A program made the translations under genes and the position numbers. DNA of 63,546 nucleotides, the filler included, from Reticulomyxa filosa (Eukaryota > Protista > Foraminifera), in the NCBI GenBank assembly GCA_000512085.1. It is 19 parts of 19 records of this genome, joined end to end, with 100 filler letters (N's around TTAATTAATTAA, not from the genome) between each part and the next. Parts side by side here need not be neighbours in the genome. Positions count along the whole stretch, not along the records: positions 10,637 to 14,059 come from ASPP01012338.1; 18 more parts are not named here. One strand, written 5' to 3'. This document shows positions 1 through 63,546 of this stretch, piece by piece (the first letter of the stretch is position 1; every line of letters starts with the position of its first letter). The notes under the pieces were generated by a model. That model saw nothing but the letters and a program-made list of their open reading frames with translations. It did no database searches and had not been told where the DNA came from.

Positions 1-239
1 TTTTTTTTTTTCTTCAGCATTGAGCTTAGTAGTTGTTGTCCTTTTTTTTGTTTGTTTGTGTTGGATTTGAGTCGACGTAAATTTTGACATTTTGAATCAC
101 ATAGGAACCTTTGACGCAATCGAACATCAAATTGAACAATACAAGTAACATAACAAAAAAGGCGGTGCAAATTGGAGATTCGAACCAATTAACAATACTC
201 AATGTCACCAGCGAACTCGCGATTCCTTCTATCAACACA

Positions 240-2470
240 CACGTGGGTCAAAATCCAAAGTTGCGCACATCCGCACGCACACACGATAAATTTCGACACG
301 AATAATCCATCAATACATTTCGATTGTCCTTCCACGCAGTACACTTGTAGCCGATACAGGGTTCGCAATTTCCTTTGATAAATTTGCTACCCATGTTGAT
401 AGCAGGGGTTACACGCCATGTCCACTCCAGTAAAGTTTGCAGCTTCAAAAATTCATGCTCAAATTCTGGACATAGATTTGTGACAGGATTAAAGCGTCGC
501 TGCAATGATGATCCAACTATTTATCGCTTCAATGGATATGCAAAGTAGCGTATCTCTTTGTACGCGCTGACGTGCACTACACACAATCTGCCGGTCTGTT
601 GCAAAATGTATGGTTCCAATGAAACGGATCGTGGACGACATGCCATTGGTCAATTCCTTATTCTCACCAAATTCAAAAGGCCAGTAATCGTTTTCTTCGA
701 TTCTCTCCATCTTGAGGCCTGCCATAGTTGCGTCGTTGTCTTGGCCGAACGTGGGCAACAAATTAGCTGGGTACTGAAGCTTGAGTGGGTTATTCATGTA
801 CTTGCTTCAAAATGAAGCATCTTATTCATCCCACATCGGTTTGTTGGATATCCGGCCCACGTGTCGATTTTGATACAAGAGCTTACTCATTTTCACATTT
901 TTGCAATTTATGCTTTGCGTCCATGACTTCCACACTCAATTTCGCCCGGTTTCTATCTTGGTTACATGATCCCGTGCAAATATACAGCGTCCAGGTCTTT
1001 TTTAAAAAACAACAACATAATTATTGAATTTTTTTTTGTTCATTTGTCCTCCTATACATTCTATCTAAATAACAACTGACAAATAATGACAAAACTGCAT
1101 GTGTGTTATCATTTGTCCACTTGTATCTTTAGATATTCTTTTCGACTCAAATGCCGTCTCCTTTCGTGCCTTTTCCAATGTACGGTATGTCTATTTTTTA
1201 CAAATATCAAGTTCAATATTATACGTCATTTTAAAAAAAAATGGTCAGGTTAACTTTTTTTCCGCACTCGCCGTTCAATGTTGGATCTTCACTTTTGTCG
1301 TCGCTTTAATCTGTCGCAATCGTTTCCGGAACTGATTGGATCTTGAAAATTGGTATTCGTTTGGCGAACGTACCACCTATTCTTTTTGAATACTACATTT
1401 TGAACCAGATCACCAATTGATATCTATCTTTTGACTACAATCAAATATCGCATAACAAAAAAAAACAAACCTGAAAGTAGCGGCATTGATTGTCATGAGC
1501 ATATACGTCTATAAAGAAGCAAGGATATCATTATATATTTAAAAAAATTATGTATGGATAAACAAACATACTTAATTTAATGCAAATGCTATATCGATAA
1601 ATGATATTTCCCGAACAAATATATTCGATTATTCTGGAACGATTCTTGGTTGGATTGACTTTTTCTTCCATTTCAATTGAACCTTTGCATTTTCCAGCTT
1701 CTTTTTCTCATGTTGCCATCGTTTTGCATAGACGAAGTTGTTGGTGTTTAGTTGGATGATTGGTACGCGAACGCTCACGATAGAACCAACAACGATATCA
1801 CATTTCACACGCTACCTGGACGCTGTATATTTTCAACACGAGACAAAAGCGAAAGTTTGATCCAATACATTCAATGCAACTTGTCGCCACTCCATTGACG
1901 CACACTATACGATTATTGGGATTGAACTGTTTCAACTGGTAGTCGCATTGGATGTTTTCGGGTCCACTACTTGAAAAATGAAGACATTTTGCTTGAAGTG
2001 ACCACGACATTAGTCAGCTTCAAAATATTCTTTACTCCGATGTGCCATTTTGCCACAAAAGTTCCATTTATCCAAATCCAAACCAGCGATCATCATTTGG
2101 TGGAACCAGTTTATCATTCAAGTCTTCCTATACCGTGTTTGCAATGGAACGTCACGCAACAGTTTTTCGCACAATGTATTGAAACAAATAAATATATGAT
2201 AATAGAAAGTAAGTATAGATTTTTTTCCCTACTGAACTTGGAACCATTATCATAACAATCATTCAATTAATTATCGAGTCAATTCATAACATTTCTTCGC
2301 CACGACAAAGTCAGATACGACGATTCATTTAATAACATCTTTACGACCACGAGCCAATTTAAATGTTGCAACTTTGATCTTTTTTTTCTGGATTGATCCA
2401 ATCGTCTTCGTCGACCGCAGCATCAGCAAATCTCCAGCTTTCCACAGATATTCGTTGGGCATTTTTCACC
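240..2470 (-). pseudogene. Decayed multi-CAP-Gly domain protein gene
   Basis: Minus-strand fragments in shifting frames read KLARGRKDVIK*...RGEEML*ID (~2280-2370), MIAGLDLDKWNF...SKEYFEAD*CRGHF (~1995-2092), NIELD...GKGTKGDG (~1150-1220) and TIRFIGTIHFA...YKEIRYFA (~535-635). These match the CAP-Gly G-x-I-x-F/Y-I-G...G-x-E/D-L-D...DG...YF pattern, with many stops and frameshifts. Confidence 0.65.
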
Positions 2471-2529
2471 ATTCGCCCATCTTTTTTTTTGAACTTGCGC
2501 TAATGCGCTTATACGTTTATGGGACAAAA

Positions 2530-2860
2530 TCCCGTTTTTTCTTTTTTTATTCACCCTCCCCTTTTACATTTTTTTCATTTTTCTTTTCATTTTTCCTATT
2601 TTAATTTTTTTCATCTTTTTTTTCTTTTTTTCACATTGTCTTTTTTTAATTTTTTTTTCTTTTTCATTTCGAACTTTTTTTTCTTTATATTTTTTCATTT
2701 TTTTTTCTTTCTATTTTCTTATTTTTCATTCTTTATTTTTAATTTTTCTTAAATAAAATTTTCCCCTCTTTTTTCCAATCTATTTCCCCCTTTTTTCCTA
2801 TCTATTTCCCCCCTTTTTTTCCCACATTTTCCCAATTTCACTAACAAAATTTCCCCAATC
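2530..2860. repeat. T/pyrimidine-rich low-complexity tract
   Basis: About 300 nt of near-continuous T runs and TTTTCCCC-type units. Confidence 0.8.
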
Positions 2861-3013
2861 TCTCAAATAGAAAATACAAAAATAAACAAACACTCCAATC
2901 TTTTTGTTTGATTTTGAACCTATAATACAATCACAAATTGAAATTATTTTTTAATTTTAAAAAACAAATAAAAACATACATTTGCTACTGAGCTAAAAGC
3001 TCAAATTCCAATA

Positions 3014-3113
3014 NNNNNNNNNNNNNNNNNNNNNNNNNNNNNNNNNNNNNNNNNNNNTTAATTAATTAANNNNNNNNNNNNNNNNNNNNNNNNNNNNNNN
3101 NNNNNNNNNNNNN
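3014..3113. other. Artificial contig linker (first of 18)
   Basis: N44-TTAATTAATTAA-N44, giving stops in all six frames. Further copies start at 6484, 10537, 14060, 17054, 22030, 24525, 26772, 29590, 32110, 35981, 46499, 48868, 50271, 55973, 58919, 60279 and 62331. Confidence 0.99.
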
Positions 3114-3116
3114 TTT

Positions 3117-3150
<34 letters not shown>

Positions 3151-3163
3151 TATACGTTTTTTG

Positions 3164-3574
3164 TCATTCAACCTGATAATAACTGGCATAACTCCATGCG
3201 CAACCGGTGGCGGCCATTCCGGGTTGATACGTGTAATTGTACCACATCACTGCTGTGTCGTAACCCGAACAATAAAAGGTTACGTTTGAATCGTATGAGT
3301 AATAGTCCTCAGCATAACCGTAATATCCGTCCGTACAATAACTTTGACCGTAATAATAAAAGGTATGTTTACGCAAATGCGATGACGATACGCATTCATA
3401 AGCAAATGAAACAGTGCTATAATCGGAATACGGATAATATGGAGCTGATATGCAGGTACCGACCGAATACAAGACACCGTTATCATAAACGTAGTTGTAG
3501 TAGTTCGGGTTGTAAACAGACGCTACTAATTTTCCCAAACACAAGGAAAACAACACAATTAATTCTTGTCTCAT
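3164..3574 (-). CDS. Secreted Tyr/Cys-rich protein, first exon (3' partial)
   Basis: Signal-peptide-like N-terminus MRQELIVLFSLCLGKLVA. 29 of 136 residues are Tyr, with spaced Cys. Probable splice donor CAG|GTTGAA just before the poly-A contig end. Confidence 0.65.
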   Translation of the reverse strand: MRQELIVLFSLCLGKLVASVYNPNYYNYVYDNGVLYSVGTCISAPYYPYSDYSTVSFAYECVSSSHLRKHTFYYYGQSYCTDGYYGYAEDYYSYDSNVTFYCSGYDTAVMWYNYTYQPGMAATGCAWSYASYYQVE

Positions 3575-3973
3575 TTAACCCTAGACACGACTAATTGCTT
3601 TTATAACAAAACAAATCGGTACAAGTGTAAATTCTTTTTTAGTCCACAAGAACTCGCGTCAAAAAAACTTTACTTTGCACGAGCTAGTTTACAGTGTGTT
3701 TCAAAGACAAGGAAGTAATTGATGAAAATTTAAAAAATCAATTGACTCCTTCACTGTGCTGTGTGCACTTGCCTATAATTTGTGAAACATATAAAGTTGT
3801 CTGATTTTACAATAATGACAAATTGAAATGTCAATTTACTTGCATTCGAATTTTTATGTGGTTTCTTAAAGTTCTGTGTTATCACTGGACAGGATATTTT
3901 TCAAAACGGTTGTGACTTTTGTCTGCTTCTTTCAAAAACTTTGAGTTTGAAATAGAGAAGGGGGTAAGATAAA

Positions 3974-4826
3974 ATGACAGCAAAATTTGTGAAAAAAGAG
4001 GAAGCAAAAAAAGGCTTAACGGAAAATGAGACTTTAGCAGCAAAATCCTTAGAAATGTTGAAAGAAACCCTACAAAACGAGTCAAAAGAGATAATAGACT
4101 GTTTTCTTCCAATAAAAATATTGGAATTGAATGCAATGTACACAAAAATAATGAGAAATAATACAAGTATCCAAAAAAAGTGCACTCAAGTAAGCGTGAT
4201 ATTAACAAAGAATAATACAAATAATAATCAACAAAACGTGATCAATGACGGTAAGGAGGCCGTAGAAACGAGGATTGGACGAAAACGGAAATATTCAGAA
4301 ATTTCGAACAAAAAAGAAGAAGAGAAAACGGACGAAAAAAGGAAAAAAAGAGTGGAAGACACAAATTGAATCATTATTTAACGAAATAAAGACCGAGCTG
4401 AAGTCAATTCAAGACGAAATTGAGCCTGAGGTTCTTACCTTTATGGATATTTTAGATAAAGTCATTTTATTTATAAACTTGCAAATGCCGCAAATTGAAG
4501 ACGGCAACAATTTTGGTGTTGTGGTTCAAGAAGAGGTGAAAAAAATAATTAGCGACGCAAGTGCAAGCGCTTATAGTTTTTTACGTGAAATCCCCAAATA
4601 CTTTGTTCAACGAAGTGAAATTGAAACCAAACTATCCAAATATCCCAATCTAAGAGATTACTTCAAAGTTTTGACTGACTTGGACAGTAAGCAGGCTTTG
4701 CTTTTAACACACACTGTCAAAGATTTGAGAAATAATTATTTCATCATTTTTGATATCATTCAAAAAAACTACCAAAAAATTATTCAACCTAAAGGGCAAA
4801 AACTTGCTACTATGTCACTCTATTGA
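3974..4826 (+). CDS. Proteasome activator PA28/REG (11S) subunit, with a 1-nt frameshift
   Basis: Activation-loop motif LQMPQIEDGNNFGVVVQEEV, plus KYP..DY and C-terminal KIIQPKG...MSLY. ORFs 3974-4369 and 4275-4826 join if one A is removed from the A7 run at 4343-4349. Confidence 0.9.
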
Positions 4827-5469
4827 CTACAGATTGCTCTCTTCTCAAACTTATTGTTGATTGCATATTTTCTTGATTGACCTTATTTATCGTTATTACT
4901 CTGTTGTTTTTTTTTTTGATGCTATTGCCTTTGTCGTTTTTCGTTCCTCAAACATCTTCGCAAAAAAAAGAGAAATCTTCATGCATGATCATCTCAACGC
5001 TTTTGATCGTATCTGTTTTATTCTCGAATCGAAATATAGAACTGCTTCACAAAATCGTCGGGGTTGGAAGTCCCTTGTTGTTACAACTCAACAAATTTAC
5101 GTCTTCCAATTGTGCTTTCAAAAAGATTTCATTTACTCTGATGTTCTTTAATTAAATATGAACATGTTAGAATTATCTCCATGTTTGTGTTGCATTTGCT
5201 GTTTCGTGATGACTTTGTCAACACGGACGGAGCAAATTAAATTTGTTTAAAATATAATAAAATTCCATTGATGGATTTCAAATCAACTTCACGTCAATGT
5301 GAAAACAAAACACAATAAACTAAATCGTGCTGAATAAATAAATAGTATTTAAAAATAAAATTTGAAAACAGAAAAACAGTCAATTTTCTTTTGTTGTGCT
5401 TTTCCTTGAAATTCGATTTTTTTTTGTGACAAGAAGAGTAAAGCTGTAAGAAAGTATTTGATACTCCCC

Positions 5470-6443
5470 CTATAATTCCTCTTTATCACCTTGTCCACCT
5501 AATTGCACGTTGAACTCGTTAGTAAATTCAAATGTAAATATGTCGTTATTTTCTTTCAAATGTTGGCTTTTGCTCGTGCGAGAAATAACAGCAACATCAT
5601 TTTCAAGCAAAAACCTCAGTACTAACTGAGTTGGAGAAACTTGTATCCCTTGTTCTTGTTTAATCTCTTCGCACATTTGTAGCAATATGTGTTTCCAGCT
5701 GTTGTACTCTTGTTCTTTGGCTTCCGCGATTCCGCGAAAACTGCCATATGCTTGCAGCAAAATGTGGTTCTCTGCAAGAAAGTCTCGGAACTCCCATTCC
5801 AAGTCGACCAAATCCATGTGATTCTGAACGACTTGGGGTTTGACTGGGAATTGTTGCAACAGTTGGATCATTAAATTCTGGTCCCAGTTGCTGACTCCTG
5901 TGTTTTGGTCACAAATTCATAATAAATAAGTTGAAATAAAAACATTGAATGATAGAAATGACAAAGACAAAGCCAAACAAATCACACTGATTTTTTTTTT
6001 TTTAAATTTTTATTTTTTAAAAGACAAACCGATATTCAAAATGACTCCTTCCCCATATAATTTAGACAACGCATCATAAGCTTGTTGCCACTTTCCGTCT
6101 TTGTTGTCACGGCAATCGACAAAAGTCAAATTGCCATCGCACACTGGCCAATGAATGGTGTACAAATCAATATTGTTTGTCTTCATGGCAAGCAGCGATT
6201 GTTGGACAGAGTCTAGTGCAGCTTGAAAGTACAAATGAGTTGGAGCCACTTTGGACACCAAAAAAAGTCTGGAGCGCAGTTTCTTGTTTTCGGTCATTAA
6301 CGTGCCAACAGCTGTCTCACTCTCATATAGTCTTGCGCTATCAATCGCCGTATAATTGAATTGTAGTACAGCTTCCTTTATCACTTGATAACTGGTTTTG
6401 CCGTTCAACCCTCCAGTTCCCAAGGTAATCATTGGAAATATCA

Positions 6444-6447
<4 letters not shown>
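5470..6447 (-). CDS. Aldo-keto reductase (5' partial), C-terminus KEEL
   Basis: Motifs PMITLGT, AIDSARLY.SE, FLVSKV, IDLYTIHWP, NIG|VSNW, LQAYGSF, QLVLRFLL and VISRTSKSQHLKEN. A GT-AG intron at 6029-5898 restores IGVSNW. Confidence 0.9.
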
Positions 6448-6483
<36 letters not shown>

Positions 6484-6583
6484 NNNNNNNNNNNNNNNNN
6501 NNNNNNNNNNNNNNNNNNNNNNNNNNNTTAATTAATTAANNNNNNNNNNNNNNNNNNNNNNNNNNNNNNNNNNNNNNNNNNNN

Positions 6584-6619
<36 letters not shown>

Positions 6620-6626
<7 letters not shown>

Positions 6627-7281
6627 GATAAAGTTTTGAATGAGGACTCGGATCTGATGGGTCAAAAGCATCTCCGGAAGGAAAAATGTTAGACTTTTCG
6701 CGGACAGTGACGATAGGCTTGGATCGACTCAAGTGCAACAGTTTCTTCTTTTTATTCAACACGTTGCTCTTCTCCGTACCCTTGGCTTCCTCTTCCTTGA
6801 GCACGTACTTGAAGTACACGCGCTTGTCTTCTTCCTTCTCCAAATACGTCGTCAACACGTCCGGCTTGCATGCCGAACCTTGCGTCGTTGGCACGCCCAG
6901 CAAACTTGCAACCCCCGACGAAGAGGAAGAGGAAGACGAAGGCGAAGAAAACAAAGTGGATATCGATATCGATTGCTCGTCCACTTTTTGCTCATGCAAC
7001 ACCAGTCTTTGACACGACTCGGTGTCTCGACGGGCACGTTGCTTCCAATTCGTTTTCATTTCCATCTTGTGCTGCTCTCGCTCCCGCGCTTTTTCGAGCT
7101 TTTTCAACAGCGTTTCACGGATGTCCTTTTCCACGTTCCTTTTGATGTCTCTTCCAGTTCTTTCAACTCCTTTTGCACTTGCTCGTCGTACTCAAAGTCC
7201 TCCTCCCACATCTTGTTTATCCATTCAATCACTGCTTGAATCAATCGACTCTGAAAGCTTCTTTTTTTCTTTACGTCATTG

Positions 7282-7328
<47 letters not shown>

Positions 7329-7878
7329 GTCATTTTCTTCGCTTGTCATTTTTAATAACTTACGGATATCTTTTAATAGTTTCCCTTTTTTTTTTTTTTT
7401 TTTTAAGACCCCTTTATTGCATGGAAAACGCGTGCACACAATGATCTCTCTCTCCTCCGTCTCCCTTTCTCAAATCACACCCCACTCCAAACTGCGAAGT
7501 TGTAAATTGCTTATGATACAAAATTATCGCTCTTTGTATTTTTCCGCCGACATTGCTTGCCATCTCTTTTATTAAGTCGCGCATCGATATGTTACTGGCC
7601 TTGCTTTCTTCTTCTTCTTCTCCATTCACACTTGCCTCCATACTGTTCTTCTTAGACTCGCTTCCTTCCATCCATGGCACGTCTTCTGCTTCCGTACTGT
7701 CTTCCTCTCGCATCGTTTTCAGCCAGGCTTCGGCGTCCCTCTCAAACAACGGCTTCCTTAACTGCTTTCCAAACTCCTTGTTGTCAACATAGTTCACACA
7801 AGCTTCAGCTATTGTCAACGTTGGAGGTTTTAGGCGCACGTCACTAATTGATACTTCATTGATAGTATCCATTGTCAA
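6620..7878 (-). CDS. Hypothetical protein (3' partial) with poly-Asn/poly-Ser and a coiled-coil-like region
   Basis: Three overlapping ORFs (7414-7878, 7104-7439, 6532-7134) with coding-like GC can be joined by single-base indels. No confident family match. Confidence 0.55.
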
Positions 7879-8235
7879 TTTTTTAAAAATTTACTGTTAG
7901 AAATTATCTAGGATGAGATTATCACTCCATCTTTTTTTATTTTTTGAACAGGGATGAAACGCTTGTATCGTTTCGTCACCAAAGCACAATATTTTATTAC
8001 TTTTGGATATTAAATCGAAATTGGTATTCGATGTTGTTTTCGTACTACCTTATGAATTCTCATACAGAATTCTTATCCAAGGTCTATGATCAATTATACA
8101 TTTTATTGGAGTAATATGCAATTGCCATTCCTTAAAAAACTGGAAAAAAATTTAAAATTACAGCTTTCTTTTTTTTGGAAAAATCTGCAAAGCTTTAAAA
8201 AAATATTTGTAATAAATTGAGAACTCGTGCAAATA

Positions 8236-10536
8236 ATGTCTGCTCTTTCTGCAGAGGAAGTATTAGCGAATGAAAATAATGTGCTGGAATCGAAGGAAAA
8301 TGAGAACCCGGTCGCAGACCAACAAAGCCGGAGTAGTTGGAGTTTGGGATGGAAAAGCTTTAGTTTTCGTAACTTGTGGATCGCAACAAGCAATGAAGAG
8401 CTGATCAAAGCGGAGAGAGAATTTATTGACACATTTATCGATTCAGAGCGCTTGGAGGTGACAGTTCAAGATGTGCCTATTTATTACGACGTAACCCCAA
8501 TCAAATTGAAGCAAGCAAAGGCAAACGCAAAGGCAAGCGGCAAAAAGGCAGAAGTGGGCAGCCGAGGATGGATTTCCTGCAAGCCAAGTCGAAACGACAC
8601 CATCAATAACGCTTTGCGAAGCAACCACAATGGTAAAACTGGGCTCAAAAAAAAAAAAAGTGATCATTTTATAATTGGCTTCCTTTTTTTTTTTTTTTCT
8701 TAAAAAAAAATTATTTTAATATCCTTCAGTTTTTTTTGAAGCACACGTCACATTGTCAACCCACTCTTTGGTGAAACAATAAGTGTATATACATACACAT
8801 ATATGTATATACATTTATATTTATATATGTTATTGTTGTTTGTGCAATGTATGAATAGTGCATCCCAACGGCACTAAGAGCAGCGTCGACTTGTTGCCGC
8901 CGATCTCGGGCAACGACGAAAAAACAGAAGCGGCCAATGATGTCAATGAGTTGGATGTGGAGAGCATTTTGAACGACAGTGAGGAAAACCACGAAGAGCC
9001 TCTGCAAGAAAGGCCTCACAACGAGCATATCCACACCGTCACATTTCGCTTGAAAAAATCAAATCCAACTAGTTGCACATTTTTTTTTTTTTTTTTTTTG
9101 TTGATTGTTTTTTTGTGATTATTATTATAAAAATAACAATAATAAATAAACAAAAATGATACACTTTACACACAAATAAACAAACTTACTTTTGGTCCAT
9201 CGGAATGCAACAGCATCAACTGTTGAAAACAAAGATCGTCCTCCACCTATTGTTTTGCTGCATGGGTAAGTACACAAAAATCGAACATTCCATTTGTAAT
9301 TGGCTTTTTTTTTTTTTTTTGCAACTTTTTGTGTGGGAAACACAAACAACAACATTGCACAAAACGAAACATCAAATTGGATTTTTCTTTCTTGTGGAAT
9401 GCTTTTTTTTTTTTTTTTTAATGAATATAGATATGGATGTGCAGGTAGTACATTGCCTCCCCCCCTTTTTTTTTTTTTTTGCGAGACGGAAAGATGATAG
9501 CAATTGAGGACACAAAAAATACTGCTAAGTAGGGGCAAATGAATGCAACAAACATAAACAAATAAAAAGGTGGAATTCATATTCCTGCTATCCATACCAT
9601 ATTTGATACGCTGTTGAAGAAAATCGGACGTGAAGCACTGGAAGCCATTGATCCGGAAATCCATCTTCTCGATTGGCTTGGAAATGGCGCCAGCAGGTGC
9701 TTTTGTTGTTGTGTTGCTATCCTTTGTTTTCAGCGGGACCACTTTTTTTTTTTTTTTTTTTTTGAATAAACAAAATTGCAACGTCAGTCGGCCAAAGTTT
9801 GATCAAGAAAACTTCAATGTTGAAGATACTGAAAATTGGTTTGTGGACAGTTTGGAAGAATGGGTATGTTGTTTTATCTTTTACGTTTTTCTTTTTTGTA
9901 GCTTTGGATAATTTCAACAACAACAACAAATGACAGCGTAAAAATTTGGGTTATCAGGATCTAATTTTGGCTGGTCACAGTCTTGGGGGATACATGAGGT
10001 ATATGCAAACTTGTATATATATATATATATATGTGTGTTTGTGATTGATCGGGTTTCAATATTAGCCAAACAACAAAATAACTATAAAAGCTCGGTATAT
10101 GCTCTTCGGTACCCGGAGAGAGTTGCTCATCTTATTTTAGTAAGTCCTGCAGGTGTACCCAAAGTTCCCTCTGGTCTCAATTTGGATGACTGGTTGAATG
10201 GCTTGGAATGGAAACAGCGCTTTGCTTTGAAAACAGTACGATCACTTTGGAACAAAGGGTTAGTTTTTTTTTGTTTTGCTTGACATGTTGAAACAAATAA
10301 AGTCTTTGTTGGATATAACTCTATTCTACATAGGTGGACACCACATGATGTTGTGAGATATTCCGGGTTTGTTGTTAATGTTTTCGTAGATAAAATATAA
10401 ACACATATTTGTCTCTCTCTTTGCTTTTACTTACATATGATGACTATTCACAAAAAAAAAAAAAAAAAAAAACGCCTAAAGGCAAAGACTGGGTACATAA
10501 ACTGGTCTCCAAACGACTGTTTCGAGTACCAGACGA
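8236..10536 (+). CDS. ABHD4/ABHD5(CGI-58)/Cld1-like alpha/beta hydrolase, multi-exon, 3' partial
   Basis: Spliced exons give PPIVLLHG|YG, LDWLGNGAS|SRPKF, WFVDSLEEW|R, the nucleophile elbow LAGHSLGGY, and YALRYPERVAHLILVSPAGVP. Confidence 0.88.
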
Positions 10537-10636
10537 NNNNNNNNNNNNNNNNNNNNNNNNNNNNNNNNNNNNNNNNNNNNTTAATTAATTAANNNNNNNN
10601 NNNNNNNNNNNNNNNNNNNNNNNNNNNNNNNNNNNN

Positions 10637-11219
10637 TTATTATTATTATTATTATTATTATTATTGTTGCCATTGTTATTGTTATCCTCAATGGTAATGA
10701 TATCAAGGTCTAACTGCACATCCGATCTTTCAACTCGCAAATCCGACGTGCGGGTACCTCGACCGTCGCTATGGAAAGTAATGGGGTCGAGCCCCTTTTC
10801 TTCCATTTCCGACGCTGCTGTCGATCCGTTCCTCGAACTCACCGATAACGGGTCGTCGTCCTCTCCATCTTCGTCAAAGTCCGCCGCTATGGTCTTTCTC
10901 GGACTGCTGATCTTCGCGTTCAAGTCCAGGTACTGATCGTTGCCTTTCGCCGCTGTTTGGAAACGCTTGTTGTATTTACGCAAGTCCTCGATCTTGTAAC
11001 CGTTCCCGTGCTTTTTCAATATCGACGGGTTCTTCCCGTCTTGGATCTGTGCTTGTGCTTTGAACCACTTGCGCCGAATCACCTCTCCACGGCCCGTCTC
11101 TACTCGCTTTGAACCAACATCTCGTGGGGCATCTGGTGACATTGGGCTTACTGCATACTTTTTTTTGTATACGTACATTTTTCAAAATTTTTTTTTTTTT
11201 TTTTTTTTTCTCTCCTCCT

Positions 11220-11251
<32 letters not shown>

Positions 11252-11547
11252 TTTAACTTCAATTTCTTCATCTTCATCTTCGTCGTCTGAATAATCACCT
11301 GCTTCTATATTTTTCTCTTTTTGGGCTGACGTGTTTTGGTCAATCGTGTTTTGTAACGTTTCCCACGTCGTCGGCGCACGAACGCGGCCCATGTTTTTTA
11401 GTGCAATGTCGTGCTCCTTCACCAGCGAAGGCATCTTCCCACAATCAATCTCATATTGCGCTGTAAACCACAGATCCAAAACTGGATTACCAGTTTTTTC
11501 GGTGGTTGTCTCGGCTTATTGTTTGGTGCCGTAAGCAACTTCGCCAT
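10637..11547 (-). CDS. Hypothetical protein (3' partial)
   Basis: ATG at 11547 joins ORF 11479 through a 1-nt indel in the T6 run at 11494-11499. A probable intron at ~11160-11258 is followed by ORF 11178-10637. No family recognised. Confidence 0.55.
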
Positions 11548-11852
11548 TATTATTATTTTTTCTTTTCAATTCAAACGTACCTTTGAGAGTGTCACAAAAT
11601 CCTTCTTTGTGACACGGATGCTAATGTTTCCCTATTAAAATTTTTTAATTTTTGGCTGTTTATCAAACTTTTTTCTTTTACGTTGTTTTTTTAAAGAGAT
11701 AAACTGTTTAAAAAAAATTACATATATGATCTATTTTAATTGTTTTACAACTTTTTAAATGTGTTTTAAAGAAATTGCTCCAATGAGGCACTCATCCAAA
11801 AGAAAAGTAATAAAATCAAAAAAAAAGAAAAAAGAAAAAAGGGTCATTACAT

Positions 11853-12820
11853 ATGTTATGCGATCATCGCTGTTGGAAGTGTTTGAAAAGTTGCTTCCAA
11901 ATAGTGTCAAGCTGGTGGAAGAAATGGTGTGTGGAATATTTTTATCGGTGTGCAGTGCGTAAAACGACAGCGCACAAGAAGTCGGATGAGATAGGTTTGA
12001 CAACGAAAGGAGAAAGTGAAAGTAAGTCGAGCAGTCCAGCGACGGACGTGATAAGTGTAGAAATAATGAGCAGTAAAGAGGAGAGTATGAAGAAAGACAC
12101 AGAAAAGAAGTTGAGTGCAAAGGAGGAATCAAAGTCGGAGTTGAAGTCAAAGTTGCGATGGAAATCCAAGTCGAAATGTAAATCGAGATTGATTGAGTGG
12201 TCGATTCAGTATTGCAATGCAATGGAGAAATTGTTATGGAAAAGATATACAGCTCCGGAGACATTGAGTGGGTCGGAGGAGTTGCACGTGCTGCTCTATC
12301 AAATCGTAGTGAACGTGCCGTTCGAGATTATATCACAACACATATGTAGTTTTTGGACTGCGCAAGAGAGCAGCTGCTTTGTCCCATTTTTGCAGGACAT
12401 GCACGCGTGCCATTATACGTTGCACAAGCCCAAGGGTGCATCTTTGCTGGGCAAAATAGTGGAGTCTTCGAGTTTTGGAGCGTGCACAGTTCAGAGTCTG
12501 CGACTCACTGGACTGATATCCTTGCACAGCGTGTTCGCCACGCGGCTGGTCATCCAAAACGAAAGTGACGATATCATATATATTAAGTGGATCAATTACG
12601 ATGGAGAGTTTATCCCAAATGGCTTTGTGTATGGCAAGCAGACACTGATTATTGGATGCTACGTATCACATTCGTTTGCGTTTTATTATATCAATGAAGA
12701 GCAGCAAGAAGAATGGATTGGCTTGTACCAATTGCGACATACGTATCCTATCCATATTATTTCCATTCTGCCCGTCCATTATCAGCATCATCATCATGAG
12801 CATGTTGTTCCTACGAATAC

Positions 12821-12868
<48 letters not shown>

Positions 12869-13766
12869 TAATAACAGTACTTATATTATCCCATTTCAAT
12901 TAAAAGTCAAACTCTATTATAGCAATCGCTTACGCTATCAATTGCTACCTGAAAGTAATGTTCATCTACATAACACTTCTCATGCACACGCACATGCACA
13001 TCTCTTGGATGCAATCGACAAGGCTCCATACTTTTCTTCTTCTCACTCCATCTATTTGAAATGCAAAATCCATGGATTTCAGGTGCATTACGCTCCGCAC
13101 GTCTTTGACAAGTATAAACAACACAGACTGTACGAAACGCTCGAGCAAGACTTGTTTGTCATCTGCCAACACGTGCGTGCCGTCAGCGAGTCCATTCTGA
13201 ACCTCGTTTTGAAGAAAGTGCACCTGTATGTCAACGATGAGTGTTTCTATGGCTACAAAGACATTGCCCTGATCAAAGGCGAAGGACTCACATTCCACTA
13301 CGATATCAATTACCTGAAAATCAACAACATCCCATTGCAAAAGTGCTATGCCATTGAAATCCGCAGGGCCTTGGACTACTTAGAATGGAGGGTCACACAA
13401 CCCTTGATTTTGCTTCACGAGTTTGTCCATGCATATCATCACTTCATCGGCAAAAACCGAAAAGACATCAAAAAGTGTTTCGACAACGCCATGGCCTTGC
13501 ATTTGTATGATTACGTGCAGCGCATTGTGTCTTACGATAAAGTCACTCAAGCCAAAAAATATGAGTGGTGTCGCCATTATGCCTGCAGCAACGAGTATGA
13601 GTATTTTGCAGAAATCAGTGAAGCCTACGTTGGAAATAACTGTAATTACTTTCCCTTCACTGCTGCACAACTGAAAAAACATGACAAAAAAGGGTACCAA
13701 TTGTGTCATAAACTGTGGCACTTTGATGAGGCTCAGACACAGTCTGCTCATTTAACATCAAAATAA
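11853..13766 (+). CDS. Zn metallopeptidase (HEXXH, anthrax-LF/ATLF-like) with a VHL beta-domain and an F-box-like motif
   Basis: Intact intronless 637-aa ORF. Peptidase motifs ILLHEFVHAYHH (13416-13430), YACSNEYEYFAEISEAY and FPFTAAQLKKHDKKGY. VHL-like segment LVIQNESDDIIYIKWINYDGE...CYVSHSFAF. F-box-like segment NVPFEIISQHICSFW. Confidence 0.8.
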
Positions 13767-15198
13767 ACTAGAAGAGGGGGAGGGGATGCAAAAAAAAAAA
13801 AAGTGATAACACAAAGACGGGTTCTTTCTTTCTTTGCTTTGTTTTTTTTTTTAAATGCTTTGCTTTTTCTGTTCATTTTCTTGAATTACAAAATGGAAAA
13901 TGGAAGAAAAAAAAAACTCTTTCTCAAAAAAAACAAAAACAAAAAAATTCTGAGAACAAGAGAAAGGAAAGAGAGAAAAAATAAAACAAAACAAATCCAA
14001 ACAACAAATCAAACCTTCGTAACACTCAAGTTCAAAAATGCAAAAAAAAAAAAAAAAAANNNNNNNNNNNNNNNNNNNNNNNNNNNNNNNNNNNNNNNNN
14101 NNNTTAATTAATTAANNNNNNNNNNNNNNNNNNNNNNNNNNNNNNNNNNNNNNNNNNNNATCAAAATTTTATAATGCAATTACAAAATAAGATACAAAAA
14201 TAAGTGATATTTGTGAAAGTTGCAATGAAAGGGTTTTAACAGTTTTCAAAAAAACCAGACTTTGCAATTACAATGGACGACGATAATGTCTTCACATCCA
14301 CCGTTGCTGTCTTTGTATGTACTCTTGATCAATCGCTTGTGTCATGGCTGTGTAATATCTTTAATCAAACCATTGAGATTTCATTTGCTCAGATCATTAA
14401 TGTCAACAAAGTTGTATCGTTCCAATTGTCGAGTCTCTCGTCTTGCGTCCATTTGAATATTGCTTTCTCGGTCAAGTCTCGACAGGTTGGCTTTCATAGA
14501 TTTGTATTTGAGTAATAATCACACCTTTTTAGAAAGCGTCCAAGTCCATGGCAAGGGACTCTGCGTCTTTACCCAGTTCATTGAACACAAGCAATGAAAA
14601 GTATATATCAGTGTATGATCTTCTGCAAAGTATAAACGTGTTTCGGATTGATGATACGAATATCTGGTAAAAGACAAGCAATTGGACACACTCTTTCGGA
14701 AAGTGGTTTAATTTCTTGCTAGTATCAAGTTTGTGTGATTATACAAAAGAGGGACAACAGTTCAAACGGCTCATTTATTGTATGAATGCAATTTAATAAA
14801 TACATGAAACAGGCGTTGGTGAAACGTATGAGTGAAAAAAGGCCGTTGGTGTTGGAGATTCAATTTGCATTGGAAAACTGAGAAAATATTCCAATGCGTT
14901 TGGAGTCGATTGCAGTAATTCCCGTCCAATGGCATGCTTTTGCGTACGTATCAAATCTCACCAAAAGTGGACAATATTACTGGAAACAAGCCTGTGATGC
15001 CACCAAAGCTCATTGATCAATTACAGAGTTATCAAATGAGTTACTTGTGTTTGCACAGACCAAATACTGTTCATATCTCCGACTCTAAAAATTCTTCAAC
15101 TCTTGGTTTGCTCTATTTTCTTTTTTTAAATTTTTTGGAGTTATTTGCATTGGCAATATATAATAATTGGATACATTCAATACCCAAGTATACTTTGA

Positions 15199-16934
15199 TC
15201 ACGTCATAGTCGATGCGACTGGTTTGTAGGTCTCATTCGTAAACCCAACATATACCGCTTCCGAAATGTGTACGTGCGCTACGGGATAACCAAAGAACAT
15301 AGTATTGCGAATGGCCATTCTGACCATTGCATCCCATGTGAGGAACTTATATCTTGTGCAACAATCGCCAATGGCGTATACATTGATATTGGAAGTTTGC
15401 AAATAGTCATTTACTTCAATTCTTCTATAAACATCGAATTTAACACCAGCCTTTTTTAATAACATATTTTCAACATTGGGCTTTCTCCCGTCGCGATCAG
15501 CACTTCGTCGATGATTAGTTCTTCCACTTTTTTTTCTTTCGCACGTTCAACGACAATTTTAATGCCAACCGCCTTTCCTTTGATCGGATCGATGTATACG
15601 ACATCCCAAGCATAAAATGGACACCACACGATTCTGTCGATTCACTTACCACTTGAGCAGATTCGTAATCCTTTTTTCCCAGTATTCAGTCTATTCGATT
15701 CAGAACAATCACGTGCGAACCAAACAGCGCAAACGCTTGGACGATTTCGCAGTCAATCAGCCCGGATCCGATCACTGCTATTTTGGCCGGCAACTCCATC
15801 AAATTCCACAACGAATAATTGGTCAAGTATTCTATGGTGTCCGCTCCTGTGATGGGCGGAACCGACTGCTGTCCCCCTGTTGCAATCAATACACGTGCAA
15901 ACTCCAATACATTATATCTTATTTTTTGATATGAATTTTCCACGTGAAGGTTCGCAAGCATCGTGATAATAGATCTATGCTATATTCACATTTCATTCCA
16001 ATCAATGTCCCTTTTATTCAAAAGTGTTCAATTCTTTTGTGTGTATACAATATATGTACATATATATTTGTAAAATGCTTAGAGCGTATAAATTATTATT
16101 TATAGCTTTTCGCATTCTTTCTATCACCTTCTGGAAGTCGACAGTAATTTTTGCTTCGATTTTTAACCCAAATTCTTCCGTAGTTTAATGCCGTACAACG
16201 CGACCTTGAAGCGTTCAACAATGCCTTGCTGGGTACACAGCCACTGTTCAGGCAGTCCCCACCGAAAAAATTCTCTTCAATGATCGCCGCTTTGGCTTCT
16301 AAACACGCAATCACTAGGCCACCTGCACCTAATCAATTTTTTTTTTTAAAAATACATATACAAAAATGTTTATTTTTTCAATTAAAAAAAAACCTTATTA
16401 AAATACCAATGTTGTATTTGCCCTTTGTCCTAAGGAAAATCCATTTGACGGGATGGACATTGTCTAACAACTCTTGATTGTACTTGTCGATAGGCCAAAT
16501 GCCAAACTTGTCGTTTTCGGTAAGTTTGGCATTTCTAACTTCCAACGACAAGTCTTTGATTTTGGCTTGCAAGTCGATTCGTTGCTAGGTTTGAAACAGC
16601 TCGGGAGCCAAGTCCCCAGCTCCAGTATTGTGAGGTCTCCTCGTTTTTCTCTTTTTCACCGTGGCTGACTTCATCCATTACAAAACGATAGTACAAGTTG
16701 TGATCTTTTGTCACGTGGCGAAAGACGTTCGCTGCAAGCATCAAATTCCCAAGTTCCACTGCTTGCTCGTGCGTCTTTGCTACACCTGAGCTCATAGGCA
16801 AAACAGATTTTGTATGTTGTTAGGTACCATTTACGATCTTTTATTTCCAGCTGTTCGCGAAGTAGTTTTGTGAATGTTTCCAATTGATTTTCTTCTTCCA
16901 CACCATTTTGCGCCTTTAATTCCTCTTTGGACAT
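15199..16934 (-). pseudogene. DEP domain fused to a mercuric-reductase-like pyridine nucleotide-disulfide oxidoreductase, disrupted
   Basis: DEP part: IKDRKWYLTTYKICF...AVELGNLML...FRHVTKDH..YYRF. Oxidoreductase part: [69 protein letters not shown] and VNDYLQTSN.NVYAIGD. Multiple frameshifts and deletions. Confidence 0.8.
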
Positions 16935-17153
16935 TTTTTTTTGTTTTATTGAATGATTATGTGTGCTTGCAAGGGAATATATAAGTTGAAGTTGTTAAAA
17001 AAAAATAGAAAAAAAATATCTTGATAACATGTGCTTAACAAAAAAAAAGTGACNNNNNNNNNNNNNNNNNNNNNNNNNNNNNNNNNNNNNNNNNNNNTTA
17101 ATTAATTAANNNNNNNNNNNNNNNNNNNNNNNNNNNNNNNNNNNNNNNNNNNN

Positions 17154-18178
17154 AAAAAAAAAAAAAAAAAAAAGCGGTGTTCGCATTGTTTAATGAAGGG
17201 AAAAAAAAAAAAAAAAAAAAAATTAACGCGATTGTGAAAGCCCACTTTACAAATGCATTCATCGATTTGTTTAATGTCTTTCACAGAGCAAATAGCCTCG
17301 ACCGTGAGTCCGTTGAACTTTGTCTTCAATTTTGCCATTGCTTGTGCCGTCACGGGGTCTCTCGTTTGAGACGACAACAGCAATGCTACCAACAGATGAA
17401 AGCGCTGGGTTTTCTTATCGGCCGATTGGTCTGCGAGATACGCACAACCAACTCTGTCAACATCTGCGTTATATGCAATCCCGTTCACTTCACTTCGCAT
17501 TCGATAAATCCCTTCGTACATTTCATCCCATTTCGGGGGAATGTGCTGTTCCTTCGCTTTTGCTTTCACCGAGTCGATTATTGTCTGAGTCAGCGGAACA
17601 AAATCGCAATCTCTGACAAACAAAAATCATACATATATGTATACGTATATATAATTTTTTTTTTTTTTTTTAAATTCGTCTGTTTGTTCATTTGTTTATT
17701 TATTGTTACTGTGTTCAAAAGTTCGTTCATTCCAATGCTGAGAAACTTTTTTGTGACTCACAAATACATATCTTACAAACGCTTCAGACAAAACTTTATG
17801 CAGTCTTCGATATCTGTCAGAGGCGTTGTTGTATCGTCCTTTTCAGATTCCATTTCTGCTTTGTCACTATTATTTCTAATTCTTCTTCGTCTTTTTCTTT
17901 TTTTTTTTTGGTTGCTGTTGCTGTTGCTATTGCTGTTGTGTTCGATTCATATACATTTCATCTCCAATCATCCCTCTCAACTTTGGCGGCTCAAGCCATT
18001 GCTTTTCCTCCACTTTTTGCGTGTCTTCTTCTTCTTCTTTAATATCTGCTCTGAGATTACGTTTTTTTGGAAATGCTGCCTTTGGCTCGTTTTGCTGCAA
18101 ATTGGTTTGGTCCGGTGTAACTGTTGCTTTGGTGTCGTCTCTATCCGTTAACAAAGTTGTGGCTATCCGTCCATTCAT
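17154..18178 (-). CDS. NTH1: Endonuclease III-like DNA glycosylase/AP lyase (3' partial)
   Basis: PPKW.E.Y.GI..MR, A.VD.VGC, RFHLLVALLLSSQTRD.VT..AM..L, GLT.E.I, I.KVGFHNR. The long low-complexity N-terminal exon structure is uncertain. Confidence 0.9.
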
Positions 18179-18586
18179 TAAAATTCGTGAACATGTGGAC
18201 TTAACAACAGCTTGTATTTATCCAAATCATCCAAAATATTCATTCTATATGCTAATTATATAAAAAAAAACCACAGAAACCTGTCAAACTTCTTTTTTGA
18301 TTTTTTCGCTCCATTCTTGTTTCAATTTGATAATAATAAAAAAAAAGTGTAACCAAATTGGAATAACGCTCGTTTTAACTCCTGAAACTGATTGTTTAAA
18401 ATTGCATATTTTTCCCAAGCGCGTTTTTTGTACGAGCCCCTTGGATAGTTGAGCATGTTTGGCCACAAATCTTTGAAAATCGTAGTAAAAGTTTTGTATC
18501 TGTCATTGTTTCTTGTGAAATACCTACTTTAGTGTTTTGGAACAATATCACATTGAAAGTGCAGAAACATTTTACCTTATCCGGTC

Positions 18587-20572
18587 GTGGTTTTCCGCAG
18601 ATTTTCGAACAAGAGTAGTCCGTGGAAAGAGTATATCTCCAGCGTTTCAAAAAATGACGCGGTTCACAGGTTTTTCCGCAATAAGGCTTACGTGAATGGA
18701 AAAGTTAAGAGACCTCTATCAAGACAGGTGTCACTTACTAGTGCAAATGGAAAAGAGGGGGGCGTATATCCTTACAAAAATGAGAACAGTGGACGGAAGC
18801 AGAAGACAAAGCAGTATTTGAAGTTGTGGATCCGACCAGCCGCGAGGTGATCACTACAGTGCCGGATTTAGGTAAATCGGAATGTCAAGAGGCCATTGAG
18901 TATGCCTATGAAGCAATGAAGTCTTGGCAAAGTTTGACTGCCGGGCAGCGATAGTAGGTAGAAGTACCAAAAAAAAAAAAAAAAAGGGAGGAGAGCACAA
19001 GGAACAAAAAAAAAAAAAAAAGGGGAAAAACGGGGGGGGATATTGAACAGACGTATTATACAAGATGTATGAACTGTTGCGTGCAAATGCGGAACCGTTG
19101 TCACGTATACTGACAGTTGAATGTGGCAAGCCTTTGAGCGAGGCCGTAGGCGAGATTAACTACTCGGCGTCGTACTTTAAATGGTTCGCCGAAGAAGGGA
19201 GACGTACGTATGGTGATGTGATTCCACCACCAATATCGCATCGTCGCGTGTTGGTGTTGAAAAGTCCGATTGGCGTGTGTGGGATTATAACGCCTTGGAA
19301 TTTTCCAATGGCCATGATCGCGCGCAAAGTAGCACCGGCGTTAGTGACGGGCTGTTCTATGGTCATCAAACCAGCACACGCAACGCCTTTGAGCGCATTG
19401 GCATTGGCGCAAATCGCCGAGGAAGCGGGCGTGCCACAAGGTGTACTCAACGTGGTGACCACCTTGAAATATGTGAAAGACGTTGGCAATGAATTGTGCG
19501 AAAATAAGATGATCCGCAAACTGTCGTTCACCGGGAGCACCAACATGGGCATGCACTTGTCGAAGCTGTGTGCATCCACGCTCAAACGCATGTCTTTGGA
19601 ATTGGGCGGAAATGCCCCGTTCATTGTCTTTGACGACGCCGATGTTGACTCCGCTGTGGAAGGGGCCATGGTCTCCAAGTTTAGGAACAGTGGTCAGACT
19701 TGTGTTTGTGCCAATCGCTTTTATATTCACAGGAAAGTTTACGATGAGTTCCTGTCCAAATTTACTGGTTTGTTATATACATATACATATACACATATAT
19801 GTATATATACATTTATATATAATGTGTATATGTATGTCTTTCTTTTTGTGTTTTCTATCACGCAATGCTACAAACATTTTTTGCACGTGAGACACGACCC
19901 ACATTCCTAAATGAAAATCAATGTTTGTACAGACAAGGTAAAGAAACTGAAAATTGGACACGGATTTCATAAAGGCGTCCATATTGGCCCTTTAATCACT
20001 GACGATGCGCTGTCGAAGGTCGAAGCACATGTGAAAGATGCTGTTCAACAAGTTATCTTTTCATTTGTTCATTTGATTTCTTCTTCCTCTTCCTCACTCG
20101 TCTTTTCTCTTCTTTTTTTATTTATCCTCTTCTCGTGCTCATTAAACATAATGTAAAGGGCGCTGAAGTAGTGACCGGGGGCAAACGAGCGAACGTTGAA
20201 GGGTTCGAAAAAGGCGCCTTTTATCAACCCACTATTTTGACAAAGACGTCTTCCTTTTGTTTGCTCTCCAAAGAGGAAACCTTTGGCCCTGTTGCTCCAA
20301 TATTTCAATTTGATAATGATGAGGAGGTTCTACAATTAGCTAACGACACTGATGCTGGCCTCGCCTCCTACTTTTATACCAAAAATGCTAAAAGACTCTT
20401 CAATGTTGCAGAAAAGTTAGAATATGGAATGGTTGGAATCAACACCGGCTTGATATCAAGCGAAGTTGCCCCTTTTGGAGGGGTCAAGTATTCTGGAACA
20501 GGAAGGGAAGGATCAAAGTATGGAATTGATGACTACTTGGATATCAAGTATGTTGCAATTGACAATATATAG
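18587..20572 (+). CDS. ALDH5A1: Succinate-semialdehyde dehydrogenase (ALDH5/GabD type), multi-exon; exact start uncertain
   Basis: AYVNGK|W, ECGKPL.EA.GEI, ITPWNFP, SFTGST, SLELGGNAPFIVFDDAD, KFRNSGQTCVCANR, EETFGP, PFGGVKYSG.GREGSKYGIDDY. Confidence 0.93.
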
Positions 20573-21555
20573 CAGATCAACAATATTAGAAAATTGAAAT
20601 CAGTTTTTACACATTTATAAAGAAAAGCATTTTAAATTTTGTTTTGCAAAAAATGACACTATTTCAATTCCATTTAAATAAAATTTATTTTGATTGCTCT
20701 TGGTCTTTATTCTTTTCTTCTATGCTGTGCCATTTAGAATATCCATTTTAACTTAGGATTTATTTTCCCTTCTAAAAAAAACATTCCGTTTCAAATATCT
20801 GCCGCACGTTCATTTTTAAACTCCTTTTTGCTAAATAACTGTCCGGGTTTCAATGCTTTCCAAATTTTTCTTTATCATTCCTGAAAGTTTTCTCGGTGCC
20901 GATTATGGCTTTGCTTGTAAAATGTACTTGAACTGTATCAAATACGAAGTGGGCAATTTTCCTGCTTGAATCATGGTAATTATTATAGATCTACTTAATG
21001 TCGTAATTCAAGTAACAGCTATAACTTAGTTGTTTAAGAATCAGCTGCTAGACCGGATATTTAGATATCATCTTGACTCGAAATGGGCAGCATTTTTGAA
21101 ATAGTTACTGTCAGTAACAACACTGCTACTTTCGATCCCAGTTGGATTCAAAAATACTAAAATTATTTTTATTCACAATTTTGTGATGCATATCGATGCC
21201 TTGATAAACTTAAAAATGTAATTGTAGCTGATTTTAGAAACAAGGCAAATCTAAATTTAATCTGTCTTGACTCAAGTTTTGGCACGCGTGCTTTGTACAT
21301 ATATGCATGCAAGCAGTATTTTGTTTAATTATTCATATCAGAGTTGATACATTTTTTTATTTATTAGTCAATCCACAAATATGTACTTTACTGTACAAAC
21401 TTAATATCTGACATAATATAAAACCATGAATTTTTTTTTACTTGCTCTTATTTACGAGAGATGGAAACGCACAACAAAATCCTCACAAACAACCGTCAAG
21501 CCACTCCCAAAGAGTTTTCTTAAGTGCATGGTAGACCCGTTCTTAACAAATTACA

Positions 21556-21957
21556 ATGTTTAATTCGGGCAATATTAACCCAGAAACGGATACTTTTGCA
21601 GCTCCCAGTGCAGTTTTAGTGCGTAATCCATTACGTTCTAATTCATATATACAATTGAACTCGAGTCCAAACTGCAATCCGAGCACAGCGTGTGTGATCG
21701 CACCCAATGGGAACCTGGTCTCTTCTCGAGCACAGCCCACGACGACGATAATGAGTGGGAATCACTCATTGATGACATCTCCGAGTGGGAGTTATTTGTG
21801 CCTTCAAGAGGAGTCATCAGGAGCACCTCAAGCAATTACCGGATTGCAGACTGCTGAAGGTGTAAATGAGAAGAATCAAATAGCATTCCATTCCGACAAC
21901 CCCTTATCTCAAGATTTTCGTGTATACACGGAAGTTTACACAGGAGGTGGACATTGA
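21556..21957 (+). CDS. Hypothetical Ser/Asn/Pro-rich ORF
   Basis: 133-codon ORF with higher GC than its flanks. No recognisable domain. Confidence 0.35.
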   Translation: MFNSGNINPETDTFAAPSAVLVRNPLRSNSYIQLNSSPNCNPSTACVIAPNGNLVSSRAQPTTTIMSGNHSLMTSPSGSYLCLQEESSGAPQAITGLQTAEGVNEKNQIAFHSDNPLSQDFRVYTEVYTGGGH

Positions 21958-23157
21958 GAAAAAGTGTTTTATTTTTGGCTGCTTCTTTGCTTGCTTCCTC
22001 AATAATTTTTTTTTTTTTTTGTTTTGTTTNNNNNNNNNNNNNNNNNNNNNNNNNNNNNNNNNNNNNNNNNNNNTTAATTAATTAANNNNNNNNNNNNNNN
22101 NNNNNNNNNNNNNNNNNNNNNNNNNNNNNGTGCCATTATCTCTTAATTTCTGCCACAACTAGAAAATTTACAGGAAAACCTAAAAAAAAGGAAGCAAAAA
22201 GAAGAGTTTTTTTAAGGGACCTTCTACTTTTGGGACGCTCAGCTAGCCAAAACAGGAAAAAAAGCGATACATTTTACATTTTGACACACGAAAATAAGGA
22301 ATGTTTTAAGAAGCAGTCGAAATCAAAATAAATTGATAAAACATATTCCAAATTTGTGATAAAATGCGTTTATGAAACTCATTTTTCAATTTTGTTGATA
22401 CTTGAATAGGTTGTCAAATTATCCAATAAGGATAAAAAATTAGTATAAATAATTAAGATGTGTAAGAGCTCAAAAAAGCAATATTTTTAAGAATTTACAA
22501 TGAAATTAAATAAACCAAGAGAAAGAGGTGATACTTTGCTCGAAATAGTTTGACCTATTAAGGCCACTTATTTTGATAACGTGTAATTATCTGGTTTAGC
22601 AATTTTATTAGATCGCCCAAGGCTCCGTTCTTTTTTTTGTTTCACAAAAACTGAATTCAAGCTTTGTGCTGTCAAAAAAAAAGAACAAATTTTCAAAGAA
22701 GTGCAGAGAGATGCAAGAAAGAGAGCTCAGCTAAACTAAAACTTACAAGAAAATTGAGAATAAAAAGAATGAATGTTTTATGAGTTGAGTTATTACAACT
22801 CTGGAGCCAGTTACGACTCATGTATTACTACAGGAGAACGTGAGAAAAAAGTTAAATTAATTAACAAACAAAAAAAATTTGTTTTGGGGAGTTATATCCC
22901 ACTTCTTTTTAATTTTTTTATTTAACTTTTGTTGGGTTAGTAGGTAAAATTTATTCTACAATATCGTTTTAGTTTTTAATTTTTAAATGTTTTGGTTTCA
23001 ATTGTTCATATTTAATTTGTCAAAAAAATGTACTAATCCTTTGTTGCGTCGACACTACTCTTTTTTGTTTTTGTAACCGTTACAAAAAAGTTACCTTTTT
23101 TTTTTATATTTCAAGCATCAAATATCATATACTTAACTATTATTTTGAATTTTGAAG

Positions 23158-24470
23158 ATGTCGAAACTGTTTGAACCAACACTATGGCAAAAAGGTAATC
23201 AAACAAATGAATACTGAACAATAATAATAATTTTTTGAGTTGATTAAAAAAAAGGGGAAGCAACAATGCAGTTGGCCGAAGAAAAAGAGAGAACAAAAGA
23301 AAAAGAAGAAGCATTTGAATTGTACCAACAAGGGCTGCAATTTATGATAGAAGCATTGCGTTCAATTCCATTGTCATCATTGAAGCAAAAACGGCAGCAA
23401 ATTGTGAACGCATACCTGAATCATGCAGAAGTGTTGAAAAAAGTAGGTGTTTTTATTAACCGGAGCAGGAGAAGGGAAGGGAACAAGGGAGGGGGAGAGA
23501 AAAAAAAAAAAAAGATTGAAATTTGTGACAGGAACTTTATGGGGACAAAGCTCCACCATCAAAAAAAACAAACGAAAATCTGAATGGGAAAAGTAAAAGT
23601 AAGAAAATGATTGGAGTGAGTGGTGTTATGCCGAGCACATCGCTAAGGAACCGCAGCAAACCGAAAAGCAAAAATGATGAGAACGATAGCAAAACAAGCA
23701 GTTACGAAAGTGAGTTGCATCAACGAATTGAAAATGAAATCATTCACTCCGACTTGAACGTCAGATTTGAAGACATTGTGGGATTGGAAGATGTCAAACA
23801 AGCGCTGTTGGAAGCAGTTATCCTACCTGCACAAAGGCCAGATTTGTTTACAGGACCGAGAAAGCCTCCAAAGGGATTGTTGTTATTTGGACCCCCTGGA
23901 AATGGGAAAACTTTTATTGCAAAAGCATGTTTGTATTTATGTATTTTTGCCATATAAACAGATAAATAAATAAATATGTATTTGCATATATATATATACA
24001 TATATGTATATATTTATTCATTTGTTTATGTGGTGATATATACATATATACACATATATATATGTATATATATGTCAATTCCAATAAATCAACCGGTTTC
24101 ACAAATTCACAAAATCAATAATAACATAAAATTTTTTTTTTTTTTAAAAAAAAAATCACTTTCAAATAAACAATGGACGGAACGACTGAAAAGTGGCCAG
24201 CGAATGTGATGCCACGTTTTTCTGCATTAGCGCATCCTCTTTGACCAGTCGCTATGTTGGCGAGGGTGAAAAGTTGGTTCGCGCGTTGTTTGAAGTGGCT
24301 CGCAAGCATAGTCCAAGCATTATTTTTATTGACGAAATCGATTCACTGCTGACCGCTCGTGGAGGCGAAAACGAACAAGAGTCGTCTCGACGGATCAAGA
24401 CAGAGTTCCTTGTTCAAATGGACGGAGTGCAAGCTGGAGATAGCACGGACAAAGTTTTGCTTGTCGGGTT
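23158..24470 (+). CDS. SPAST: Spastin-like microtubule-severing AAA ATPase with MIT domain (3' partial)
   Basis: MIT-like [16 protein letters not shown]...YLNHAE. AAA motifs [20 protein letters not shown], Walker [30 protein letters not shown], Walker B IIFIDEID and [14 protein letters not shown]. Confidence 0.88.
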
Positions 24471-24624
24471 GAGTGACCTTTTCATTTTTTTTTTTTTTTT
24501 TTTTATTTCATTCTTTCATTAGTTNNNNNNNNNNNNNNNNNNNNNNNNNNNNNNNNNNNNNNNNNNNNTTAATTAATTAANNNNNNNNNNNNNNNNNNNN
24601 NNNNNNNNNNNNNNNNNNNNNNNN

Positions 24625-25915
24625 CTTCTTCTTCTTCTTCTTCTTCTTTGATATTACAAAGTAGTATTGTCCTTTGCAAACCGTTGCGACAACACTTGTA
24701 TCGATATATTTTCCTATTGCCACGCCAACGTGCACAAGACAATGCAGCCGCACGTGCAGACGCATGTAGCACAACATGCCGATGCTTCCGCCAAACATCG
24801 ACCTTTGTCAAGTCCATTCACGAAATCATTTGTTTCCCCAATTCAAAGCCGTGGGGTCAGCAAGTGCAAGCGAGCGCTTTAATTGAAATGTGGAAACAAG
24901 GTATTGTGGTGGACGACATTGAGACCCCTCCCCATTCAATGCACTTGCTCAATCCCAAGAGAAATCCCTTGTTGCAAATGAAGAGCTATGCCTTCATTCA
25001 ACAGGCCTTGCAGAATAGAAAAAGTCCAAATACAAATGGTCAATGCATTTGTATTTCGGAAGACATGTTATTGGAGGATATATTGATGCTGTGGAAATGG
25101 CTAATGGAACAGCTCTCCTCCGCCGTTAATTCCACTGCAAATGCAAATACAAATACAAATACAAATACAAATAACTCGCTGAAATACTCATTGCAAATGC
25201 TAAAAAGTCGATCAAAAATACAAAGGCTTGCCTTGACTTATCAATTGAAATATCGAAAAGAATTGAAACAACGAAAGACTCATTTTGCACACTCCAAACG
25301 ACGTCGTTCTCATAATGCAAATGAACACAACTCCGATGATATTTCTTTCCATTCTTTGGATATGCATTGTCGGTCTCTCATTCTTCATATTTACGAAATC
25401 GCTTTTATGTTTCTACATTTGCAATGTCAAATGGTTTGGTATCCTTCGTTTCTTACTCATTTCATTCATTTCAAGTATCAAAGTCATTATTCAGATCAAA
25501 GTCATTATTCAGATCAAAGTCATTATTCAGATCAAAGTCATTATTCAGATCAAAACATGATCAAGATGATAACAATAATAATAATAATAACAATAACAAT
25601 GACAATGACGAGAAAGAAAATCAATGCACAACCCTATTTCGACATATCCCCTCTCTGCTTTTGAAAGTAAAATGCTCCAAAAAACAAAACAAGAAAAAAC
25701 AGATTTGGACAACACAATGGCAGGAACTTCTTCACTGGAAAAAACAAGTCCAAGAGAGATTTGATCACAACAATATCGTGAAAGATCAGGTCAAATTACA
25801 ACTCCCTTATGTTTGGCTTGTTTTCGATTCAAAACTTTTTCATTGGATTTGCGACAACTTCTCATTAACTAAACAGTGGATAAAGGAGCTCGAATCTAAT
25901 CAAAATTCACAATAA
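24625..25915 (+). CDS. Hypothetical protein (5' partial), 1-nt frameshift
   Basis: ORF 24648-25664 joins the frame ending at 25915 if one A is added to the A4 run at 25552-25555. Confidence 0.55.
25477..25554 (+). repeat. Perfect 18-bp tandem repeat, about 4.3 copies
   Basis: ATCAAAGTCATTATTCAG at 25477, 25495, 25513 and 25531, plus a partial copy. Encodes (QSHYSD)4. Confidence 0.97.
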
Positions 25916-26433
25916 TATCATCGTTTTCTATTTCTTCATACCAATGACCTTGTTTTTTCATTGATGCAACTTTAACAAACTCGAGCATTTTGAACTTTTG
26001 TACTTGTCACAAAACAAATCAAGTGTCACCAACACAAACAATATTTGCATTATTTCGTTCCAACTATCTGCTACTCACAAAAGCAACAAAGTTGCAAATG
26101 CAACAATATAAACAGTTGTAACTAACGAGTTGACAACTGTTTGAAAACTTGTTCAAAAAATTAGGGGACAATGGGAGTTGGATAAAGAGAGATAACAAGT
26201 GAAAGAATCGACACAGATTATGGATGGTGACATAGACCCTGGACTGAGTTATTTAGTACATTGTATTCCTATCCAAATGAAACTTGTCGGGTGACGAATG
26301 TGGTAAATGGTAACAACTGATAGATACTCACCCAACTTTTAATGGCGGCATATCCCTGAACATTGGTCTGTTCCGATCGTTTAAACAAATCCCATCAGAA
26401 CCACCAGACAGTGATCTCGAGGACGAAGAGTTT

Positions 26434-26740
26434 GTGTGTGGCCAAGTCAAGTCACGATTGATATCAAGAGAATTGGGATCACGTCCAAACATTATTCAAA
26501 AAGGGAACCTGCGTCGAGCTCACTATTTGTATTTTCAAATGGTGGACCTGTCTTGGGAGAAGCTGATATTATATGTATTCATCAGCGTATTGCTCTTCAA
26601 TGTATCATTTGCGACCCTATTTTATGTATCGGACGGTGTGGTCGACACCAACGAAGGCAATGACATCGAATGGATAGATTGTTTCTATTTTTCGTTACAA
26701 ACGATGGACACTATTGGTTACGGGGGATTACAGCCTCAAG

Positions 26741-26741
<1 letters not shown>
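26434..26741 (+). CDS. Inward-rectifier (Kir/KirBac-like) K+ channel, partial
   Basis: Slide helix YFQMVDLSW, TM1 LLFNVSFATLFY, and pore region CFYFSLQTMDTIGYGGLQP. Confidence 0.88.
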
Positions 26742-26771
<30 letters not shown>

Positions 26772-28069
26772 NNNNNNNNNNNNNNNNNNNNNNNNNNNNN
26801 NNNNNNNNNNNNNNNTTAATTAATTAANNNNNNNNNNNNNNNNNNNNNNNNNNNNNNNNNNNNNNNNNNNNTTCTTCTTCTTCATCTGATTTTAAAGCTT
26901 GCAATTGTGCTTCTTTTTCAATGAAATCACCAATATAAAAAGAACTCAAACTTCCAAATACAAATATTATCCATAATGGAAGTGATCGCCATAATGATAA
27001 AAGATATAACGTGCCAACATAAAGCAAAAGCAACAATGAAGATTTATATGGAGTCAAATACTCAAAAAGTTTAAAAATTACAACTAGACCAATGATGGTC
27101 ATCTTTTTTTTTCTAGAAATTAAAAAAATTATGTAGCCCAATAAAAAAAAATACTTGAAAACATAATATTGATAAAAATGTTAATGTAAATTTTAATTAA
27201 TCCAATGTAATGTAAATTTTAATTAATCCAATTTGATGTGTTTGTGGGATATCTACACTAAATGTAATACGAAAAGATTTTACTCAAATTGATAGTGGCT
27301 TTCAATAAAACAAAGTAACTCAGTAAGTAAAAAGGTGTAGTACTCATGATGTCATAATAAGTAATTCTCGCACTATAAGTAAACTTTGGAACCCTTTATT
27401 CTAAAAAACACACTACTCATGTAGTGCAATACCCTACTAATTACAGTAGAAGCTTAATATGAACGAGTGAACCCTTTTTTCCTCAACAACCTTCACTGTC
27501 TTTCTTCTTTCACTTTTCTGTTTTCTTATTTCTTGTCAGTGCGTTGTTTATCTTGATTATTAACTACTTTTGTTTTTGTTTTTTGAAAAACTTTCAGTAA
27601 TTACTTTCTTATTACACTTGGTGCTACCTCAATCTTCCTACAATCACTTTCACGACTTGTCTTTTCTCTTTCACTTGTTGAATCTTGTTATTTATTTTCT
27701 CTCTTTTATTTAAATCATTAATTTTTTGTTTTAAATTTGCTCAAAAGAGCGAAAACCTTTCGTATTACAGTTTCACACCTCTTTTCAGCAGCAGGAAAAT
27801 CCACAAAGGAAAGACCAAAAACAAGAAGTTATTCAGTTACATAAGAGTTCAGCAATGTATAATAAGGGCTTACCCTTTACATGTTATTATTATTTTTTTA
27901 AATTATAGCAAAATTGTAAATTATTTCCATCTTGATTGAATAATTAATAATTCTGTCAAGATATTGTAATAAAAAAAAAAATGACACAATCTCAAAATTA
28001 AAAACTTTCCATAGTAACCGCAAAAGGTGTAATTACACAAAAACAACATGTTGTATTCTTTTTTTTAAG

Positions 28070-28465
28070 GGGAGTGGCAAAACAATCAAAGACACGGACA
28101 AGACACCTATATTTATAGTTATGGTGATTCATATAGTGAAGAATGGATGAATGGAATAAAAAATGGTCTTGGAATCTACACCTATTTTTTTAATCATTCT
28201 CAATTAATCGGAAACTGGGAAAATAATGTTTATATTAATGGTAAATGGAGGCTTCATGATAATACAGAGTATCATGGAAGTTTTAATCACAACGTTCCTG
28301 AAGGTGATGGTGTAGTGACACATGAGTCATATCAACTCTATAATAAGAAACAACCTTTTTTTATTTTCTCCAATTTCTCTATCTCTAAATAGCTCTCTTT
28401 CTTGCATTTCTATATAATGGGTTGTTTGTTTTTGCAAATGGAAATCAATTAGAAGACTCTTTTAC
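28070..28465 (+). pseudogene. MORN-repeat (RSPH1-like) protein remnant
   Basis: GEWQNNQRHGQDTYIYSYGDSYSEEWMNGIKNGLGIYTY...EYHGSFNHNVPEGDG...FVFANGNQL. Several conserved MORN glycines are replaced and no intact 5' part is present. Confidence 0.65.
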
Positions 28466-29689
28466 ATCAAAAAAATTTTGCACAATGCATGAGTATATTT
28501 CATTACTTTTGATTGACCCACATTTATACATGTCAATTACAATTTTAACTTCACAAATAAATAATGAAATTTTTAACCATGAATTTTGCCACAAATCTAA
28601 CTGTTTGTTTTATTTCATGTGCAAATTTATTTTTAATTTATAAAAAATAAAGAAATAGATTCTAAAAAATACTTTTTCAACAAAGGATTAAAACGATACA
28701 CATTTAAATATGTTAACAAATAATTGAAAAGAAATAAGATAATCAAGTATTAAATTCAAATTGGGTAATTTTTTTTGTCTACAATTTATAGATTTGTTTA
28801 CATTCTTACCATTTGTTCCTTTATAAAAGTTTTCAGACTAAAAGATTCAAATTTACACAGACCATACATATCTAATTATAAAACAAAATCAGATTTATTT
28901 AAGTTCATCATCGATCTCAAAAAAAAAAATCAATAGTTTAATGAACACGATCCCAAGAAAATTTAAACAATACATTTTAAAATAGTCAATCTTTTAAAAA
29001 ATGCTACTCTTTCCAAAAAATTGTAAATATATTGTTACTCACAATTCGCAACTGTTTCTAATTTTGCATGAATGTATTTTTTTGTTATCGTCAAAACACG
29101 TTAATTGTGAGACAATAATACAAATGACCATAGAGAAAATACATTTTTAAGCACACAAAAGATATGCCATTTCTTTCTATTTTTATTGCATATTTAAACG
29201 AGTGAGGGAGGAGTATTTTCAATTCATTGTCAGTATTTACATTTTGTGGTTATTGTAAATCGGTACAGACAATATGGTTTGTCCATTTTTTTTTGGTTTA
29301 ATTTTGGTGTCACTTGCAATATATCACACCAAAATATTTTATTTCTTTTATATTTGTAACATTTACAACATTCGTCCATATCCGTGTCTAACTCGCCGTC
29401 TACGATATAAAACGATTAACTGACAAATTCCAGGGACAAAAAACAGGGCAGAAATGATAAAAAAAGGGATAGCATGTTTCAAATCTATTTACGTGTATGT
29501 GTGTCAATCCAACCAATTAAAAAAAAAGTATTGAAAATATGTGTTTGCTTTGCATAAGTCAGTGTCTCTCATTTTCCTTTTGTGTGTGTNNNNNNNNNNN
29601 NNNNNNNNNNNNNNNNNNNNNNNNNNNNNNNNNTTAATTAATTAANNNNNNNNNNNNNNNNNNNNNNNNNNNNNNNNNNNNNNNNNNNN

Positions 29690-29741
29690 ATCTTCATAAG
29701 GTGTCATTTTAGGTGTTCAGTTTTTTTTGCAACCTACTGTA
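29690..29741. mobile_element. Probable Tc1/mariner-like terminal inverted repeat with flanking TA
   Basis: The reverse complement reads TA-CAGTAGGTTGCAAAAAAAACTGAACACC. A related copy lies at 56236-56287 (40/52 identical, ungapped). Confidence 0.55.
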
Positions 29742-30537
29742 TATTTATTTCACTTCCATATTTGGATTCATTTCTAATTGTAAATATTATTAAACTGCTT
29801 CGTAATTTCTTTCAAGAAAAGTTTGAAATGTATGTTATAATGTCTTGTGTATCGAAAAAAAAAACCAAAATCAATTCAATTAAAAAAAATATTGAACAAC
29901 AAATAAATATAATAAAATAATCGTAGCATAATATATTTATAATTTTCTACAAAAGAATATCTACGTGATATGAAGTTCTGAGAACAAAAACATTTTTAAA
30001 ACATACAAATGTATTGTAAATAATATATACTTGTGTGACTCCGAATAGAAGTAAATTATCATTTTGATAAATTTTAGATGATTTACTATATAATTTGTGA
30101 TATAGTTACTTGAGAAATTACAAATATATGGATATATCTTGTCATTGACATCGTTCTATATGCATATACAAAACAATATCTTAGCTCAAAGAATAATTTC
30201 GTTCTATTGAATAACATGGAGACACCAACTGTCACTTTGACTTGCACAAGTGTAATACAAAAATATTGCTCTATGAACGACTTATCAGTAAAAGAGAAAC
30301 AAATTAATTAAACCAGAAAAGAAAGAAGGTGAAAAGTAAGTTTGTAGAGAAAAAGGAGACTTCAAACGAAACCTTGATATCAATAGTAGAACTAATTTTT
30401 AACATATGTTATATTGTTTTTATTTAAATGTAAATTTTTGTGATTTCAATGATATTTGTTTATTCTGATCTGATTTTATTGTTGTTATAGGGCTTGTTTT
30501 TTTTTAGAACTTTAAAAAATTTCTATAATATTCTGAG

Positions 30538-32023
30538 ATGTCTCAAAAACCAGAAGAGGTAAAGCCAGTGTTTTTCTATTTTCTCTCGAATATATGTATG
30601 TCAGTCATTTGTGGAAATTTGAAGAAAAGATGAATGCTTTTTTGTATGTATGTGACGAAAGCAGAAAGAGAAAGAAAAAGAAAAAGAGGTTTTACCAAAA
30701 AATGTAATCCCTACCCATTATTTCCTTTCAATTACTCCAGATTTGGTCAAGCATTTTCGATTTTTTGGACTTGTCGAAATTGATCTATTGGTAAAAGAGG
30801 ATAGTGATTTTATTACATTAAATGCTGTGGACTTATCTTTATTGAAAATTCAAGTTCGAAATGGAACCGAAGTGTTGGATATCAAGATTGCAGATGTTAC
30901 ATACGATACTCAAGTTAACTAAACAAACAAAGTAGTTTTTGTATTCCAAAAAAACATTTTAGAAACAGCAAGCACGTATTCCTTTACCAAAGAAATCGAC
31001 TGCCAAGACTACCCCTCAATTGTGTATTGATTACTCATGTATTTTAGGTGACTCAATGAATGGATTTTATCGTTCAAGATACGTAAGATCCAGTTAAACA
31101 TCCTTTTTTTTTGTTTCTACGGAAAAAATAAAGTCATACGAATAAAAAATTTGTGCAAAAAAAAAAAAAAAATGGCGATCCTGCGTATTGTGGCGTAACA
31201 CAATTTGAAGCAACAGATGCTCGTAAGGCATTGCCTTGTTGTGATGAAACTAGTGCTAGAACTGGCTGCACCAAGTGATTTAGTGTGCCTGTCAAATATG
31301 CCTGGTATGATTTTCTTCAAATATTTATTTATTTTGTGTTTGATTTGATTGTGTGCGTAATGTGATCTTTTTTGTATAGTGGTTGAAACAAAGACGTTTG
31401 GTTCTGTCAAAACTGTTGTTTTTGACAAATCACCAATAATGTCAACATATTTATTAGCGTGGTTTGTTGGTGAATTTGAATGCGTTGAATCGAAAACAAG
31501 TCGGAATATTATGGTCTGTGTATGGACTCAAATTGGAAAAAAAAATTCTGCAATTTTTGCTTGCGAAACAGCGTGCAAGTGCTTGGATTTTTATGAAAAG
31601 TTAATTTCCTTTGGTGGTGTAATAAAAAAAATTACATTATATATAAAAATATGATCTACTTATTTATTTATTATAATGTTTGTTATTGTGTTGTATTGTA
31701 TTGTAATCAACATTATAGATATTTTGAAATTGAATATCCGTTACCGAAATATGATATGATTACAGTACCAGATTTTGCAGCAGGAGCGATGGAAAATTGT
31801 GGTTTAATCACGTATCGAGAAATTGCACTGTTGGCCGACAAAGAAAAGACTTCGGTACGATAATTGCGATACGTAGCAATAGTGGTTTGTCATGAATTAG
31901 CACATCAATTGTTTGGTAATTTAGTTACTATGGATTGTTGGTCTCAATTATGGTTAAATGAAGGTTCTGCTTGCCTTGCTTTATGGAATATTTAAGTAGT
32001 GATGCTGTGTTTCCAGATTGGCG
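30538..32023 (+). pseudogene. Puromycin-sensitive M1 aminopeptidase pseudogene (introns retained)
   Basis: [79 protein letters not shown]. In-frame TAA at 31861, plus W-to-C/L changes and deletions. Confidence 0.88.
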
Positions 32024-32209
32024 AGTTTTGTTTTATTTTTTTATTTTATTTTTAATAAAAATAATTTATAATATAAAATATTTTTTCTATTATTATATAT
32101 ATATAATAANNNNNNNNNNNNNNNNNNNNNNNNNNNNNNNNNNNNNNNNNNNNTTAATTAATTAANNNNNNNNNNNNNNNNNNNNNNNNNNNNNNNNNNN
32201 NNNNNNNNN

Positions 32210-34641
32210 TTAGGTGCTGCACTATGTATACGTATGGAGATTTCTGTTTTGCGGAAGAATAATTGAAGAAACTACTAATGCTTTGACTTTTCTTCAATTC
32301 AACAAAATAGGCACAGCTGCGAGATGAAATTTCCGGTGACGACTGTAGATCTCCCCATTGCACACAAGCAATCCAAGTGGTGTTCTCTGGCATTGCAAAA
32401 CATGCAAAGTACAATGATTGTGTTTCATTGCATACTAGTTTCATTCGATAAGCCACGCCTTTTTTTTTTTTTTTTTGTAATGATTTTTTGTGTATTTATT
32501 TTCTCATGTAGTACTTGTGTTTTTTTCAGATTAGTCGCTCTATTTCTTTCTACGTATACATATATGTATGTATTACCTTTTTCAATGGATGGAAATAGCA
32601 CAAGTACGTGTTTTTTATCATCATCTTGCATTTCGGGCAAGTAAACGTAGAGTTTCACAATTTTAAAATTTTTATAAGTGGGACAACTTCCAAAAATAAT
32701 CAAACCGGCTTGCGTTTCACGTTCGATAAGATTCTCTTCGATCACAATGTCACGACATTGCTGCCGTAATTGTGGGCACATATTTTCTGTTTGCTTGTGA
32801 AACTCATTTACGAAATTGTATAACTTTGTTAGTTCGTGAAATTCGTTATTGTCATTTGATTCCGTCGTTTTACTTTGTTCGGAGGGAGTGAGCTGTTGCA
32901 TCAATAATTGTGGTACTTGGCATGGTATTTCAATGCATTGCTCTATAATATGTTTCGCTAAAGTAAATTGGATTTTTTTTTTATACCATTTGATTTCCCC
33001 CTCTTTGGTGTCTTCATTGTCATTGATTTTTGCATTTTGACTCAACATCGCCAAAGTCAAACCCATTTTTGCAACTTCAGGATCTTTCCACTCTTCCCAA
33101 GATTTGTAGTCTGTGCAACACAAGTACGTATAATTTTTTTTTTTTTTTTTTTTTGCTGTTTGCAAACCGAACAACTGTCAATGACAATATTCTTCAAAAA
33201 GATTTACCTTGCATCGGGTTTTTAAGCCATTCGTTTACTCTGCAATAGCTTTCCCCTTTTTTTTGCATGGGCAAAGTTGATGGAATATCTCCAATTTGGC
33301 GTCTATCAAACGTATACATCAAGATATGTGGCTCGACAACATAATTTGTTTCTTTTTTTTTTCTCAAATATTGTTAGGAAAAAATAAGGATAACAATACA
33401 ATCATTACCTGTTCATTTTTTCCACTATGTTCACATTAACAGGCTCCCATTCTTTTTTTGATATTGAAAATCGTAGTTGAAAGGTCAACAAATCACCTGC
33501 GCGTAATTTTTCTCCCGTTACGCAGTTAGGCTTAAATGTCACTTTGATCTTTGTCATCACACCAATCAATATGGTTAGGCCAAAAAATAAGCAAAAAAAA
33601 AATTAGTCAAATGACTTACTTTCTCTTCACTTTTTTTGGAATAGGGACAAACTTCTGCAATCAATGCCTGATCGCATAGTTTAAGCTGTTCTTGATACAA
33701 TGGAGGATATTCAATATTGTCCACTACAACCTTCCCATTTTTTTTCATCATATAAGTACATTTTATTTCGATTCCTTTTTTCAGTGATAACTTCTTCCAC
33801 CGGTCATTGTTGATTGAAAAGTCTACTCGTTCGTTCTAAAAAGGAAAATGTAAAAAAAATTGACATAAACACTCAACAAAAAAAAAAGAGAGGCATACAC
33901 GTTTGTAAGCTTACATTTATGAAAAATGAGCCGTTTGATGAGAATGCGCTCACGTCAAAAATTCTTGTAAATTCAACTTTTTTCTGAGTAGGCATAACAT
34001 TCACGTTTTTCTCGTCTTCGTTGTCTCTTGTTATATCGCTAAAATCCGTTTTGTATTTACATTTTGGTTGTGTACTCATATATATACATATATAAATATA
34101 TGTATGTAGTGTCACATCACACTTGATACGTACTTGGAAGTGGTTTGGATCTGTGACTCCACCACGGAAGATTCAATTGTGGATGGATCTGTCGGAATAC
34201 TTATTTAAAAAAAACACAAGCAAAAGAAGGATAATCACATGGATGTGTTTTTATATTGTGCTTGAATACTATCATTCGAAATAATCAACAAAAAATTTTT
34301 AAAAACAAATCCCAATCTCTATCTTTTTGACTAAATATGACTCTGTTTTTTTTATTTAACTTTGATTTATTCCAAACACTGTCTTTGATGGAAAGTGGCT
34401 CCATTTTCTTTTCTTTACGCGACTCGTTTACTTTAATCAAGAGCTTTTTTTGTTGAGCCGGAGCCAGCTTCGCATTCTCGAAAACGCTTTTCCATTCATC
34501 AGAATCCTGATTAATCACACACTCCATTTCGTCACACTGTGCGTCGTCGTAGAGTGCATTCAATACATTTTCAATATTTTCTGGTCTCAAGATTTTCAGA
34601 AACTCTCTTATTTCTTCTTTTCCTGGATTTTCTTCTGCCAT
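32210..34641 (-). CDS. Multi-exon hypothetical protein (3' partial) with a helical, possibly SAM-like, N-terminus
   Basis: A series of minus-strand exons (e.g. 34641-34370 and 33120-32640) separated by AT-rich GT-AG-type introns. Confidence 0.55.
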
Positions 34642-35107
34642 CGCAAAAGAAGTTTTATAAACACTAACAAAAGATAGAAAGAAAAAAAGAACGAGTACCA
34701 CCCAAGAAAATGTAAGTCATCTTTGTGTAATAAAACCCAGTGGCTTCTTTTCATTAATATCACACAACTTTTAGTGATCTATAGTATTTAAAAATTGTGT
34801 AATCTAACATTGGAGGTTAAGTGCTGACAAAACGATGGAAATTGCACAATATAACTGATACAGCTAGTTAATAACAAAATCAAATAAAAATTTTAAAAAT
34901 TTGATACAGAAGCTTGTTTTTATAAAAAAAATGAATAACCAAAGGCTGCATTTTACTACATCTGTTTTCTACGTTGCTGTACAGTGGTGACAGGGCGTTG
35001 ACCCGTGCGATTAAAAAAAAAAATTGCTTGTCCTTAACTTTTTTTTTTTCAGAGACCAATTATCATGACGACTCATAGCCCAACAGTTGGACGAAGAAAG
35101 TTGAGGC

Positions 35108-35980
35108 GTGTTTACATATTTATGTAACGCCATTTCTTTTGCTATACTTTTGCCTGTTGACAGGAGTGTGAAAAAGCGAGTAGAAAAAGAATACTCTGAA
35201 AAAGTAGATTCATATGAAGGAAGTGCAACGAGAAAAGTAGAGCAAAGACTGCAAGTGAAAAAAAATAAAGAAGAAGAGCAAGAAGGAGTACTTGTGAGTG
35301 AGATCGTGAATGGGTTAAACTTGGACGAAGAAGAGATAAAAGAAATTGAAGAAGAGTATATTGGAAACGAATGCACGGTAACTGTCTATCCAGGAGAAGA
35401 GAGCACAAGAACTCAGTCATTCTTTCAAAGTGAAAAAGTGTATGATCTATCGAATGAGAAAGACTTTAAAAAACAAAAAGAGATTATCAAAGAAGCCAGA
35501 CGATTGGCGATGTCTGGAAAAGACGCCACGTATACTTTTTTTTATTTATTTATTTAAAAATGAAAAAAAAAAAAAGTAGATTGGCAATTTTTTGGTATCA
35601 TTTTAAAATATATACGTATACATATATTTATATATGTACGTTTTTCTTTTTTTTTTTGGTTAATAATATATATATATTTTTTTTATATTACAATTCAAAG
35701 CGTTCGTTTGGCACCAGATACACCAGTGACACATGTATGCCAGCTTTTGGAGGAAGCCAGGATTCCAAAGCGCAAGGTGCAAGATTTTTTGAGGCAAACT
35801 AGTGATGTGACTGCAAAGTTGATTGCAAATTATGCAGCTGCGATTCCAAGGCATCGGAATGCAAATAAGTCAATTGACGATCAAATCCAAAACTATGGTT
35901 ATTTGAGTCGCTTAAAAAGTGCAAAGCCTTTGTCTAATCCTCACGAAGATGGGACTTCCGCAAGGTTATCAAAAAAAGGT
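35108..35980 (+). CDS. Hypothetical Glu/Lys-rich protein (3' partial)
   Basis: ORFs 35108-35529 and 35701-35980 are separated by a GT...AG intron. No family recognised. Confidence 0.5.
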
Positions 35981-36097
35981 NNNNNNNNNNNNNNNNNNNN
36001 NNNNNNNNNNNNNNNNNNNNNNNNTTAATTAATTAANNNNNNNNNNNNNNNNNNNNNNNNNNNNNNNNNNNNNNNNNNNNCAAAAAAAAAAAAAAAA

Positions 36098-36799
36098 GTA
36101 CCCAACTTGATTCAGTTTTCGCTTTCCCAAGCCGATCAAAAAGTTGTCAGGCTTCAAATCTCTATGGATGAAGTTTTTCGTGTGGACGTACTCAATGCGC
36201 GCTAGCTGTCATTTTGTTTGATTTGTTTTTCCTTACTTAATTGAAAAATCTCAATTTAGCCTAAGAAAATTCTTTTTTAAGGACGTATACAAATCTCTAA
36301 AAAAAACTAATTATTGCTGGATAATTGTTTTCTTTTTTTTAAAAAAAAAAGGGAATACCATTTGATCAGCTAACATCAGAGAAGTTTTCAGAGTAAATTT
36401 TCGAGAACAAAAGTTGAAGAGATCTTCCAACGATGGCCCCAATATGTCCATGACCATTACGTTGAAGTCACCTTCACGCCCGAACCACCGCACATTGGGT
36501 ATTCCAACGCCTCCTGCCAAAATTCGGTACACTTTGTATTCGTAGGCTAACTGTGGATGCTTTGTCTTCACTGATTCCAACTTGATTGCCACTTCTTCTC
36601 CGGTGTTAATATTTGTTCCTATCGTTCCCAGTTGTCAATTCACAAATATACAACTTGTCGGTCATATATTGTCAAAGTCCTAAGTTTACTTTTTTTGTGT
36701 TTACGCATATGTTTCCTTTTCACCTAAGTAAATGTCTCCAAAGCTTCCAGAGCCAATTTTACGACCTAAACGGTATTTGCCTCCCACCCGTAATTCCAT
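36098..36799 (-). CDS. CK1: Casein kinase 1 (3' partial)
   Basis: [79 protein letters not shown]. Confidence 0.97.
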
Positions 36800-38118
36800 T
36801 TTTTTGAATTAATTTACTTATATTTTTGTGAAAGCAACGATGAAATGCAACGATTAAAAAGGTTATTTTCGAGTCTTTAGAAAAATTCTTCAAAAAAGCT
36901 AAAGACAGCTCAAACTCGCTGAAAACAAATGAAAAAGCTGATCAAAAGGATCTATATTTATAATTATCATAACTATGTATTGTTACTTTGTTATCTACTT
37001 TCTTAAGATACTTACTGTAAGCAAAATAGTGACGCTGTTAATCCACACACTATTTAAACGATCAAATTAAAACAGCTTTTGGCCCAAATGTAGGGCAAGT
37101 CCCTATTATACAATCTCAAATACTAATGGAACGGTGGGTTAAAACCCTCTTCAAAACTCACTTTTGTGTTTTATTTACTTGTTTTCCTTTCTTGTGTTGA
37201 GATTATTTTTGTTAATTTAATTTCCTTTTACTGAATTTGCTTTTTGGAACTAAGTTCCTTTTGTATTACACTTAGTCGTCTCACTATTCCTACACAAAGA
37301 ACCAAATGAAACCAATTTAAGAACATTGAGCTACTAGCAAGTGTAATACGAAAGGAACTTGTTTCAAGAAACAATTTCAGTATAATCTTTATGTAAATTG
37401 AAAACATAATAATATGCATGTTTCAACATACCATAAACAAATATCACACTTTCTGGATCAGAAATTAAATTTCTATTACAATTAAATATCATTATGACAA
37501 ATGCTACAAATTTGGGTATTCCACATTAAGATATTTTTGAAGTAATATAAAAGGGCTTTGATTCAGATTCAATAATTCAGAGTGTGATTTATCACCACAA
37601 ATCACTCTAATTTCTAATTATGATATTTCTGTATATTGTATCAGTATTATCATTGTTGTTATTTTTGGTGTGTTATTGATTTCATATTCCTTATAATCAC
37701 TTTCATTCGTTGTAATTATTATATTTCAAGCATCAACTTAGAGTGTTGAATGTAAAATTCTTTCCTTGGCATAACTTCTTTCTAGCGTTGTTTCCTGTTA
37801 TGCCAGGCACTGGATATCCATTTGTTAGTATGTGATTAAAAAATTAAGCTGATGCGCTAAGTGTAAGAGTTAATTGTTTTAATTTTTTTAATTAAGTAAA
37901 TTGTCGTCATTTTAATTTTTGTTTTGCGATTTATCATTAGTGTAGATTTTATGTTTACAAACAAGTAAATATTGTTTTATGTAGTTTTTTCTAAAAGTTG
38001 TTCCAAAAGTGATGGACCCTTTTACCCAAAGCACCAAAAAAGCGTCTTAGCTCATCCGAATTGTCGCGATTGTTTGTTGCGATTAGCAAATGCGAGTTGT
38101 TGTGACTAAAATTCCGAT

Positions 38119-40289
38119 ATGTTGGCTCTTACTGGAATCGAAAGGAGAACATTTAAAATAGCACGGCATTTCGTACGCTCGGCGAAAAACGTACGACGCG
38201 TATACGCGCGTGCAAGTCATGCGCTGCCCCTAACTTCACTTCTTGCAACAAAAAGCAAAACTTTTGCACCTTCTTTGTTTCCAATCTCTCGGGCAGAAAC
38301 AAAAGTGGAAGTTGCACCAGAAATTCCCTCATCCTATGCAACTCCATTAATTCCAAACGCAATGGAGATGAAATCGATGTTAAATACCGCTTTAAATTAC
38401 GTTGTCAAAGATTTGTCCGTTTCAACCAATGGTTTGGTTTTGCCATCTAGTGACAAGACCAATCCAACAAAAGGTTTTTTTTTTTAAATTCAATTTTCTC
38501 TCCCCCTTGGCACCTTTTTTTTTTTTTAATGCTAATATTAAAATGGAAATTATAGGTATTGGCTACAAATGGATTCACGAAAACAACGAATCCGAGTTGA
38601 TAACAGCATTTGGCGTGTATAATTCATTTCAAGAACCGGTCCCTGAAGACGGATGTGGCAATTTTGATCAATTGTTGGATAAGTATTTCAAATCGATCTC
38701 TCATTGTTCGTTGAATGATAATTGTCCGGGATACATGGCATGGATCCCCTCAGGGGCAATGTATGCGTCGTGTGTTGCAGATTTCATTAGCAGTTGTTCA
38801 AACAGATTCGTCAGTGCCTTTATGAATGCACCATCTTTGCAAGCCATAGAGGACGTTGTGATTCGATGGTTTCTGTCGATGATTGGTATGTCTGATTTGA
38901 ACAACGCTGGTGGAATCCTTACAGGTGGAGGTTCTATGGCCAATTTTCAAGCTATCCATGCTGCCCGATGTCATTGTTATGCATCTGTTTGTTTTTTTTC
39001 CATCACTTTCCCGCGTGGTCGGTCTTTTGCGAAAAGTGATTGGGAATGTATACGTATTCCAAAAAAAAAAGAAAATTTCCTACTTTTTCCTTTTTTTTTT
39101 TGTTCCTTGCTTTTCTTTTTTTTGTAAGTGTTCCCTTCGTACACTCATGTCGGCGATGATCCCTTCATTTATTTTTTTTTTAAACAGATTTGAAAAAACC
39201 AGAAGATATCTTGAAGCTGACAGTATATGTTAGCGAACAAAGCCACTATTGTATAGATCAAGGAATTCAGATGTGTGGCATTCCTCAATCGAATGTTCGA
39301 TACATTCCAACACATTCTGATTTCACCATAAAAGCAGAGATAATGGAACAACGAATCCAAGAAGATTTGACGCAAGGGCTTATTCCAATGATGGTTGTAG
39401 CAGTGGGCGGGACAACCAACACAGGTTCTGTTGATGACATTGACAAAGTGTGTGAAATTGGTGACAAATACGGGGTGTGGAAACACGTGGATGGTGCGTA
39501 CGGCGGGTTTTTTGCGTTGACTAAAAGGGGCTCGAAATTGTTGAAAGGTATATTTTTTTTATAAAAAAAAAGCAACGAAAGAGAGAGCTTTGATGTGGTA
39601 TAACAATAAATGTAAACTTAACATATATATACACGCTTTGACTTTTTCTCTTGATTAAAGGAATTGAACGCGCTGACAGTGTCGTGTTGGACCCCCACAA
39701 GTCATTCTTCCTTCCCTATGGAACCGGTTGTCTATTGGTTCGGGATAAAAGCACATTGCTGAAAGCCAACAAAGCCACTGGTGCTTATATGCACGAACCT
39801 TATGCCCTCGATGGCATTCCCAATGACCTGAGTGATATGGGGCCAGAACTCTCTCGCCGGTTCCGCGGTTTAGGTGTCTGGTTGCCCATCAAAATGTACG
39901 GAATAGAGGTATTCCGAAAAGAATTGGAACTGAAACTGGATTTGACACAATACGCGGTGCAACAAATTGCTGCAATTCCGTACATGAGAATAATGACCCA
40001 GCCAAAATTAACTATATTTGCTTTCCGTTTGGAATACGACCAAGTAAATGACGAAACGAAAGATCAAATGAACAAGGATTTGTTGGACAATATCAATAAA
40101 CGTGGCAACATTGTTTTATCTGCCATTCGTAGTTGTGCGAAAAGCGAATCAAACGAAAAAGGCAAAGGTGTTGACGTATTTTGCTTGAGGATGGTCATTT
40201 TGTCGCAACGAACGCAAATTGAGCAATTACGACAAGCAATCGAAGACATTAAAGAAGCAACGCAGGAAGTTATGCAAGCGCATTGCTAA
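38119..40289 (+). CDS. Group II PLP-dependent (aromatic amino acid-type) decarboxylase, multi-exon
   Basis: GGILTGGGSMAN, VYVSEQSH, GTTNTGSVD, HVDGAYGG, PLP-lysine motif ADSVVLDPHK, ELSRRFRGL.VWL. Three probable GT-AG introns and an Arg-rich N-terminal extension. Confidence 0.92.
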
Positions 40290-40722
40290 AGACGCTTTAA
40301 CATAATTTTTTTTTCAACGGGGTTGAATTAATATTGTGGAGTGATCGCTTTGGGGAAAAGGGTTGTTGTTCTAGTAAGAATTACTTTTTTTTTATCTTGA
40401 TCAGTTTTTTTTTCTTTTTCCTCCACGACAGACACACAAATACAAGTTGTGAAATTGCAGCTGATTTAACCAAAAATCAGAAAACTTGGCTGTGTTAATC
40501 AATATAATTAATAATAGAATTCAAATTTGTAAGTATTTAATTGATGAATATCAAATAAGATATTCGGGCACAGGTTGTCAAAATAGTATATAAGTTCATT
40601 CAAATATATTTTTGGTTTACAAAGTTAAATATTTTTATTAGAGCGAGCTGGTCTTTGTGAAATATTTTTTTAACTTCTTAGAGCGAAGGCGTCCCCAATA
40701 ATATAAAAAAAAATCATTATTG

Positions 40723-42108
40723 ATGAGAATCCCGCAACATTATTATCATTTTGATGTTGGGCAACTATCAATATTGTTTCGAAATTAGAAAAAGTTTAAT
40801 ATTTTCTATATTATACGAACAAGCTGGATTTCTTGTACGAAACGACCAAAATGTCGACACAATTCATTTTTATTGCGTTTCATCTTTAAGTGGGTACAGA
40901 TCATTATCATTTTTTCGAGTCGCAGGGACAACAGCGTGGTTACCTCCACCTTCTCAACAAGGTGAAAATATTGAAATATTATCACCTGCAAAAGAAATTG
41001 AGATGATAACATTATATCCTCTTTCTTACACAGCAGACCCATCTTTTGCAATACAAGAATTTAACAACAATCAAATGCGCAAATTCACAATATGCAGGAC
41101 AATAACAATGGATGAGATGGATGAAAAAAAATCGAGTGATGGTATGGCGAGTATTGTTGAAGTGCAAAGCTATTACATAGACATATCTTTTTTCGGAAGT
41201 AGTGGTAATAGTCTTCCAAAAGGCTATCTGATTCGAAAGCCATCATATGATTTTGATATATATTATGCAAATTTTAACCAATTGTTTGTCATTGCATTAC
41301 AAGGTGTCAATTGTGAAGTGTTATATTTTCAAAAGAAAAAGCAAGTACACACCTATCGGATAGAAACTCCTACGGACACTGTTGTTCGATTTGTTTCCTT
41401 TTTTCAAACCGACATTACAAAAACCAAGATAGCATTGCTATTAGAGCATCGAATGTCCCAAGATGATAGTGGAATGTTGCAAGATAACAGTGGAATAGTC
41501 AATACAGTGCAGCTGCAAGTGCACCAGTTATATTTTTCATTTACCAAAAACAATCTTGCACAACAGCAAGCGCTTCAAAAACTATTGCCTCTTTTGAACT
41601 GGACAATGCCTTTATAGCAAATGCGATGGAGATAAATGTACATGGATCTTATGCTGCAATAATTTGTGAGCGTTGTAATCTGTTTCTTGTCAATTTGCAC
41701 AATCTTGCATATAATAGATGTGAAGCCATTTTGACTCTGCGATTAGATAACTCTCCCAAACATAATGATTTGGGATCTTACCAAATTGTGAAATGGGTCA
41801 CTGAATCTATTTTGGCTGTGTCTACATCTGGACGATTGCAATTTTTTGTTGATACCTTGTGTCTACCAAGTGTGCGTCAACTCTTGATGAGTTGCTGTCA
41901 GGGAGTAGCTGTTGTTGCGGACTTAATCGCTATGATTTGTGGCCCGATATTACACGATACTAAGTATCGCCTTTTGGCACATGATGCTGAAGATACAATA
42001 CGCGATGTGACTTGCATTGATTCTTTTTATCATGCTAATAAAAAAAAGGGCTTGCTTTTATTAGGAATCAAACATAAAATCCTTTGTCTTTCGTATACGG
42101 TTGAATGA
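40723..42108 (+). CDS. Hypothetical intronless protein (~460 aa if two 1-nt indels are corrected)
   Basis: ORFs 40751-41617 and 41626-42108 join if one T is added at 41611-41613. The ATG at 40723 joins if one G is removed near 40759-40761. Confidence 0.55.
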
Positions 42109-42541
42109 TACTTATGCAGCATTTTTAAAAAATGACAAAAATTAAACCTAGTCATTTCTTTGTGGTATAAACTTGAAATTTTCAATATATTGAAACAGTA
42201 CAAATATGTCCAATCTTATGGTATCAAGCAATAACAACAGAATAAATTTTGGCCACAGTTCATTTTTGAATATATTTAAAAGAAAAAAGTTGAAAAGACC
42301 GTTTTTTCAAAATGATCGCTGGAGAAAAAAAAGAAAGGAAAATAGTATTTAGTGTATTCAATGATAAAATGAATTGTCTGTTCCTCTTTGTTTGAATTTA
42401 AACTTAAGCCAATATTGTCGAAAATCAGATAATCTTTTTTTTCGTAAAAGAAAATACTATAGTAAATATTATCGAGTCAGAAAAAAAACATTGGATATTC
42501 TTTTTCTTATCCTTATCTCTATCCCTCCCATTTATACTATT

Positions 42542-43345
42542 CTATTCTAATTTTTGAACATGTCTCATTTTAGGAGTAGTACTTCCTGACTTGACATCAC
42601 CTTGTTTATTTTTTTCTTTTTGATAGTCTGCCAATAGTGACTCAATCTCTTGAGAATTTTCCACTACCACAGGTTCTGGCTCATTTTCATTCGTGTCAGA
42701 TTTTTTGAGTTTTTTTGATTTCTTTGGCATGCCATCATTGCCTTGTCTATCAAAGGTACGGGGTGATTCTCGTGAATAAAAGAAATACATATATATGTGC
42801 AATGCAATGGAGGTGAAACCCTCGCCCAATATGGTGGCAATACAAAACCAATGAAAATCCCAGATTGGTGCAACTATAAAATGCGATTGGCCACTCCAAA
42901 TAGCAAAGCAGTACAAATACATCATATATGTGTACTTTTTTTCGAGTCTTCCCCATGCCAGATGATATAATGCATACAAACCTAATGTGTTGTTCCCTAA
43001 CCAATATATACAGGTTATATCTTGCACTGTTGCTAATCCACGGTGAATCCATTCTGGTGTCCAATAGTCTACTGGTCTCATCAGGTTGTCTGCAAAATGA
43101 AATCCACTCACCCCTACACTTAATCCAAATAGCAATATTAACATGGCTTTTTGGTCCGTTAAATTTTGTTTTAATTTCTTTTTCAAAAAGTACAACCACA
43201 CGAGTGAAATAATTGCGTACAACAGTATTAATAGTGCCATAAACAAACGCAAATAGCCGTACTGTTCATCAAAAGGATCATGTATGACCACAGGAGAACC
43301 AAAGCCAGAGGTTCCAAATTTAGCACCAGAAGAATGACGTGTCAT
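42542..43345 (-). CDS. Multi-pass membrane protein with an HFADN motif
   Basis: Intact intronless 267-aa ORF with about 5 hydrophobic segments and a charged C-terminal tail. Confidence 0.8.
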   Translation of the reverse strand: MTRHSSGAKFGTSGFGSPVVIHDPFDEQYGYLRLFMALLILLYAIISLVWLYFLKKKLKQNLTDQKAMLILLFGLSVGVSGFHFADNLMRPVDYWTPEWIHRGLATVQDITCIYWLGNNTLGLYALYHLAWGRLEKKYTYMMYLYCFAIWSGQSHFIVAPIWDFHWFCIATILGEGFTSIALHIYMYFFYSRESPRTFDRQGNDGMPKKSKKLKKSDTNENEPEPVVVENSQEIESLLADYQKEKNKQGDVKSGSTTPKMRHVQKLE

Positions 43346-43630
43346 GATTATATAAACGTTTTTATTTTCCTCTCTTCAAAAAAAAGAAATCTTTTGGAAC
43401 TGACCAAATACAGAATATTCAGAACTCACTAAGTTAAAATAGTGTAAACGACAATACAACTAAAAGAAAAGCGCTGATGCAAAAATGAAAAGAGATCAAT
43501 GAAAAAATTAAGTTTTAAACGCACAAGATGAGTTTATCGTTCACCAAGTTGAAATTAACTCATGGCAGTGACTACATGCTCGCAAGAACCAAAAAAAATG
43601 AATTAAAAAAAATCTGTTTCGTTTTTTTTT

Positions 43631-46498
43631 TTAAGTTAAATTAATTAATTTTTGATTTGTTCCGTGGGTTTTTTTTTTTTGTACGGTTAGGTCGAGGGGT
43701 TTGTGTTTGTTGCCTGAGGTGGTCAAGTCCTCGATATGATTTATTTCGGGTTCATGTTTGCCATGAGACCATCGGCAAGAGCCTCCACGAACACAGCTCC
43801 CTTTTTGGGCCCAATCAAAACACATATGATAAGGAATATCAAGTACGGACTGATTTGGAGCTGGCGTGGAATATTCACTGGAAGTTTGAGTCAAAGCAGA
43901 CAGATCATGCGAAAATGGGCACGACGAACCTTTTCGACATTGACCTAATATATGAAAACGGCAAGGGATATTGGATCTACTCTACAATACAACCCCCAGT
44001 CACTCAAAGAGGATATCATTTCATCCGAAAGAGTTTAAGAGAAAAAGAAAGCTATGAAAACAAGTGATATTAAAAAATGGAAAAGACGAAACATCGTATT
44101 CAAATTCAGTATCAGATATTGGAAAGGAGGCGGAAGATAGCTTCCTTTTTTTGTTTGAAGAGGATGACGGAGCGAATTGTGAGTAAGCACGCTTCGTGCC
44201 TATCGCTGGAGTAGCAGTAGGAGTAATTGTAGTAGTAGTAGTAGTAGTAGAAGTACGTTCCTGATTATTGACATTAGTATCGGTGTCGGTATTGACATTA
44301 ACATTAGCATTGACATTAGCATTGGCATTAACATTAGCACTAGCATTGGCAGGACTCTTTTTCAATGCTTGGTTTTTTCGATGTGCATTTGGATTCCGAT
44401 TGTAACTGATCTTACTTAACAGGTAATGGTAATCTTGTTGCGTTACATTGGTGTTGAACCAATCAACCGGTTCTGCGGACGAAGAGCTCGAAATCGATAT
44501 CGAAGGAGAGTGAGAACGAGAACGAGAACGAGAACGAGAGTGAGAAGGGAAATGAGCAGGAGATGAAGACGAAGAGACTGAGAGCACAGAGTTGGATGAA
44601 CCATTCTTTGCTTTTGCTTTTGCTTTTGCTTTAGCAGCGATAGTAGGGCCAGAGGCCGTAACAGAATCGGAAGAGGATGAAGACAAGGAAATAGGTTGCA
44701 AGGCAGGATTATGAGGAGGAAGAGGAGGAGAAGAAGAAGAAGAAGAAGAAGAAGAAGAAAAAGAAGAAGATAATGGTGACAATGCCCAAGCCTGTTTGTC
44801 AGGAACGCTCGATTTGGAACGTGCATTTGTCGGACGTGCGGTATTTGTTAAACGCTTGCGTGCATGTGGATGTCGTGTCACTTGCAAATACTCGTCAAAT
44901 TCGAACTCGTCGTCACTCCTGATATCCTCAAATGGTGTCGCAAACAACATTTTCCGTTGGAATTCTGACTCTTTGAAGTATTTATCCTCGCTGCACTCCT
45001 CATCCGTGCATACGCACAAAACAAAACAAAACAAAAATAAGCAAATTGTTTTTTGTCAAAGTAAAGCAATATGATATTTACATATGTTGGATCTCAACTT
45101 GATCTCGTTTCCCAGCACTTGCTTCATTTCATTGGAGTCTAACAGATCATTCCAAGTGCAAGTGTCACTCTGTCGCAATTTGTCATCCAACGACGGCTTT
45201 GGAATGAAGTCATTGGCACTGTTGTTATGTTTCTTGACTTCGTTTTTGTGATCGGAATTGGTCGAGGTTAATATAGAAGACGATGACGATGAAGATGAAG
45301 ATATTGATGTCGACGTGGGTACTGCTTTCATCGACGTGGCGAGTCCTCGGAGCTGGATCATATCTCCGCGAATGCCGACGAGCAAGCCGAGCAAAGACTT
45401 GCGTTGCAGATCGGAATGATGCGAGACGAGCATTTTGTACGCATATTGGAAAGCGCTACGTATTTTCATGACATTGAAAGCGTTTTTCCCGGCGTTCATG
45501 AATACATGTTCGGTACTTTCGAAGGGACATTTGACGCAAAGCATGTAAGGGAGATTATATCTGTCAATCGAGTTCAAATGAGGAGGAGAAGGGGGCAAGA
45601 TATTTGTATCAGTGGAAGCAGAGGTAGTCCGTTTATGAGTGCGAGTGTGAGTATGAGTATGAGTATGAGAATGAGAATGAGAATGAGAATGAGAATGAGA
45701 TGGAAAGAAGCGACGACCTTTGCCAACGAATCGCTTCTGAAAGTAATGCGGATGAGGATATGGCGAAATTCCTAGTCGCTCAAAGTTGAAATGAAAACCA
45801 TACATTTCCAAGAAGGCTAAGAGGAACGAGCCCAGCGTGCACTCTTGCCAAACGGCATGTATGCACGTTTGACTGTACATTGGATGTGTCTGCAGCATGT
45901 GAATGATGAGCATTTGAAGTAAGTAGCTACCCATTCCTCCAAAGTACGGCTCGTGCAGATTGCGATACCACAGAAAGTACTTTAGGAAATTGCTCAGCAT
46001 GCGCATCATTGGAAACTTCTTTTGCAACGTGTTGATTTCCTTTGCCGCCAAAACCCCGGTCAGTTTGTTGAATGATACGTCCACACTAATGCTGCTCTCT
46101 TTATCTCGATATTTCAATATCGGCACTCTCGCCGTTGTTATCATTTCAATGTATGATATCCCATGCTTGCTGCCGATCAACGCATTGAACAGACGCTCTT
46201 TGAAGCCCAGCATCGACTCTGCTTTATTACCGAGCCTCGCTTTCGGCGATACCTGTCGTGGCTGCGCTCTTGGCTTGTCCCATTTGTCGTCGTCGTAGAA
46301 CACCACCAGGTCCAAGTCCGACGTGGGCAGGTACAGCAGCGTCTTAAACGATCCAAATACTTTCACCTTTGCGTCTTTGTCGATGCGCTTCACAAGCTGT
46401 CGCAGCTGGTCCACCACCTTCAATCGCTGCTGGTGCTCCTTTTGCGTCGGCGATATGAACAGATTGAAGTCGAGCATTTCCATATGCAAACGGTCCGG
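43631..46498 (-). CDS. TRF4: Non-canonical poly(A) polymerase (Trf4/PAPD5/TENT4-like), 5' partial, with downstream low-complexity exon and two CCCH zinc fingers
   Basis: LH.E..DF..FISPT..E, VFGSF.T.LYLPTSDLDLVV, ARVPI.K, VDVSFN, L.EPY.GG.GSY. Downstream fingers CRFHILGQCRKGSSCPFSH and CFDWAQKGSCVRGGSCRWSH. The splice linkage of the 3' exons is inferred. Confidence 0.85.
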
Positions 46499-48522
46499 NN
46501 NNNNNNNNNNNNNNNNNNNNNNNNNNNNNNNNNNNNNNNNNNTTAATTAATTAANNNNNNNNNNNNNNNNNNNNNNNNNNNNNNNNNNNNNNNNNNNNCC
46601 CAATTGTTTGGACAAAATCCCAAGTATATCAAATCTGTCCAAAGATAATTGAATAAATTGAGCAAAGACATCTCCAACGGCCGCATCTAAAAAAACTGGT
46701 GTGTTTACTTTGTTTTAAGACAGTTCTTTTCAATACAATACACTTTTGTATATATGTATAAGATATTGTTTTTTTTTCTATTATCATTGACAAATCCTTT
46801 GCTTTGTTTGTGTGACCATGCTCCACTAAAGGGTCAACAAGAATGTGGCAATGTTTGCTTAGAATGGATTAATGTTTTGTTAGATTTTGTTGAAGTGAAT
46901 GAAATCACTATCCAAAAAATACAATATATTCACACTCCGGCTTTGAAAGCTCCAAATCTAAATCAAATCTTTTTGAAATTAGCCTAAATATGTATTAATA
47001 TCAAACGATGAAATGTAATTTATGCAACTGGCAAGTTTAATATAGAGAAAGAAGTGAAATATAATTGAAAAAAAAGTTTTACATTAATTTCATAGAATGC
47101 TAAAAAATATCATCAAAAGCAACAACTTTGAATATTACAACAATTTATCAAAAACGTAATAATAAAAACATCGAAATTTGGTTGTGAAAGTATAATGGTG
47201 CGTCATACTTTGCAGTGTTATATTTAATATCAATATCATAGAAGCTTTCCCTTTGCTGGATCTCGTTTATAACAAAGCTACACTTAACACGCATATGTTT
47301 TTTTTATGCTTTTCTTTTGTGACAACGCAAGGATATCAACATTTTAGGCAATCCAATTTTCCATTTTATTCCGGGCAGCAGTATACATTTGAAACATTTC
47401 AGTTTTTCACTTCCATCGATTTTTTAAACGAATAAAAGCATAAAAAGAGCTTGATTATAATTGTTAAGTGTTATCCGGATTCATTGCTTCTGCGGTGTTA
47501 ACTATATGGTCCATACTTGCGGCCCGCTGACCTGGTTACACTCAATCTCGCACTCGTTTTCCAACAAATCCAAAGTACATATACTCCTCCATTTTCTCGG
47601 GTACCACTTGTAATATTTTCTTTCAATTGCGCGATGTTATTCTGTTGACAAATGTATTTTCTGCATGCTCTTTATGTATATATGTATATTGAACTGTAAA
47701 AATACTTTTTTTCCATCAATAATAAAAATAATAAAATACATATACACATAAATACAGATACAGAAGAAAAAAAAATTGATTTGGAGGAGAATGAAGAGAT
47801 GTTCATTTTGACTAAGTATTTTCTGTTTTTTTCAATTAGCACAGCGCAAATTGACTTGGATATAGTCAAGATGCTTTGGTGGTTGTCAGTTCACACACGA
47901 CGGGTTTGGGAGCTGCACTCACTAGCCAACAATAAGCACTGGTACGAAAACAGCCATATTAATTGGTTGGCAATTTGCCATGTGTCCAACACTTCCAGTG
48001 GCGGCGTCGGCGTTGTGAAGAGAAGGGGTGTGTTCATTATTACAACTGCGGCCATTACCATTGTACCAATGATTTGGCTGAGCAAAATGCAGAGGTTTTT
48101 TTTCAGCTGGAATGCAATGCATTCTTGGTTGCACGTTCGGTGGATACATCCATTGGCTTGGTCGTCGTTTGAACTAACGAACAGCAATTCAAATTGCTCC
48201 AAATGGTGACTTTGAACTTTTAGTTTTTTGAAAAGTACGTACACTTTTTTTTCGCGTCTTTGCGTTTGTCCTGAAAATAGTACAATATTTTTGCAATTGT
48301 TCATCAAATTCTGCAATCAATGCAATAACTCAAAAACAACAAAATAACGAACAAAAAAGTGGCAGCAAAAAATTCGAAAATGATTTTTTTTTAATTATGA
48401 TTCCAAAACAAACAGGAAAACAATCTTTGCTTCGTCAAACTGTGAAGATCCCATTTGATTTTTTAAAGGTAGTTCTTTTTTTGTTGTTGTTGCTTTTCGC
48501 TGTTGTTGATTAAATAATTAAA

Positions 48523-48867
48523 ATGAGAAAAGTTTTAACAATTGAAGTCGGCCAGGCCGGTATCCAACTGGGCAGCGCCATCTGGGAGCAATACTGTACT
48601 GTGACAAGCACAAAGAAAGCAAAGGAAAGATGACTCTTTTAAAGTGTTTTTTGGGGAAACAGGTAGTGGACAATTTGTCACAAGAAATCTCGAGGTATGT
48701 TTTTTTTTCTTTTTTTTTTATCTTTATACGTATAATAAAAAAGAAATTACAGGTTAACCTGGAATCCAATGCAATTGATGATGCAAAAAATGAGCACTTT
48801 GTGGTTATTTTCCACATAGCTCTTAGTCCACGGGAAAGAGGGCACAGCCAACAACTTTGCGAGAGGC
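48523..48867 (+). pseudogene. Divergent (Retaria alpha2-like) alpha-tubulin pseudogene fragment
   Basis: MRKVLTIEVGQAGIQLGSAIWEQYC, then frameshifted DDSFKVFF.ETGSGQFVTRNL, an intron, VNLESNAIDD, and GKEGTANNFARG. Not shown in the ORF track. Confidence 0.85.
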
Positions 48868-48967
48868 NNNNNNNNNNNNNNNNNNNNNNNNNNNNNNNNN
48901 NNNNNNNNNNNTTAATTAATTAANNNNNNNNNNNNNNNNNNNNNNNNNNNNNNNNNNNNNNNNNNNN

Positions 48968-49768
48968 AATTATGGAATATTTTTGATTTGAAGTGCAATG
49001 TTGCAACCATGATTGTAAATTATTATTGTTTTGAATATCATTTACAATTTCATCAAATCCATCTAATAGTAATAACAATCCATTCATTGAATTAATAATG
49101 CATTTGGTGTCATTTGAATTCCATTGTGGAATATGTAATTCATTCATAACCATTGACCATAAGTATTCAATATCACTACTTTCATTTTTCTTTTCATCAT
49201 CACTATTTTCATTAATGCGATGAAAAACATTGATAATGTTCTTTAAAGGAATGTGCAATAGATATTGGAATTGATGGCTCCACATTTGATTATTTCCCCA
49301 CAAATATGCAATTCTTTGAGACAGCACACTCTTTCCACTCCCTGCTTCTCCTCGAATACTGATGTGACGTACTTTTGATTCGTCTTCTTTGTCATTCCAA
49401 ATATCTTGCAATTCGATAGTTTCAGTTTGATTTTCATAGATTAATGGATAATCTAATGAATTTAGCCATTTTTCATTTTCTTCGTTGTAATCTTTATCCT
49501 TTTCATCTTCTTCACTTTTTTCTTTTTCTTTTTTGTTGATCATTTTATTTTTTGTTGTTGGATCAAAAGGGCCAATCGAATGTAGTAAGTATCAATGGAT
49601 TGTTCAGAGTTATTAAATAACGGAGCCAGTTTATCTTGTGATTGGTAGTATCGCTCTAATTTTTCTTTTGTTGGATCCAGTTTTCGTTTCTTTTTTTTTG
49701 TTACGTTCTTCGTCTTTTACTTCTGAGGTTTCATTTGCAAGTGTTTTTTCAGGATACTTCTCTTCCAT
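48968..49768 (-). pseudogene. NACHT NTPase protein, partial and frameshifted
   Basis: Walker A ISIRGEAGSGKS, QRIAYLW, Walker B LLLLDGFDE. The upstream segment YYQSQDKLAPLF...YIRLALL is in a different frame. Confidence 0.8.
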
Positions 49769-50773
49769 TTGTTTTGATCTTTTCCAGATTGATATTTTTC
49801 ACTCTGATTTTATAGACAAAGTTAGAAGGAACGCTAAGTTTTAAAAATTTTTTAGAGTAAAAGACGCCATTACGTTGGATTCATTTTAGAGTTTCGATAT
49901 TTCTGCAACTGATTGTAAACAATTTTTTTTATTTGAGAGTTTATCTTATTATTTATGCTGATTGCAAGAGGAAAGCGTATTTGGCTCTGTTTTGTCAATG
50001 GTACTGGTATTGATTAACTTGTTTCTCTCAAGCTTTGAATTTTACAGTGACACAATATATACAAACACTCTGATTCAGCATTTTTAACAGTGATAAAATA
50101 GTTTGATTTGCCGTATCTTTGGGAGAGTCGTTTTTGTATCGACGTAATTTTATTTAACAATGTTTGTAAACTTCTTTAAAACGAAGGAATTGTTTTTGTT
50201 TAATTTGGGCTTATTTGTTTAAGGAAAAACTGCAATTTATACTTTGTTTTGTCTTGTGTTTTTCTTTTGTNNNNNNNNNNNNNNNNNNNNNNNNNNNNNN
50301 NNNNNNNNNNNNNNTTAATTAATTAANNNNNNNNNNNNNNNNNNNNNNNNNNNNNNNNNNNNNNNNNNNNAAAAAAAAAAAAGCATAACAACTTTTGGTT
50401 CCAATTGACAATAAAGATAAAATTAATTGGTTTTCAAAAGATACATCCTGAAACCAACACCACAAAAAAAAAGAATAATATTTTGAGTTTCTTTCACCAT
50501 CTTAGCTGCCTTTTGGTGGAATAATACAAATATTTATCAAATATATAAAGGAGAAAAAAAAAAGGAAGAAAACCAAAGAGGAACAAAGGGAAAAAAAAAG
50601 AAAAATGTAAAAAAAAATAAAGAATAGATATGTGCTAGTTGCTTGCTTCGTAAAAATGTGTTTGGATAGTATAGTTTGCAATGCACATTTTATGACATAT
50701 AGTGTAATGTTGCGAATAGGATCAACAGGTAAGAAAGAAAATCCATACGCTGCACTTGTCCATTTATTCGACC

Positions 50774-53700
50774 TTATGAGTTTGGCAAAACCGAGTTGGT
50801 GGTAACAGCTTGAGTGGCAACAGTGGTTTGCACAGGAAAAGTGTAATAATTCAACACTCCAACATTTTGATTTAACGTGTTGGTCCACATGGGCGATTGC
50901 ATATTTGAAACGACTCCAAACGTCACCGGTTGATACGGAGTCATCAAATTGGTATCTACGCTCACCACACTCGGTGCTGTTGTGACATTGGGACATCAGC
51001 ACAAATAGCAGATCTTATCCAAAAGCAAAGAGGAAAAAAAGAGGGACTCAACCTGTTGACACCAAATTGGGATTCACCATTGAATTTGTCGAAGCAACAA
51101 CGGTGTTTACAGTATTGTTTATTTTGGAATCCGATGCAATTGTCACATTTTCATTCTTTTATTGTATTGTATTGTATTGTATTGTATTGTGTTGTATTTT
51201 TTTATGAAAACAAAGAGAATGCCAAAAAAAAAAAAAGATTAACTTGTTTCGTTTTCAAAAGCTGCAAAAGTTTTTCACATTGGAGGTCCAATAGAAATGG
51301 ATTCTTCAACAAATTTCGAATTTGGTCTTCGTCTCGCTCATTCATTGTCAGTATCATCCCTGTCAACTTTGCGACATATTGCTGAGGATGTTTCAGCTTT
51401 ATGTACTGATACAATTGGTCGCCGAGTTTCTGTTCGCAACATCAAAAAGGTGCTGTTACGTCCCTCCCCTCCCCCTCCAGACAAAGAAATAACGAAAAAG
51501 AAAACTTGTTGCTCTTGCGTATAGTTTCGCTTGTGTTGTGGCGACGCCCTCTGTGGCGTGATGGTGGTAACCACTGGCTGTTGGTGCAGTGGAGGTATAT
51601 GCACCATTCCATGGGGCGAAGTAGTGTTCACCTTGGAGAATGTACCCGTGTTCACGTATTGACTGGTTTGACTGCTGGTGCTCTATTGTTTCATTTGTTA
51701 TATATTTTAATTTTATGTGTTAATGTATTATATGTTATATGTTATATGTTATATGTTATATGTCTTTTCTTTTTTTAAAAAAATAAAGTACCAAAAGCGG
51801 CACGTTGACAGGCGTGTTCCATAATGGCGTTGGGTATACCCACTCCACGGTGTTGGTGTTGGCGTTGGTCGTGCCGAACAAAGGCGGTGTGGCAGACATG
51901 GTCGGCAAAGAAGTGGCGACAGGACTCCCGCCAATCATAAACGTGTTTGCGAAACTCGTTGGCGAGTAATTCATCCCAATGTTGGCTGTCAGATATTGGC
52001 CCCCGACCATTGCTTGTGGTCCGGTTGTGATTATTGGGATACTGTTATTACTATTGCCGTTATTGTTGTTGCTATTGTTATTGCTGTTACTGTTAGTGTT
52101 GCTATTATTCATGTTATTCATATTGTTAATATTATTGATATTATTAATATTATTAATATTATTGATATTGTTTGTGTGAGTATTGTGATTGTTGTTGGTA
52201 CTGTTATTGTTATTGTTATTGCTATTGTTATTATTACTATTATTATTATTCATGCTGTTGTTATTTTGATTGTTCCCTCCATTATGGCTATGAGAATGGC
52301 TATGAAGAGGTACAGTGTTCATATCATTCGAACTATAGCCTTGGCTTTGGCCTTGGTTGTGAAACTGTACGTTCATTTCGACACATGCATATCAAACACA
52401 TACACACACACACATTTGCGAGTGTTGGAAACAATATGTTCGTTGTTGTTCTCAACTGAATGCATTGATGCTCGATTATTGAAGCTATTTCCTCTTCCTT
52501 TGGTGTTATGCTGTCTATGTCCAAATGCACCTGCGTCACTATATTTATTCATTCATCGTCACATATTGAAATGTTACACAAAACGCAAAGAAACACCATA
52601 ACAAACCCCTCTCTTTTTTTTTTTTGATTGGGTGAAAAGAAAAAAACGAAGCTAAAGAATGGCTTTGGCCATCAACGATTTATTGGAGCCTTGCAGGAAC
52701 AAGCCATGAATCTTTTTCGCGGCTTCTTCCGTGTCTTCGGCATTGATGAACCTTACAAATGCCTCCCCACTTTCCTCATTTACTTTGACATTCGCAACTT
52801 TTGCATACTTGGACAGCATTTTTTCCACATCACTAGACTTCATTGTCAATGGCAAGTTGCGAATTTGCAAACAAAGTCGATTTCTTGGGTCGCCAATATC
52901 ACTTTTTTTTTTATTTCATGTGTATGGTATGTGTTTGTTTGTTACCTCCTCAAATAAAACAAAGGTCTAATGCACATACGTATAATATAATATAATACAT
53001 ATGTATAGATTAAAAATATAAATATGTATATGTATATGTATGCAGGGACGCATTTTATCCAGCAACCCGTCCTCAACTAGAAAGCAAGTCTTACGACCAA
53101 TGGATCTCCTCCTGCCAAGGTTTTATTGTTCAGTCCCCTTATTGCTTTCTGCGCATCTTCTGCATTCACGTATCTATCCAAATGCACATACACATATACA
53201 AACAATATATATACATATATAAAATATATGTATATATGTATGTCGTTATTTTTGTTTTGCGTTTCGTCCTCAATTCAATTGACATGTGATTGCATAAACA
53301 GCAATGACAACAAACTGTTGACTTGATGTGTACATATAAGTCAATCGGTCAATGGCGCATATAGGCCATAAAAGCTAAAAAGAAGAGAAGTAAAAAAAAA
53401 AAAAAGACCTGACAAATGCAATCCCGGATTCATTGACTTTGGCCGAGGAAATTCTCCCGAATTTTCCAAACAGCTCCTCTAAGTCTCGCTGGCTAATTCC
53501 ACGTGGTAAAAACCGGACGTACAGATTATTTCTGTTTTCTTTGTGGGCAGTCTTTTAAAGACAAGCAAGCAAAAAGAAACAAGTATTTAATCTTTTTGCA
53601 ATGTTCATGCAAGATCGAATTACAACAAAAAAAGTGTATAGCAAACTTGGCCCGTTTTGTAATGTTCTGCAGCAGTTTTCCGAGTGGCAAAGCGGACATC

Positions 53701-54767
53701 CAACTGATGGCTCTCGACGACTTTTCCATGCAATGCATCAATAGCCTATTGTATTTTTCATATGAAAGAAGACAAGTGTAAAGTATCCACAATGGCATGT
53801 TAGAACACATAAGAAAGCGAAACGGTAGTGGCTTGAGAATGACCATCCAATCGCACAAAGGCAATACCATTACCAATGATTTTCCACTGCAAGATCTTTC
53901 CAAAAGGCTGAAAGAGAGTGCGCAACTGGTCGTCACTCCAATGGCTGGGCCAATTCCGCACATACACATTGGTGGGCTCCTCGCTTAGCGACGAGACTCG
54001 TCTCTGCAGAAACGACAGCTTCAATTTCACATTTTCATCAAACTTGTAGTCATTGTACACTTTCCACGCCCGTTGGCAGTCGTCCGGGTTTTCATACTGC
54101 ACTCGGCAAGAGCTCTCTGTTCCATTCTCGCCTTTCACAAATTCCAATTCCTTCACTTTCCCCACCTGACTAAACATTTCTCGTACTTGCTCTTCTCCAT
54201 AAGTCCTTTTTTTTTTTATTTATTAAAAAAAAAAAAATGAACCTCGCACCGAGCAAACAAAAAAAAAAAAAAAAAAAATTTTTATTTAACGAGGGAAAAT
54301 TGGTAGCATATAAAGTGCCATCGTGGGTATTCGTATCTCTTCCTCGATGGTACATTGACCAGACGCTGTCGTTGTTGGAACGGGTATCTCTTCCTCCACT
54401 CTCTTCGTCTGCTTGTTGCTCTTGCTTTGTTCCTTGCTCCGCAATTGCTGGGGTCGATTGCGATGCCGAGGACAAGACGAGGACGAGGACGAGGACGAGG
54501 ACAATGGCTGGATGATCAACGACTGAAATGAAGATAATTCGACTGGTGCTTCAAAGTGACTCTTATCTCCTGGTTCTCTTTCCTCCGTTTTGTCCGTGTT
54601 TTTCAGACGCTCAAGTCCTTCTACTTCACTCTTGGATGCTCCCTCACTACTTGTCTTGTTTGTCCCGTTCCCGTTCCATTGCGTCTTCTTTTCTTCCTTG
54701 CTGTTGTCTTCCTTCTGTTCCCAGGTCGTTGTGCTCATTGGCTGTTCCAAAAAAAAAAATATACCAT
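50774..54767 (-). CDS. Divergent poly(A)-binding-protein-like protein (4 RRM + MLLE/PABC-like), multi-exon
   Basis: RRMs at TLYATNFP, TNVYVRNWP...GIAFVRL, NNLYVRFLP...GIAFVR and NLPLTM...GEAFVRF. Poly-Asn linker. MLLE-like KLGDQLYQYIKLKHPQQYVAKLTGMILTM. Confidence 0.75.
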
Positions 54768-55414
54768 TGTGCTAGAGACTCCTTTTTTTTGCTTGTTTTT
54801 TCTTTTTTTTTTTTTGTGTTTCTTTTTAGTTTTAGTTTATTTGTTTGGTTTGATTTTGGTCTTATATATAATCTCCACGGCACTGATACAGCGATAGTGA
54901 TAGCCGATATGTCTTTATATATGCTCACAAATCAATCCCAAACGACAAAATGAGAAGCTGAATTGTCCCTCGTGATAAAAATTTCTTAAAAAATTTTCCT
55001 TGTCCGTCAAGTCCAAATTATTTTCTTCCGACTGCGTATTTCTCAATAAAAAGAAAAGATAAGCTACGCTTTATCTTCAATTTTATTTTAAAAATATGAT
55101 AGAATATCTAAAAACACAACATTGTTCAGTATTATACGTAGGATAATTAAGAGTAAGTTAAGACAATCAAAAAATCCATATCATCGAAGTTAAAGTCTAT
55201 CAAACATGTGCGTCGAACTGAATTTTTTTCAAGATTTAGTAATATATTCTGAACATATGATTGTCCGTAAGTAGGTCAACCCATGAAATTAACACAAAGC
55301 AGGTCGATCTTTAGACAAAGAGAAGATTTTGTATAACTAAGTAAATCCAAACAATTAACATATTTCAAAATTGGAGCGCATAAAACAGGACAATAGTGCA
55401 TAAATAACAATAGA

Positions 55415-55972
55415 ATGAGTGACCAGCCACCTCCTTTGAAGTAATTATCGTTTCTAGCTAAAAGCGCAGGTGCACAAAACTTGTGAAAGTCGAAGTCGAA
55501 TACTTGGAGTTGTGACTCTCAATCAAAGAGTTAACTGGTAATCCGGCACCTTTCACGAGCAGTATACAAAGATTATTGTTTAATAATGAAGTTGTGCTCT
55601 TGTGTATGTATTGCACGGCAATATTTTTGAACGAAGGAAGCTAAAGAGGGAAAAAAGCACACATACACAGAGAAACGTGCTTGAATTTGTTGTGAGTGGC
55701 GTAGTTTTTTATCCAGTTTTTTTGGAAGTAGCCCGTCTGATGGCAGCCTGCCATCAGGGACGACGATAGTAGTGAATAAAATGATAATAACCATTCAGCA
55801 AAAGCTAGGGGAAGGGGGTTTCGGCATGGTGTATTTGGCGACTCACAAAAACAGTAAATACGTTAAGATATTGCGGTCCCTTTCCACTCTACCACTGCAA
55901 AAAAAAAAAAAAAAAAATTCAACAAAATAAAAAAAGGACGGTGAAGCATTGCCGTTGTCTTACCCGCGAGCA
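55415..55972 (+). CDS. Protein kinase N-terminal fragment
   Basis: IQQKLGEGGFGMVYLA (Gly-rich loop, ~55793-55850) followed by a splice donor. The upstream exon structure is uncertain. Confidence 0.6.
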
Positions 55973-56235
55973 NNNNNNNNNNNNNNNNNNNNNNNNNNNN
56001 NNNNNNNNNNNNNNNNTTAATTAATTAANNNNNNNNNNNNNNNNNNNNNNNNNNNNNNNNNNNNNNNNNNNNTTTTTAAAAAATTAGGTTTAAATCTTGA
56101 TTTTTCATGAAGAAAATCGATTCTCTTCGTACAAGCGCCATTTAGGTATGACAATTTTTTCTGCAATGTAGATATTTTTTTTAAGATGAAAAAAAATTTT
56201 GATTAAATGTTGTTTTTTCATGGAGAAACACAATC

Positions 56236-56287
56236 ATCTCTATAAGGTGGCATTTTAGGTGTCAACTTTCTTTTTTATCTTAATGTA
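56236..56287. mobile_element. Degenerate copy of the terminal repeat at 29690-29741
   Basis: ATCTCTATAAGGTGGCATTTTAGGTGTCAAC...AATGTA aligns without gaps to 29690-29741. Confidence 0.5.
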
Positions 56288-56642
56288 ATTATTGATTGCT
56301 GTTTTTCAGATACAACTTAATTTGGATCGTTTTTGACTAAAAAATGTTTTGAAAGAGATATAAATGTGGAAATGAAAAGAAAATGAATGATAAGCCATTT
56401 TCATAATACTTTCAACAAATAGAATTAGTATGAATTGTTTTATTGATTATAATTTATTGTTACCCCAAATACGAATAAGATCATTAATGGACTATACATA
56501 GACTAATATTCTTCTCTCTTTTTTAATTGTAAAAATTTAAGACAATATATTCCATTATCTTCTTTGTTATTCCTTTATAATTTTTATTTTAGGCTTGGTT
56601 GAAAGAAATTTTTAGAGACAAGCTGGACGTAGAAATAGAAAA

Positions 56643-58290
56643 GTGTCAGAAGAGCGAAAACAACTCCGATTTTTTTTAGTACAAAACAAAATCCACGACA
56701 TATATTTGCATACGAGCTCCTTAGATGAAATTTTGCCAATGGCTGTGCAAGTACATATAATTTCTTTCTTGGACCATAATTCTTTTGAAAATTTGCATTT
56801 GCTGTCTTTTTCTTTAACAAAAAAATAAAAAAGTATACGTTAGAATTCTTTAATTTCAAAGAAAGAACATCAATATTCGGACAGTGATTGGAGGCGGAAG
56901 GTGTCAGGTTGGAAAAAATTAATTCAAGATGGAGGGAATCCGTTTGAGAAATTTGATCAATATAATTACGATCAAATGATGGAATCAAATCCTGGGTGTA
57001 TTTCATATTCTTTGCTTTTATCTCAAGATTTACAATTTAAGAAAACATCATCTCCTTGCTTTTGGATGACCTTTGCTGGATTAATGCAAAAATGCTCTGT
57101 TGCACCCCTAAACGTTTAGTTTTTTGTCATCGATATGAGTATTTGAAACATCCAGAAATCGAACAATGGCCTGGATTGAGTGAACGTTCCGAACTTGGGG
57201 AAGGTTTTCTTTTTCTTGCAAAACAATTATAAAAAAAAAACAAAACTTTGATGCATACACATATACAGTAGAGGACTGGAAGTGCTTAGGAAAGGACGTG
57301 CATAAGTATATACTTAACTTGAGATACGATACTACAGAAGTACAATATTTTTATGATCACATCCTTTGTCTGCGAGAATGGTTAGAGTCTTTGTATAGCA
57401 CTTCCACCAAATTTCGGTTTGGTTCGAGCGTTTCACAAACTTTGAAATAAAAATAAATAAAAAACAAGATTTAGTTGTTATGTACAAGGACAAGAAAAAT
57501 GAAAAAAGATCGTAGTAAATATTGGGATGATAAAAATAACAATTCTGCAAGTGATAATAATTTTGTTGACAAAAATGACTATGTGCAAATATCATCTTCA
57601 TCATTCGGAAGAGCGTGATTGTTCAGAAATTAAATTTCTTAATCATTTTATATCTTCTTGTCCGAACTTGTTGGCATTTTATTACATTAGTGAAAGCAAT
57701 AGATCAGAGGATATATTCGAAATTCCATCTAATCTAGAGTGGTTGATTATATACAGCACGCGAGAACAAGATGAACGACAATCTGTCAACTAGACTTAAG
57801 TCAATGGCTTAAGTTTAAGTTTTTTTAGTTGTGCAAAAAAAGAAAAAATTTAATTTATCAAAAAAAAAAGATTGTATCCATTCTTTTGCCAAATGGCCGA
57901 CGGAAACAATACTAAAAATGGTTGGTTAAAAATTGAACAGTTAGAAGGCATTGAATACTGGAATGATTTGTTATCATCTACTACAAAATGTTGCGATGTG
58001 CAACTCTACCAAACAGGACTATACACGATTTGACATCAGATAACTTGATCTTTCCTATCACACATCAATCTCTTTTTAGTAGTGCACAAACAATTGTTGG
58101 AAAACTAGGAATGGATTTCGGAGATGCTGAAAAATTACTATGTCATTCGAGTGACAATGATAAATTCCAGAGATCAAGACTTTTTCAAAAGGTTGTCAAT
58201 ATTATGGGGACTAAAAATACCAAAGTGGAAAAATATCAAAGATGGTTTGATATTGACGAGGCTAGTTGGATACTCGATTTGTTCTGTTAA
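56643..58290 (+). pseudogene. Fragmented gene of unknown family
   Basis: A chain of short same-strand ORFs (56643, 56901, 57527, 57988) broken by stops, shifts and intron-like tracts. Confidence 0.35.
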
Positions 58291-59249
58291 GATCTTGTAA
58301 AACTTAAAACTTTCCATTTCAACAATAAGTCATAAATCCACATTTAACATAAAAATACAGCGGAATGTAAAAAAAAAGTGGATCTATTATAGATTATCGA
58401 TTTGTCCAACGACGAAACAGTTAAACTTAATTTTTTTCAGTTTTAAAAAAATATCAACGAACTATAATTTTGATTTTACTAATTATTTAAAAAATTTGAA
58501 CCAAAAAGTTGACAATAATACTTTTTTTCAAAATAAACATTTTGCATATTGTAACAATCTTAGAAAATAAAAAAGAACATTCGTATTTAATGATAATTAA
58601 TAAAGCCTTAAAAATTATTCGTTCATTTTTTAATAATTTATAAATATGCAACAATATTGAGTAAAAAAACATATGAATGCATTTAATTGAATGAAAACAT
58701 GAAAATAAGTCACAATGAACATGAATAAAGGTATTGGTGAAAAGAAAAAAAAAGCCAATATTAAGCATCAGTTATAAAAATTTTAAAAAGTAGTTATTGA
58801 ATCAATGCAAACAAAAATATAAATTTAACAAACAAATATGTCATCAATAAAAATATTTTTGGCAAAGCAAATAAAGGGCATTAAAAAATATTTAAAAAAA
58901 AAGCAAAGGAAGGAAAAANNNNNNNNNNNNNNNNNNNNNNNNNNNNNNNNNNNNNNNNNNNNTTAATTAATTAANNNNNNNNNNNNNNNNNNNNNNNNNN
59001 NNNNNNNNNNNNNNNNNNTCAAATGTACCATATACTTTCCATTCCAGAACATTGCCATTACATACATACTATCACATGATTGAACAAAGTAACTGGTGTT
59101 AAAGTGAGAAAGTCAACATTAAAGAACATCATTTAGACATTAGCACACTCTTTTCACAGAACGAAAATCTTTACATTTTTTAGAGAAGATAAACAGGAAG
59201 CATGCGAAGAAGATGACAACATGAAAAATTTTTTTTTTAGAAAAGTTTT

Positions 59250-59572
59250 GGAGGGGTCTGTAGCCGGCCCCTAGGCCTCCTCTGCCACGACCTCGGGGCA
59301 GGACTAGAAGTGAGGGAAGGGGTCTACCAATAAAATTGATAGTTACTCCTCGGAGCAAGCTCCTGCTCCCCTAGTTACTAGTAAGGAGAGCCTCCCTTAT
59401 TATATGTCTCATAAAGAAACATATCGTCGGGGAGGCACAAAAATATTTGTAAATAGGCTACCAGGCCATGTTAGATGAATGGTCTGACATAATGGTCTTG
59501 TGGTATGCCAATATTTTTTTGAATAATATTTGCGATCGGGTTATCCATACCGCGCAAAGTCAAGTTCTTTTT
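59250..59572. ncRNA. Candidate structured RNA or short retroposed element (unassigned)
   Basis: GC island (84/150 GC at 59251-59400) made of successive stem-loops. See findings. Confidence 0.35.
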
Positions 59573-59799
59573 AGTCTCAAAATTATTCAAAAAGTGCATC
59601 AATAACAAATTTTGTCTTCACTTAGAAAGATGTCCAATTTTTTGTTTACCAGAATTGTGAAAGTTATATTCTAAATTAATTTCGAGCGAGCAAAAAAAAA
59701 ATTGATAATCATGAAAACATAAAAGAATAAGAACAAATAAAAATATAAAAAAAACAAGAGCTAATCCATCAGGTAATAAAATACGTATTAAAAAGACCA

Positions 59800-60278
59800 G
59801 CAAAAAAAAGGGGTCAAGACAGGTTTCAGGATTGTCAATGTAATGTCCTCTATCGTGTTTGAACATGTAATTCTTGGAAAATTCTTTGGTTTTGCAAATG
59901 GCAACAATGCTGATATTGGATTTGGACAAAGGTGGTTGTTGATCGTCTCGATAACTACATAATGCTACAAATATTGTCTCTTTGTCTCCCCAATCTTTAT
60001 ACACTTTTGTCATTTGAACTTTTTCGTGATATATCCTTTGCACTTTTTCCATGCCGAAAATGTAATGGTATATCCCCTTCTTTTTGTTATTTGTCATTGA
60101 CTTCTTTTCTTTTTGCCAATCATCTTGTCTTTCTTTTGATATGTTCAGTCTCTTCCATAAGTATCTTTGTAACAATGCCAAATTGTGATTGTTACGCTCT
60201 TGCTTGTATCTGCTACTATCATTACTACTTCCACCCAGACTTTCTATTTGCATTGCTATGTCTTGTCGCAAACAGCTC
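59800..60278 (-). pseudogene. Glycosyltransferase GT60 (Gnt1-like GlcNAc transferase) remnant
   Basis: ETIFVALCSYRD resembles the GT60 N-terminal TIFVSIASYRD motif. Similarity breaks down immediately afterwards. Confidence 0.45.
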
Positions 60279-60378
60279 NNNNNNNNNNNNNNNNNNNNNN
60301 NNNNNNNNNNNNNNNNNNNNNNTTAATTAATTAANNNNNNNNNNNNNNNNNNNNNNNNNNNNNNNNNNNNNNNNNNNN

Positions 60379-60761
60379 TGGATCAAATGAATTATTGAAT
60401 ACAATATTATCTGGATCAGATGTATTCGTTTGTGGGATATTCGATCTGTTCAACAAATTCAAGTGTTTAATGGGCATACAGATCGTGTATGGTCTGTTGA
60501 ATTTTCATCATTTGTAATAAAGAATAGTACTGGTAATTCAAATGTGATATGTTCTGGATCATTTGATAATACAATTCGTTTTGGGATATTCGATCAAATA
60601 AGAATGAATTGTATATGATCAAAGGACATGATGAAGAAGATTGTGGAATATATTGTCTTAAATTTATTGGATTGAAAAAAAAAGATAAGACAAGGAATGA
60701 TAAATATAATATGAATTTGTGTTATGGTTCATATGGAGGTCCCATTCATATTTGGGGATAA
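60379..60761 (+). pseudogene. WD40-repeat family member, 3' fragment with frameshifts
   Basis: IRLWDIRSVQQIQVFNGHTDRVWSVEFS...ICSGSFDNTIRF, then a frameshift to DIRSNKNELYMIKG...LCYGSYGGPIHIWG*. Confidence 0.85.
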
Positions 60762-61419
60762 TTTACTTTTTTGTCGAATAAGAAATTAAGGTGTTTTTGT
60801 TTGATTAAAAGAAAAGTAAAGTGATATTAAACTTATTTGATTTGATTGAATGCAACATTGAAAGATGTGTTTTATCTTACTTTGTCGTTTATAAAAATTG
60901 AAATAATTACGTTAAATGTTTTTTAAAGAATTCAAAAGCATAATAAATAAAAATTGTATTCAAATATCAAAATAAATTGCAAGATATTTCAGTATTGTTT
61001 CATTCATTGCAAATCAATACTAATTTTTAAATTTTTTTATTTATTTATCTTTGCTATAGTATCGAACACTCAAAACAGGATAAAGTAAAAAGGACAACAG
61101 TGTGCATTATCAAAAATAATATTTTCCTAAAGCAAGATATGAATTTTACATTACTTGCGCATGTAAATTTTGTGAAACCCTCGTAAAAACTCAATCTATT
61201 TTTAAATATTTCTATTTCAAATATAAAAAACAGCACATTCAACATAAGTCAATATTCGAAACAAGTCAAATTATTTTATTTTATTAGTTTTTTCTTTTCT
61301 TTTATGTGCAGAAGTTATTTTTAATCAATTTAACAAAAAAAGGGAAAAGAGAGTAAATTTCATAATTATGGGACTGACACACATGAAGTAATTGTTGAAT
61401 TGATTTGATTTGTTTGACA

Positions 61420-61742
61420 TATCTAATGGCACTTACATATTTCATCACCAATGCATGTTTATACCATCCGCCAAAAGACAACAAAGTGATTTGGTTGCTG
61501 TCTTTATTGCTATCTACCAGTTTCACTACACAGTATCCTTCAATTGAACATCGCTTGGATACTCACAAATAAATTCGTATTCGTTTTTGAGTGCATCATA
61601 CGAATAGCAAGCTCTTTGTTGAACCTCCACAAATAAGGAGTTCATGTTTATGTTGCACACATTGAACTTAATAAACTCCTTCAAAGTTTGAAAGTATGTA
61701 ATAAGATGTTTAATAGGCTTATGTTGTATTTCGATTACCCAT
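61420..61742 (-). pseudogene. Kelch-like repeat family pseudogene
   Basis: MGNRNTT*, then CVQHKHELLICGG, RACYSY..LKNEYEFICEYPSDV and VKLVD...ITLLSFGG..KHALVMKYVS, in shifting frames. Confidence 0.65.
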
Positions 61743-62555
61743 GTTGTAGTTTTTTAAAAAGGGAGGACGTGGCATGACCTTTTGACAACAAAAAAATTAT
61801 TTTACATTGTAACAAATTATTTGAGCAAAAATCTTTGCTGCGAATTATTATTTAAACGGAAGAAAAAAAGTGTGAAATGGCTTTTTATTTTTTAGATTTG
61901 CGTAAATTCGTTCAATTTTTTATAATTTTCGAATAGTTAATTGATATTTATGAATTTAAACAATACGTAAGTTCAACACTCTAACGTGATAGTACAACCG
62001 CAAAAGTGTATTTCACTAATTTAAAAAACTTGATTTAGTCCAGTTATTTTATTCAAAGTATAAATATTCAAATCCTTTTTCCAAAGTTCATAAGTACTTC
62101 AACATCTATTGTGTAAGTAATTTTATCACTTGACGTTATCAAATTTAAATTTTAATCTTGTCAATTCAAAGCAAAGATCAAAAATGTAATCACATTGAAT
62201 CAAAACATAATAAATTTGATCGATTGTCATTGAAGACATTTTTAGATGAAAAAATTTAATCTCTTTGCCTTTTATGATCGATTGGAATTAACAAAAAAAC
62301 ACATACATATTCACAGTTTGTCACAATACTNNNNNNNNNNNNNNNNNNNNNNNNNNNNNNNNNNNNNNNNNNNNTTAATTAATTAANNNNNNNNNNNNNN
62401 NNNNNNNNNNNNNNNNNNNNNNNNNNNNNNGGCCTAACCGGCGGTGAGGCTGCCAGTGCAAGACATGCGATAGCTATAAAGCATAATGGATTTGTGCTTG
62501 CTGCTCATCTGTTCAACGCCACACGATTTGCTGCCACAGTGCCGCCAAATCCCGC

Positions 62556-62584
62556 TTGCCAACGCGGCTACCGGCAACGATAAT
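62556..62584 (+). promoter_or_regulatory. Sigma70-like promoter
   Basis: TTGCCA (62556-62561), a 17-nt spacer, then GATAAT (62579-62584), directly upstream of the riboswitch. Confidence 0.6.
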
Positions 62585-62593
62585 GCGCGCATT

Positions 62594-62788
62594 CCGCAGG
62601 AGAGAGCGGTTTGCCCGCCGGGCAGAACCGCCGCCGAAGGCGCAAGTGCACCCGCAATCGCTCAGGCAAAAGGACTGCAAGAATCGGGGTTTTCCCCGCA
62701 GAATCTGGAGAGCGGCGCACAGGATGCGCCCACCGAAGGGGCTAACGGCGCAACGCCGGAAAATCTCAGGTGCAGGGACAGAGGGGTG
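62594..62788 (+). promoter_or_regulatory. Tandem glycine riboswitch (two aptamers)
   Basis: Aptamer 1: GCAGGAGAG...CGCCGAAGGCGCAA...CGCTCAGGCAAAAGGACTGC. Aptamer 2: TCTGGAGAG...CACCGAAGGGG...TCTCAGGT...GGACAGAGG. Located upstream of gcvT. Confidence 0.95.
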
Positions 62789-62828
62789 TGAGAAACAGAG
62801 GAAACTCACGCTCGTACAAGGACCTGCC

Positions 62829-63546
62829 ATGACAGCCCCGAAACGTACCCCCCTATACGAAGCCCATCTCGCGTCCGGCGCGAAAATGGTCGATTTTGCC
62901 GGTTGGGACATGCCCATCCATTACGGCTCGCAGCTGAAAGAGCACGAGATCGTGCGTAGCGACGCCGGCATGTTCGACGTGTCGCACATGACCGTGGTGG
63001 ACATCACCGGTAGCGACGCCAAGGCTTGGCTGCAAAAGCTGATTGCCAATGACGTGGCCAAGCTGGGTTTCGAGGGCAAGGCGCTGTATTCCGGCATGCT
63101 GAACGAACAAGGCGGTGTGGTAGACGATCTGATCGTATACCTCACCGCTTTTGGTTTCCGGATGGTCGTTAACGCCGGTACCACCGAAAAAGACCTGGCC
63201 TGGATGGACAAGCAAGCCGCCGGTTTTGACGTGAAGCTGCAAGTGCGCCGCGACCTGGCCATGCTGGCCGTGCAAGGCCCCACCGCCATCGACAAGGTGT
63301 GCAGCGTGAAGCCGGCCCTGGCCGACAGCATCCGCGCCCTCAAGGTATTCCAGGGCCTGCCGTCCGGCGAATGGTTCTTTGCCCGCACCGGTTACACCGG
63401 CGAAGACGGCCTGGAAATCATGATCCCGGCCGCCGAAGCCATCACCTTCTTCAACCAGCTGAAAGACGCCGGCGTGGCCCCGATCGGCTTGGGCGCCCGC
63501 GACACGCTGCGTCTGGAAGCCGGCATGAACCTGTACGGCCACGACA
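62829..63546 (+). CDS. gcvT: Glycine cleavage system aminomethyltransferase T (bacterial, 3' partial)
   Basis: AAGGA RBS, then [13 protein letters not shown]...[13 protein letters not shown]...GMFDVSHM...DDLIVY...VVNAG...AVQGP...[11 protein letters not shown]...[20 protein letters not shown]. The frame stays open to the window end, so it is absent from the ORF track. Confidence 0.98.

What the first reader, a model, noticed from the sequence alone, without database searches (positions are those of the whole stretch)
11853..13766. F-box-like motif + VHL beta-domain + bacterial-type HEXXH peptidase in one intronless gene
Seen: an intact 637-aa ORF with a Cys/Trp-rich N-terminus, NVPFEIISQHICSFW (~12312-12357), a N-x-S-x3-I-x-I-x-W-I-N-Y-D-G...Y-x-S-H-x-F segment (~12543-12690), a poly-Asn spacer, and a complete HEFVH...NEYEYFAE...FPF...LK.HD zincin. 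Known: F-box and VHL proteins are substrate receptors of cullin-RING ubiquitin ligases, and this peptidase motif spacing is that of anthrax-LF/ATLF-like bacterial metallopeptidases. Inference: a bacterial-derived protease wired to cullin-adaptor-type modules. It could be a substrate receptor that cuts its target, or a ligase-tethered or ligase-regulated protease. I do not recognise this architecture; it is the best candidate for a new system here.
Basis: partly seen in the sequence, partly recalled or inferred. Interest (0 to 1): 0.75.

Follow-up and report, generated by a model that had tools for sequence, protein, structure and literature searches.

The report
Protist protease with F-box-like tag
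This intact protist gene encodes a predicted zinc protease joined to a relative of the peptide-gripping domain of the human VHL protein, a pairing also found in other protists and some bacteria, and here it carries a conserved F-box-like motif that may, though untested, tie the enzyme to the cell's ubiquitin-tagging machinery.

Summary
The 637-aa ORF is real and conserved. Two domains are confirmed by profile and fold: a pVHL beta-domain relative and a zincin of the MtfA / lethal-factor / Pro-Pro-endopeptidase fold, with H522, E523, H526, Y576 and E583 invariant in 96 of 96 aligned sequences. That pair is not new to this gene. It recurs in a large protist-like clade (named members: a diatom and Reticulomyxa) and in Planctomycetota and Verrucomicrobiota. 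The VHL part is not a cullin adaptor: it has no alpha-domain, and its hydroxyproline pocket is altered. The unusual part is the F-box-like motif. It sits at the same place in 6 proteins, all of which also have Asn at pVHL Y98 (0 of 30 others do). It is the best match to an F-box profile (score 24; 0 of 150 shuffles reach it). But only helix 1 matches, Pfam misses it, and Skp1 binding is untested. Most likely reading: a cytosolic protease, with VHL-beta as a substrate-gripping site, whose level or location SCF controls through a degenerate F-box. It is a new variant of F-box-plus-enzyme proteins, not a new system.

The parts
11853..13766 (+). Intact single-exon ORF, 637 aa
   Evidence: colinear contigs of a relative with mostly synonymous changes
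11853..11951 (+). Cys/Trp-rich N-terminus (aa 1-33); no signal-peptide-like stretch; S-acylation and membrane anchoring inferred
   Evidence: 5-6 Cys in the first 45 aa of the query, P0009, P0010, P0011; 0-3 in the other 36 clade rows; hydropathy heuristic
12273..12422 (+). F-box-like helical region (aa 141-190); core motif 12312-12356
   Evidence: conserved in 6 proteins; three helices at pLDDT about 45-53; best F-box profile match, helix 1 only
12507..12782 (+). VHL beta-domain relative (aa 219-310); pocket W246, N256, C269, H273, F275 = pVHL W88, Y98, S111, H115, W117
12783..12881 (+). Poly-His/poly-Asn insertion, probably in a loop of the VHL sandwich
   Evidence: absent from relatives; a further strand, aa 348-353 (12894-12911), is modelled after it
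13044..13736 (+). Zinc metallopeptidase domain (aa 398-628): HEFVH 13416-13430, Y576 13578-13580, E583 (EXXA) 13599-13601
10637..11515 (-). Divergent neighbour gene with a 100-nt GT-AG intron (11158-11257); shows that the contig (10637-14059) is eukaryotic
   Evidence: no significant Pfam family

Best explanation
The gene encodes a predicted cytosolic zinc endopeptidase whose VHL-type beta-domain likely grips a peptide of the substrate and whose degenerate F-box likely docks it on Skp1, so that the SCF ligase would control the enzyme's level or location. Shown: the intact ORF, the two folds, the complete catalytic set, conservation of the motif, the altered pocket and the lack of a VHL alpha-domain. 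Inferred: that it is active; that VHL-beta is an exosite for a proline-containing peptide (nearest solved folds include Pro-Pro endopeptidases, and some bacterial fusions keep the full hydroxyproline pocket); that the unit came from secreted bacterial VHL-peptidase fusions and lost its signal peptide; that the motif binds Skp1; that the Cys-rich N-terminus is S-acylated and holds the enzyme at a membrane.
For: Catalytic H, E, H, Y, E invariant in 96 of 96 rows; EXXA as in MtfA. VIA: lethal factor Z 12.7 (rmsd 8.1), PPEP-3 Z 12.2 (rmsd 3.9, 177 aligned), PPEP-2 Z 11.4, MtfA 8.4, pVHL 10.0; same order for the P0013 model. Motif at canonical F-box helix-1 spacing in 5 relatives, one extra residue in the query. 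In P0013 and P0168 it is the extreme N-terminus, followed by VHL-beta and enzyme, the usual F-box protein order. An F-box profile (13 Pfam-checked stretches) picks the motif out of 558 columns: score 24.1; 0 of 150 column shuffles reach it (max 18.3); reversed 10.3; 5 control groups without the motif 9-15; both subsets land on the same motif. The only named Atlas sets for P0013 1-75 are F-box (0.87 and 0.81, leads only). Signal-like stretch in 0 of 46 protist-like and 79 of 104 other proteins. Precedent: JcdI is an F-box enzyme, and F-boxes are proposed to regulate turnover of such proteins (PMC9485057).
Against: No Pfam F-box hit for the query, for 70 relatives or for the 6 cut-out motifs. 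No PDB hit for the motif profile, which was misregistered for 2 of 6 rows. hhalign probability only 12% over 22 columns; no match to helices 2-3. The F-box set was picked by a helix-1 pattern, so that test is partly circular, and column shuffling is a lenient null. Single-sequence HMM scores are negligible: the best is 5.8 bits, and the query ranks 42nd of 69 with any match. The subset P0013+P0168 alone scores 14, within the control range. pLDDT is 40-53 in the region in both models. Most relatives lack the motif, so the enzyme does not need it. No substrate is known; MtfA, a fold relative, acts by binding Mlc and has no known substrate.
Confidence: 0.45

Rival explanations
1. An ordinary member of the protist VHL-beta + zincin family. 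The N-terminal helices are a structural or membrane-packing extension that resembles an F-box by chance or by decay, with no tie to a ligase.
For: All curated F-box tests are negative; only one helix matches; 29 of 40 clade rows have VHL + peptidase, most without the motif; the group with the motif is one branch in only 54% of bootstrap trees.
Against: The motif persists at about 30% overall identity in two distant subgroups and goes with Y98->N in 6 of 6 against 0 of 30; the profile match beats shuffles and controls; a single origin is not rejected (p-AU 0.48).
Confidence: 0.33
2. A true SCF substrate receptor that cuts its own target: VHL-beta selects the substrate, the zincin cleaves it, and the bound ligase ubiquitylates the product.
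For: Domain order F-box, binding domain, enzyme; the subgroup-specific pocket residue N256 suggests a dedicated ligand.
Against: VHL-beta + peptidase works without any F-box in bacteria and most protists. No substrate or Skp1 data.
Confidence: 0.14
3. A binding or titrating protein like MtfA, in which the zinc site is secondary.
For: MtfA shares the fold and acts by binding Mlc, substrate unknown.
Against: The catalytic Glu and Tyr are invariant in 96 of 96 rows, though these rows were found by similarity to this domain.
Confidence: 0.08

Closest known systems
MtfA (M90) / anthrax lethal factor catalytic domain / Pro-Pro endopeptidases (M34-type zincins)
   Same: Fold (Z 8-13); HEXXH plus downstream EXXA Glu, preceded by a conserved Tyr
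   Different: 11-17% identity; the query is below Pfam cut-offs; no secretion signal, no toxin delivery domain; specificity untested
Unnamed secreted metallopeptidase family of Planctomycetota, Verrucomicrobiota and Bacteroidota, some fused to VHL-beta (L033, P0050, P0077)
   Same: 30-45% identity in the peptidase; 1361 representatives at E<=0.001; VHL-beta in the same ORF in 3 of 80 bacterial loci
   Different: Bacterial members mostly have signal-like N-termini; 3 keep the full pVHL pocket; none examined has the F-box-like motif
Human pVHL
   Same: beta-domain fold, residues 61-156; W88 and H115 kept
   Different: No alpha-domain / BC box; Y98->N, S111->C, W117->F
F-box-plus-enzyme proteins of protists, e.g. 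Dictyostelium JcdI (PMC9485057)
   Same: N-terminal divergent F-box-like motif on an enzyme
   Different: JcdI is a dioxygenase with shown Skp1 binding; here the enzyme is a protease, an extra VHL-beta domain is present, and binding is untested

Membership tests
F-box proteins (PF00646, PF12937) | Score above the Pfam cut-off | tested here: not met
   no hit for the query, 70 relatives or 6 cut-out motifs
F-box proteins (PF00646, PF12937) | Helix 1 motif L-P-x-E-I-x-x-x-I-x-x-x-L | tested here: met
   hydrophobic pattern at canonical spacing in 5 relatives, one extra residue in the query; best profile match; partly circular
F-box proteins (PF00646, PF12937) | Helices 2-3 and the three-helix fold | tested here: inconclusive
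   helices modelled at pLDDT 40-53; profile match stops after 22 columns
F-box proteins (PF00646, PF12937) | Binds Skp1 | not testable with these tools
pVHL (CRL2 receptor) | beta-domain fold | tested here: met
pVHL (CRL2 receptor) | Hydroxyproline pocket W88, Y98, S111, H115, W117 | tested here: not met
   W, N, C, H, F in the query
pVHL (CRL2 receptor) | alpha-domain with BC box after the beta-domain | tested here: not met
   in relatives the peptidase starts about 14 residues after the last strand; matches end at pVHL 154-156; no VHL_C hit
MtfA / ATLF / PPEP-type zincins | HEXXH plus third-ligand Glu (EXXA) and catalytic Tyr | tested here: met
   H522, E523, H526, Y576, E583, A586; the role of the Tyr is recalled from lethal factor
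MtfA / ATLF / PPEP-type zincins | Fold | tested here: met
   Z 12.7, 12.2, 11.4, 8.4
MtfA / ATLF / PPEP-type zincins | Pfam cut-off PF06167 or PF07737 | tested here: not met
   query 11.6 bits against 26.2; some relatives pass
Pro-Pro endopeptidases | Pro-Pro specificity residues and cleavage | not tested
   fold match only

The most novel reading that the evidence does not exclude
A ubiquitin-ligase receptor that is itself a protease: the F-box docks on Skp1, the VHL-type domain reads a proline state of its target (or of Skp1, which is prolyl-hydroxylated in some protists, PMC3515798), and the zincin cuts the target before SCF tags it. That would be an oxygen-linkable cut-and-degrade module built from a bacterial food-scavenging enzyme.
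Probability: 0.12. Interest if true: 0.85.

Novelty: new variant of a known kind. Interest (0 to 1): 0.5.

Why it matters
It shows a route by which a probably bacterial VHL-beta + peptidase unit was moved into the cytosol of protists and, in one subgroup, may have been hooked to SCF. If Skp1 binding holds, it is a protease under direct ligase control, or a ligase receptor with its own blade. The family also gives a natural series of VHL pockets (intact in some bacteria, F/T/H/F in the diatom group, Asn in this group) for asking what VHL-beta bound before HIF.

Tried and rejected
No whole genome is held, so paralogues, Skp1 and PhyA of this organism could not be sought. No RNA holder listed: the two runs are only guessed to be RNA, come from one study and from a relative, and no piece spans the ORF; expression is not shown. 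Complex prediction with Skp1 was not available; Skp1 homologues had been collected for it. Single-sequence PDB searches found nothing useful; NCBIfam nothing. No F-box chain is listed in the fold searches, but that region is low-confidence and barely tested. F-box search by handle: 0 of 1 record. No conserved gene neighbour within 3 kb in 80 bacterial loci (best 4 of 80 apart from the gene and its antisense frames). Bacterial contamination rejected for this contig (intron-bearing neighbour; tree). SOCS/BC-box reading of the motif rejected by eye on spacing and by lack of Pfam hits. L063 looked like a fusion but is a single-domain gene. A possible glycosyltransferase fragment at 59621-60277 got no Pfam hit. 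Literature searches listed no paper on this architecture (listings only; most subscription papers are not held). No supplements were read. Earlier-findings look-ups by sequence, by the full architecture and by genome gave nothing.

Full report
Observation. The ORF 11853-13766 (+) is open for 637 aa, and every quoted motif is at the stated place. The window is a chain of contigs joined by a fixed linker; this gene's contig is 10637-14059 and also holds a gene with a 100-nt GT-AG intron, so it is eukaryotic. That the organism is foraminiferan-like is my recall of intron style, not a tool result. Contigs from two runs of one study, 86-90% identical, lie colinearly over 11846-13765 in seven pieces with no joints and one in-frame 12-nt gap; one piece bridges 11907-12748. 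Of 40 differences shown (134 not shown), 32 are third-position, and 32 of 39 changed codons are synonymous. The gene is real and constrained; expression is not shown.

Peptidase. The C-terminal domain has 1361 relatives at E<=0.001 among 50% representatives. H522, E523, H526, Y576, E583, P601 and D611 are invariant in a 96-row alignment. The AlphaFold model (mean pLDDT 76.5, over 85 in this domain) matches lethal factor (Z 12.7, rmsd 8.1), PPEP-3 (Z 12.2, rmsd 3.9, 177 aligned), PPEP-2 (11.4) and MtfA (8.4); a model of relative P0013 gives the same top matches. MtfA has HEXXH plus EXXA and no known substrate (PMC13482132, passages). PPEPs belong to the M34 group (PMC8610288, passages). Nothing suggests a toxin: no delivery domain and no secretion signal.

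VHL domain. Confirmed by Pfam below cut-off, profile, Atlas (0.92), Foldseek and VIA (pVHL 61-156). Only the beta-domain is present; there is no room for the alpha-domain that binds elongin C. The pocket reads W, N, C, H, F against pVHL W88, Y98, S111, H115, W117 (pocket residue list recalled, mapping). The poly-Asn tract probably lies in a loop of this sandwich.

Spread of the pair. Pfam finds VHL at E<=0.01 in 10 of 70 relatives scanned, 3 above cut-off. My own HMM, seeded from 11 of these proteins, marks 36 of 233 tree rows, 29 of them in a 40-row clade that holds the query and no named bacterium. Only two members of that clade are named: Reticulomyxa filosa RFI_26904, without the motif, and the diatom Attheya. 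In a careful tree of 58 chosen rows the protist-like 36 split from 22 bacterial or bacterial-like rows at 100/99; the tree is unrooted, so bacterial origin is inferred. VHL and peptidase share one ORF in 3 of 80 bacterial loci, e.g. L033, Planctomycetota; 3 of 36 domains keep the whole pocket, all outside the protist-like clade. A crude hydropathy test finds signal-like starts in 0 of 46 protist-like proteins (some are fragments) and 79 of 104 others. Bacterial VHL-beta domains are in print, function unknown (PMC7736814, passages; PMC9002001, abstract).

F-box-like motif. Six non-redundant proteins carry it (query, P0009, P0010, P0011, P0013, P0168); in P0013 and P0168 it is the very N-terminus. 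All six have Asn at Y98, against 0 of 30 others. For: canonical helix-1 spacing in the five relatives; a profile of 13 of 25 Pfam-scanned stretches (8 above cut-off) finds the motif as its best match, score 24.1, against 0 of 150 shuffles and 9-15 in five control groups; Atlas leads at 0.87 and 0.81. Against: no Pfam or PDB hit, probability 12% over 22 columns, a motif-selected profile, negligible single-sequence scores, low pLDDT, and one extra residue in the query. The group is one branch in FastTree (92) but not resolved in IQ-TREE (54% of bootstraps); one origin is not rejected (p-AU 0.48). I put Skp1 binding at about 0.55-0.6. Four of the six also have a Cys-rich N-terminus.

Mechanism. 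Most likely a cytosolic zinc endopeptidase with a VHL-type exosite, to which one subgroup added a degenerate F-box so that SCF sets its level or place (0.45). Rivals: no ligase link (0.33); a receptor that cuts its target (0.14); a non-catalytic binder (0.08). Precedent for F-box enzymes and for degenerate protist F-boxes: PMC9485057 (passages). Skp1 prolyl hydroxylation in protists: PMC3515798 (passages). PMC12475580 (passages) added nothing.

Novelty. No listing in searches or 105 describes the three-part architecture; searches were for context. The parts and the F-box-plus-enzyme logic are known, and the VHL-peptidase pair is widespread, so this is a new variant of a known kind. Interest 0.5; it would rise sharply if Skp1 binding and a cut substrate were shown.

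Noticed in passing
window 62431-63546: Last contig is 61-62% GC and encodes a glycine-cleavage T protein (Pfam GCV_T E 1e-73); probably a bacterial contig in this assembly.
   Followed up: partly
whole window: Contigs are joined by 100-base spacers of N with a TTAATTAATTAA core (18 joins), so genes on different contigs are not true neighbours.
   Followed up: yes
window 48968-49591 (-): NACHT NTPase fragment (Pfam E 9e-13).
   Followed up: partly
window 4266-4823 (+) and 26314-26769 (+): Proteasome activator PA28 and a potassium-channel fragment.
   Followed up: partly
window 59621-60277 (-): Fragment that recalls a hydroxyproline GlcNAc-transferase motif; no Pfam hit, unconfirmed.
   Followed up: partly
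L033 2134-3981: Planctomycetota protein with two HEXXH domains around a VHL-beta domain whose hydroxyproline pocket is intact; probably secreted.
   Followed up: partly
L081-L096: Skp1-like genes on viral contigs records, several from giant-virus bins; one (L093) has a long C-terminal extension.
   Followed up: no
P0059: Family member with VHL + peptidase + EF-hands, suggesting calcium control in another lineage.
   Followed up: no
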